Positions 1-64,000 of a stretch of DNA of 64,000 nt are shown piece after piece; position 1 is the first letter of the stretch; every line of letters starts with the position of its first letter. The notes beneath the pieces are model-generated. The model saw nothing but the letters and a program-made list of their open reading frames with translations, searched no databases and had not been told where the DNA came from. The stretch spans positions 75,702,001 to 75,766,000 of the forward strand of contig OX597818.1 of NCBI GenBank assembly GCA_951406725.2, read 5' to 3'. The position numbers and the translations under genes are program-made. The stretch is from Octopus vulgaris (lineage: Eukaryota).

Positions 1-920
1 TGTGGGTGTGTATGTGCCAGTAATTTTCATTAGAATCTCTATCTCATACACTTTTACCATCCCCTTTCCGCAGCATCACAGATTTTTTTAACCCTTTAGC
101 ATTCAGATTACTCTATCAAATGTAATGCTTATTCACATTGTCTTGAATTAATCCTGCATTATCTTGTGGCTTCAAGATTTCAGTAATGGGATAGTATATT
201 TTTACTATAATATTGTAAAGTAGATATGAGATGTTGGATCTGGCCAGTTTAAACATAAAAGAGATAGAATATTTTGACCTCATATGGCCGGTTAAACCAC
301 AGGAATGTATCAACACTTCAGTATAATAAATTAATTTGTTTGGCAGGTGAATAGTAATTAAATTATAATTGGGTGTATCAGTTTTAAAAAATCTAAGAAG
401 CCCTGGTATATACAAATTGTAGAAGGAAATAGTTTTTTAAACTAATGTTCCTTCCTAAAGTATTACTGACCATAGTTCTTGGAAAGATTCTAAGGGAAGA
501 TTGGGACCCAGTGAATTGTGAGGAGAAGGAACCAACAAAGGTACTTGTTCTTGTTGTTTAGCCTCAAGTCTGCCCTGGTCAAGGAAATCTAGGATTGCAA
601 AGGTTTTAGTTCCTTCATTGTCTCAAAATAACTGAAGTTCTTTATACTAGTTGTTGTTGTTGTTTTGCTCTAGATCAGTCCTCATCAAGCAGACATTAAA
701 TAAAAATGTTCCAATAGCAGCCCTCCAGTCCCTTTCTGTTTACTGGGAATCCAGGACCACATAATGCAACCTGTACTTTGAGGGAGATTTAGCCGCTATT
801 TCTGACAGACCAAGGCCTCCCTTAGTGGCTCAGCTTTACTAAAATGTTTGGTTTATTTGACACATTGAGTAGTTGGCACTTCAGTTTGTTGTAAATGTTG
901 TAAACTGTTTTATTTTCTAG

Positions 921-1028
921 ATGATCATTGCTGGATATATTCTTTCAATGTACAATGAAATCCAAGATGAACACAGACGTAGAACTCCTGGTAACACACC
1001 TGTACGGCGTCGTTCAAGTCAGACTCAG
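921..1028 (+). CDS. POLE: POLE internal coding exon (MIIAGYILSMYNEIQDEHRRRTPGNTPVRRRSSQTQ)
   Basis: ttttctag acceptor and gtcagt donor; peptide matches the C-terminal region of metazoan POLE (PG.TPVRRR); phase 0/0. Confidence 0.92.
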
Positions 1029-1891
1029 GTCAGTAAATGTTAGAAATTATTACAATTTTAGGAGATTAATTAGTTATTTAATTTCATCTCATCAAGATTA
1101 TAATGGCAATCTTTGAATTAAGTTCACAGAAATGTTTTCTTAAAAAACATTTCCTATTTGTTATTAATGAGGAATGAGTGAAAATTACAAAAAAAAAAAA
1201 TTACTCCGTATTTAAAGATTGCTAATGAAGATAGAACTATATTGAACTATATTATGGCTGGAATCTGGTTGATACCATCTTGTTTTTGAAGATAGATTAG
1301 CTGATGTTGGGATTATTGGATTTAATTAATCAGTGTCTAACACAGTCTTAAGAAGGCTGATTTTAGAATTACCACCTGAATGCTTATCAAATAATAGACC
1401 AATATATTCTCATTGAGAATACACCAAATAAATGGCAGTGTGGTTAAGAAGCTTGCTTTCCAACCAACAATGTGGTTTCATGTTGTTAGAGAAGTATCCT
1501 CTATTATAACTCCCCCCCAGCTCCAACAACCTAAACATATGTTGTCAACCCTTAACTCTTTCCAAGAAAGGTAATATTTTCCTATGGTCAGGCATGTTTT
1601 GTGGAAGATTGGAAACAAATGCTGCTTGTATGACAGTGATGCTTGCTTACAGTCATTACATGATGTCAGGACAAGGGTAGACACAACAAACACATCCACA
1701 CATATATATACATGATGAGACTCCTTTTGGGTTTCATCTATCAAGTCCACTCACAAGGTAGTCTTCGTCTATAGCTTGGGGCTATAGTAGAAGATACTGT
1801 GGGAATGAACCCAAGACTACATGGTTGTGAATCAGGCTTCTTAACCACACAACTACACCTGCACCTTTGCAACTATAAATCAATGGTCTAA

Positions 1892-2111
1892 CCCTTTAGC
1901 ATTTAAACTGGCCATATCTGGCCCAAATATTCTGTCTGTTTTAGATAGAAACTGGCCAGATCCAGCCTCTCACACCTGCCCTACAATGTCATTCTAAAAA
2001 TAAACAATCACATTTTCAAAATCTTGAAGCTACAAGAAACTACATGATTAATTTAAAAAAACGTGGACAAACAAGCATTACATTTAGTAAATTAATCTGT
2101 ATGCTAAAGGG
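1892..2111. mobile_element. piggyBac-like MITE (CCCTTTAGCAT termini)
   Basis: Terminal inverted repeats CCCTTTAGCAT...ATGCTAAAGGG flanked by ctaa/ttaa; related copies at ~92-300, ~8590-8795, ~9190-9450 and ~45070-45210. Confidence 0.75.
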
Positions 2112-2259
2112 TTAAAACTCCAAATAAACTCACGTCCACAATTATTATGAAATTTACATAAGATATTTGTAAAAAAAAAAAAAAACTAATGAATTTAGGT
2201 ATCAGATTGTCATTTGAATTTTCCTGCTTTTATTTTCCCTTTTCAACCTTCTGTTTCAG

Positions 2260-2345
2260 ACCATCACAGATTACTCAACTGCCCCAAGTATAGTGACTTT
2301 TGCACAAGATTTAATCCAGGGTGATCTTGCACAGCAGATGTTTAT
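2260..2345 (+). CDS. POLE: POLE coding exon (TITDYSTAPSIVTFAQDLIQGDLAQQMF)
   Basis: tttcag/gtaagt; in frame with neighbours (phase 0/2); aligns to POLE 'ITFSQDYVANELTQSFF'. Confidence 0.9.
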
Positions 2346-2362
2346 GTAAGTTATATTATCTT

Positions 2363-3556
2363 TCATCATCATCATCATCATCATTTAGCGTCCGCTTTCC
2401 ATGCTAGCATGGGTTGGATGGTTCAACTGGAGTCTGTGAAGCCAGAAGGCTGCATCAGACCCAGTCTGATCTGGCAGTGTTTCTACAGCTGGATGCCCTT
2501 CTTAACGCCAACCACTCCGTGAGTGTAGTGGGTGCTTTTTACGTGCCACCCGCACAGGTGCCAGATTGAGCTGGCAAACGGCCACGGACGGATGGTGCTT
2601 TTTACATGCCATCAGCATGGGGGCCAGGTGAGGCTGGCAACAGCCACGATCGGATGGTGCTTTTTACGTGCCACCGGCACGGAGGCCAGTCAGGGCGGCG
2701 CTGGCAACAGCCATGATCGGATGGTTCGCTTACTTGTCACCGGCACTGGTATCACAGCTGCAATTTCCATTGATGTTGATCGACTTCGATTTTGGTTCTG
2801 CTTTCTGATATCTGATTTGATTTGGTTTGATTTTGATTTTCACTTGCCTCAACGGGTCTTGACAAGTGGAGTTTTGTGTCCCAAGAAGGAAAGGTATGTA
2901 TAAGTCGACTGGCTACATACCAGGTAGAGGCCACGGGTTATGGTCTCACTAGTCTTGCCGGGTCTTCTCACGCACAGCATACTTCCATAGGTCTCGGTCT
3001 CTAGTCATTTCCTTGGTGAGACCTAAAGTTCAAAGGTCGTGCTTCACCACCTCGTCCCAGGTTTTCCTGGGTCTACCTCTTCCACAGGTTCCCTCAACCG
3101 CTAGGGTGTGGCACTTTTTCACACAACTATCTTCATCCATTCTTACTACGTGTCCATACCAGCGCAAACGTCTCTCTTGCACACCACAACTGATGCTTCT
3201 TAGGTCCAACTTTTCTCTCAAGGTACTTACACTCTGTCGATTATGAACACTGACATTACACATCCATTGGAGCATACTGGCTTCATTTCTTGTGAGCTTA
3301 CGCATATCCTCAGCAGTCACAGCCCATGTTTCACTACCATGTAACATGGCTGTTCGTACACATGCATCATATAGTCTGCATTTTACTCTGAGCGAGAGGC
3401 CTTTTGTCACCAGCAGGGGTAAGAGCTCTCTGAACTTTGCCCAGGCTATTCTTACTCTAGCAGTTACACTTTCAGCACCCCCACCCCCACTACTGACTTG
3501 GTCACCTAGGTAGTGGAAGCTATCAACTACTTCTAGTTTTTCTCCCTGGAACGTGG
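2363..3556 (-). mobile_element. 5'-truncated RTE-clade LINE (ORF C-terminus, 3' UTR, (GAT)n tail)
   Basis: ORF 3030-3410 contains LHGSETW...RRLRWYGHV.RM...RGRPRKTW, typical of the RTE C-terminus. Confidence 0.92.
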
Positions 3557-3567
3557 TATTAATATTT

Positions 3568-3913
3568 ATTAATATTTACCAGATGCAACAGAGTGACTCA
3601 AGATCCAAGAGTCTTGTGCATTAGCACTTATCAAACTAGCTACAGGTTGAAGGGGAGTGGGTTTATATGGTTGGTGCAAATTGCATTTTCCTCTGGATTG
3701 TTCTAGATCAAATTTTAAATCATAACAATGTCATATAGATAGTTCATATTCTTCAAATAGTTTGCCCCTTATATTGTTCAATAAGTAAATACATATGTAA
3801 TGCTCACCAGCTATATAAACCATCAGCACTTCGACCTGTAACTAGTTTGATAAGTGCTAACACATGAAACTCTTGGGCCTTGGGTCACTCTGTTGCTTCT
3901 ACTAAATATTAAT
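3568..3913. mobile_element. Fold-back element with ~85 bp inverted arms, each holding a U3-A8 hammerhead-like motif (Penelope-like/retrozyme-like)
   Basis: Arms 3568-3652 and 3829-3913; arm consensus TTGATAA GTGC-TAAY-GCAC GAAA CTC...GAG TC. Confidence 0.65.
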
Positions 3914-5310
3914 AATAATATTTACATACTCATATTTTGAGTTCTATTTTTCTTGTTTGCATCACCATACCTGTAAGTTGTACTAGCAAATCTACAATGG
4001 AGGCATAAAATGAGGGAGGGAAGTCATAACAGCAGTATGTATTGAGAAATGTGTAAGCGGACTTGATAGATTACTGGATGATGTCTTAGAGAAATCACAT
4101 TATTGTTGGTGATACAGCTTTCTATCACATATATATGAGATGTGTTTGCGACTAAATGACGTGTGATGACGATTCACTCCCAAACTGAAATAGGCTCCCA
4201 GCCTCTGTATCATGAATGGTTATGTGGACCACTCCTAACGAAAGCCAGAGTTTCCTTCGATCAATATATAAAAAGTATTAAGAAAAATATGTTATTTAGA
4301 TATACTTTTATTTTAGTTGTTTACACTATTTTATGCTTGTTTATACTCTTATACATTCAAAGTTCACAAATTTCCTTATTTAAATTATGAATCATATTCC
4401 TTTCGATAATATCAATATGATTACAAAACTTTGTAGACGATATTTTCTGTTTGATCGACACTAATTTTCAAATTACTGGAGTCCGTTGCTCTACTCATAG
4501 CAACATATAACTGGCTATGTGTGAACATCGGAGTGGATAAAAATACACCTACGTAATCTAAAGTCTGGCCCTGTGCCTTGTTTGCTGTGAATGTGTGAGC
4601 AGAATATTTACGGTTGCAAAAAAATCAAACTAAGATTTACCTCTCACTGTTCTATGCAAATAATGTCTGAATGTTCTGGTACCATGGGTTATTTTGATAG
4701 ACAAAACAGAGTTGTAAATAACAGCCATTTCGAATCCTACTCAAGACTGACACACTTCAATGACCACTAAATGATTAGACACACTATATACTGACACACA
4801 TCCCGAAAAATATCATAACCATTGTCCAGCTGTCTGGCTGTGAAGAGGGAACAGACAAAGAGATGAACATAACACCCATTATAGTAAGATAGCAAATCTG
4901 CCCATCTACAATGAGAAATAAAGGGATAGTATCGCAAATCTAAATCCTCTAAATTCACGAGGAATATGGAGGTGGAAATCCAGAGTTAATCCTTGTTGCC
5001 GGAATTTTAACTAAAAAAAAAATCAAAGGTGATTTATTAATACAAAGCTCAATATCCATTAGATAATCGTACTTTTTTTTTTTTCCTGAATACCTCCTTT
5101 GTAATCCCGAAAAACATCATAACCATTGGTCCAGCCATTTGACTGAGAAGTGGGAACAGACAGACAATAGATGGGTCTATAGCAGATCCAGCTATAGAGA
5201 CCATGCCAGAACAGACAATGGAGTCTGGTGCAGCTCTTGGCCTTACCAACTCCAGTCAAACTGTCCAACCCATGCCAACATGGAAAATGGACATTAAATG
5301 AGGATTATAT

Positions 5311-5363
<53 letters not shown>

Positions 5364-5615
5364 GTTTCTTTCATTTTCAACTAAATCCACTTACAAGCCA
5401 TAGTAGATGATACTTGCCTTGGATGCTATGCAGTGGTACTGAACCCAAAACCATGTGCTTAGGAAGCAAATTTCTTAACCACATTGCCACATCTGTGTTT
5501 TCTTTATACTTTTTGTCTTAGCAGATGTTTGGGTAATTTGGGGCAGTTATTCCTCCTTGTTAAGAATCCATGAAAATTGTTGATATTTGAAATGTCAAAA
5601 CGTTTTACATTTTAG

Positions 5616-5748
5616 GCTAACACAGAAGATCCATAAGAAACTATCTGCTAGTCATTATGGGAATGAGGGCAGTGATTTTCCAGAACCTCCTGGTTCCCAC
5701 TTGAAGCCAACATGTCCTGCTTTGGAGTTTGTCAAAAGTGTTCTAACG
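5616..5748 (+). CDS. POLE: POLE coding exon (LTQKIHKKL...FPEPPGSHLKPTCPALEFVKSVLT)
   Basis: tttag/gtatgt; conserved FP..PGSHL...PALEF.K motif; phase 2/0. Confidence 0.95.
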
Positions 5749-6101
5749 GTATGTTTAACATAACACAGATATGTTGTAGATGTTGTTACTGCTGTTTTTA
5801 ATGTGCTCATTTTCAAATGTATGATTTATACTGGTTACTCACAATATTCAAACCCTAAAAATTAATGTTTTAATTTAAATAAATGAAGAGTTTGGTAGAT
5901 GTGTATCTCTATTTTATTCTCAGTACTTATTAATAAAAACATCATAGTATTGTTAATTTGAATTTTCAAACCAAATGATGACATCTTTCTTCAGTTAAAT
6001 TAATTGTTTACTTACATATTTCTGCAATATATATATATATATATCATCATCATCATCATCATCATCATATATATATATATATATAAATTGTTATGTTACA
6101 G

Positions 6102-6236
6102 GTGTTGTCATTGGATACTAATGTAACACTTCAAACCACAAAATTAAGAAGGGACCTTCTCCGACTTATAGGATATGGGGAATTCTCTCCTGATGCTGTC
6201 TTTAAAGATCCTTGTTTATCTTTTATTCTTCCAGAG
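6102..6236 (+). CDS. POLE: POLE coding exon (VLSLDTNV...[13 protein letters not shown]...[12 protein letters not shown])
   Basis: acag/gtaaat; highly conserved POLE motif, also seen in ORF 6093-6383. Confidence 0.96.
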
Positions 6237-7047
6237 GTAAATATTTTTTCACAATATTTAAACTTATGTGGCAGAATCACTGCTTACATATATACATGCA
6301 AGCATGATCATATTTCTCTCCTTCGACACAGTAGTTGCAGGCTAGAACGAGGCCTCATAGCTGGCCCTACTCTAGATGGCTGAACATAATTGGAGAAGAC
6401 CTCCAGAGGTTCAACATCACCTTGGAGGATGCAGAGGAGCTGGCATATGATTGCCAGCGAGAGAGCACTGGTGGACCCAGTCAGCTCTATGCATGATAAT
6501 GGTGATGATGAACTCTTACTGCTAATTACTTCATTACATCTGGCATATGATATCTTCCAGTCAGCCTACTTATGATCCTACTATACCTCTTTTCCCTCTA
6601 TAGCTTACATTGAGCATCACTCTATGGCATTCCTAGCTACTCCTTTTTTTCACACTGAGCAGGTCGTTTCCCAGATGACAGCAGAGTTCTGTCTTCTTTC
6701 TTACTAAAACTCTGATTTACTTAATGATCTCTCTATTCTAAGCTTTACTTCTATATTTGAATTTGGATTGCCTTGACTGACTCACTTATGAGAACTTAGT
6801 CATCAACTTGCAGGAGTTGCCGTGATACCTGGTCTAAACTTTTCTCTCTGTCTTCAATTATCATCATCGACACACACACACATACACATTATGACTGTGT
6901 GGTTAAGAAGCTTCCTTTCCAACCACGTAGTCTTGGTATCAATCCCACTGCATGGTTTTGGCCACTGCTCAAGTTTTAGAATCTTACAGGTGGCTGTAAT
7001 GTGTGTATATGTATGTGTGTATGCGTAGTGTAGTATGACACATACAT

Positions 7048-8259
7048 GTCATCCCAGAAATAATGCAGTTTTTTCAATTGCATGAACTAAAGGTCAGAGG
7101 GGGACAAGATAAACTACCTGCATCAACTTGCTATAAAAGCAGGTAGGAATTTTATCATGTTTTTATCCTTAGTGCAAGTTTTGAAGAGTGCAGTTCGATT
7201 TTAACAGTTATTTTTTCAAATCTATAATGGAAGTGACAAAGTAGCATCTTTGGTATATTTCACTTTATGAGTTCAATAAAGGCAGCAGCGAAAAGGGAAG
7301 TGTAAGGAATATTAATGCAGTATATGGGGATCAGACAATAAGCATAAGCCAGTGTCAACAGTGGTTCCAGAAACCACAGCCTAGAAGACGAGCCTCGTTC
7401 TGGAAGGTCTGTAGAGTTCAATGAGGATGTCCTGCAAACTCTGATGGAACAAAATCCTATCATAACTGTTGGGGAACTAGCAGAGAAGCTTGGATTTGAC
7501 CATCAGAAAAGTCGACAAATTGGGTCAAAGGGTCCCTCACAAACTTTCTTAGTTTAATCACATGCAGAGAGTGAATGTGTGCTCTTCTTTGCTATCATGT
7601 CTCTCGAATGAACTTTTTTTGGACCAAATAGTGACTGGTGACAAGAAATGGATTCTCTATAAAAATGTCGAGCACCAAAGACAATGGGTAGAGAAAGGGG
7701 ACTCACTGTTACCCCAAGCTAAAGGTCTCCACCCAGCTAAGGTGTTGTTATCTATTTGGTGAGACATGAAAGGTTTAGTTCACTATGAACTTTTAAGCCC
7801 AAACCAAACGATAACAAAAGAGATCTACTAAGAGTAGCTTAAGTCAGCACTAGAAGAAAAACAACCAAATTTGGTTTCAAGACAAAAGGTGTTTTTCCAT
7901 AAGAATAATGCTCGGCCACATACAGCAAGGATGACATTCCGAAGGCTGGAGCAGTTTGAATGGAAAAAGGATGTCCCACTCACCATATTCACTGGACATT
8001 GCCCCATCTGATTATCTTTTTTTATTGTCTTCAAAATCATTTGAACAGAAAAAAATATGAATTCTGTAGATGAGGTCAGAACAGTACTGGAAGACAAAGT
8101 GAATTTTGTAAGAGGGACCTTGCAAGTCTACCAGATAGATGGAAGAGCATTGTAGAAAATTAAGGAGGGTATATTTTAGATTAAAAAAAACTTTATCGTA
8201 ATTTTGAAAAATAAAAGAAGTATAAAAAAAAATCACATTATTTATGTGATGACCCAATA
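7048..8259 (+). mobile_element. Decayed mariner transposon
   Basis: TIR remnants gtcatcccagaaataatg / cattatttatgtgatgacccaata; transposase fragments (LEDEPRSGRS, LDQIVTGDKKWILY) with stops and frameshifts. Confidence 0.88.
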
Positions 8260-8379
8260 TATGTATACATATTGCTTTGTATAGTTATTGTCTTATCATC
8301 TCGTAACATTTCTTTGATAAACACATGGATGGTAGTTAAATAAAGCATCAAATAAATTCCTGCAATTCTTTCCTGACAG

Positions 8380-8456
8380 GTTATCTGCAAGACATGTAAT
8401 CACATTCGAGACTTGGATCTTTGTCGAGATCCTTATTTGAACCGAGAGACTCTGGG
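8380..8456 (+). CDS. POLE: POLE coding exon, first half of CysA zinc finger (VICKTCNHIRDLDLCRD)
   Basis: cag/gtaagc; C-x2-C...RDLDLC motif; phase 0/2. Confidence 0.96.
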
Positions 8457-8880
8457 GTAAGCCACTGATGTAGTTTCCTTTCTTTGTCACATTTCAATTT
8501 TTTTGTTGTTGGATTGGACAGGGATTAATCCAAAACAATGTGAATAAGTAAGCAGTACATATATAAGCTAACTGAACGCTAAGGGATTAAATCAGCCATA
8601 TCCAGCCCAAATATTCAAATTGTTTTATCTTCAAACAGGACAGAGCAGGCCTCTCATGCCTACCCTGTACTGTCGTTCCAAAAGTAAACAATCACATTGT
8701 TGAAATCTTAAAACTATGATATAATGCTTGATTAATTCAAAACAAAGTGAATAAATAAGCATTATATTTGATTGGGTAATCTGAATGCTAAAAGTTTAAT
8801 GATTCATACTCTGTTTTGTTCATTAACTGTATTTTGTAATGTCTTTTTTTTTTCTATCTTTCCCATTTGTTTTTCCACAG

Positions 8881-9013
8881 TGCTACATGGTCATGTATCC
8901 AATGTCACACTGATTACGATGCAGCTGAGATAGAACACAGTCTAGTTGAGGTTATTAACCGCAAGTCTCTTGCCTATACCCTGCAGGATACCAGATGTGT
9001 GAAGTGTAAATTG
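8881..9013 (+). CDS. POLE: POLE coding exon, end of CysA and start of CysB (WSCIQC...LQDTRCVKC)
   Basis: ccacag/gtaagg; phase 2/0. Confidence 0.96.
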
Positions 9014-10453
9014 GTAAGGAAACCTTTCAGTCTTCTCAAAACTACATTTTTAGTCTTTCTTGTGACAAAGACAATGACAACAGCAACTACTACTACTACT
9101 ACTGTTGTTGTCTGGTATGTTTCCTCGGCCCAGATCTATCCAGATGGGGCAGACCTATCAAAGTTTGATATTAATTTTTGTTCCAAACACTTTAGTATTT
9201 AAACCAGCCATCATCATCATCATCGTTTAATGTCTGCCTTCCATGCTAGCATGGGTATCCATCCCAAATACCTGTTTTATGTTCAAACAGACCAGATCTG
9301 GCCTCTCACACTCACCCTACAGTGTCATTGCGAAATATAAACAAATCACATCAGTGAAATCTCAAAGCTATGAAATAATGCATGATCAGTTCAGAACAAT
9401 GCAAATAAATAAGTATTACATTTGACAGAGTAATCTGAACACAAAAGGGTTACCTTAATAAATTCTTCGTTATTTTCAAAATTAATTGAAACATCTCAGT
9501 CTTCAAAACTCAGCCTTTTAACTGCCAAATTAAATTTCTTGGTTATTCCACTAATGATATTAAATATCTAACCAAATAAAAAAATAGATTTGTTATTTTC
9601 TGCAAGTCATGTTACCTCAATAAACTTGACATATCTCACCAGAAAATAGTTTCAAACATGACATTATCAGCTCCTTCATGAGATTCAGATCTTATGATCA
9701 ACCTGCACCATACCTTTCCATGTCTTCAGTTTCCTTTCCTGTAGGTTCACTTGGCACTTCTTTGCTCAACTGTCACCCTCTGTACACATCACATATTCAT
9801 ACCAGTTTTCTCTCATGCATATAATTGCTGATTATTCTTATACTCTGCCTTCATACATCATCTACATTCAGTGTCCGAGTTTTCCTGCCATGTAACATTT
9901 TACTTTGAACACAAGCCTTGTACAATTTACCCCTTACTTGAACAGAGAAACCTTTGTTCAGTGCCATGTAAAAAATACTTGTGTCAGTGTCACGTTAAAG
10001 TACTTGTGTGGTGCTGTGTTAAAAGCACCCAGCACACGCTGTAAAGTGGTTGGTGGTAGGAAGGGCATCCAGCTGTAGAAACCAAGCCAAATCAGACTAA
10101 AACCTGGTGCAGTCTTCCAGTTTACCAGTTCCAGTCAAACTGTCCGACCCATGCCACTTTGGAAAACAGACGTTAAAAGATGAGATGATGAAAGGTAGCA
10201 TATTTCAACAGAAATATGGTAACAAAAGGCTTAAGATCTTGCTCTGACTAGTTAACCCTTAAACCTATGTATCTGAAGTTTTAGATATGACTGAGAGTAG
10301 TTCTTCCTGTTGCTATTAGGAGTAAATGCTGCAAGGGGAAAATGTAGGTGACAACTATTCATAGCTATCCAATATGACAAATAATGTCACACATTTTATC
10401 TGTCTGCCTGTCTTCCATGTCTAACAGTTTCTAAATATTATTTATTTCTACAG

Positions 10454-10563
10454 ATCAAAAATAACAACATGCAAAATTACTGCTCATGTGCATCTAGTTT
10501 TGAAAATGTCATTTCTCGAGATGCATTTCTATCTACCATGAACACCTTCTATGGAATTGCTCA
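10454..10563 (+). CDS. POLE: POLE coding exon, end of CysB (IKNNNMQNYCSCASSF...GIA)
   Basis: ctacag/gtgagt; YCSC motif; phase 0/2. Confidence 0.94.
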
Positions 10564-10624
10564 GTGAGTACATGTTTCACTTAACCTTTTAATTTTAGAT
10601 GTGTGTGTATGTGTATATAGATAC

Positions 10625-10853
10625 ATTGGGTTGGTGCATAATTATTGCGGCTTTTTCTCACATTTTATTCAACAAAAACATATTTAAATGACGGTCTGAC
10701 TATCTGCCAAGCAAATGGGAAGCAGTAATTGAAGTAGATGGTGAACATGCTCCGGAATAATCATTTAAAGATGTTTTTGTTACATGTTTTTATTGTTTTT
10801 GTTGAATAAAATTTGTTGAAAAAGAAGCCGCAGAAATTATGCACCAACCCAAT
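10625..10853. mobile_element. mariner-derived MITE
   Basis: TIRs attgggttggtgcataatt / aattatgcaccaacccaat; internal transposase C-terminal remnant LPSKWEAVIEVDGEH. Confidence 0.85.
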
Positions 10854-11100
10854 AGATAGACCCAGGAGTAGCTGTGTGGTTGAGAAGCTTGCTTCCCAAC
10901 TATGTGATCTTGAGCTCAGTCCTACTGTATGACTGTGTGTATATATTTAGATTTGTAGATGAGTGTGTATTTATGTCAGGTCACACTTAGTGTTACTGGT
11001 AACATGTAACCCAGTACAACCTGTCACATGGTAGGCCATCATTGACTAAGCTTGTGTGTTAAGGAGGGTAGTTTTCATTAGACATCCTAGGGGATGGGAA

Positions 11101-12081
11101 GCCTTTCCTAACGCCAACCACTCCAAGAGTGTAGTGGGTGCTTTTATGTGCCACCGGCACGAGGGCCAGTCAGGCAGTTCTGGCAACAACCACACTTAAA
11201 AGGTGTTTTTTTATGTGCTACCTGCACAGGAGCCAGTCCGGCGACACTGTCAATGACCACGCTCAAATTTTTTTCATGTGCCGGTAAAGCGACACTAGCA
11301 ACGATCATGCTTGAATGGTGCTTTTTACATTCCACTGGCACAGGAGCCAATCCATGGCCCTGGCAACAATCACGCTCAGATGTGCTTTTAAACGTTCCAC
11401 ATGCACGAGTACCAATCAGGCAGTGCTGTCATCGACCACATCAGCGATTTTGATTTGATTTCACTTGCCTCAATGGCTCTTCGCAAGACAATGTTTATTG
11501 TCCAATGAATGAGGCGTACTCATAAGTGGACTGGTTACACCCCACACTCGGATGTGCTTTGAATGTTCCACTGGTACGAGTGCCAATCAGGTGGTACTAT
11601 CATCGGCCACATCAGTGATTTTGATTTTACTTGCCTCAATAGGTCTTCACAAGCAAAGTTTATTGTCCAATGAATGAGGGGTACTCATAAGTGGGCTGGT
11701 TACACCCACTGGCATAGGCCACGGGCTATGGTCCCACTTGGCTTGTTGGGTCTTCTCAAGCACAGCATATCTCCAAAGGCCTCAGTAAGGCCCAATGTTC
11801 AAAGGCCATGCTTCACCACCTCATCCCAGGTCTTCCTGAGTCTACCTCTTCCACAGGTTCCCTCAACTGCTAGGGTGTGACACTTTTCCACACAGCTGTC
11901 TTCATTCATTTGTAACACATGACCATACCAGCGCAGTCATCTCTCTTGCACACCACATCTGATGCTTCTTAAATCCAACTTTTCTCTCAGGTCGCTTACA
12001 CTCTGTCGTGCTTGCACACTGACATTGCACATCCAGTGGAACATACGGGCTTCCTTCCTTGCAAGCTTACGCATGTCCTCA
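11101..12081 (-). mobile_element. RTE LINE 3' fragment
   Basis: Homologous to 2363-3556 (ORF end plus 3' UTR subrepeats), more diverged. Confidence 0.85.
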
Positions 12082-12231
12082 TTTGTACTTCCCATGTTGT
12101 CTTGGGGCTTCCTCTAAACCTAATATTTATAACAACAGAGAAGAAATATGTAAATAATGACACAAAAAATATCAACCATTTTTATAAAATTCATGCAAAT
12201 CTAATTAGTTTCCTTTCTTTGTTAATTGCAG

Positions 12232-12304
12232 ACATTATAATATGCAGCTGCTTCTAGAAACAGTTACATGGATCCTGAAGATGAATGATTCTTTGAACAG
12301 CTAA
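12232..12304 (+). CDS. POLE: POLE terminal coding exon (HYNMQLLLETVTWILKMNDSLNS*)
   Basis: ttgcag acceptor; matches the POLE C-terminus HY.M..LLET..W.L; TAA stop; AATAAA hexamers at ~12816-12861 and ~13811. Confidence 0.95.
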
Positions 12305-14214
12305 CTCAGTATTAACCATGAAGTTTGAGAGAGAGAAAGAGAGAAGTGTGAGAGGAGGATATGCATTCTATGAAGAATCATTTATTTCATTATTTATTTT
12401 GGCTTCTGAGATCTGTTATTTAGAACTTTTCTTTTAATGTTTTGGCATAGAGTGTGCTGTCTTTATTTCTAAGATTCAAAAGATTGGATTGATTTAAAAA
12501 AAATTTTTTTTTTTATAAATGTTTTGAGTGAATGTGAAATGACAAATTGTACAAAGCCTCTTGCATGTGTGTGTTGTATTGACACACATATGTTTATGTT
12601 AATATTTACATTCTGCACTTAGCTGAGCTATGGATGGTGTCGTATTGTCTTTTATTAACAACAAATTGTTAGTATTTTCCAAGGTTAGTTGAATGAAAAG
12701 GCTCTTTCTTGAAAAACAGGTACAGGTTAATGACAAAAACCTCCAGCTGTAAAAACAACATCTCAGTAATATGTATTCATTCAACCAATTTTTAATACCT
12801 ATGCTGGTATTAAAAATAAATAAAAACAAACGAATATAATAAAAAAGCAAATTAAATAAAAGTCAAATTGATGACATGGAAAAAATACCAAAGTGGATAA
12901 CATTTTTTGTGTAGTTTGATATCATATTGTCCTGGGTTCATATCTTGCTAAACTTAACTTAGCCTATCAATCCTCAAGTACTAATAGGAATGTCAGTAAT
13001 TGTAATGGACGAGGATTGATTAAGTCTATTATATATCTTTCCCAGATTAAGTAGCCTTGTGCTACTTAATCAGCTGAAATCATTAATATTCATTTGATGG
13101 GTAAAGCAGTGAGCTGGCAAAATGCTTAGTGGAATTTCGTCTGTGGATTCAAATGCCGCCAAGATCAGTAAAGTACTAGTTGAGCACTGGGGTCAATATA
13201 ATTGACTTAGCCCCTATCCTGGAATTGCTGGTCTTGTGGCAAAATTTGAAACCAATATTAGTTTGATGGTCACTATGGAATTAGACTATCAGCTCCTGAT
13301 GTACAAAGCTGCCAATCCCTTTAACTGAAGTCAATGCAGTTAAACATATTCACTTGTCTCCAAACAATGACACCATATGTTGCTTTAGAGTTCCTCTAAC
13401 TCCCTAGATCTACACATGGTTAGAGTAGGACTTTCTCTATGTCTGATCTCTATCATTGCTATCACATCTTTGATATTATAGTAGAGCTGTATGACAACCT
13501 CCATCACTACTGTCTCAGCTCTCTAACCTCCATCTCTATTACACAGCTCTGCATATCTCTACAATATACTCCTATTTATACCTTAAAGATTGAGAGAAAT
13601 CCTAATGTCAGATACCCTATAGCAATATTTAGAATAATTCACCATTATTTCTGTGAACTAATGTCTGTGGAACTCTAATGTTTAGGAACTGACGTCAGGA
13701 ATTTTGGTTATGTTCTGTTATGTTTTTTATCTAAAATATATCCAAGCATTTGAGAATTGTAAATAATATTCTTAAGCTATTTTAAGAAATCACTTTGTTT
13801 ATAACTTGTAAATAAAACAAATTTATTGAAAATCTAATTTTAAAATTATCATTTTTGTCTTATTTGATAAATGTCATTGATTCTTGTTTTCAAACTTTGA
13901 TGATGCATGTTAGTGAGCCATGGTCACAATGCAGAAGATAGACAAAAGGGGGAACAAAGCAAGCCTGAGCCACTGATGTGTAAAATCAGTGTACATGATG
14001 ATGTGGTACAGATGAGCTGAGAAAAAAACTGGATGTAAAATAAATCAGTTGTAATGTGCAAGAACAATGGCTATGTAATGTATATGGATTATGACAAGTG
14101 AAGAAGGTACCAGAAGGAACCTATGGAGGGGAAAACCCAAGAAGACATTGTGGAAGTGGTGAAGGCTAATCTCTGGAAGCTGAACCTCACAAAGGAATGC
14201 AAGTGATAGAATAC

Positions 14215-14410
14215 TGCGGTAAATGTAAAGCTAAAGGATTTATGGATTAAAGTATATGTGGTAAAGGATACATAGGATTACAGTAAAGGATATATGGATT
14301 AAGGTAAATGTAAAGGATATGTGGATTACAGTAAAGGATACATATATTAAGGTTAATACAGTAAAGTATGTATAGATTAAGATATTTACAGTAAAAGATA
14401 TATAAAGGGT
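14215..14410. repeat. Degenerate ~20-25 bp minisatellite (taaaggatatatggattacag-like)
   Basis: Recurrent gtaaaggata...ggatta units. Confidence 0.6.
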
Positions 14411-14529
14411 TTAAAAGTCAGTGTAATAAAGTCTCAGTGAAGGTAATGATATTTACAAGTTATACATCACACTTTTAACAACTGTCATGTTTATTATACC
14501 AAATAATTTCAATCCAGTTCTATATTTAA

Positions 14530-15607
14530 CCCTTTCGTTACTATATTTCTGACCAAAATACACCCCTTATGTGTTTCAATTAATTTCTAACATAATTATA
14601 AATTTAGTCTGGTTTCATTAAACAACTATAACTTTTTTATTTATCAATATATTAACGTGAATTTTGGAAGATAATTTAATGAAATGTTCTCAACCAATTC
14701 TATACTATAATTTTTGTCACAAAGTGACTCTAATTGCAGGTAGATACAGGTAAATTCAACAAAATATAAAATTATTAAAATTTTGTTCAAACATCGCTAT
14801 AGAAAATAGGTTATTAGCTAATATTCAATTGGGTATACAACAAAATTTTACGAAAGAATTTGTTATTCTGGGTAACTTTCTGATACCCATAATAATATTT
14901 ATGGCAAAATAGTCTTAATTTCATTTAAGGTTATGGGAAACCACTAACTATCATTTCTTTCGTTTTGTTTACATTTAGCGTAACGGTTCGTTTCTGCCGT
15001 AATGATTTCAAATAGGCTCATTCGAAAAAGTAAAAAGAAATAGTCTAAGGCTTCACTTTTCTGGGAAAGTCTGTGGCTTGGTCCAGTTTCTTCAGAAAAA
15101 TCACCGAAAGAAACAGTTTTAAAATTTTCACTCCATTCAGGTGCCAATTCATTTTCTTTATCGCTGTCGGAGCTCTTGGATTCACTGTTTTCACTTTCGG
15201 TAAATGAAACATCGGATTCATTATCAAATACCTCGTGCTTTTTTTTTTTTCAGTCATAGAGTTAGATTTATGAAGATCTTCAGTAGAAAATCCTTCGAAT
15301 TCTGACTCGCTTCTTGATATAATGAAATTCGTATCCATTTTTTGTCAGAATTACAAATTTTGAAGACACAATAGGAACAAATTTCGGAAAAAAATCTCCC
15401 AAAATTCACGGAATTAAAATTACACTTTGATTTTTGTACAAAACTGTAGTTGAACTCTTTACGAAGTATAATACGTATTTTCACAAATGTACTAAAGAGA
15501 TTTGCTCTGATATTCTCATTTAAATATGAATAGGTAAATTCGGGCAGCTTTGGGCAGTTTGGTCACATTAACCAAAATCTTTTTCGGGCGGTTTGGTAAC
15601 GAAAGGG
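14530..15607 (-). mobile_element. Internally deleted piggyBac transposon
   Basis: TTAA target-site duplications (14526-29, 15608-11); perfect 12-bp TIR CCCTTTCGTTAC; minus-strand acidic N-terminus plus 'LDYFFLLF...LFEIITAETNRYA', typical of piggyBac/PGBD transposase. Confidence 0.92.
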
Positions 15608-15670
15608 TTAAGAGATGAAGAATTATTTACATTTGATGGATATTTGTCCTCATCTAGTTTGTTGTTAACA

Positions 15671-16293
15671 AGCATGACCTTTGAACTTTAGGCCTCACCA
15701 AGGAAATGACTAGTGACTGAGACCTTTGGAAATATGCTGTGCTTGAGAAGACCCAGCAAGCCAAATGAGACCATAACCTCGTGGCCTATGCCAGGAGCAT
15801 AACCAGCCCACTTATGCATACCTTTTCCTTCTTTGGACACTAAACTCTGCTTGCGAAGACCTGTTGAGGCAGGTGAAATCAAAATCAAATTCGATGACTG
15901 GCATCCGTGCCAGTGGCACATTAAAGGCAGCATTCGAGTGTGATCGTTGCCTTACTGGCGCTAGTGCCCATGCTAGTAGGGTGCCAAGAGCACAATCCGA
16001 GCATGATCGTTGCCAGAGCAGCTAACTGGCTTCCATGCCGGTAGCACGTAAAAGGCACCATTCGAGCATGATCGTTACCAGCGTCGCCTTACTGGCACCT
16101 GTACCGGTGGCATGTGGAAAAAGATTTGAGTGAGGTCGTTGCCATTACCGCCTGACTGTGCCAGTGGCACGTAAAAAGCACCCACTACACTCTCGGAGTG
16201 GTTGGCGTTAGGAAGGGCATCAAGCCCTCAGTCAAAATCGTCCAACCCATGCTAGCATGAAAAGTGGAAGTTAAACGATGATGATGATGATGA
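15671..16293 (+). mobile_element. RTE LINE 3' fragment
   Basis: ORF end, 3' UTR and (GAT)n tail homologous to 57228-58835. Confidence 0.88.
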
Positions 16294-17389
16294 CAACTTT
16301 TCGGCTGATATACCCTCCAGCCTTCATCAGGTGTCTTGGGGAAATTTCGAACCTGGGTTCTAATTCCTAGGGTATTTTTCGATGTTATTATTCAGGAATC
16401 AAACTTGGGATCTTGGGGTTAAGAGCGTGGGCTACTAACCCCAAGATTCCGAAATCGATTCCAGGCAGTGACCTGAATACTAATAATAATAATAATAACA
16501 ACAACTGAAAAAATACCTTAGGAATGAGAACCCAGGTTCGAAATTTCCCCAAGACACTTGATGAAGGCTGGAGGGTTGTGTTACCAACAGACGAGGGCAA
16601 ATATCCATCAAATGTAAATAATTTCAATCCATTTTAATTTTGGAGCTCTCTCCTTTGTCCAGCCAATTTTCATTAAGGCTAGTGGTTTCAATTAAAAGTT
16701 CTTTTTGTCTCACTGCATTTAATTTTAAGTACAATTGAATTTAATGTTGTTTTTTTTTAACTGGGACATCACAGTAACTTGGTAAGCTTTCAACTTTGAT
16801 GAAATAACAATAAATTATTAAATAAAAATTAACTTGTATTATACAATAATAACACTGTAACACGATTTTTATCCTTGGGTAGTAAGTTTCCCATTTGCTT
16901 ACCCATAGAAAGTAGGAAAAAATGGCTAATATTTCCTTCAAACTTTGCTTTTATTACATTTATTCAAACCTCAAAGAATCCTTCTCAACACATGTTTGTG
17001 ATGCCCTCTCTTTACTCCTCATGATCAGAGATGCACATATTGTCAGCCACTAAGGGACATGCTTAAGTGTTTAAGGTCAAGTAACTGACAAGCAAGTCCA
17101 TGGTATTGAGCAGAATATTTGCTATAATATTTCTGTTTCTACAACTCAGCACTGAATCTGCCTGAAATGTAATGGAAAATAGGTCAGTTTCAAAATATTG
17201 ATGTCCAAGTCACAAAAGCAAAGTTTGAAGTGAATAGTAGTCATTTCTTTTGATTTCTAGATAGAAACAAATGATTGATTAATTGGTTAGATATTTAACC
17301 ACTTAACTAACAAGAAAGAAATTATATTGAACCAACATGTGTGTTTATTATTATTGACATAAACTCTTTGAGTGAGTTTAACTATTATA

Positions 17390-18241
17390 CATGGTTTGAT
17401 CAATAAGTATCCAGACTGTTGCTATAGTAACGATACTAAAGCATGTAGAGTGAAGCTGCTTGGCATAGATTGACTTTAAATTTTGCTGTGCATGATCACT
17501 TCTGCTGTTTACAGAAGTACTTGGAGGAAGGTGTGTAACATTGACTATGACAGAGAAAGTTGAGCAGAGAATTTGCATCAAATTTTACCAAAAGCTTGGC
17601 AATATCTGTTCAGTGACCTATGCAGTGTTTTGAAAAAGTTTTCGTTCTCAACATAATCAAGATCTTGTGCAACTGAAAGCTGAGTGTCCTTTTGGTCAGC
17701 TGAAAGCAGTTTTGGCACAAACTTAACAGATACACATCTCATACCCAAATCTTCAGTGATAATGGACTGAGCTGAACTGTAACTAATCCGCACATCCTCT
17801 GATAACTCACAGATGGTGATTCAGGGATTTCCCCTCACAGCTGCATGCACAACTGCGATGTTTTTCTCAGTTCTGCTGGTTGTGGGTCTCCCTGAATGTT
17901 CATCAATATTGACATTTTTCAGCCATCTTGGAAACATCTGAACCGCTCGTACAATTGGGTGTGGCTCATACATCCCTTTCCATACCCTTTCTGCAACTTT
18001 GCATAGGCCTCTGAGCAGGTATCGCCATGACAACATTCTCTGTCATGGTCAATGCAACAATTACATGCTACACATCTTCCTTCCGAGCACTGCTGTAAGC
18101 AGCAGAAGTGAGCTAGAACATTAAACTTAGTGCACATGCACGGCACTGCTCAAGGTCAATATGTGGCAAGCGGTTTCACTCTGCGTGCTTTAGCTTAGTT
18201 TCTATGGCAACAGTCTGGATACTTATTAATTAAACCTCACA
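17390..18241. mobile_element. mariner derivative with two inverted 5' ends
   Basis: TIRs tttgatcaataagtatccagactgttgc / gcaacagtctggatacttattaattaaa; transposase N-terminus on + (MTEKVEQRICIKF, 17547) and on - (...DEHSGRPTTS...VKFVPKLLS). Confidence 0.85.
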
Positions 18242-18449
18242 TAAGTGAAACACTTGTATTTAATATACAGAATGCAACCATTGGTGTTAGGGAAAGAAAG
18301 AAGAGAACAAAGCACAGCAGATCAGTTGGTAAAGTGGAAGTACAGTGTGTTTTGACAAGCTGCTGCCACCAAAATTTCAGGCCTTGTGCCTAAAATATAA
18401 AGGATTAATGAATGTGTGTGCTCATGTATCTAAACATCTTCAACAAAAG

Positions 18450-18838
18450 TGCAGGAGTGGCTGTATGGTAAGTAGATTGCTTACCAACCACATGGTTCCG
18501 GGTTCAGTCCCACTGCGTGGCATGTTGGGCAAGTGTCTTCTACTATAGCCTCGGCTGACCAAAGCCTTGAGTGGATTTGGTAGACGGAAACTGAAAGAAG
18601 CCCATCGTATATATGTATATATATATGTGTGTGTGTATGTGTCTGTGTTTGTCCCCCTAGCATTGCTTGACAACCGATGCTGGTGTGTCTACGTCGCCGT
18701 CACTTAGCGGTTCGGCAAAAGAGACCAATAGAATAAGTACTGGGCTTACAAATTAAAAGTCCTGGGGTCGATTTGCTCGACTAAAGGCGGTGCTCCAGTA
18801 TGGCCGCAGTCAAATGACTGAAACAAGTAAAAGAGTAA
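18450..18838 (+). mobile_element. Full-length tRNA-derived SINE (abundant family in this window)
   Basis: A-box tggctgtatggtaag and B-box ggttcagtccc, internal (TA/TG)n, shared 3' end ...tgactgaaacaagtaaaagagta; many partial copies. Confidence 0.85.
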
Positions 18839-20225
18839 ATATGTACGGTCACATGATACAATTCAACATTACAGTAAGAGTAACACTCAACATCAAGGTT
18901 TACAAAACAGAAAGAAACAAGTAGAGACTTGAGACAAGGGAGAATTAAAACAAATTATCTGTTGATGTCAGCTGAAGATGATATACTATTCATTGTTGTG
19001 AGAGGATCTGTAATGTAATGTGACTTAAACCAATAGAGTGGCTTGAAAGACCACAAATTTGAGGACACCTTGGTCAGCAGTCATACTAATGTTACCAGAA
19101 GTGATATCCAAACAACTTGTTCTTTCTTGTACATAGTGAGTGATAGAGAGACAGGAGATAAAGGGACAGTTATATATTTTTTTTTTTAATAATTTTTGCT
19201 TGCTAGGTCTGAAGAAAGGGACAGTGCATACAGCTTATGCAGGCCCGCCTAGACCAGTGGGTTTGACACCATCAATGTTCCTCTTAAACTTTTACAAGTA
19301 AACACTGTGCAGGTAGAACATAAATAGGATGTGAAATCAAGAGATCTGACGTTCTGGGGAGAAAGAACTGGGGGCATTGGTAAGCATGGGGTAGGAGAGG
19401 GGGGGTGAAACAGTACAGAGGTGATGAGAAGAGGAGATAAAAGTTGATAGGGAATTCCTATGTGTAGATCTGGGCAGGAGCATTTGAAGGCTCCAGGTTG
19501 GAGATAAGAAAAAACCTGAAAAAATTATATACATTGTAGAGGGAAGGTAGTTCCAGAATGATAAGAGAATTTCCGAGAGTATAGAATAGTGAGGACACAT
19601 AGTATTAGGGAAGTAATCATGTCATGGATTCTCCATTGGTCTCGACGATGAGCATTCAGTTGTGCAACCAACTGGATTCCTACTGGTGAAACGAGGAGAA
19701 TCAAATACAGCCCAATAGGGCTGGTAATTTATTAATCGAAGCACAAGGTATTTTATCCAACACTCTACTGACTCGGTTGATTGATTACTAAATAGGAAAT
19801 ACAGAATTATGGAAAATATGGGTTTGTGGAGATTATAAATTAATGATGCTTACATGACAAAGCAGGGGCGTTAGATCATAGCATAGAATTACTTGTATTT
19901 TTCCCCGACACTGCGCTCTGAATTCAAATCCCGTCAAGGCCACCTTTGCCTTTCATCCCTACGAGATCAATAATTATTATGTCGCTCAAATACTGAGAAC
20001 GGTTTCTCCTTTCTTTTGAAATTAGTGGACACGTTGGAAAATAAACATTGATTTTTTTTTTTAATCAATATAGGTGAATAAAAGAATGGAAAAGTGTTAT
20101 ACCCATTATAAATCATTAAACTGTTATTTAATCGCAGCAGCGATCGACATTTTTTCTACAGTATTTTCTTTATGGAGCCCTGTATTAAGGAATACATTAT
20201 TTCTAAAAGCGAAGAGTAATGAGCT

Positions 20226-20239
20226 GTTACCATGACAAC
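20226..20239. promoter_or_regulatory. RFX X-box upstream of CCDC191
   Basis: GTTACC-AT-GACAAC matches GTHNYY-AT-RRNAAC; lies in a repeat-poor stretch ~375 bp before the ATG; possible 5' UTR donor CAG|gtaagt at 20489. Confidence 0.7.
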
Positions 20240-20601
20240 GGAGTAGCGCAACAAGAAACAAGGGAGATAAGTGTTTGAAATTATACTGTTTCATGATTTC
20301 TGCTTAAGTATAGGTTTAAATATTATTAAACAGACAACTATTGATATCCTAATCTATTCGCTAAAAGGATTTTATTTCTAAAATCCTTTTAGTGAATTTT
20401 AGAAAAACTATCGAAAGTACTCATTGACTTGCCGTAAAGTCAGACATTTCATCTCTATTTCCTTATATTTTATTTATTTAGCATTCCAGGTAAGTTTTCG
20501 GGACTTCCACCAGGACAGAGGATAGGAATTAGCAGAGTTATATAGAGCGATATATATAAACTAACGACTCTTTAAATCGAGCATCAACATTTTATTTAAC
20601 G

Positions 20602-20709
20602 ATGCCATTGTCATTCTTCACTAAAAGTTTTGTTTCTAAGAATACAGCGAAGGCTGACAATGGGATAAAGTCATCTCGACGGAAAAGGCGCTTAATCTCC
20701 AGATCTCAG
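20602..20709 (+). CDS. CCDC191: CCDC191 probable first coding exon (MPLSFFTKSF...RRKRRLISRSQ)
   Basis: ATG, basic N-terminus, CAG|gtaaat donor in phase 0 with the next exon. Confidence 0.65.
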
Positions 20710-21604
20710 GTAAATAAACAACCAGTTTATTTTATTAACTTCAGTTTCTTCATCACCACTATCAACCTCAACGTAAATGTGTTTCTTTAGATGTCATATT
20801 CATTTCTAATTTGTATCAATTAGTCTTAGGTAAGGTGAACGTATCTAGTTTTTCCATGCTCTTCTCGGAGATGATGGGGATATTAAATGAGTGCAGTCAG
20901 AAAAATTTCAAGCTATTGTCATCGATGAATTAACAGATTCGTTATAACTATTTCCATTTACGGCCATTTAAGTTCGAGTTCATATTCTCCCAAGGTTAAC
21001 TTTGTCGTCTTGGGTCAATAAAATTAATACCAATTAACTACACAGTTACATATCCCCAAATGTGTGGTCTTGTGTCCAAGTTAGACTGTTAGAGATCAAT
21101 AATTTTGAATTACTGATGGTCTGAGAAAAAAGAACTAAAATAGAAACCCATCTTAAATAATGTTCTGACAAAGAAATATTATAAAAGTATTTTATATATG
21201 CAGTTAATATCGAAACAAAAACGTAAAGAAAAGGAATTTTTCAGCTTAACATATTTTTCTAGCAGTTTTATATTCATGGTTAGAATTGTTTTTTTTTTTG
21301 TTTTTTTTTTTTGCTTGTTTTCATTTTATTTTCAAATTTAGATATTAGCATGGGTTTTTAAGTCATTCTGTGTTTATACCTAAAATACCTAAATACAATT
21401 GCCAATGTAACCCGTCGTTAAAATGTATTCCCAAACTGCTTTCCGGCATTGGTTCCAAGTTCTCTATTGCATGAGCTCAAATCTCGCCAAGGCCAACTTC
21501 ATCTTTCTCCGACGAGTTGTAATGCACCTGAGCACTGTATGCAATAAGCTTATTATGTTACTCATGAGCCAAATTCCCGCCGAAGTCAACTTTGCTCTTC
21601 AACC

Positions 21605-22642
21605 TGTAGTGAACGACCGTACGTAAAGGAGTTGGTGACAAATGTTTCCTTTTAAACGCCGCACGATCGCCCTAACAAAGAAGAGAGCCAAATAAATGGT
21701 ATAAAGAGTAAGAGTGCCAGTAAAGAATGAGGAAAACACAACCGTTCTACTGTTTGAGAGAAAGAAGACTTTATTTACAGATGTGTGCAATAATGATAAG
21801 AGCGTGTGTGGGAGCTAGCAGAGTGTACGTTTGAATGCGTGTGACAAGTGTTTGTGTCTGTGTGTTCGTGTAAGTGTGTACAAAAGAACAAACAAGGTGT
21901 ATGCGTGTAAGACAAAATACAGAGCATAGAAAGAGTCTCGGGATATTTCAGACAAGATGGAGTTAATTACCAGTTCCGTGTATGAAACGCCATAGCAGTG
22001 GTTCTGTATCAAGGAGGTCGGTGGTCACATGTGCAGATGATGGTTGAATACACATCGTGTAGCAATTGTGGCTTCGATGCTGTGCCAAAGTAATTTGGCA
22101 CAGAAGATCTCGCAGATAGAGCTGAGTTGTTAACCTTGGTGAGTATCACAAATAGTGTGAAAGTTAAACCTGAGTGGGTTGCAGTGTACGTATTGGTGAA
22201 GTCGACGGTGGTGATGGCGACGGTAGAGAAAGGCAATGTTGAGATGAAGGCGATGGTGGTGGAAAAACGTTGGTAGAGATGCTGCATGTTGGTGTCGTCG
22301 CGGGAAGATGGCTGGGTTGCTGGAACTGGATGTTTGGTTTGTCGCTAGCTGCTGTATGGTCAATGGTCAGAGACCAAAGATCGAGATATAGCGAATGCTC
22401 GGGCCTTTTAAAGCAGAAGGTGGGCTCTAGTGAAAACCCAAAAAGACTGTATCATGGGACCTTATCCGAAGGTTCTGATTGGTTGGTTTATGCAATGGTG
22501 CGAAATAAAACTGCACCAAAACCAACCAATCAGAGTAGTGGACGCAACTGAGCCTAAGCAGCCGAAAGATGGCTGCTAACTGACACGACATCATTTCTAT
22601 GATCTCTCTCAAACAGTGAAGATATCACCGAGCTATGCTACA
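21605..22642. mobile_element. Solo LTR (~1.04 kb) inserted in a SINE
   Basis: TGTAG...CTACA termini; AACC duplicated on both sides; flanks rejoin into one SINE. Confidence 0.8.
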
Positions 22643-22729
22643 AACCTTTCTGAGTCGATAAAATAAGTATCAGTTAAACAATAGGATCGATATAATTGAC
22701 TAACCCCCTCCCTCTAAAATTGCATGCCT

Positions 22730-24400
22730 TGTACCGGTTAGCTGGAAGAAACATTTGCATGCCGGACAAGACCCATACAGTTCTTCTATGCGTCCAAAAT
22801 ACTATTCCAGCCCCTCACTAGTACTAAAGTGTGAGATGTTCCCAGGAATGTTTCCAGATGCCTGTCAGAGCATACACGGCCACTAATCTAAAGGTTCCAC
22901 CTTCACCGCCATTCACATCTAAGACCACCAATCTATCGCCTGGGTCCAAGAAGATTGCCCTTACTTTGAGACCTAAGGATTTTCAGAATAATACTGCTAC
23001 ACCGCTGCCTGCTCCCGACATACCATAAGACGAGAATACTTCATAATCTTTGAAAATGAATGCAAGAGCATGTTTCCTGGCAATTCTCGTCGGAAAGACT
23101 TCTGTCCTCATTTTCTCCTACATTTGTTTATTTAAAAAAATTTTTTTGCCAAAAATCCTGGCAAGCTTGCTCTTCTTCTGCTCCAGACAACACACAATAC
23201 TTACAGGTTATTAGAGAACTGATCCGTCAGGGACCGTTCTTCTTCACGAAACTATTCTACAGGGAGAACCAGACGTCGTTCCTTCTCGCACAGATGCGTG
23301 CTTCCTGCTCCACCAATTTGTTGATACCATAGGAAATTCAAGAACTAGGCTGAAAAGTGTACACAGCCCTGCTCTTACTCTTCTCAGGGAAACTAGGCTG
23401 GGAGGCACTGGGCACATCAGTTGTCTCCCCCATTGATTCACCTTACCGTGCATTTTTTATCCGTCTGGCCCCGAAGGTTTACTTCCACTAATCCTGGTCC
23501 TTCCGACATATCTCTCTACAAGGTAATCACTCCACCATTAAAACCTACACTGAATTTATCACTCCGTAGGAATTTCAAGTGGATCTTCATCATTGCTGAC
23601 CTGCCACCAATGCTTCCTCATGACTAGTCTATTTCTTCTACAGTACCTCCAGATATTTCTACTTGGACTTATGTGTTTGTAAGAAATGATGCCGTCAAGG
23701 GACTGCTCACACCTCCCTACACTGGTCCCTATCGTGTTCTTAGAAGCACACCGAAACTATTCATTGTGGATATTCATGGGGAAAAAAGAGACTGTCTCTG
23801 TCGACAGAGTCAAAAAAAAGCCTTTTCCAAAACATTCATGCCATTTGCTGACACACCCATCATTCTACAAACACTGCCACCCCCACCCCCACAAGCATCA
23901 CCTCTACTCACCAAAAAACCAACTACACAAATGCATTCTTCACCCTACAGGACACATTCTGCCAGATCAGTTCATTGGCTGAAGAAATTGTCTCAAACTA
24001 TTTACATTTCTTAATTTTGCCTTGCCAGTGACTGTTCTGGAGAATAGACTCATGCTTGTTATAGACACCGCATTCATATTTTCTCTTTCTGTACCATTGT
24101 ACATATATACCTTGTTCTATTTGATTGGAGACATTTCTTTGCTGAATGTTTTTTCCCTGTACATACTTGCATTGTATTTTTCAATTGTATCTAACGGATA
24201 TTTTTCTGCATGTTTCCTCAAAATTTGTTCATACAACTGTTTTGCCATGGTTCATTCTTCTGTGCCCTTCTATCGCACACATACTTCGCCTACCTTACTT
24301 TTGTTTGACTGGTTCTGGTCTAAGGGGCCCCCCTGTTGGCGCAGTTATCTCCCCTGACAGTTGCTGCCTAAATTAGCTGGCCACAAGAGAGTACACTCAG
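22730..24400 (+). mobile_element. Decayed Gypsy LTR-retrotransposon fragments
   Basis: Integrase C-terminal GPY/F motif VFVRNDAV...PPYTGPYRVL...VSVDRVK at 23673-23820; heavily mutated; boundaries approximate. Confidence 0.7.
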
Positions 24401-24753
24401 CGCTAAGGTTCGGACACTAATTAACTTCCTCTTTCTCATCAAGATGCCAGCCCATGAAGACTTGACCTAGCTGGCTCTTATATACACCCAGACAGCTAGA
24501 TGACATGAGGTAGTACACAAAAGATGAACATGGCCCTTCATTTATGAATTCTTTCCATTGTCATTCAACTTGTATATATTTGAGATCCAGAGTAAAGTAT
24601 TTAAAGTTACAGCTTTGTTCTATGAATTCATTGTACTGTATTTCTTTATTGAATGACATATTACAGCCTTCTGAACAGAGTCATCATTAGATGGTTTCAC
24701 AGTGAGAACAGCACCATCTAAACCTTGTATTTTCACACTTAATACTCTATGTA

Positions 24754-25991
24754 TGAGAGTTAGCTGAAAAGTTCATAGGCTGACCAAGCTACTCTCATGG
24801 AATAAGATTTATTTTTCCACATAGTCCCCATTATGGCCCACACACTTCTTCCATCGGTGTCGCAGTGATACCATTGATTCATCCTGTTGGTCAAAAAAGT
24901 CATCATCACTGCAATACTAGTTGTCAGCCAATTGTTTTTTCATGTTGGGGAACAGATGATTGTCAAATGGGGCAAAATCAAGAAAATAGGGAGGGTAATC
25001 AACCAGTTCAAAGTCACAGTCATGCACAACAACCTTTGAACCCAAGGACTTGTGTGCTGGAACATTGTCCTGGTGGGACAAAACCCCCTTTGTTAATTTT
25101 CCTGGGTGTTTGGTCTTGATAGCCTTTCACAAAAGCCTCAACAAATTGAAATAGTACTCGCCATTGATGGTGTAGCCCTTTTAAAGATAGTTAATAAACA
25201 TAATGCCTTTTGTATCTCAAAAAACTGAGACCATCACCATCCTAGTAAATGAAACAACTTCAGCCTTCTTTGGAGCAGGTGAGGAAGGTGTTTCCACTGC
25301 ATGAATTGTCTCTTTGTCCTGGATTAAAGTGATGGCCCCAACACTTATCCTGGCTCAGAAAACGTTCAAGGAAACCAGCTGGATCTGCCTGAAACAACGT
25401 CAGATTTCCCCATGGTGTGATCAGTCTGGTGTGCTTTAGATAAAGTGCCAGAAATTTTCGTCATGGCAAATTCATTGTGCAGAATATTCTCAACTCTCTT
25501 ATGGGATATGCTATTTGACTATAAATCAAATAGCAATGCTATTTGATTTATAGGCAGTTGCCTGTCATCCATCACCTTGTGGTGAACACAATCGATATTT
25601 TCCTTGGTAGTGGAAGTTGCAAGATGTCCAGACCTTGGGACATCTTCAAGGCTCTCTGTTCCCCTCATAAATTCAGCTATGCATTATGCAATGTTGATGA
25701 AGCCGGGGTGTCATCCCCTAATATAGCAACGATGTCAGCCTGAATGTCCTTGGGGACTAAACCCTTTTTTCTGAAGGTACTTGATAACACCACGATGCCT
25801 AAGTTCGGCCATTTTCAAGAGAAGTCACTACTAGTTAGTTTTGAAAACTTCTTTGAAAAGTTAGATGTCAGTTTACTTGAGAAGAAACAATACAGTTATT
25901 AATAAGCAGACTGAAATTAAAGCATGTGAGATTTCACAGCTCTAGCATCACTCCTTCATAGTCTGCCAATGAACTTTTCAGCCCACCCTCG
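24754..25991 (-). mobile_element. Decayed mariner transposon
   Basis: TA-flanked TIRs tgagagttagctgaaaagttcat / atgaacttttcagcccaccctcg; minus-strand transposase remnants. Confidence 0.8.
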
Positions 25992-26476
25992 TAGTATATA
26001 CACTCTTTATTAGGCTTTATTATACTAATATCATTTATTATATACATCCCTATGTTAATCATCATTTTGGTGAAAAGGTATGTATAATACTTGGAATTTT
26101 ACAGTAATTAAAATGACGTTTGCAGTTGATGATAGAGAGATATCAAGATTTAATGACTCATCTAAATGAAATCTAGTTGAGGAAGAGGGGAGACAACTCC
26201 GGAATTTAAATTAGATTTAAAATGTGAAATAAAAATACAGGCATACATCAACTTACATCATTGCTAGATAATATAATGACTAACCAAGTTATGGCAGAGT
26301 AGCATACTTTTCAGAAAGATTGTTTAGAAATATGCTTTCATGTCTAAGTCTGTGACTGTATTTGAATTCTTGAGTCAGTATTTCTATAAGTAAGTTAGTT
26401 TAGATCTAATTAATTAGTTTAGGTCTCAATTCTAACATTGCAATATCTTTCTGTCTTTTTTTTTTTTAACTTCCAG

Positions 26477-26515
26477 AGCAATATCACCCCCTCCGACATT
26501 CAAAGTTGGCTGTCA
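26477..26515 (+). CDS. CCDC191: CCDC191 small coding exon (SNITPSDIQSWLS)
   Basis: Strong polypyrimidine tract plus cag, gtaagt donor; corresponds to 'PDSVEHWIK' of vertebrate CCDC191. Confidence 0.75.
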
Positions 26516-26741
26516 GTAAGTATTTTATATATTAAATTTAAATTGAAGCAGTATGAAAAGAAAGATATTTTATATTTGTAAATTTCTTTCGAATTAAAAT
26601 CTTCAATAAACAATTACTGTTCTCGGTTGACTTGTAATCACTACAGTGATTTTGACACAATTGGTTTTCCATAGTTTCTGTTTATCTTTTTACCCCTGTC
26701 ATATCCACACACACTCATTTAACTACAGAAAAGTTTATTAC

Positions 26742-26742
<1 letters not shown>

Positions 26743-26804
<62 letters not shown>

Positions 26805-27052
26805 AATTATTGTATACAGTGCTCAGGTGCACCACAACTTGTCAGAAAGTGCATATAAAGTATATGCAGTAATGTACAAATGTCTGGAAAGCGAACAATG
26901 TAAGAGTCAGATACATGCTTGTATGTGTATGGAGGGGAGATAATCAGGTGTAGTGTTGGCGAATATCAGAAAGCATGGAAGTTTTGAAGGATGCAGTGCT
27001 CCGACAACTAACAACTGATGCTGGCAGTTTGTTCCATGCTTCAGCAACTCTC
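26743..27052 (-). mobile_element. CR1-type LINE 3' end with (TTA)n tail
   Basis: Minus strand reads RVAEAWNKLPASVVSCRSTASFK (WN.LP..VV motif of the CR1 ORF2 end). Confidence 0.75.
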
Positions 27053-27759
27053 ATATAAATTTGTACAAAAAGATGAATTGATCCAGCAAAGTCAGTTCAA
27101 TGTTTTCCATTGGTTAAAACTGATTAATCAGCTTGACTCAGCAAATTGTTGGTGAACTCCTCCCTAGAGTCTAATGTTTGATATTAAAAGAAGGTAATTT
27201 CTAAAACTTCATCAGCAAGTATTTGGCTGCATTGGCTAGCTGTTGGATTAACTAATCTGTTTTATTTTATTAAGCATCATAGACAAGGGTATGGCTGTGT
27301 AGTTAAGAAGCTTTTCTGCAACCACGTGGTGATCCCACTAAGCAACATGCCGAGCAAGTGTCTTCTAACTTCTTCTATAGCCCCAGGCAAACCAATACCT
27401 TGTGGGTGAATTTGGTAAATGGAAACGCTCTGTGTGTGTGTGTGTGTTTATGTGTGTGTATGTGTTCTAAGCAACCATTATAATGAAATGTATGTAGGAA
27501 CTAATAATATCATATATATATATAGGCACAGGTGTGACTGTGTGGTAAGAAGCTTGCTTCACAATCACATGGTTCTGCATAATATACAATAGCTCAGGTA
27601 ATAGTATTGATAAATTTAATACAAGGTAATGAAACACTGCATTAAATTTAAGATTAAAATTGAACATTGGCTAGGGTCATAGTTGTTAATATGACTTATT
27701 TGGAAATAAATTTTTTAAAATTTTAGTTTTAACTTTTTAAAAATTCTTTTACCTTCCAG

Positions 27760-27904
27760 AATATTGAACCAACAATTCCAAGTCAAGGATATTTCCAGAA
27801 CACTGATGATAAATCATATCCTTTTTCAAGGGTCAAATTCAAGCAGTCACTGGCCCAGATGACTTTAGACCAGTTACGACACCATGATGAAGCTCAAAAA
27901 GAAG
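27760..27904 (+). CDS. CCDC191: CCDC191 coding exon (NIEPTIP...TLDQLRHHDEAQKE)
   Basis: ttccag/gttctt; matches 'EQIEDHDEIYAE'; phase 0/1. Confidence 0.85.
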
Positions 27905-28348
27905 GTTCTTCTCTCACTTCTCTCTCTCTTTCTCTCTCTCTGCCCCTTCTCTTCTGTTCTTCTCCCTCCCTCTCTCTCTCTCTCCCTATATATATATGAG
28001 AAAGAGAGATGACAAAACAATAAATGATTACCTTATGAACTTCGTTAACTTACAGCTCTTTCTACTATAATATGCAGTGCACTCATAGTTGAGTGCCTGA
28101 ATAATACCTTATAGTTTCATTGGAGTCTCGAACATGAAGACTCTGACAAAGCTACAAGGTGTTATTCAGGTACCCAACTATGAGTCCACTGCATGATGAT
28201 CATTTATTTCTTTGTCATCTCTCTTATTATTGTTCTCTATTCAGCTAGCGCTTTGTTCTGAAACATAGGTATATTGAGTTCTACACTGGGTTATTAATAT
28301 CACAATACCTTAGCAAAATATCAAAACCCAATATTAAAAACCAAAAAC

Positions 28349-28663
28349 GTGGCTTAGTGGTTAGGACATTTGGCTCATGATTGTAAGGTCGTGAGTTCGA
28401 TTCCCGGCGACGCGTTGTGTCCTTGAGCAAGACACTTTATTTCACGTTGCTCCAGTCCACTCAGTTGGCAAAAATGAGTTGTACCTGTATTTCAAAGGGC
28501 CGGCCTTGTCACACTCTGTGTCACATTGAATCTCCCTGAGGACTACGTTAGAAGTACATGCGTCTGTGGATTGCTCAGTCACTTGCACGTTAATTTCATG
28601 AACAAGCTGTTCCGTTGATTGTATCAGCTGGGACCCTCATCATCGTAACTGATGGAGTGCTCC
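28349..28663 (+). mobile_element. tRNA-derived SINE, second family
   Basis: A-box tggcttagtgg, B-box gagttcgattccc, followed by a gtgtccttgagcaagacacttta central domain. Confidence 0.82.
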
Positions 28664-28664
28664 T

Positions 28665-28702
<38 letters not shown>

Positions 28703-28943
28703 GGTATACCCTGGCACTTAACCATCTCTCTCTTGCTCGCTCTTACACTTTTGCAGTTTCCTACTCTCTCTCTTTCCCTTCCTTTTCCCTCTAGCTGGGT
28801 AGCCATGTATCTCCTCTACTGCAGCACATCTATTTCTGCCCTCATTCTTGATCACTCTCTCTGTCTACTTCTCTTGTTTTTCCTATGACTAGGTAACCAA
28901 GAATCTCCTTTACATCAGCACAGCTACTTCTGTCCACTTTCTT

Positions 28944-29160
<217 letters not shown>

Positions 29161-31389
29161 TACCTCTTCTATAGCAAGACACCTATTTCTGCCTCTCTAT
29201 TTCTCTGTCGCACTCTAACCTTTCATCATCTGATACCAGGTTACTTCCTCCAGTGCTCCCTCTGTTATAGCAAGACGCTGTACCTCTTTTGGCAGGGCTT
29301 TTATGGCTGAATGCCCTTCCTAGCACCAGCCACTCTGCAGAGTGGACTCAGTGTTTTTTATGTGGCACTAGCACAGAGTTCAGTTTTGGCATGATTTTTA
29401 CAGTTAAATGCCCTTCCAAATGTCAACCACTTTACAGTGTGGACTGGATACATTTTACATGGCACCGGCAGGGTCACCAAGTAACTTGCAAGACAAGGAA
29501 TCTTGAGAGGGGCAAGGACATTGGAGGAGGGAACTTGTGTCAGATGATGAAAGGTTAGAGTGTGACAGAGAAATAGAGAGGCAGAAACAGGTGTCTTGTT
29601 ATAATGGAGGGGGCATTAGAGGAGGTGATCTGGTATCAACTGGTGAAAGGTTAGAGTGTGACAAAAGAACAGGGAGGTAGAAATAGGTGTCTTACTATAG
29701 AGGAGGTACATGGTTACCCAATGTGAGAGAGAGGGAAGAAGAGAGAAAGGTACAAGAAAGCAGACAGAAACAGGTGTGCTGATGTAAAAGAGATACTTGG
29801 TACCTTGCTAGAGGGAAAAGCAGGAGGAGTGAGAGAATTATCAAGAATGAGGGCAGAAAGAGGTGTGCTGCTCTAGAGGAGATACATGGCTACCCAGCTA
29901 GAGGGAAGAGCAAGCGAAAGAGAGAGAGAGTGGAACACTGCAAAATTGCAAGAATGAGCAGGAGAGAGATGGTTGGGAAGTGCCAGGGTATACTCACAAG
30001 TAACAAGGATCAGAGCATCGATATGATAGAAGAGTAAGATAGAGAGAGATAAATGGTGGCAATTGCCAGGGCATGCCTTCAAGGTACAGGGATCATAGCA
30101 TAAGCAGTCAGATATTGTCAAGAAGGTGCAAGTAGGGAGTGGGGATTGCAGTGAAACCTGGGTATAAAGATGGGGTGGGGGAAAGCAGCGATACAGTGAG
30201 CAGGGCAGTGAGGACGGGGAAGGGGAGTGGGAGACAATCATAGTGTATGAAGAAAAAATGTAATGAAGAGAATGATGCAGTTTAGAAGAGGGGCTGGGTA
30301 TGTAAAAAGTTTATTGTTACATGTGGGTGGGACACAATGCTTTTAGCACTCAGCTTCACTGACGTGAGTAGATCTTCTTTAGAACTTCATATTGCCAAAC
30401 ATCTGCTGTCCATTGTCATTTCCTCCACGAACCCTAAGATCCTGAGATTGGTCCTCACTACTTCATCTCATGTCTTCTGGGTCTCCCTCTTCCACAGGTA
30501 CCATCCACTTTCAGTGATAGGCACTTCTATATACAGCTGTCTTTACTGATATGCACCACGTATCTAAACCAACACATTCTCTTCTCCTGCATGTCACATT
30601 TAATTCCTCTTATGCATAACTTTTCTCTCAACACAGTTGTGCTTTGTCAGTCATGCACACTCATGTTGCAAATCCAATGGAGCATACTACCTTTATTCCT
30701 CTCCTGTCTACGCATGTCCTCCGCATTCAGAGACCATGTCTCACCATCATGGAATAGAGCCTTTGTAAACAGGCATCGTACAATCTACCTTTCACTCTGA
30801 GAGAGAGTCCGTTTGTTGCCAACAGCGGTAGTAGCTCTCTGAACCTCCTCCACCCTACTCTTATTCTAGAAACAAAACTGTCAGAGCATCCACCACTGTT
30901 ACTAATTTGGTCACCTAAGTAGCAGAATCAATCAGTCCATCAATCCATCCACTCATCCACCCACCCATCCAGCCAGTCGTCCATCCATTCATTCATTCAT
31001 TAGTGAAGATACATGGTCGAGTGGTGAGAGTATTTGGGTTTATAATGTCATGATTTCAATTCCTGTACCAGGCAGTGTGTTGTGTTCTTGAACAAGGCAA
31101 TATATTTCATGTTACACAAGTCTGCTCAGTTGAACACGAATGCCAGTGTTGTGTTGATGTAGTCCTTTTCCCCTTCAGCTGCGCTGCTGGGTCAAGAGTA
31201 GGGCGGTCAAGAGGATGTCTGTGTTTGCTCATCACTATATAAGCACCTAAAAGAATTAGTGAAAGCATCATACCATCTTCCAGGTAATTCTTGCTTGTGT
31301 GAGAGGGCTAAGTTTTAGATTTTTGTATTAGTGAAGAAAACATTACAAATTTTTAATTAGTATATTTGTTTAATTGATTGTGTTTTGTT

Positions 31390-33680
31390 ATCATCATCAT
31401 CATCATCATTTAACGTCTGTTGTCCATGTTGGCATGGGTTGGACGGGTTGACCAGGGCTGGCAAGCTGGGGGGCTGCACCAGACTCCAGTCTGATTTGGC
31501 ATGGTTTCTACAGCTGGATGCCCTTCCTAACACCAACCACTCCAAGAGTGTGATGGGTGCTTATACATGCCACCAGCATGGGTGCCATTTGCCTGACACC
31601 AGTATTTGCCATGATTCACTTTCATGTGCCACCAGCATCAGCCACTTTACCTCCATGAGGCCCAACACTTGAAAGGTGCTTTTTATGTGACACCAGCATC
31701 AGCTACGCCTATGATTTCAATTGGCTTGATGGGTCTTCTCAAGCACAGAATATAGCCAAAGGTCTTGGTCACTACTCAATGCCTCTATGAGGCCCAAAGT
31801 TCAAAGATCATGCTTCACCACATCGTCCCATGTCTTTCCACATCTATTTCTACCACAGGTTCCCTCCACAGTTAGAGATCAGCACTTCTTTACACAACTG
31901 TCCTTGTCCATATGCATCACATGACCATACCAGCACAGTCGTCTCTCTTGTACACTACATCTGATGCCACTTTTGCCCAACTTTTCTCTCAGGATGCTTA
32001 CACACTGTCAAACATGCACACTGATATTGCACATCTAGTGAAACATACTAACTTCATTTCTTTCAAGCCTGTGCATGTCCTCAGCTATCACAGCCCATGT
32101 TGCACTGCTATGTAGCATAGCTATTTGCACACAGGCATCATACAATCTGCTTTTCACTCTGAGGGAGAGTCCCTTTGTAACCAGCAGAAGTAGAAGTTTT
32201 CTGAACTTTGCCCAACCTAATCTTATACTCACAGCTACACCCTTAGAACATCCACCTCCACTACTAACTTGGTCACTTCTATATCGGAAGCTATCTCCTA
32301 CATCTAGATTATCCCCTGGCAGTTGATGGAGTCTATTTTCTGTACATTTTATGTGTTTTTTTGTACCTGTGCATCTTCCACACACAAAAGCTTTTTTCCA
32401 TATTAACCTTCCTTTGATATTGCTGCACCTCTTCTGCACCCATAGCTTACACCAGGTACATCTTATGTAGTTTTTACCTATGTCTTTTCTACAGATCAAG
32501 CAGGGCCATCTACCTGAAGGGATTTGTGATTTGTCTGCCTTCCTACTTACTAAGACTTTGATTTTTGCTAGATTAACACTAAGGTGCTTCAATTCTAGAC
32601 CTTGCTTCCATACCTGAAACTTCTCTAGTTCTGGTAGTGATTCAGCTAGAAGAACAAGGTCATCAGCATAGAGGAGCTCCCAGGGGTAACCTGTCTTAAA
32701 TTCCTCTGTTATTGCCTGGAGGACTATGATGAACAAGAGGGGGCTGAGGACTGATCCTTGGTGAACCCCTACTTGTACTATGAATTCTTCGTTATACTTG
32801 TTGCCAACTCTCACCTTCCTGGTAGCATTCCTGTTCATAGCTTGTGCACCTCTCACCAACCACTCTTCTATCCCTAGCTTCCTCATTGACCACCAGATAA
32901 GGGATCAGGGGATCCTGCTAAAGGCTTTCTCCAAGTGAACACAAGCCAAGTACAGAGGTTTATATTTGGTTGTGTATTTGTCCTGCAGTTGCCTTACCAG
33001 AAATATTGCATCAGTGGTGCTTCTCCCTGGCACAAAACCAAATTGCATCTCATCTAAAATAACTCTCTCCCTAATTATTTGGTCTATGACCCTCTCCATA
33101 ACTTTCATCACCTGATCCAACAATATGATACAGCTGTAATTATTTCTATCTAAGGCATCACCATTACCTTTGTTGACTATCATGCTGCAACACCAATCAT
33201 TGGGTATGACTCCTTCATGAACCACCTGATTTACAATATGGGTGATTAGACCATAACCCACACCACCAAATATTTTAAGCATCTCAGTGGTGATTCTTTA
33301 TGGGCCGGGGGGCTTTCTCTGTCTACATATCCTTAATTGCTTCATCTACCAAGGTACTGTTGATTCGGATAGCTGGTCTCTCAGTCGGGTCAACATTTGG
33401 CTGACTCTCCTCCTCTCGTTCATTCTCCTTGTTCAGCAGTCTTTCATAATGGCATTTCCAAGTCTCTTTCTTTGCAGAATCATTAAATGCAAGTTTATCA
33501 CCATCCATGCGAACACATTTCTCTCCTATGACATCACAATTCTCTTTCACACACACTCTCTTGCAATTTGAAACACTTCAAGTCTTTGGTCCTCACATCA
33601 CTGAACATAGGCAAACTTCTTTTCTGCTTCTCCCTTGACTAGAAATATCTGTCACCTATCTTCCCTTCTGGCTGTCTGTG
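31390..33680 (-). mobile_element. RTE LINE fragment with reverse transcriptase domain
   Basis: ORFs 32905-33282 and 32035-32886: QFGFVPGRSTTDAIF, GVHQGSVLSPLLF, LLYADDL; frameshifted. Confidence 0.93.
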
Positions 33681-33719
33681 ATTGTTTTTTAAAAGTGTAA
33701 TTGCTATTGTGTATTGCAG

Positions 33720-33851
33720 CTGAAGATTTACTGAATGACTGGGTCCAGAAAAGCCTTTATGACTCTAATTTGGCTGACAAGGACAACCTATATGTCATAG
33801 ATAATAAGGAACTGGAAGAGGTACCATGTAAAGATTACTTGGACATTTACG
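33720..33851 (+). CDS. CCDC191: CCDC191 coding exon (AEDLLNDWVQKSLY...DYLDIY)
   Basis: ttgcag/gtaatg; matches 'AQELVNDWLDTKL'; phase 1/1. Confidence 0.88.
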
Positions 33852-34952
33852 GTAATGATCATAGTTCATTTTTCTATGTACTTCATTTCTACTTAATTTA
33901 TTTTATATATTTATTTTACAGCTCTTTTCTATCACCCTTCATGTAAAAGAAAATAGTATTTGACTCTTTCCACAACAAAAGTATTCTCCCCCTCTTTCAA
34001 ATATCCATTTCCTCATGTGCCAATCTCTTCAACAGCACTGTTCTGTCTTCACTCTCATATGCAACTGAGATATGGGCTTCTAGGAAGACAGAAGATCAAT
34101 TAGTGGCTATGACACAGAGAGCTATAGAAAAATCCATGCTAGGAATATCATTGCAGGAATTTATCCAAAATGAGTTTATTCAAGGATAGACTAGAGGGAA
34201 TGATGTTTTTGTGAAATACTGAAAGCAAAAGGTCCCTGGACTCGACTCATCACAAGGCTGACAAACACCATCATCATCATCATTACTTTATGTTTACTTT
34301 GCAATGCTGACAGATTATCACAATTCTAGTGTGTTCTTATTTGGAGTTTGTGTCCTCAGTGGATCAGAGGACCACATCTCTCTCCTACATTCCATTTATG
34401 GCATGGCTTCTACTGCTGGATGCCCTTCCTAATACAAACCACTTTACAGAGTGTACTGGATGAATTTTATTCTAGCACAAACACCATACCCAGCAGCCCT
34501 AGGCTGAGCAAAACCTTATGAGTAGATTTGAAAGAAGCGTGACCTAGTAAGGGTGTTGCTCTCATGATCACTAGATTTTGAGTTTGATTCCCAGCTTGGG
34601 CGGTATGTGTTTTTCAGCAAAACACTTCATTTCATGTTTCTCTAGTGGGTGGGAAAGTGCCAGTATCATTGGCACATTGGTTTTGCAGGTTCTGGTTCTC
34701 TATGTTCAAATTTCAACTGTCTGGAGAAGGCAATGGGAAATCACTCCCATATTCATCCCAAGTCTAATCCTGGATGGCCGTAGTTCCAGTAGTCTACTTG
34801 ATGGTAGCAGGAGAGGGTATGGGCCCACCTAGGTCACAGAGAGAGTGCTGAAGAAGGTTAACATGCACAGAACCTGCCCAAGTGTAGACCATCACTAAAT
34901 TGATATTTATAGGTGAGTATTGTAGTTCACTCAAAGCATTGTGTATTGTTTG

Positions 34953-35351
34953 TGAAATATAACATGTCTTGAATGGCACAACAGTACAGAGTGGACTATA
35001 ATAACTATTATAATTTAATTATTCATAGTCTGATATAATATTTTGGAATATAAAAATTCCTTCTTGAGATATTGCAAGGAATTAATTGTGTCACTGCTAT
35101 AATCGGTTTTCCAACAGTTAGTGAAATTTTTTTTTTTCGGAAGCATCTCTGCAGTGGTCTCAGGAAGCTTCATCCAGAATTCCTCATGGAAAGGGCGTGT
35201 GGGCAGCCATGTCTCAAGCACGTGTGTGTTGGTATATCCGCAGCACTGCTTCTAAGTTATGCATAATACATGCAGTTATTATAATCCACTCTGCATTGTT
35301 GTGTCAGTTATTATAGTCCACTCTACAATGTTGTGCCATTCAAGACACATT

Positions 35352-35359
<8 letters not shown>
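34953..35359. mobile_element. MITE-like element with ~55 bp inverted termini
   Basis: tgaaatataacatgtcttgaatggcacaaca...gagtggactataataact mirrored at 35307-35359. Confidence 0.65.
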
Positions 35360-35391
<32 letters not shown>

Positions 35392-36293
35392 CATCATCAT
35401 CATCATCTTCCATGCATGCATGGGTAGGACAGTTCACAGGAGCTAGCCAAGTAGAAAAACTACCCTATGCTACTGAGTCTGTTTTGGCAGGGTGTTTATG
35501 GCTGGATGCCCTTCCTTACACCAACCACTCTGCAGAGAGAACTCAGTGCTATTTATGTGGCACTAGCACAGGCGAGGTTAGTTTTGGCATGACTTTTACA
35601 GCTGGATGTCCTTCCAAATGCCAACCACTTTACAGTGTGGACTAGATGCTTTTTACATGGCACCAGCACTGGCAGGGTCACCATGTAACTTGCAAGACAA
35701 GAAATTATGAGAGGGGCAGGGGCATTTGAGGAGGGGAACTCATGTCAGAGGATGAGAAGTTAGAGGGTGACAAAAAGATAGAGAGGCAGAAAAAGGTATA
35801 TTGCTATAACGGAGGGTGTATTGGACAAGGTGATCCAGTATCAGATGATGAAAGGTTAGAATGTGTCAGAGATGTGTGTGTGCGTGTGCATGCTCTTCTA
35901 TATATGTATGTATGCATGTGTATGTTTTTGTTTCCGTCGTGTTTGCTGGTTTATATACAAAAGCTTCTTGACCATGCCATTGGCTTGCAGTCCACTATCA
36001 AAGGATATCCAGACTTCCTGACATGTCTTGACAAGTTACACAAAAGGTTCTTAAAAAACATTGTTTCTTTCCAGCTCCAAGCATAAAACACATCCAGGCT
36101 GTTAGGTGGTCAACAGACTGGGCTATTATTATGTCATCTGGAGACATGTGGGGGTTGGCTACAAGAAGGGATTCTGACTGAGAAAATCTACCTCAACGTT
36201 CTAAACAATCTATTTGCTCCATGCAAGCATGGAAAAGTAGATGTTAAAGTGACAATGGTGACAATAATATATACGTGTGTGTGAGTGTGTGTA

Positions 36294-37429
36294 CAGGGGT
36301 TGGACAAAATAATGAGAACACCTAGCATCATAGCATCATAATTTTGAAATATCTGTAATACTGTCAAAAGTTTGTTTGTTTTTTGATTTATTATTAGTGT
36401 TGCTTAATATGTTTTGCTAAAATTGCTGTTTCTTTGCAGATATCATCAGAAAAAGGTAATTAAAATTCATTAAAATGACAGATTTATCAGACTTTCAAAG
36501 AAGTGAAATTGTTGGTGCTCATATGGCAGGTGCTAGCGTAACGAAAACAACCGAAATGTTTGGTGTATCAAGAAGTACTGTCTTGAAAGTAATGACAGCC
36601 TTTGAGAAAGAGGGGAAAACCTCCTCCTCAAAACAAAATTCAAGAAGAAAACCCAAACTTTTAGATAGGGACCGTCAGATTCATATGCGAATTGTTAGAA
36701 TCGATCACAAAAGTACAGCTCCCAAAATTACTACAGAGCTTAATGACCACCTCAAGAACCCAGTTTCCACAAAAACTGTTCGACGGGAGCTGCATTTCAT
36801 GGGAGGGCTGCAATCAGAAAACCACTACTTTCAAAAACAAATGTTATAAAGTATTTAGAGTGGAGTAAAAACCTACAGAATTAGTCCCTAGAGCAGTGGA
36901 AGAATGTTATTTTCTTGAACAAGAATCCATTACCTCATTTCCGACCACCGACTGAGTATATCTTGGAAATCTGTCGGCCCAATAGTTTACCTTCATGGCA
37001 GAATTAATAGTCGAGACTATTTAAGCATTTTATCTGATCAAATTCATCCTATGGTTGTGGAGCTGTTTCTGGAAGGAAATACAATCTTTCAAGATGATAA
37101 TGCACCAATTCACACAGCTAAAGTTGTTACTGAATGGCACAAGGAACATTCTAGTTAAGTTGAACATCTTATCTGGCTACCACAGTCCCCAGATCTCAAT
37201 ATTATTGAACATTTACAGTGCATTTTAGAAAAACAAGTAAGGAGTCGATATCCTCCACCATCATCACTACAAGAACTGGAGATTGTTTTAGCTGATGAAT
37301 GTACAAAAATTCCTTTGGAAACAATTCAAATTTTGTACGAGTCCATACCTTGTAGAATTCAAGCTACCTCATATTAAAATAAATTTGTTTGAAATTTTAA
37401 GGTGTTTCCTTTATTTTGTCCAACCCCTG
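36294..37429 (+). mobile_element. Tc1-family transposon, pseudogenised
   Basis: TA target-site duplications; TIR CAGGGGTTGGACAAAATAA; ORF 36475 MTDLSDFQRSEIVG (paired-like HTH); QDDNAPIH and PQSPDLNIIEH remnants. Confidence 0.93.
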
Positions 37430-37758
37430 TATGTATATATTAACTTTGAGAAGAGTAACTAGGTAACCAGGTGCTCTGTTCTGTGGCTAATCAATAAATC
37501 AAATTAAGGATTAATTGAAAATACCTACCACAATCTGCAGCAGTTGCATTTGTGCTAGGCTGTTTGTAACATGTAAGCTACATAAATTGTTTATAATGCA
37601 TCTTCATTCTTTGTTTTGTGTGTGTGTGTGTGTGTGTGAGAGGGACAGTATTTTCAAATACTTTTCTAGGTATCCATAGCTAATCTTTATTGCAATTGTC
37701 CAGACTTCATACTCTTCCATGGTGTAAATATATAAATATTTTTTATTGTGTCTTTCAG

Positions 37759-37925
37759 AAACAGACTCACGTTTGGATTTCAATGAAGATGAAGCACTGG
37801 AAACTGTGTTGCAAAACATGCTTAAGAAAGAGTTGGTCCCTAAAAGGATTTTCTCTAATTTAGGATTAGATAATTCAAAACAACAACATGACCCTTCTGT
37901 GAAAATGGAACTGAGGCGGCAACAG
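37759..37925 (+). CDS. CCDC191: CCDC191 coding exon (ETDSRLDFNEDE...HDPSVKMELRRQQ)
   Basis: tttcag/gtttgt; DP...ME.R..Q motif of CCDC191; phase 1/0. Confidence 0.92.
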
Positions 37926-38369
37926 GTTTGTAATTATGACAATTTTATTCTAAAAAATAAAACGAAGTAAGAAGTGTATGTGATAAGATTTTACCATTAA
38001 TGAGTGTTATGTAAGTTTGTAGAGTTCCAAACTTATTTAATCCAAAGAAATTGTATTTAGTTATAATTTCTATGTGAATATATCTTCAATGGTCACAAAT
38101 CTCCAATGGTTTACTGGACATTACTTAAGTTACAAGAACTGACCACTATGATACATAAAATTGATCTGGCCTAACTGAAATAATTTTGATTTGTCTTTAT
38201 CAGTAAAGTTCTGTATAGATGTGAGGTAATAGTCAAATATTTGTAGCTGTGGGCTATGTACATCAGAATATATATATAGCTGTGTGGTTGTGTGATGTGG
38301 CTATCAGAATGTATATACTTGTGTGGTGTATATGTGTATATGCATATGTGTGTGTATGTATGTATGTAT

Positions 38370-39866
38370 GAATCGAAGGGCCTTAGAATCAACATAGCTA
38401 AAACCAAAGTCTTAATAAGTAGGAAGGCAGACAAACCACAAATCCCTTCAGGTAGATGGCCCTGTTTGATCTGTAGAAAAGGCGTAGGTAAAAACTCCAT
38501 AAGATGTACTCAGTGTAAGCTATGGACACATAAGTGCAGCAATATCAAAGGAAGGCTAACTGAGAAGATAGTTTTGGGATGTGGCAAATGTTCAGGAGCA
38601 ATAAACACTGAAAATGTGCAGAGAACAGCTTCTGTCACATTCCAGGGAGAAAAACTACAAGTTGTTGATAGCTTCCATTACCTAGGTGACCAAGTCAGTA
38701 GCTGGGGTGGAGGCTCTGTAAGTGCAGCTGCTACAATAAGAATAGCCTGGACAAAGTTCAGAGAGCTCCTACCTCTGCTGGGAACAAAGGGCCTCTCACT
38801 CAGAGTAAAAGGTAGATTGTATGACACATATGTACGAACAGCCATGCTACATGGCAGTGAAATATGAGCCATGGCTGCTGAGGACATGCGTAAGCTTGCA
38901 AGGAATGAAGCCAATATGCTCTGTTGGATGTGTAATGTCAGTGTGCATACACGACAGAGTGTAATTGCCGTGAGAGAAAAGTTGGACTTGAGAAGCATCA
39001 GATGTGGTGTGCAAGAGAGACGACTGCGTTGGTATGGTCATGTGTTGCGAATAGATAAGGGCAGCTGTGTAAAAAAGTGTCACACCCTAGCAGTTGAGAG
39101 AACCTGTGGAAGAGGTTGACCCATGAAGACCTAGGATGAGGTGGTGAGGCACGACCTTTGAAAACTGGGCCTCTCTGGGGCAATGACTAGTGACCAAGAC
39201 CTTTGGAGATATGCTGTGCTTTAGAAGACCCGACAAACCAAGTGAGATCATAGCCCATGGCCTATGCCAGTGAGTGTAACCAGCCCACTTATGAATACCT
39301 CTCATTCATTGGACAATAAACTTTCCTTGTGAAGACCTATTGAAGCAAGTGAAATCAAAATCAAAATCGCTGACGTCGCCAATGATAGTACCACCTGATT
39401 GGCACTTGTGCCAGAGGAACATTAAAAGCACCATCCAAGTGTGATCATTGCTAGGGCCGCTGATTGACTCCCTTGCCAGTGGCACATAAAAAGCACCATT
39501 CGAGTGTGATCATTGCCAGCGTCACCTTACTAGCACATGGGCCAGTGGCATGTGGAAAACAACATTTGAGCGTGGTCGTTGCCAGTGCTGCTGGACTGTC
39601 TTCTGTGCAGGTGGCACATAAAAAACACCTTTTGAGCATGGTCATTGCCAGTACCACCTGACTGGCCCTCGTGCCAATGACATGTAAAAGCACCCACTAC
39701 ACTCTTGAGTGGTTGGCGTTAGGAAGGGCATCTAGCTGTAGAAACTCTGCCAGATCAAATTGGAGCCTGGTGCAGCCTTCTGGCTCGCCAGTCCTCAGTC
39801 AAACTGTCCAACCCATGCCAGCATGGAAAGCAGACTTTAAACGACAACAATGACGATGATGATGAT
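38370..39866 (+). mobile_element. 5'-truncated RTE LINE
   Basis: ORFs 38292-38867 and 38871-39119; (GAT)n tail. Confidence 0.92.
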
Positions 39867-39942
39867 TTATATATATATATATATATTTATGGAGATGTAC
39901 TTGCATAGTGAGTGACTTGATCTGAGATCGTGTGCTGGAACG

Positions 39943-40233
39943 AAAACAACTGCAGCGTGGAAGGTGTTTATAAGCCATTTAAGAAACACACAAAAACCGT
40001 TAGATTCACTTCAACATTTAAATTTGATTTGTCAAAATATTTTTGTCGCTTTGAGACCGTGACCTGTTCACTGACAAAACTTGGTGCTGCACAAAGTTTT
40101 GTCAGTGAACAGGTCACGGTCTCAAAGCAACAAAAATATTTTGACAAATCAAATTTAAATGTTGAAGTGAATCTAACAGTTTTTGTGTGTTTCTTAAATG
40201 GCTTATAAACACCTTCCATGCTGCAATTGTTTT
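39943..40233. repeat. Near-perfect 140-bp-arm palindrome containing a G3-C8 hammerhead-like motif
   Basis: Arms 39943-40082 and 40094-40233 with an 11-bp spacer and only a few mismatches (the mirror ORFs in the track reflect this). Confidence 0.9.
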
Positions 40234-40833
40234 TGTTATATATACATATATATATATAATATATCATTAATAATCAACATATGTTACACAGTGACTCATG
40301 GGTTGAATTTCATATGTTGCCAATGCAAAAATCTCTCAGTACTTGAGTCCCTCTGTAACTTCTACTGATAATTAATATATATTTATATACACTCATATTT
40401 TGAGTTAGGTTTTCGTGTTTATACCATCAAACACACACACACACATATCATTTAACTTGTTTTGGGCAAATGTTTCAGAATGCACTGTGAACAGCTCCTA
40501 TTCTTCTTCTTGTCGGCTACCACCTGTTATTCCCATCTTCCTGTGTAATCCTATGGGATGGTTATGCATGTAGAACTCCTTTCAGCTTCGGATGAATATA
40601 ATAACAAAGATGACTTGTGGAGGGAGAGTTTTAGAATTTATTAATGCATTGTGATATATATGTTTCTGCATCTGACATGCTCATTTGTGAGGACATTTTC
40701 AGATTCATAGGATATTATTAAAGATTATTTATAATATCTAATAATGCATATTCATCCTAAGCTATAAGAAGTTCCATGTTTGTGTGTGTATCCCTTAGAG
40801 GCTTTAAACACCTCTAACTTATACCTGCATATG

Positions 40834-40864
<31 letters not shown>

Positions 40865-41364
40865 GTAAACCATCTATGAGTCCATAAGTCAGGAAAAAAA
40901 TGCACCTGTATATCTGTCAGTAGAATGGGTATATTAGTTGAAGTGTAGAGTATTATATATATAAGGAGCAGTTGCCATATTTCATTCCATAACGTCTACC
41001 TCTGAAGAGAGCTGAGTTACATAATCAGACTGTTACATAACACCCTGTTGAACCCCTATTGTGAAACTGATTAGTATGATCAGCCATGATTGATTAATAC
41101 ACACATACATCATCCTCATCATCATCTTTTAACGTCTACTTTCCATGCTGGCATAGGTTGGACAGTATAACTGAGGACTGGCAAGCCAGGAGGCTGTGTC
41201 AGGCTCCATTCTGTTCTGGCAAGGTTTCTGCAACTGGTTGCCTTTCTTAATGCCAACCACTCCAAAAGTGTAGTGGGTGTTTTTTATGTACCACTGGCAT
41301 GGGGGCCAGTCAGGTGGCATTGGCAACGACCACGCTCGAATGGTGCTTTTTACATGCCACCGGT

Positions 41365-41407
<43 letters not shown>

Positions 41408-41419
41408 GTGTGTGTGTGT

Positions 41420-41452
<33 letters not shown>

Positions 41453-41724
41453 TCACAGATTTCGTGTATCTAACCTACAAATTCCTTAGTTTTCTTTTTC
41501 ATGATAATAATGATTCTTTCAGATTTTGGGACAAGGCCAGCAATTGTTTTAGAGTGGGGTAGTTAGTCAATTATATTTAACTCCAGTGCTCAACTGGTAT
41601 TTATTTTATTGATCCCAAAAGGATGGTAGGCAGAATTTGAACTCTGAACATAAAGAACTGACAGTAGTAAAGTTTGAACCTTTGACTTTACAATGTCTTG
41701 ATTAGTTTAACTTATTAACTACAG

Positions 41725-41829
41725 GTGAAAGAAAATCGTTTGAAGCGAGAAAATGACATTAATCAAAAAAGACAAGAGCAGCAGATGAAAAAAGAAGCTC
41801 ACTTGAAAGCTTACCAAAGAATTATGAAG
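41725..41829 (+). CDS. CCDC191: CCDC191 coding exon (VKENRLKRENDINQ...AYQRIMK)
   Basis: ctacag/gtaagt; VKENRL.RE is the CCDC191 signature; phase 0/0. Confidence 0.94.
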
Positions 41830-41917
41830 GTAAGTAGGACATATTAGCTTCTTGTATGTGTGTATTTGTATGTATATGTGTATATATGTGTGTATATGTG
41901 TATGCATTTACATATAT

Positions 41918-43015
<1,098 letters not shown>

Positions 43016-43035
43016 TATGTCTGTTCATGTGCATA

Positions 43036-43072
<37 letters not shown>

Positions 43073-43249
43073 TGAACCACAAAAGAAATATTGCATACAT
43101 ACTAAATGGAAACCAGTTTATTAGCAGACTGCCATAGCATTGATTGAAGAGAGCTAATTTAGAAAGTGTTCTTTCCCAATGATAAAACATCATTTCCCAA
43201 AACATGTTTGACGTCATGGTCTCACATGATGACAGAGTGCCCTAAATCC

Positions 43250-44110
43250 AAAGATATGAACTCAATATCCCATGTTACCACCATTAATGTTGATTACTGC
43301 CAAGCATATTCTGTACATTGAATGCACCAAATGATTGATGAAGGCCATGGGGATAGCTGCCCACACTCTTAAAACTTACAGGGAGTTGTGCTGCAGTTGT
43401 CGCCCTTGGATGGATGTCATTTAGCCTTTTTTGGGATTTCGTCCCACAGGTGCTCTATGGGGTGTAAGTCTGGACTTAGGGCAGGTCATGGCAGTGTCTG
43501 GATGTTGTGCTGTTGGAGGAAGTCAGTTGTCAACCTGGCAGTATGGACATGGACATTGTCATGTTGGAACACATGATTCCAATGATGAGCAACGTATGGC
43601 ACAGTGTGAGGCATCAACACTTGGTTTAATGTAGCGAGCAGTGGTTACTCCATTGCCCCGGCCTTAAACTATGTTTTGGTAGACCACTGGTTCAAATTTC
43701 TGGTTGAGTGCAATCCTGCCCCATAGCATGATGCTCTGTCCTCCTTATGAGCCTCTCTCCATCACACATCCATCAGCATGACATTCACCCTTTCTCCAAA
43801 CCCTAGTGCTGCCATTGTCACAGAAATGCAATATCAACTGTCATCAGAGAAGACTACAGTCCTCCACTGCTATTCGCCAGTTCTGACATTTTCAAGCCCA
43901 CTGCAGACATGCCCGTTGATGATGATCTGTGAGGATGAGGACATTAGTAAGACAGATTGAAAGATCTCAGCTGGTGGCGAACTCTCTCTACCCAAATGGG
44001 TCTATGGTGAGTCCATGTGGTCTGCCTAGCTGATTCCATTGTCCTCTGGAATCAGTCCTGCAAGTGCTGTCAGTGCAGGTGGTGATCTTGATGGCCATTT
44101 GGTCTACATC
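43250..44110 (-). mobile_element. Old Tc1-like transposase remnant
   Basis: Minus-strand remnants of FSDDS, QHDN and SPDL.PIEHLW motifs; boundaries approximate. Confidence 0.6.
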
Positions 44111-44139
44111 ACAGTACATATACACACCTGAACACATAA

Positions 44140-44490
44140 GCACATGGCTCCAGTTTCAGTTCCACTGTGTGGCACCTTGGACAAGTGTCTTCTACTATAG
44201 CCTGAGGCCAACCAAAGCCTTATGAGTGGATTTGGTAGATGGAAACTGAAAGAAGCCTGTCATATATGTGTGTGTGTCTTTGTGTCTGTGTTTGTCCCTC
44301 CATCACCGTTTGACAACCAGTTTTGGTGTGTCTACATACCTGTAACTTAGTGATTCGGCAAAAGAAACCAATAAAATAAGTACTAGGCTTAAAAATTAAG
44401 TCTTGGGGGGTCGAGTTGTTCAATTAAAATCCTTCATGGTGGTGCTCCAACATGGCCACAGTCAAATGACTGAAAGAAGTAAAAGTATAA
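44140..44490 (+). mobile_element. tRNA-SINE (same family as 18450)
   Basis: Homology to 18450-18838. Confidence 0.82.
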
Positions 44491-44624
44491 AAGAATACTT
44501 CATACTCATAGTATTTATGAAGATACATACGTGTGCAGACATATTCGCATATGTGTTTACATACCATGACTGAGTGTGCATATACAGTATGTAAACACTC
44601 CTTTGTATGTAAGTATGCACATAT

Positions 44625-44823
44625 ACTCTTTTACTTGTTTCAGTCATTTGACTGTGGCCATGCTGGAGCACCGCCTTTAGTCGAGCAAATCGACCCCAGG
44701 ACTTATTCTTTGTAAGCCTAGTACTTATTCTATCGGTTTCTTTTGCTGAACTGTTAAGTTATGGGGACGTAAACACATCAGCATCGGTTGTCAAGCGATG
44801 TTTGGGGGACAAACACAGACACA

Positions 44824-44879
<56 letters not shown>

Positions 44880-45052
44880 CATATATACGATGGGCTTCTT
44901 TCAGTTTCCATCTACCAAATCCACTCTCAAGGCTTTGGTCAGCCTGAGGCTACATTAGAAAACACTTGCCCAAGATGCCACGCAGTGGGACTGAACCCAG
45001 AACCATGTGGTTGGTAAGCAAGCTACTTACCACAGCCTCTCCTATGCCTGTA
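44625..45052 (-). mobile_element. tRNA-SINE (same family as 18450), full length
   Basis: Reverse-complement homology to 18450-18838. Confidence 0.85.
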
Positions 45053-45920
45053 TATGTCTGAGTACTCTTTAGTGTTTGAACCAGCCATATCTGGCCCAAA
45101 TATTCTACCTGTTTTATGTTCAAAGCATCAGTCTTGAAGCTACAAGAAAATGCATGATTAATTCAAGCAATATAAATAAGCTTTATATTTGATAGAGTAA
45201 TCTAAATGCTAAAAACTGAACTTCTCATCACTTGGCGTAAAGCCACCTCTCTCAAAACTACTCCTCACTCAGTTAAAGATTCTTATCTTGTCAGTTACTT
45301 AGTGAACCCATTAGTGCCACTGCCATATTAAATGACGATGACATGTGAGCTGTATTGTTAAGACAGACAGGTAGGACCATGTAGTTAGGAAGTTCACTTC
45401 CCAATCATCTGATTCTGGGTTCAGTCTCACTGCATGATACTTTAGCCAAATGTCTTTTATTGTAGCTTTGATTTAATCCAGACCATATAAATGTAAAGGG
45501 GTGGATTGAAAGTGTATAAAAACCCATTCAATAGATTTTATACTTTCTTAGTATAAAAGTCACTCAACTTATTAGCATGAAATTGTTGGACTAGATCCGG
45601 GAAGTTAAATAAGTTATTCCAAAATTGATTCATAACAGGATTAGCCAAGAGAAAATGGAGTTTGGCCTTGTGTCAGGAAGAGGTTATATATATATTAGTA
45701 TAAAAGTCACTCAACTTATTAGCATGAAATCTCTTTCAGAAAGAGAGACTCCAGCCTTTGAGCTATAGTTGTGCTGTCTCGTCTGTCTTTTCAACCACTA
45801 CTATAATGGCCTCTACTCCTCAAATCTTGCTTGTAATGGTGGGGGTGGGGGTATTATTGCATGGTGATTACCATTTGAAAGTTCATGTCTTTTTAAACTT
45901 TCATTGCTATGATATTTCAG

Positions 45921-46039
45921 GAAGAGAGATTAAAAGCAATAAAGCACCAACAAGAAGAGCGAGAGATTCAAAAACAGATGGCAGCTATACGAAGACAGAT
46001 GCTGGCAGAGAAAAAGGAACAGAAAGGAAAGAAACAAGA
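45921..46039 (+). CDS. CCDC191: CCDC191 coding exon (EERLKAIKHQQEEREIQKQMAAIRRQM...)
   Basis: tttcag/gtttgt; matches 'EEEEIQREMVKLRRE'; phase 0/2. Confidence 0.9.
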
Positions 46040-46263
46040 GTTTGTATTTTTTATACATTTTATATATTCTTAATCATAAAGTGCAGGCATGGTTGTGTGG
46101 TTTAGAGGTTTGTTTCCCAAACACATGTTTTTGGTTTCAGTCCCAGCACATAACATCTTGGCCCTTGTATCCTCTACTATAGCTCCAGAATGACCAAAGC
46201 CTTGTGAGTGGATTTCATTGATAGAACCTGAAAGAAGTTCATCGTGTGTCTGTGTTGTGTGTG

Positions 46264-46303
<40 letters not shown>

Positions 46304-48028
46304 GAATGTGTGTGTGTGTATGTATGTTAGTGTTTCCTTGTCTTTGCATAACACAATAATTGTAAATAAGTTTTGCTATCATACAAGCAGTATCCTTTGT
46401 TTCCAGTCTTCCATGAAATCACAGCTGGTCAAGGGGAAATATTACCTTACTTGGAAAACGGTGGTGGGGTGGGGGTTGACAGGAAGGGTATCCGGCTGTA
46501 GAAATTCCATCTCACCCATGCAAGCATGGAAAAGTGGATGTTAAAGCAATGATGATAATGATTATTTTTTTTGCCCAAAGTAAATAACTACTTCTCTTAG
46601 GGTTTAGCTCTGTCAAATCCTACAAGCTCATTGAGCTACACCTGATTCTAGTTTCTGTAGCATATAACTAGGCAGATGTACAATATGGCCCCCCTTTCAT
46701 GTTGGAACACCATTCCATCCCAGACTTAACTCTCAGCTGATGCTTGTAATTATCTTCAGTTGAGTGAACTGGAGCCATAAGCATCACATGGCTCCATACT
46801 GTGCCGGTTTTCTCTCTTACATCCTACATCTGACTTCCCTTTTCTCTCTGATGATTTGCATTCACCCATTCATGCACACTAACATTGCACATCTAGCAGA
46901 GCATGCTTGCTTCATTTATTTTGATTATTCATAAATCCTCTGCATTCAATACCTACATCTTGCTTTCATTTCAGCATCACACTTCGTACACAAACATTAT
47001 ACAATTTACCATTTACTCTGAGAGAGAAATTCTTTGTTACCAACAGACGGAACTGTCCCCAGAACCCTTTTCCAATCTGTTCTTACTCCAGTTACAATAC
47101 TGCCCTTACTAATTAGATTATTCAGCTAACAAAAGTTGTTAAGTCATTCTGAGAGAGTCTTTCTAGCATGCGAAAGGATCTATTTCACGTGTAGTCTTCT
47201 TGCTGTTTGCTATCGTGCATCCGCTACATACAAACCCCACTTTCTCTGTCAGCCTGCCTTTGATACACTACATTTCTTGTGTATTTGTTGTTTACATTAA
47301 GTACATTGTATGGAATTTCTCTCTGTTCCTTCTCTGTGAATCTGTGAATAAATTTTAAGTAATCATTTCAAAAATTTTAAACTCTCAATAATATTTGAAA
47401 TGTGTTATGTAAACTTACATTGCTGTTTAAGCATTTTTTTATATGCATTGCTGTGGACACATTACTGTATATACATTGTTGTGTAAACATTGCTGTGTTG
47501 TGTAAACAGGAGTGTGCAGTTGAGTTGAAAACATGTTCTACTGATTATGTAAATGAAGCAGCTGTAAGATATTTATTGAGGCAAACATTCAAAAGAGCAG
47601 TTTACTATTGCCTTCTCCAGGATGATATGAAATCTAAAGAATGTTCCCAGACCTGGTATAAATTCTAGCTTGAGGCAATGTAACTTTAAGTGGCCTGCTT
47701 AAAAATACTATGGAATATCTATAACAGATTTGAACTCAAAACATATGAGCTGGCAGCTCAATACTATTATCATCTCTACATACATCATAGAAGCTTTATT
47801 TTAAATGCTGGGAAGATGGTTAACATCAAAGTGTGTATAACCTGTCTGACCATTTTTAGTAAGTTCATATATTTTCTGTACGAAACCAAAGTTCTTAATG
47901 TGTGTAATGTTAGGACTCTTCTAAATGTATTATTTAGTACATTACATGAATGCCTCCAAATCTATTCTTTCCCTTCTTCTGATCCAAGGGACCTTAACCC
48001 TAACCTCTAACTATCCAATTTCTCCCAG

Positions 48029-48191
48029 ACAAATCCAACTTACCAATGATTGTCCTCAGCAACCAGCAACTGAAATAACCCCACATAAGAATTTCTCCAG
48101 CATTGAACAATGCACCACAATGGCTAAGACAGAACAAAAAATGGCCAAGTATGAAGCTTTGAAAGTCAAACAGAAAGCTATCAACATACAG
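48029..48191 (+). CDS. CCDC191: CCDC191 coding exon (QIQLTNDC...KVKQKAINIQ)
   Basis: The acceptor giving phase-2 continuity (ttctcccag); CAG|gtatga donor in phase 0. Confidence 0.75.
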
Positions 48192-48419
48192 GTATGACAT
48201 CTTTAATGCTAAATGATACAAAAGTAATCTGAAGGTGATGTAGGGATGAGAATAGCTTACTGTAATTAATTTCTATATTCTGAACTCAAATCCTTCAATT
48301 TTTTTTTCCTCTGAAGTCAGTGGAACAAATATACTTCTTACAGAGCATCGTTGCTAGCATGGAAAGCTGTTATAATACAATGTTGATGATGATCTCTCTC
48401 TCTCTCTCTCTTTCACACA

Positions 48420-49084
48420 CACAGTTGGTGGGAACTTAGTATGCATGAACATTGGAGCCTCATTCAGGTCTTTGCATAATCATCTACCATTCTTTTGGTT
48501 TACTTTTTGGCCCTGATTGAAGCTTTTCCCATTAGAGATAAACCCAAACATTCCAGCCTCTTAGTGATTTAACTTGTTTAGCAAGCACTTTGCATGGATA
48601 AAATAATTAATTCTTGTCACATCTGACATAAACTGACCCCCTCCACATCACATACGACTTATACTGGATATCCTCATGCACAACTCTTCTGATGGTGCAT
48701 TCTGAAACCTTGAAGTCCTCTGCAATGGCCTGGATTGACTTTCTGGAGATTTTTATCAAGTTTTTTTCTTGGAATTTTTTTACAAAGTTATGTATTCTGA
48801 TGGTACTAGGACTCTCTATATGCATTTTGCATTTAGCTGCTGATGTTGGATGTCTGACAGCAGCTCCCTGCTCCTTTCAAGTTTTGACAACAAAGGATTG
48901 GGTAACTTTCAGGAAGCAGGCTATCTTTGTATTATTATGCTGTGCTTTTAAGGTGATGATTACAGTGCACCTTTTCATTTGCTGAGTCAACCTGATTTCT
49001 GATATTATTTAGATTAAAAAAATAAGTTAGGAGAAAGTTAGAGCTCTTGAAAGAGGTATACTCAAAAAACTAATGCACCCTCTA
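48420..49084 (-). mobile_element. Partial maT/DD37D-like transposon
   Basis: Reverse complement of the 5' part of 52640-53849, including the TIR; VSECTIRRVVHEDIQYKSY. Confidence 0.8.
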
Positions 49085-49085
49085 T

Positions 49086-49136
<51 letters not shown>

Positions 49137-49688
49137 ATGTGCGTGTGTGTGTGCGATATGTGCAGTGTGGCTGTGTAGTTAAGAAAACCTTGCTCCCCAA
49201 TCATGTAGTCTTGGGTCAGTCCCACTGTGTGGCACTTTGGGTGAGTGTCAACCATGCCAACCCATAGCCTTGTAAGTGGATTTGGTAGACAGAAACTGAA
49301 AGGAGCCCATCATGTGTGTGTGTGTGTGTGTGTACTTTTGTTTCAACATAATGTCATCATAAATAAGAGCCATTCCTTTTCAATCTCCCATGTAAACATG
49401 TCCAGCTTTGAGGCCATGGAAGAATATTACGTTGCTTGAAAACAGGTGAAGGTTGGTGACAGGAGGTAGATTTGGCTGCAGAAAAATCTACCTTGTTGAA
49501 TTCTGTCTGACCCATGCAAGTATGGAAAAGTAGATGTTGAAATGGAGATGATAATGATAATGATGATGGTGGCGGTGGTGGTGGTGATGATGATGATGAT
49601 GATGACGACGACAACGACGATAATGATGATGGCGGTGGTGGAAGAGGAGGTGGAGGAGGATATATATATATGTATTTATATATTTCAG

Positions 49689-49879
49689 ATTTTACAACGA
49701 CATTTTATGGCTTGGACAAGTGTCATATTACAGAAAAGGGTGAGATATGGAAAGGTTTCTGCTCTGGCTGACTGGAAGTTATTGCTACGTCATTGGAATG
49801 CATGGAAATCCTTGTCAATGCAGAATAAAATGGAGAAAGAATTGCAAGTTCACCAACAGAACATGAGAGAATGTCAAAG
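49689..49879 (+). CDS. CCDC191: CCDC191 coding exon (ILQRHFMAW...GKVSALADWKLLLRHWNAWK...)
   Basis: tttcag/gtgtgg; matches 'RYFAAW...GKAGTLSDWKIQLKVLRAW'; phase 0/2. Confidence 0.94.
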
Positions 49880-50379
49880 GTGTGGTTTGTATAATTACAC
49901 TCAGAGAAAGATGTTGAGTTTATTTAACATACAGTCTCAAAGGAGAAATTTTTCTCCCAAACAATATCCCACGGCAAGTGCTGTTCCACATTTGAATGTA
50001 GAAGAATGTGTTATAAAGACTATTGACTACATCTTGGGAGCCTTTTCAAGAAATTGAGAGAAACTATTTCTTGGGAATATTCTATGCTAAATGCAACCTG
50101 CCACATTTGAAGGCTATCTTTGCTGTTAACCTGCCTGCCATCCTACTGCATCTCTTGTGTTACCATTGTTTACAATTGTTTACATCTACACACTCTATAT
50201 GGAGCACAACTATTTCCCAGATAACATCAGTGTCCTGTCTTCTCTTCTACTTTCATGTCTTTTATTTTGGCCAAGTTTTCTTCAAAATCCTTCTGTTCCA
50301 ACTTTTGCTTCCATGTCTGTAGTTTTACTTCAAATCTTACATGGATCCTTTTATAAGAACAAGGTCATCAGCATACAGA

Positions 50380-52130
50380 AGTCCCCATGAACAACCAGTC
50401 TTAAACTCCTCTGTTATGATTTAAAAGTACATAATGAACAGGCATGGCTGTCTGCTTCCCAACCACATGGTTTCAGGTTCAGTTCCACTTCATGGTACCT
50501 TGGGCAAGTGTCTTTTACTATAGCCCCAAACTGACCAAACTTAGTGAGTGGATTCTGTAGATGGAAAGTGAAACTGATTGTTTATATGTGTATGTTACTG
50601 TGTCTTTGCCTTGACATATGATAGCTGTATGCAAGTGTTATGGACAAAAATAAGCAGTGTCCTTGATTTTCAATCTTATGAGACATCTCTGGTTATGGGG
50701 AAATATTACCTAACTTGAAGACAGGTGAGGGTTGGTGACAGGAAGGACATCTGGCTGCAGAAAACCTGCATCAACAAATTACATCTGATCCATGCTAGTG
50801 TAGTAAAGTGGACATTAAAACTCTGCTGATGATAACAGGAAGGCTGAAGAATGACCCCTATCTGCTTGCTGAATTCATTTCTGTACTCATTGTTAACTCT
50901 CACTTCAATAACTGTCCTTTGTATATAGTTTGCATTTCCCTCACTAGCCATTCATCTACTCCTAACTTCTTTAGTGCCCACCAGATGACAGAGTGAGGTA
51001 TTCTGTCAAAAGCTTTCTTTAAATTTACAAATGCTAGATATAGAGGCCTATATCCAGATAAGTATTTCTTTTGCAGTTGTCTCACTAGGAAGATGGGCAT
51101 TGATGCTACCTCTTCCTGATACAAGGCCAAACTCCATTTTCTCTTGGCTAATACGGTTATGAATCAATTTTGGAATAACTTATTTTTAACTTCCAAGATC
51201 TAGTTCAACAATTTGATGTATCAATGGTTTCCTCTCTTTGTACATCTCCTTTACATTTGTAACAGTTTTTAATAATGCTGCTGCACCAGCCATTGGGTAT
51301 GATGCCTTCTTGTATCACCTAATTAAGTATTTTAGTAACTAATCTATAACCTATTTTGCCAGATATTTTAGGCATCTCCAGCAACTATTTCTAAAGCACC
51401 AGCTGTTTCCACAGTCTTCATATCCTTAATTGCCTTATCTGTCATACTGCTTCCAACTTCTATGACCAGTTTCTGTGTTGGATCTACTTGAGAGCAACCC
51501 TCTCTCTTCCATGTATTCTCTATGTCCTCATTTAGCATCTGTTTTCCATACTGGCATGGGTTAGACTTGTAAGTCAGAGAGTTGTACCAGACTCCAGTTT
51601 GATTTGGCTTGGTTTCTACCATTGGATGCCCTTCCTAATGCCAACCACTCCAAGAGTGTAGAAGATGCTTTTTACATGTCACTGGCATAGATCCCGTTTA
51701 TGTGTCACTGGCACTGTCCACAACTTATTTCACTGGGCTTGATGTATCTTCTCAAGCACAGCAAATTGGCAAAAGTCTAGTTCACATGTTATTGCCTTCG
51801 TGAAACTCAACATCTGAAGATCATGTTTCATCACCTCAATACTTCCATATCACTTTTTTTATTGTCATTGAGTGCAAAGGTGCTGTTATCATTCTATATA
51901 TACTTCTTGAAACATCTCAATTCTCTCTAGTACACTTGTCTCATTATTCTGAACAGTACATATCTCTGATCTCCCACCAAAGAACATGTGCAAATGTCTT
52001 TTTTTCTGCCTCTTCTTTTGCCAAGTATACCTGATATATAGCTTCTCTTCTCGCTATTTGATACTTTTCTTTGCCAGCTCTTTCTTCTAGTGTGTCCAGA
52101 CCTGACTCTTATCTTTCATAGCTCTGTCTA
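50380..52130 (-). mobile_element. Old RTE LINE fragments interrupted by SINE and RTE-tail pieces
   Basis: ORF 50900-51130 contains LYLAFVNLKKAFDRIP; boundaries approximate. Confidence 0.75.
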
Positions 52131-52230
52131 CAACATTATTCCATCACCAAGCAGGCAGGTGGATGGATGAATGGAGGGATATAATAAAACCCATACAAAT
52201 AATTATTTTGAATGAGAATATAAATATGAT

Positions 52231-52599
52231 TTATACAGTTCTATATTTAAGAGATGAGGAATTATGTACATTATTTACATTTGACGGATATTTGTCCTCA
52301 TCTTTGTTGTTAACACAACGTTTCAGCTGATATACTCTCCTGCCTTCATCAGTTGTCTTGGGGAAATTTTGAACCTGGGTTCTCATTCCTAAGGTATTTT
52401 TCGATGTTATTATTATTATCATTATTATTATTGTTATTATTCAGGTCACTGCCTGGAATTGAAAAATACCTTAGGAATGAGAACCCAGGTTCGAAATTTT
52501 CCCAAGACACCTGATGAAGGCTGGAGGGTATATCAGCCGAAACGTTGTGTTAACAACAAACAAGATGAGGACAAATATCCGTCAAATGTAAATAATGTA
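52231..52599. mobile_element. Fold-back element with inverted arms and hammerhead ribozyme
   Basis: Arms 52267-52402 and 52461-52599; (TAT)n and B-box remnant in the spacer. Confidence 0.85.
52506..52551 (+). ncRNA. Minimal type-I hammerhead ribozyme
   Basis: GACAC-CUGAUGA-A-GGCUG(loop)CAGCC-GAAA-C-GUU^GUGUU: stem I GACAC/GUGUU, stem II 5-6 bp, palindromic AACGUU stem III. Confidence 0.8.
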
Positions 52600-52639
52600 A
52601 ATATAATTTATTTAAAGAATTTTTTTTTAATGTAATGTA

Positions 52640-53849
52640 GAGGGTGCATCAGTTTTTTGAGGACACCTCTTTCAAGGGCTCTAACTTTCTTCTAATCTAT
52701 TTTTCTTACTTTACTTTTCAGATAAATAATATCAGACATCAGGTTGACTCAGTACATGAAAAAGGCATGCTGTAATTGTCACCTTAAAAGCGCAGCATAG
52801 CTCGCTTCCTGAAAGTTTTCCAATTGGTCATTGTCAAAGTTTGAAAAGAGCTAGAGGCTGCTGATACAGAGCCAACATCAGCAGCTAAATGCAAAATGCT
52901 TGCAGAGGGGCCTAATACCATCAGAGCACAGAACTTTGTACAAAAATTGCAAGAAAAACTTGATAAAAATCCCCAGAAATTCAATCCAGAGGATTGAATG
53001 CAAAGGACCTTAAGATTTCAGAATGCACCATCAAAAGAGTTGTGTATGAGGAAATCCAGTACAAGTCGTATGTGATGTGGAGGGGTCAATTTATGTCAGA
53101 TGTGACAAGAGAGAATCATTTGATCCATGCAAAGTGCTTGCTATACAAGTTAAAACACTAAGAAGCAGGAGTGCTTCAGTCATGGCCAAAAGGTAAACTG
53201 AAAGAATGACAGATAGTTATGCAAAGACCCAAATGAGGTTTCTATGGTCATGCATACTAAATTCCCAGAAATTGTGATGGTTTGAGAGTCATCAGCAATG
53301 AGGGAGATGTCATACCTCTTCATTCTTTTTCACAGGACTTAAGAGTCAATGCTACTGTTCACGGAGAGGTGTTAGGGAAAATTGTGAGACCCTAGATAGA
53401 TAGAGTATGCAACAGAAGACCATATGTCTTCCAACAAGACTTTTTGCTGTCTCATAAGGCTAGGACAACCCAAACATGAATACATGCCAATCTCCATGAC
53501 CATATTCTCCCAGGCACATGGCCTCATAGCTCACCAGAACTCAATCCACCAGGCATAGTCATGAGAAGATCAATCAACATCCCCATAACACCATACAAGC
53601 TCTCAAGTTCACCATAACCAGCATTATGTCCAAAATTGATTAATATTGTCTGATTCAAGCCTGCCTGTGCTTTCTGCCCCATATTGAACCAGCCATTGAT
53701 GTTAACGATAGATTCATTGAATAGGTGTGACAAAAGGTTTCTCAAGATTATTTGTATCAATTTCTTTTCATACACACAGCTTTCCTTTGATGAGTTACGC
53801 ATCTTTTTCTAAATTCATACAAATAACCTAAAGAAATTGATGCAGCATA
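52640..53849 (+). mobile_element. Decayed maT/DD37D-like Tc1/mariner transposon
   Basis: TIR gagggtgcatcagtttttt and degenerate right end; remnants HTKFPE.VMV...SNEGDV and W...SPELNP. Confidence 0.82.
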
Positions 53850-53895
53850 TATATTGTTTATCTACTTTTTTTTTTGTTATTGTATTTTTGTTCAG

Positions 53896-54121
53896 AAAAG
53901 ACAAAATGGCAGGTGAGCACTACATCACAAAGTTGATGAAGAAGTGCTTCTGGACGTGGCAACTATACCTTCACAGAGAAAAAGAATGCCAGCGTTTAAA
54001 ACTCTCTCAGAAAGAAACCAAAGTCAAAATGGAGAAACTCTTAATTGCTGCTGCTTCAGGAAAAATAAATGTGGTCAATTCTTTGAGCAATTCTGAGACC
54101 AAATCTAAAAATTTAACCAAG
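53896..54121 (+). CDS. CCDC191: CCDC191 coding exon (KDKMAGEHY...KCFWTWQ...KMEKLLIAAASGK...)
   Basis: ttcag/gtaaac; matches 'HCFTEWQ...KKMDALLQAASLGK'; phase 2/0. Confidence 0.94.
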
Positions 54122-55769
54122 GTAAACCTTACAAGCAACGACTTCACTACCACATTTGCACATTATATATATGTGTGTGTGTATGTTTGTATGTATGTGT
54201 GTGTGTTTTTCTGCATATGTATATATTATCATCATTGTTTAATGTCCCTGTTCTATTCTGGCATGGATTGGACAATTTGACAGGATCTGATGGGCCCAAG
54301 GAATGCATAGTTCTTCATTGTCCACTTTAGCATGATTTCTACAACTGGTTTGCCTTTCCTACCATATGGTTTGCCTTTCCAACCACTTTACAGTTTGTAC
54401 TAGGTACTTTTTTTCATGCCACTAAGGTTGCCATGCAACTTGCTTGGAAGACTATGAACCTTTAAGGAGAAACTTTATGCTAGATGAAGAGTAAAGATAT
54501 GTAGAGTATGAGAGAAAAAGGGCGGGAGCAGAATACTTTTCTTGTTGTAGAACTACATGATCACTCACATTTTGGAAAAGATAGGAGTGATTGGATGGAG
54601 ATGGAAAGGGATAGAAAATAGAAGTGATGAGGAATCGTAGTAGACCTTCAAGTTACAAGATGGACAGAAATGAGTGGGGCAGAGGGATCAGGAAAGATGC
54701 ATGGTAGTGTAGAGCTGCAGAATAGTAATGATGATGGAGTAAACAGAAGGATAAAAGAGAGATAACATGATGGATGTGGGTAGGTTGCAGGAGTGAATGG
54801 GGAAAAGAGAGGCATGTATAGTTTATGAAAAGGATGAAATATTTGGGAGGAGAGATAATTTGGTAGCACAATGACGAGGCTACCAATTGTAGAAAACAAT
54901 GGTGGATAACAAATGAAATACTAATTTTTCTAAGCACTTTTTATTTCATTTTTCCCTTGGGTGAATTTGATCAATGAAAACTGAAAGAAACCTGCTAAAC
55001 ATGTGAATATGTGTGTGTGAGGTGGAAGATATGTAAAATAAGAAATCCCTTACTTGAAAAACATTTAAGGGTTAGTGAAAGGAAAGGCATTTAGCTGTAA
55101 AAACAATACCTCAATGGTTGTCTAACTCATGCTAGCATGAGAAAATGGACATAAGACAAATGATATATAGTAATCAGATGAAAAAAAGTGAAGATTATAT
55201 TTTTACATAACTTTATTCAATGTTATAAACATTTGGAATTCCTAGAGGAAATTTTTCTTCATTATGTAACGGTTCCTTGTCTCATGTTCTCATGGACAAG
55301 GACATTCCTAAGCATGATGACATCTTGACTGTAAATCAATCAAAGAAGGTAAAGTCCCACTCTCACACATATGTTTGATGGAAACCCTGAGAATCTACCT
55401 CAATAACTTTGTCTGAGGAGAATAGTCGAGAGCTAATTGTTCCATTAATTAAGTGATTTATTATGGATACAAATCATTGTATAGTAAGGAAACAAATCCT
55501 CTAGTGATTTAAAACATTTGTAACATTGAATTATTTATAAAAACGTAATCTTCCTTTTTCTGGCTGATTGCTGTTATACTCTGAAAATAATGTACCAACC
55601 AATCAATTGGTGAATAACCTTGGATTTACAGTTTGGATCACCTGGTGTATCTAACCTATATTCCTATATTCACCACTAGACAGTCTGTTAGCCAGGTACT
55701 TTTGTATTTTTGCATGGATTGCTGACTGAGGTATTCACCTGGATTTCTTCAGCCCTTATTTTCCTTTAC

Positions 55770-55817
<48 letters not shown>

Positions 55818-55820
<3 letters not shown>

Positions 55821-57061
55821 GGTTCATAAGGTATTTGAGGACATACCTTTTTAGGGTCATTTCTGCATTTTTTTGTTCACTCTGTATAGTCTTTGTTTCA
55901 GAAAATGATAAAGGCAGACCCTCAGCTTACTGAAGAAATGAAGGGTCATGCTGTTATTGTGGTTATAAAGGCTGAGCATAGTGATTTAGAAATATCTCGA
56001 GTTTTAAAAGTAGCCAGATCTTTTGCCTACAAAGTTTGTAAGGAGCTAAAGACTGAAGATGGAAACGTATCACCAGTATCAAAGCATAAAAAACATTCTA
56101 AACACTCTGAAATCATCAGAACACCTGAATTTATCCAGCTAGTTCAACAGACCATTGATTACAATCCCAGAAAGTCCAGGAGGTCAATTGCAAAAGATCT
56201 CCATGTGTCAGAAGGAGCAGTCAGAAATGTTGTCCACGAAGACATCAGATATAAGTCTTATATGATGAGGAAAGGTCAATTTGTCAGAAAAAGCAAAAGA
56301 AAATTACTACATCAGATCTAAAATCTCTTAAACAAACTGAAAAATCCAGCAGCAGAAGATTTGATTTGGCTTGTCTCAAACAAGAAAAAATTTGACCAAG
56401 ATCAAAAAGTTAACAGAAGAAATGATAGATGGTTATGTGCAGACCCTTTTGAAGTTCCAAGTGTTATGCAAACAAAATTTCCTGCAACTGTCATGGTTTT
56501 AGGGGTTGTCAGCTATGAAGGACAGGTGATGCCTCCTTCTTTCCACAAAGCCTTAGAGTTAACTCTTCCACCTACATTGTGGTCCTGGAAATAATTGTTA
56601 AGCCCTGGATAGACAGTGTAAGCAATGGAAGGCTATGTGTTTCAGTAAGACTGCACTATTGCACATGGCTCTAGTAACACTGAAATAGATGGCTGAAAAT
56701 TTTCATGATCACATAACCCCTAACATTTGGCCTCCTAATCGCCCAGATCTCAATCCATTGGACTATTATATGTGGAGCATTGTTGGGAGAGAGGTCATTT
56801 TAACACACCCATCACACCAAACATTCTATGAAAGCTGCCATAGTCAGAGTAATGTCCAAAATGAACCAGGACCACTTGATTCGAGCATGTAGATGATTTA
56901 GACCTCATATAGAAGCAACCGTTGAAGCTGAAGGTGGCTTTATTGAATAACATTATAGAAAAGAAGGTTTATTTTTTTGATAAATGGAGTTATTATCTGT
57001 TATTATATATCTGTTGTTTTTTGTAAACATAAATCTGACCTCAAATATCTTATGCACCTTG
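55818..57061 (+). mobile_element. maT/DD37D-like transposon, pseudogenised
   Basis: TIRs cagggttcataaggtatttgagg / cctcaaatatcttatgcaccttg; ORFs with NDRWL...TKFPATVMVLGVVS.EG and WPPNRPDLNPLDY. Confidence 0.9.
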
Positions 57062-57227
57062 TATATACATGAGTGGGTGGACAAATGAAAGGAAAAGGCG
57101 CTCAACACATTTAGTAGGAGTTACATGTATTATTTAAAGCAGTTTGATTCAACTCCATCTACTTAAAGTTTTGCGAGCCTCTAACAAGCCTGGACATTAA
57201 ACGATGATGATGATGATATATATATAT

Positions 57228-58835
57228 AAGAATTCCGGGTGGAGGTTGGGGTCCACCAAGGCTCAGTCCTCAGCCCCCTCCTATTTATCATAGTCCTCCA
57301 GGCAATAACGGAGGAATTCAAGACAGGATGCACATGTGAGCTCCTCTATGCTGACGACCTTGCTCTAATTGCTGAATCACTATCAGAACTCGAGGTGAAG
57401 TTTCAGGCGTGGAAGCAAGGATTAGAATCAAAGGGCCTTAGAGTCAATCTAGCTAAAACCAAAGTCCTAATAAGTAGGAAGGTAGACAAATCTCAAACAC
57501 CTTCAAGTAGATGGCCCTGCTCGATCTGTAGAAAAGGCGTAGGTAGGAACTCTATAAGATGCACCAAGTGTAAGCTATGGACACATAAGAGGTGCAGCAA
57601 TGTCAAAGGAAGGCTAACTAGGAAGATAGTTTTTGTATGTGGCAGATGCTCTGGTTCAATAAAGACTGAAGATGTGCAGAGACCATCTTCCGCCACATTC
57701 CAGAGAGAAAAACTTGAAATAGTTGATAGTTTCCGTTACCTAGGTGACCAAGTCAGTAGCAGGGGTGGGTGTATCGAAAGTGTAACTGCTAGAGTAAGAA
57801 TAGCCTGGGCAAAGTTTCAGAGAGCTCTTACCTCTGCTGGTGACAAAGGGCCTCTCACTCAGAGTAAAAGGCAGACTGTATGACACATGTGTGCGAACAG
57901 CCATGCTACATGGCAGTGAAACATGGGCCGTGACTGCTGAGGATATGCGTAAGCTCACAAGAAATGAAGCCAGTATGCTCCGTTGGATGTGTAATGTCAG
58001 TGTTCATACCCGACAGAGTGTAAGTGCCTTGAGAGAAAAGTTGGACTTGAGAAGCATCAGATGTGGTGTGCAAGAGAGACGTTTGCGCTGGTATGGACAC
58101 GTAGTAAGAATGGATGAAGATAGTTGTGTGAAAAAGTGCCACACCCTAGCGGTTGAGGGAACCTGTGGAAGAGGTAGACCCAGGAAAGCCTGGGATGAGG
58201 TGGTGAAGAACAACCTTCGTGCTTTAGGTCTCACCGAGGAAATGACCAGAGACCGAGACCTTTGGAAGTATGCTGTGCGCGAGAAGACCCGTCAGGACAC
58301 GTGAGGCCATAACCCATGGCCCCTACCTGGGACGTAGTCAGTCCACCTGTGCATACCTTCCTTCTTGGGACACTTGTGAAGACCTGTTGAGGCAAGTGAA
58401 AATCAAAATCAAACCAAATCAAAATCGATGAACATCAATGGAATTTGTATCTTTGTGGTACCAGTGCCGGTGGCACATAAGAAAACCATCCGAACGTGGC
58501 CGTAGCCAGTACCGCATCGACTGACCTCCGTGCTGTGGGCACGTAACAAACACCATCCGATCAAGGCCGTTCGCCAGCCTCGTCGGGCACCTGTGTCGGT
58601 GGCACATAAAAAACACCATCCGAGCGTGGCCGTTCGCCAGCCTCGTCTGGCACCTGTGTTGGTGGCACATAAAATCACCCACTACACTCTCGGAGTGGTC
58701 GGCGTTAGGAAGGGCATCCAGCTGTAGAAACACTGCCAGATCTGACTGGCCTGGTGCAGCCTTCGGGCTTCCCAGACCCCAGTTGAACCGTCCAACCCAT
58801 GCTAGCATGGAAAGCGGACGTTAAACGATGATGAT
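57228..58835 (+). mobile_element. Young 5'-truncated RTE LINE (RT C-half, C-terminus, 3' UTR)
   Basis: ORFs 57239-57883 and 57840-58304 joined by one frameshift; GVHQGSVLSPLLF, LLYADDL; (GAT)n tail. Confidence 0.95.
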
Positions 58836-59120
58836 ATATATATATGATGGACGTCTTTCAGTTTCCATCTTACTACATCACTTACAAGGCTTTGGTTGGT
58901 CAGGATGTGTAGTAGAAGTTATTTGCCCAAGGTGCCAAGTAATGGGACTAAACTTGAAACCATGTGGTTTTAAAATGAACTTTTTGGTGAAGCTGCCATG
59001 TCTGCATCTATTATTATATATTTTGCTGTAGAAAAGTCTTTATGTTTGGAGAGGGAGAATTAGCCTTCAACTTTTTCCATCTGAAGAGTTTTTTTAAAAC
59101 TTGATATTTAAATGCTCTTA

Positions 59121-59514
59121 TCTTTATATATAAAAGTCAAGTTGTTTGTCTGTCTCCTACGATTTAGATTCCTAACTACTCCCACATTTTGCGGTGCAGT
59201 TTAACCAAAACCGGGTATCTTATAGTCGTGATTCATATCGAGCCCTTCTGGGTATTAGCGCGCGTCTACGATGAGTCTACGATTTAAAAAAAAATTTACC
59301 ATCATTTTTTCCCATTTTTAATGCATTTTTTGCTATTATATAAGGGAAGTAACTCTCTAAAAATGTATTATTAAATCTAAAAACGTAAAAAGCTACAGTA
59401 ACACCTCCCTTTGTGGTTAGCCATATTGAGATGGCTATTATACTTTACATCTCTAAAAATGCTTATATAGTTATTTCCCTTACAAACCCGAGCAACGCCA
59501 GGCGATACTGCTAG
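59121..59514 (+). mobile_element. Non-autonomous Helitron
   Basis: Inserted between A and T; 5' TC; subterminal GC-rich hairpin cccgagcaacgccagg; 3' CTAG; no target-site duplication. Confidence 0.85.
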
Positions 59515-59614
59515 TTAATATAATATATATATAGCTTTATCTACTTTGAGTTCCACCATTAGAAATGATTTAATAAGCCACCTGTTATATATGAAATTCT
59601 TTATCCCTTCATAG

Positions 59615-59817
59615 AAGAAGCCAGACATTGAGAAATGCATTAAACAAGTGAAAATTTCAAGTGTTCCATGCAATTCTGATGGTAGTATTATTGGGTGTTC
59701 ACAATTGTCAAGTGTACCATGGAAAGCTTCAAGAAAGCTGCTGGACATGGAAACTCCTCAATTTTGTCAGCTTGTTGCAGGAACAAATACTGAAACCTAT
59801 TCTTCAGATCAGAAACA
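59615..59817 (+). CDS. CCDC191: Probable CCDC191 coding exon (KKPDIEKC...VPWKASRKLLDM...DQK)
   Basis: Good acceptor ttctttatcccttcatag in phase 0 (matches the 54121 donor); unique open sequence; donor CA|gttaag is less certain. Confidence 0.6.
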
Positions 59818-59849
59818 GTTAAGTGCATTTTTAATTACTGGCTATTGTA

Positions 59850-60142
59850 CAACTACTACTACTGCTGCTGCTACAACTACTACTACTACTGGTTTTTTTG
59901 AAACTGCCACCTCTGCTGCTACTACCACCACTACTGCTGCTGCTCCTGTTGCTACTACTACTACTACTACTACTACTGCTATTACAATTGCTGCTGCTAC
60001 TACTACTGTTCCTATTATTGCTGCTGCTGATGCTACTCCTCCTGCTTCTGCTACTCCTGCTTCTGCTACTACTGCTACTCCTGCTTCTGCTACTACTGCT
60101 ACTCCTCCTGCTTCTGCTACTACTGCTACTCCTCCTGCTACT
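59850..60142. repeat. Compound (ACT/GCT/CCT)n trinucleotide tract
   Basis: Direct observation; produces poly-L, poly-S and T/A/P ORFs. Confidence 0.9.
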
Positions 60143-61001
60143 GATATTTCTGGAACTTACACCTCTCAAACTACTGAAATTACTCCAGCCGACCTTCGCA
60201 CGACTGGTTTTTCTATCTCATCTGCTTGTCAATCACATCGCAATCCTTCTTCTGATTCTTTTGCATTATCTACAATGGGTCGTAATCAATCCTGTCGCCG
60301 ATGTTGTAAATTGTGTATGTGGGCGTTCCTGATGTTGCTGTTGTTGCTGTCATTGTTTGTTGTTGTTGCTGTCATTGTTATTAGCATTGTCCTTTAGCAC
60401 ACCAGCACCATGTGGTTAATTCAATAGACCTTTGATGATGATGTTGTTGTGAGACAGTTAATGTTATGGTAAAGGGTTATTAAAGTACTGAGCTCAAATA
60501 GCAGTATTTTTATGATATTTACCTGTTCTTTTATATTCTACTTTCATCGAGGTTATTGCTAATAAAATTATTATCACTGCTATAGAGGTGATGCTTTCAC
60601 TCATTGTACAACTATCTATCCTACAAAACATTAGATTGTACCAATGCGGAATTCAGTATCCCACTGAGTTGGACTTTACCATCCATTCTTTAAGAATCAA
60701 TAATTACTAATGAAGGACTGAGGTTAGTATACATCCACAATCCAAAAATGCCTGGCCTTGTACTTACCTAAATTAGATAACTGTTGTAAGTTTTCTTGCT
60801 TGCATTTGCTGCACTACCAAGCACAACTCTGTGTATGTTGGCTATGCACAGTGTGTTGAACTGATACTTCTATGTGTTGTGCATTTTTTAAAGTCCCGGG
60901 ATTGTTCTATTTTTTTCATCATTCTCAAGCCAACTATTATGATAGGGATCATTTTTGTTTTCAGGTCCCTCATTCAGGTTATCTCTATTTCCAGATCTTT
61001 G

Positions 61002-63679
61002 TGTGGGATGATGTCAGCAGCTGGGGAGCTGACAGGAACTTGGGGCTGATTGGAAGAGGAAGGGGCAGCAGTGACATGTGCGCAGGCAGGGGAGGATTGG
61101 GCCTTTTTGATCAGGGTAGCAGAGAGAGTTGGGCATGTGAGCGCTTTGTCAAGGTAGGGGAAAAGCAGCTGCTATTTATAGCGTTCGGGTCGGGCCATGT
61201 GGAAGGGTGCATTACCATTGACGAAGAGAAAGTAGGTGTCCTTATTTCAAATCTCCTGCATACACTACAAGCTATTTTGGCGCTCCATATAAGACGTCAC
61301 CACAATGGCAACGAAAATCAGGCTCGCCAGCGACATTATCAGACCCTTTAATGGTGAGGGCGATGTAGTGGCCTGGATTCGTAAAATCAGGCTGGTGGGA
61401 GACTGCAAGGCATAAGCCATGTGGTGAGCCTTATGACACTGTATTTGGAAGGGAGTGTGTTGACTCTATATCTTGAGATGGACGAGGAAGAATGTCTGAG
61501 TGAGGAGAAGATTGAGCAACATCTGAGAGACGCTTACACCAAGTGTGCGTACACAGCCTTTGCTAAGCTGGGCACGATTAAATGGACGGGAGAACAGGTG
61601 GATGAATACGCAGCGGAGGTTCGAAGGCTAGCTACGCTGGCTGGGTTTACAGGAGAAGGCCTGGAGAGAGCAGCATGACTGGCGTTCGTAAGTGGGTTCC
61701 CTGTAGGGATTCGACTGCAACAATTGCCCGGGGACAAAAAGATGGCACTGAGCGAACTTGTGACTCAAGCCTGCGTGTTGGCGCGAAACACTGGACAGAA
61801 GGTGATAACGAAGGCGGTAACGGAGGTGCATAAAGACGGTCAACGGCGGGAGAAAGATGCAAAGAAGCCTACCATGCAATGACAGCGGCCGTTTTCAGGC
61901 CGGTGTTTTAGATGTCAGGGGTCGCACATGGCAAGGGAGTGTACACAACTGGAGCCCGTCTGCTATCGATGCAGGCAGACAGGGCACATCGCCCATGATT
62001 GTGACCAGGGAAACGACCGTGGGAAAGTTGCTGCTCCTTGAACTTTCCTTGCAAACGAGTAAAGGCGCTTTTGGAGACGCTGCCCTTAATTGATGTGGTC
62101 TGGCTTCTTTAAGCAGATGACTTTAACCACATCAATGTCGCCGAATTAGATGCGGTGCTGAAAGGGGTGAACTTGGCCCTGAAATGGGGGCTGCCCTCAA
62201 TCGAAATCCAGACGGATTCAGCCACTGTGCTTGGCTGGGTAGGATCAGTGATCACTGGTGAGAGGAGAGTTTGGATGAAAGGTGCCGCAGAGATGTTGGT
62301 TAAGCACCATCTAGGAGTTCTAGGAGAATTGATTGCTGAGTTCAGACTGAAGCTGAACATGTTTTTTGTGCCTTCGGAGAGAAACAAGGCAGACGCACTG
62401 ACCAGGGTGAAAAAGGCGTGGTTGGAGGAACCGGAGGAGGCACAGAAAGGGATAGCTGTGGCATGTCAGTTGGATGACTCTGAACTGAAGAGACTGCATG
62501 CTATGCATCACCTGGGTGTGGACAAGACCCTGTATCTGGCGAAGAAAATTGATGCTGACGTTAATAGGAGAAGCAACCGGAAAGTGGTCAGGAGCTGTGA
62601 CAGGTGTCAGTCCATTGACCCTGCTCCATGTGGGCATGAGCAAGGAAACCTTTCAGTGGAGCACAACTGGAAAAAGCTAGCTGTAGATGTGATGCACTAC
62701 CATCAGGGAATGTATCTCTCCATGGTTGACTGCAGGTTGGGCCAGCTGGCCATTTGGAGGGGGTGGAGAACAGGCACTGCTGACGAGATTGCGCAGATTT
62801 TGAACGGGATATATTTAGAGAGGGGTCCCGTGGAAGAACTGCTAATGGACAATAGGGCGGTGTTTTGTTCAGAAGCACTGAGGGATATGCTCGACCAGTG
62901 GAAAGTGCATCGCTTGTTCAGAGTAGCATATAGGCCGAGTGGTAACAGAATTGTAGAGAGGCACCATCGGACAGTCAAGTCCATAGCGGAAAGAGGGTAC
63001 ATTTCGCCACTAGAAGTAGTTTTTTGGTACAACATGTCTCCCCAATCTGGACAAGCCGAAGAATCTGTGCCATACAGAGCTGTATTTAAATATGAATGGA
63101 GGCACCCGAGTAAAGCGCCAGAGGGCCACGAGGAAGAGAAGGGACCCACTTGCGTGAAAACAGGGGAGGAAGTCTGGGTTAAGCCACCGAAGGCGCACTG
63201 TACGACTCAGTGGAGCAGAAGAACGGTGATGGCGGTCAATTCCAGAAACAACGTCTCTGTGGATGGAATGCCGCGACATGTCTTGGACCTTCGCAGGATT
63301 GTCGCTTCGTTGGATGACAATTGTGAAGAGAAGGAGAACAAGGTGCCCTCCCAGTTGGATGGTGGATTTCAGTGTGGAGTAGAGAGAATGTGATCTTTAA
63401 GATCAGGGTGGCGTGTGGGATGACATCAACAGCTGGGGAGCTGACCGGAAGAGGAAGGGGCAGCAGTGACGCGCATGCAGGCAGGAGAGGATTGGGCCTT
63501 TTCGATCGGGGTAGCCGAGAGAGTTGGATGTGTGAGCGCTTTGTCAAGGTAGGGGAAAAGCACCTGCTATTTATAGCATTCAGGTCAGGCCACGTGGAAG
63601 GGTGCATTACCACTGGAGAGGTCTCCATCAACGAAGAGAAGGTAGGTGTCCTTATTTCAAATCTCCCACATACACCACA
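61002..63679 (+). mobile_element. Gypsy-like LTR retrotransposon, internally deleted (gag, RNase H, integrase; protease/RT missing)
   Basis: LTRs 61002-61269 and 63414-63679 (TGTGG...CA); flanks ctttg/cttta; gag from 61305 with two CCHC knuckles; ORF 62155-63393 carries RNase H, HHCC and DDE integrase motifs. Confidence 0.9.
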
Positions 63680-64000
63680 CTTTATTCTTTAATAATTTCT
63701 CCATTTCTTTGAGACAGGCTTTATCATCTGTTAGGACTGATACTTCAGTATTCCTTGGTGATATTTGACAACAATATCTGGTCAGTTAATGTTGATCACA
63801 CTGTCTGTATGTATTTGTATGTCCCAAAGAATTGTCACTTTGTTATTCTCAGAGACCTTTCCAGGTGCATTCTTATCACCTTGATCACATTGACCAACCG
63901 GACTGTCCATGCCTCTCTGGATCCTCAGCACACCATGTCATCAGTGAAATAGAGGTGGGTCAATGACTTGCTGTTAATGTTCACACTACCTCACCAGTCG

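What the first reader, a model, noticed from the sequence alone, without database searches (positions are those of the whole stretch)
39943..40233. Palindrome hiding an apparent G3-C8 hammerhead ribozyme
Each arm, independently of the large palindrome, reads UUUGUCA-GUGAACA-G-GUCAC GGUCUCAAA GC(G/A)AC-AAAA-AUAU-UU^UGACAAA (+ arm 40098-40148). This gives a perfect 7-bp stem I and the same spacing as the 52.5 kb ribozyme, including the extra base after A9, plus a palindromic AAUAUU stem III. The core GUGAACA is CUGANGA with both 3 and 8 swapped (G3-C8), which preserves the known tertiary Watson-Crick pair. Two CpG-type reversions (GUCGC and GAC-GAAA) would restore a perfect stem II and G12. As it stands, both arms have A at position 12 and are predicted inactive.
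Basis: partly seen in the sequence, partly recalled or inferred. Interest (0 to 1): 0.8.

Follow-up and report, generated by a model that had tools for sequence, protein, structure and literature searches.

The report
Swapped-core hammerhead in abundant animal retroelement
This palindrome is two head-to-head copies of an abundant short animal repeat, likely a piece of a Penelope-type jumping gene, whose typical copies carry a complete self-cutting "hammerhead" RNA layout with two paired core letters swapped (G3-C8 instead of C3-G8), a version that standard searches miss and that is predicted, but not shown, to cut RNA.

Summary
Confirmed and extended. The palindrome is real (149-nt arms, 6 mismatches), and each arm reads as a minimal type I hammerhead with G3-C8, A12 and a broken stem II. 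Sequencing runs of three organisms show a high-copy repeat family (8,166-16,504 contig records laid). No C3 allele reaches 4% in any of 4 runs. With those letters the hammerhead is the lowest-energy fold; 2 of 100,000 shuffles give such a motif. The (TA)n target, the one-sided 47-nt tail and the recurrent inverted junctions match Penelope-like insertions; no Penelope ORF was found. This copy is predicted dead: A12, and each ribozyme sits in a ~145-bp duplex with its own antisense. Cleavage is untested; in the laboratory, C3G/G8C partly rescues a Penelope hammerhead (PMC11167929). My searches found natural U3-A8 but no natural G3-C8 in print; one key paper could not be read. This scan noted G3-C8 earlier in phages and protist retroelements. 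New variant of a known kind.

The parts
39868..39890 (.). (TA)n tract on the left of the insertion (likely target site)
   Evidence: TRF, 11.5 copies; family 3' end maps to 39891/39892 by loose ends with mixed flanks
39892..39938 (-). 47-nt 3' extension ('tail') present on the left copy only
   Evidence: Covered by family contigs and reads; loose ends at 39891/2, 39944 and 39951 show alternative 3' ends; no mirror image in the right arm
39939..40087 (-). Left arm: sense copy of the element on the - strand
40028..40078 (-). Left hammerhead: stem I 40078-72/40034-28, G3 40071, C8 40066, extra G 40064, stem II 40063-59/40049-45, position 12 = 40044 (A here, G in the family), AAUAUU 40041-36, predicted cut between 40035 and 40034
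40084..40091 (-). Family 5' end (TGCAGCAC); its first 7 letters are nearly self-complementary and form the centre of the palindrome
   Evidence: Loose ends behind 40091 with mixed flanks in X1, X3 and X23; depth falls about 60- to 100-fold beyond it in the 3 DNA runs
40089..40237 (+). Right arm: inverted copy without the tail
40098..40148 (+). Right hammerhead: G3 40105, C8 40110, A12 40132, stem II mismatches at 40116 and 40129, predicted cut between 40141 and 40142
40237..40264 (.). (TA)n tract on the right of the insertion
   Evidence: TRF, 14.5 copies

Best explanation
The palindrome is two head-to-head copies of a roughly 200-nt high-copy repeat, likely the ribozyme-bearing end of a Penelope-like retroelement, and the family's majority form carries a complete minimal type I hammerhead layout with a G3-C8 core pair that is predicted to self-cleave slowly, and only as a dimer, while this copy has lost G12 and a stem II pair and is predicted to be dead. 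Shown: the family, its ends, its majority letters, G3 fixed among copies 80% or more alike, the (TA)n flanks, the one-sided tail and recurrent inverted junctions. Inferred: a Penelope RT/GIY-YIG protein encoded elsewhere reverse-transcribed the RNA, starting at one of two 3' sites (with or without the tail), nicked a (TA)n tract and joined an inverted second copy at the nearly self-complementary 5' end. Inferred: two RNAs pair through AAUAUU to form stem III; G3 pairs with C8 as C3 does with G8, the 2'-OH of residue 8 acts as general acid and G12 as general base, with the cut after UU. Both arms share three letters that are rare in the family (40026, 40044, 40060), so both were likely copied from one already decayed template, or were homogenised later; they have since diverged at 6 of 149 sites.
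For:: C at 40044 in 96.8/92.4/93.6% of summed contig depth (X1/X3/X11) and in 637 of 832 RNA reads; C at 40060 in 88.7/89.3/88.5% and 534 of 757 reads. No C>G change of any place at 4% or more in 4 of 4 runs, so C3 is below 4%. X11's only G>C change is at 40083, so G8 is below 4% there; with majority letters, the 51-nt span folds as the hammerhead (stem II pairs P about 0.99, against 0-0.49 as it stands), and the stems persist in the 200-nt element (stem II 0.98, stem I 0.53-0.87); 2 of 100,000 shuffles give the strict motif, 0 with a 7-bp stem I; the same descriptor finds the canonical 52.5-kb hammerhead as its only window hit. Architecture fits PMC8557442 (inverted 5'-truncated copy at the 5' end, 30-40-bp tail on one end, (TA)n targets) and PMC4209133 (extra base after A9, G10.1-C11.1, palindromic stem III, dual ribozymes on opposite strands). 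Joints to 40088-40095 from six different points, and to 40079 from 40025-40030. C3G/G8C partly restores cleavage in an anole Penelope hammerhead (PMC11167929) and generally (PMC8495972).
Against: No cleavage data. No Penelope ORF among the 33 stop-to-stop frames of 120 aa or more in the window (6 of them scanned against Pfam), and loose ends beyond 40091 are mixed, so no parent element is shown. No pile-up of RNA ends in X23 (table 6), though a fragmented cDNA library is a weak test and the anole study saw none either. The best cofold of two majority copies is a stem II swap (-30.6) rather than the double hammerhead (-25.4). Among the rows shown, the core is not clearly less variable than the rest, and 61 variant rows were not shown, so G8 in X1, X3 and X23 and A3/U8 alleles are not excluded. 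The extra base is G, where the published consensus has H. Contig depth is not a copy count.
Confidence: 0.72

Rival explanations
1. Same origin, but the G3-C8 hammerhead is an inactive relic: the family spread as a passenger because Penelope insertion does not need cleavage.
For: Catalytic mutants did not affect insertion in vitro (PMC11167929). This very insertion appears to come from an A12 template. G3-C8 gives only partial rescue. No RNA ends pile up.
Against: The swap needs two separate transversions that restore a pair, while G12, stems I-III and the extra base are all intact in the majority form. The one common stem I variant (40032, 14-25% of DNA depth) keeps pairing as a U-G wobble.
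Confidence: 0.18
2. A miniature inverted-repeat DNA transposon (unit 39951-40091) with short terminal repeats that happens to contain, or has captured, a hammerhead-like motif.
For: The 5' end and the site at 39951 are inverted near-copies, and they pair in the fold (P 0.6-0.75 over 6 bp). Similar numbers of loose ends at 39951 and 40091 (61/60 contigs in X1, 90/70 in X3).
Against: Many copies extend to 39891. Inversion breakpoints vary. No target duplication can be seen beyond the (TA)n. The apparent end at 39951 is probably clipped by a private mismatch at 39950. Hammerheads with this layout are a Penelope hallmark.
Confidence: 0.08
3. Chance likeness inside a hairpin, for example a microRNA precursor.
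For: Rfam gives only microRNA-type hits here and no hammerhead hit.
Against: All hits are below their gathering scores (65 vs 90.8, 44.9 vs 80, 37.1 vs 70) and reflect the hairpin. Rfam also missed the canonical 52.5-kb hammerhead. Prediction confirmed in 1 of 36 ways; 2 of 100,000 shuffles.
Confidence: 0.02

Closest known systems
Minimal type I hammerheads (min-HHRs) in the pseudo-LTRs of Penelope-like elements (Cervera and de la Pena 2014, PMC4209133)
   Same: Type I layout, extra base after A9, G10.1-C11.1, palindromic stem III needing a dimer, U-rich 5' and AU-rich 3' flanks, pairs of motifs on opposite strands, mostly without an ORF.
   Different: G3-C8 core: of the 56 motifs in their Fig. 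S3, 53 begin CUGA, 3 UUGA and none GUGA. Stem I is 7 bp rather than 4-5, the extra base is G, and no parent ORF is shown.
Natural U3-A8 hammerhead variants (Perreault 2011, PMC3088659; Schistosoma Cercyon elements, PMC4209133)
   Same: Natural compensatory change of the 3-8 pair, about 1,300 hits in one genome.
   Different: U3-A8 keeps pyrimidine 3 and purine 8 (two transitions); G3-C8 reverses them (two transversions).
Laboratory C3G/G8C double mutants (PMC11167929; PMC8495972; PMC3884650)
   Same: Identical core letters; partial rescue of cleavage.
   Different: Engineered, not natural; here it is the majority form of a family found in five coded organisms.
Penelope-like insertions with an inverted 5' copy, tail and (TA)n target (Craig 2021, PMC8557442)
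   Same: Inverted arrangement, tail on one end, (TA)n flanks.
   Different: Three 9-10-letter words of this family gave 0 hits in that paper's consensus file (line breaks could hide a match), so it is not one of its listed Naiad families; tail is 47 nt rather than 30-40.

Membership tests
Minimal type I hammerhead (canonical core) | C3 and G8 | tested here: not met
   G3 and C8 in both arms; no C>G allele at 4% or more in 4 of 4 runs. Filed as a variant, not a canonical member.
Minimal type I hammerhead (canonical core) | Watson-Crick pair between 3 and 8, with U4 G5 A6 and A9 | tested here: met
   GUGAACA; no variant of 40065-40071 among the 40 rows shown, 61 rows unseen
Minimal type I hammerhead (canonical core) | G12 A13 A14 | tested here: met
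   Met by the family majority (92-97%); not met by either arm of this copy (A12)
Minimal type I hammerhead (canonical core) | Stem II closed by G10.1-C11.1 | tested here: met
   5 of 5 Watson-Crick pairs with majority letters; 4 of 5 (left) and 3 of 5 (right) as they stand
Minimal type I hammerhead (canonical core) | A15.1-U16.1, H17 and stem I | tested here: met
   A...U, U17, 7 of 7 Watson-Crick pairs
Penelope min-HHR | Extra base between 9 and 10.1; palindromic stem III | tested here: met
   Extra G (published consensus H); AAUAUU
Hammerhead ribozyme | Self-cleavage after H17 | not testable with these tools
   No pile-up of ends in one fragmented RNA-seq run; needs an in vitro assay or cyclic-phosphate sequencing
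Penelope-like element | Linked RT plus GIY-YIG ORF | tested here: inconclusive
   None seen in the window; no genome held, so a parent elsewhere could not be sought
Penelope-like element | Inverted 5'-adjacent copy with variable truncation | tested here: met
   This locus, and opposite-strand joints from 39982, 39985, 39996, 40008, 40020 and 40044 to 40088-40095
Penelope-like element | Optional 3' tail on one end; AT-rich or (TA)n target | tested here: met
   39892-39938 on the left only; (TA)n on both sides
MITE | Fixed terminal inverted repeats with target-site duplication | tested here: inconclusive
   Short inverted match between the 5' end and 39951, but several 3' ends, and no duplication can be told inside (TA)n
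microRNA precursor | Rfam family at gathering score | tested here: not met

The most novel reading that the evidence does not exclude
An actively cleaving natural G3-C8 hammerhead has been kept by selection in a Penelope-derived family that reached thousands of copies in several related animal species. Such swapped-core ribozymes form a hidden class that CUGANGA-based searches miss, including in Penelope lineages said to lack hammerheads, and the slower core tunes cleavage so that uncut RNA survives for reverse transcription.
Probability: 0.4. Interest if true: 0.78.

Novelty: new variant of a known kind. Interest (0 to 1): 0.62.

Why it matters
The C3-G8 pair is treated as nearly invariant in natural hammerheads. 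U3-A8 is the natural alternative I found in print, and G3-C8 appears there only as a partly rescued laboratory mutant. A high-copy animal family whose majority form has G3-C8 is a natural experiment. It gives many copies with which to test selection on the swapped pair, it shows that descriptors starting with CUGA (used in PMC8557442) undercount ribozymes, and it bears on the open question of whether Penelope elements need cleavage at all: this insertion seems to come from a template that had already lost G12.

Tried and rejected
No whole genome is held, so the suggested genome-wide BLAST was replaced by laying public runs. No second copy of the element in the window. Rfam at E up to 1: no hammerhead family anywhere in the window, including the canonical one. 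Metagenome scan with an 18-letter word: 33 loci, none extends into the element (best 27 of 29 letters), read as chance. Core-plus-stem II pattern: 0 viral contigs; 8 bacterial loci, none with stem I or the AUAU-UU part, read as chance. No RNA holder on record was listed. Look-up of earlier scan notes by sequence, by place and by 'octopus' words: nothing. The idea that this is the end of a published Naiad, or that Naiads generally hide G3-C8 cores: three family words gave 0 hits, and none of the first 15 of 30 GTGAACA and first 15 of 19 GTGATCA places looked like a hammerhead by eye; GTGACCA, GTGAGCA and reverse strands were not searched, so the general idea stays open. Copies starting at the cut site: 3 long contig pieces end at 40031-40035 with other sequence beyond (records 3, 9, 19; 3 and 19 probably one locus) out of 24 shown of about 39,000. 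Too few, and template switching in the 7-bp stem I would give the same. Purifying selection on the core: not demonstrable from the 40 rows shown. Lunse, Weinberg and Breaker 2017 and a 2007 RNA paper on exchanges of this pair (recalled, not seen) are not held.

Full report
Observation. The window holds an inverted repeat with arms 39939-40087 and 40089-40237, 143 of 149 positions complementary around a 1-nt centre. Four of the six mismatches are CpG transitions lost on the right arm; the other two are private to the left arm. Each arm, read outward from the centre, has the order of a type I hammerhead: 7-bp stem I, GUGAACA, one extra G, a 5+5 stem II round 9 nt, A12-A-A, the self-complementary AAUAUU, U17, and the second strand of stem I. 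A relaxed descriptor (any Watson-Crick 3-8 pair, G or A at 12, up to two stem II mismatches, stem I of 7 or more) finds only these two sites; 1 of 40 block-wise shuffles of the window gave a hit. The neighbour at 52511 is a canonical CUGAUGA minimal hammerhead of a different family in a similar outward-facing palindrome. Rfam detects neither.

The family. No genome is held and the window has no second copy. The stretch 39889-40237 is held by 20 listed runs from 14 studies and five coded organisms. I laid the left flank and left arm (39889-40097) on three DNA contig sets (X1, X3, X11; organisms A, B, D) and one raw RNA run (X23, organism D) at 80% likeness. 16,504, 14,088 and 8,166 contig records and 1,872 reads were laid. 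Loose ends with mixed flanks (72-122 contigs at 39891 alone, 866 further rows not shown) show a dispersed repeat of at least hundreds and probably thousands of copies; the tool's depth is not a copy count. The element runs, on the - strand, from 40091 to about 39892. The host is an animal; I take it for an octopus from its recalled repeat landscape, and no call names it.

Inside the 51-nt ribozyme span, among the rows shown, the family majority differs from this copy at exactly two places: 40044 (C, giving G12; 96.8, 92.4 and 93.6% of summed depth, 637 of 832 reads) and 40060 (C, restoring the stem II G-C pair; 88.7, 89.3 and 88.5%, 534 of 757 reads). The span has nine TG/CA sites that could be decayed CpGs, and of the 36 pairs of restorations only this pair gives the motif with a 5-bp stem II. 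No C>G change reaches 4% at any place in any of the four runs, so C3 is rare or absent. In X11 the single G>C place is 40083, so G8 is also below 4%. In X1, X3 and X23 one, two and four G>C places are among the 61 rows not shown, so G8 is not formally excluded there, nor are A3 or U8. A canonical-core sister family under 80% alike would have been missed.

Structure. With the majority letters the hammerhead secondary structure is the minimum-energy fold of the 51-nt span (-13.8 kcal/mol; stem II pairs P about 0.99, against 0-0.49 for the left arm and 0-0.04 for the right arm as they stand), and it persists in the 200-nt element (stem II 0.98, stem I 0.53-0.87). A strict descriptor (G12, perfect stem II, palindromic stem III, stem I of 4 or more) matches the majority form, finds the 52.5-kb ribozyme as its only window hit, and matches 2 of 100,000 dinucleotide shuffles of the element, none with a 7-bp stem I. 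Stem III can form only between two molecules through AAUAUU; the double hammerhead scores -25.4, and a stem II swap scores -30.6. A transcript across this locus holds one ribozyme and its antisense and folds into a 144-145-pair hairpin of about -230 kcal/mol. With A12 as well, this copy is predicted dead; G12 is the general base (PMC6155905, PMC8495972; passages).

What kind of element. The insertion sits between two (TA)n tracts. The left copy has 47 nt more at its 3' end than the right, and the family has alternative 3' ends near 39891/2, 39944 and 39951. Other copies show an inverted piece of varying length joined to the 5' end: opposite-strand joints from 39982, 39985, 39996, 40008, 40020 and 40044 to 40088-40095, mostly in one or two contigs each, and 23 RNA reads for 39985. 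An inverted 5'-adjacent copy, a tail on one end and (TA)n targets are the described anatomy of Penelope-like insertions (PMC8557442, passages), and the tail reflects two internal start sites of reverse transcription (PMC11167929, parts 1-2 of 4). The extra base after A9, G10.1-C11.1, the palindromic stem III and paired motifs on opposite strands are the marks of Penelope minimal hammerheads (PMC4209133, parts 1-2 of 4). Against full membership, no Penelope ORF was seen in the window, and flanks beyond 40091 are mixed, so most copies look short and non-autonomous, as is argued for animal retrozymes (bioRxiv 2026.07.22.740005, part 1 of 5). A MITE reading rests on a short inverted match between the 5' end and 39951 and is less likely.

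How it most likely works. Shown: sequence, family letters, ends. Inferred: RNA from family copies pairs in trans or in tandem through AAUAUU; G3 pairs with C8 in place of C3-G8 (pair described in PMC11300833, passages); the cut falls after UU. Single C3G or G8C changes abolish, and the double change partly restores, cleavage of an anole Penelope hammerhead, which also needed the element's protein and was not required for insertion in vitro. I therefore expect slow, possibly protein-assisted cleavage. A Penelope protein in trans would insert copies at (TA)n. Both arms here share three letters rare in the family (40026, 40044, 40060), so they were probably made from one already decayed template joined at the nearly self-complementary 5' heptamer; later conversion between the arms is the alternative.

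RNA. X23 reads come mostly from diverged copies (8 of 1,872 at 99% or more, 908 under 90%), in both orientations (944/928), with no pile-up of ends. This says nothing firm on cleavage or on this locus. Of 7 shown places at 1.2% or less in all three DNA runs but 11-25% in RNA, 6 are A>G or T>C, and such places number 45 in RNA against 9 in X11 DNA (G>A plus C>T: 32 against 17; Fisher p 0.043). This suggests A-to-I editing of fold-back transcripts, but the individuals differ and transversion places also rose (17 against 3).

Novelty. Natural covariation at 3-8 is in print as U3-A8 (PMC3088659, passages; PMC4209133). In the latter's Fig. S3, 53 of 56 motifs begin CUGA, 3 UUGA and none GUGA (supplement parts 1-2 of 3). 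Searches showed G3-C8 only as a laboratory mutant. Passages of PMC6765202, PMC11014351 and PMC6962438 added nothing on it. Lunse et al. 2017, the largest survey of Penelope hammerhead variants as I recall it, is not held and could contain it; most subscription papers were not searched. Earlier unchecked notes of this scan report G3-C8 in phages and, with an added core base, in protist Penelope elements; I did not test them and do not count them as support. What is new here is a clean swap as the majority form of a high-copy animal family.

Verdict. Observation confirmed, interpretation supported. A new variant of a known kind; interest 0.62. Activity is the open point and is a simple experiment.

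Noticed in passing
window 52263-52603 (core at 52511, +): Canonical CUGAUGA minimal hammerhead in an outward-facing palindrome of a second, unrelated family (about 84% arm identity, ATT repeat in the centre); decayed relatives at 15622-15670, 16293-16392 and 16455-16639.
   Followed up: partly
window 39940, 39980, 40002, 40008, 40019, 40037 (run X23): A>G or T>C in 11-25% of RNA reads but 1% or less of DNA depth in three runs: likely A-to-I editing of family fold-back transcripts; individuals not matched.
   Followed up: partly
window 40025-40030 joined to 40079: Recurrent opposite-strand joints at stem I: copies in which the inverse of the 3' cleavage product runs straight into the ribozyme core, extending stem I into a long hairpin. 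Could reflect cDNA ending at the cut site or a template switch in the stem.
   Followed up: partly
window 40032 and 40074: A common stem I variant (14-25% of DNA depth) gives a U-G wobble; one contig appears to carry the partner change at 40074, a possible compensatory pair (tables 3 and 5c).
   Followed up: no
window 40080-40091 (-) and 39951-39962 (+): The element's 5' end and a site near its short 3' end are inverted near-copies that pair in the predicted fold; role unknown.
   Followed up: partly
window 8840-9202 (+): Likely host exon of DNA polymerase epsilon (Pfam zf_DPOE_2, E 1.5e-4, below cut-off).
   Followed up: no
window 32035-33297, 38280-38867, 57230-58304, 36460-36849, 62113-63393: Fragments of a LINE reverse transcriptase family, a Tc1-like transposase and an LTR-type integrase region; not linked to the finding.
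   Followed up: no
PMC8557442 supplement, 3' end of Naiad_Obim: By eye, a CUGUUGA...GAAA stretch with a short stem near the end may be another altered hammerhead; not tested.
   Followed up: no
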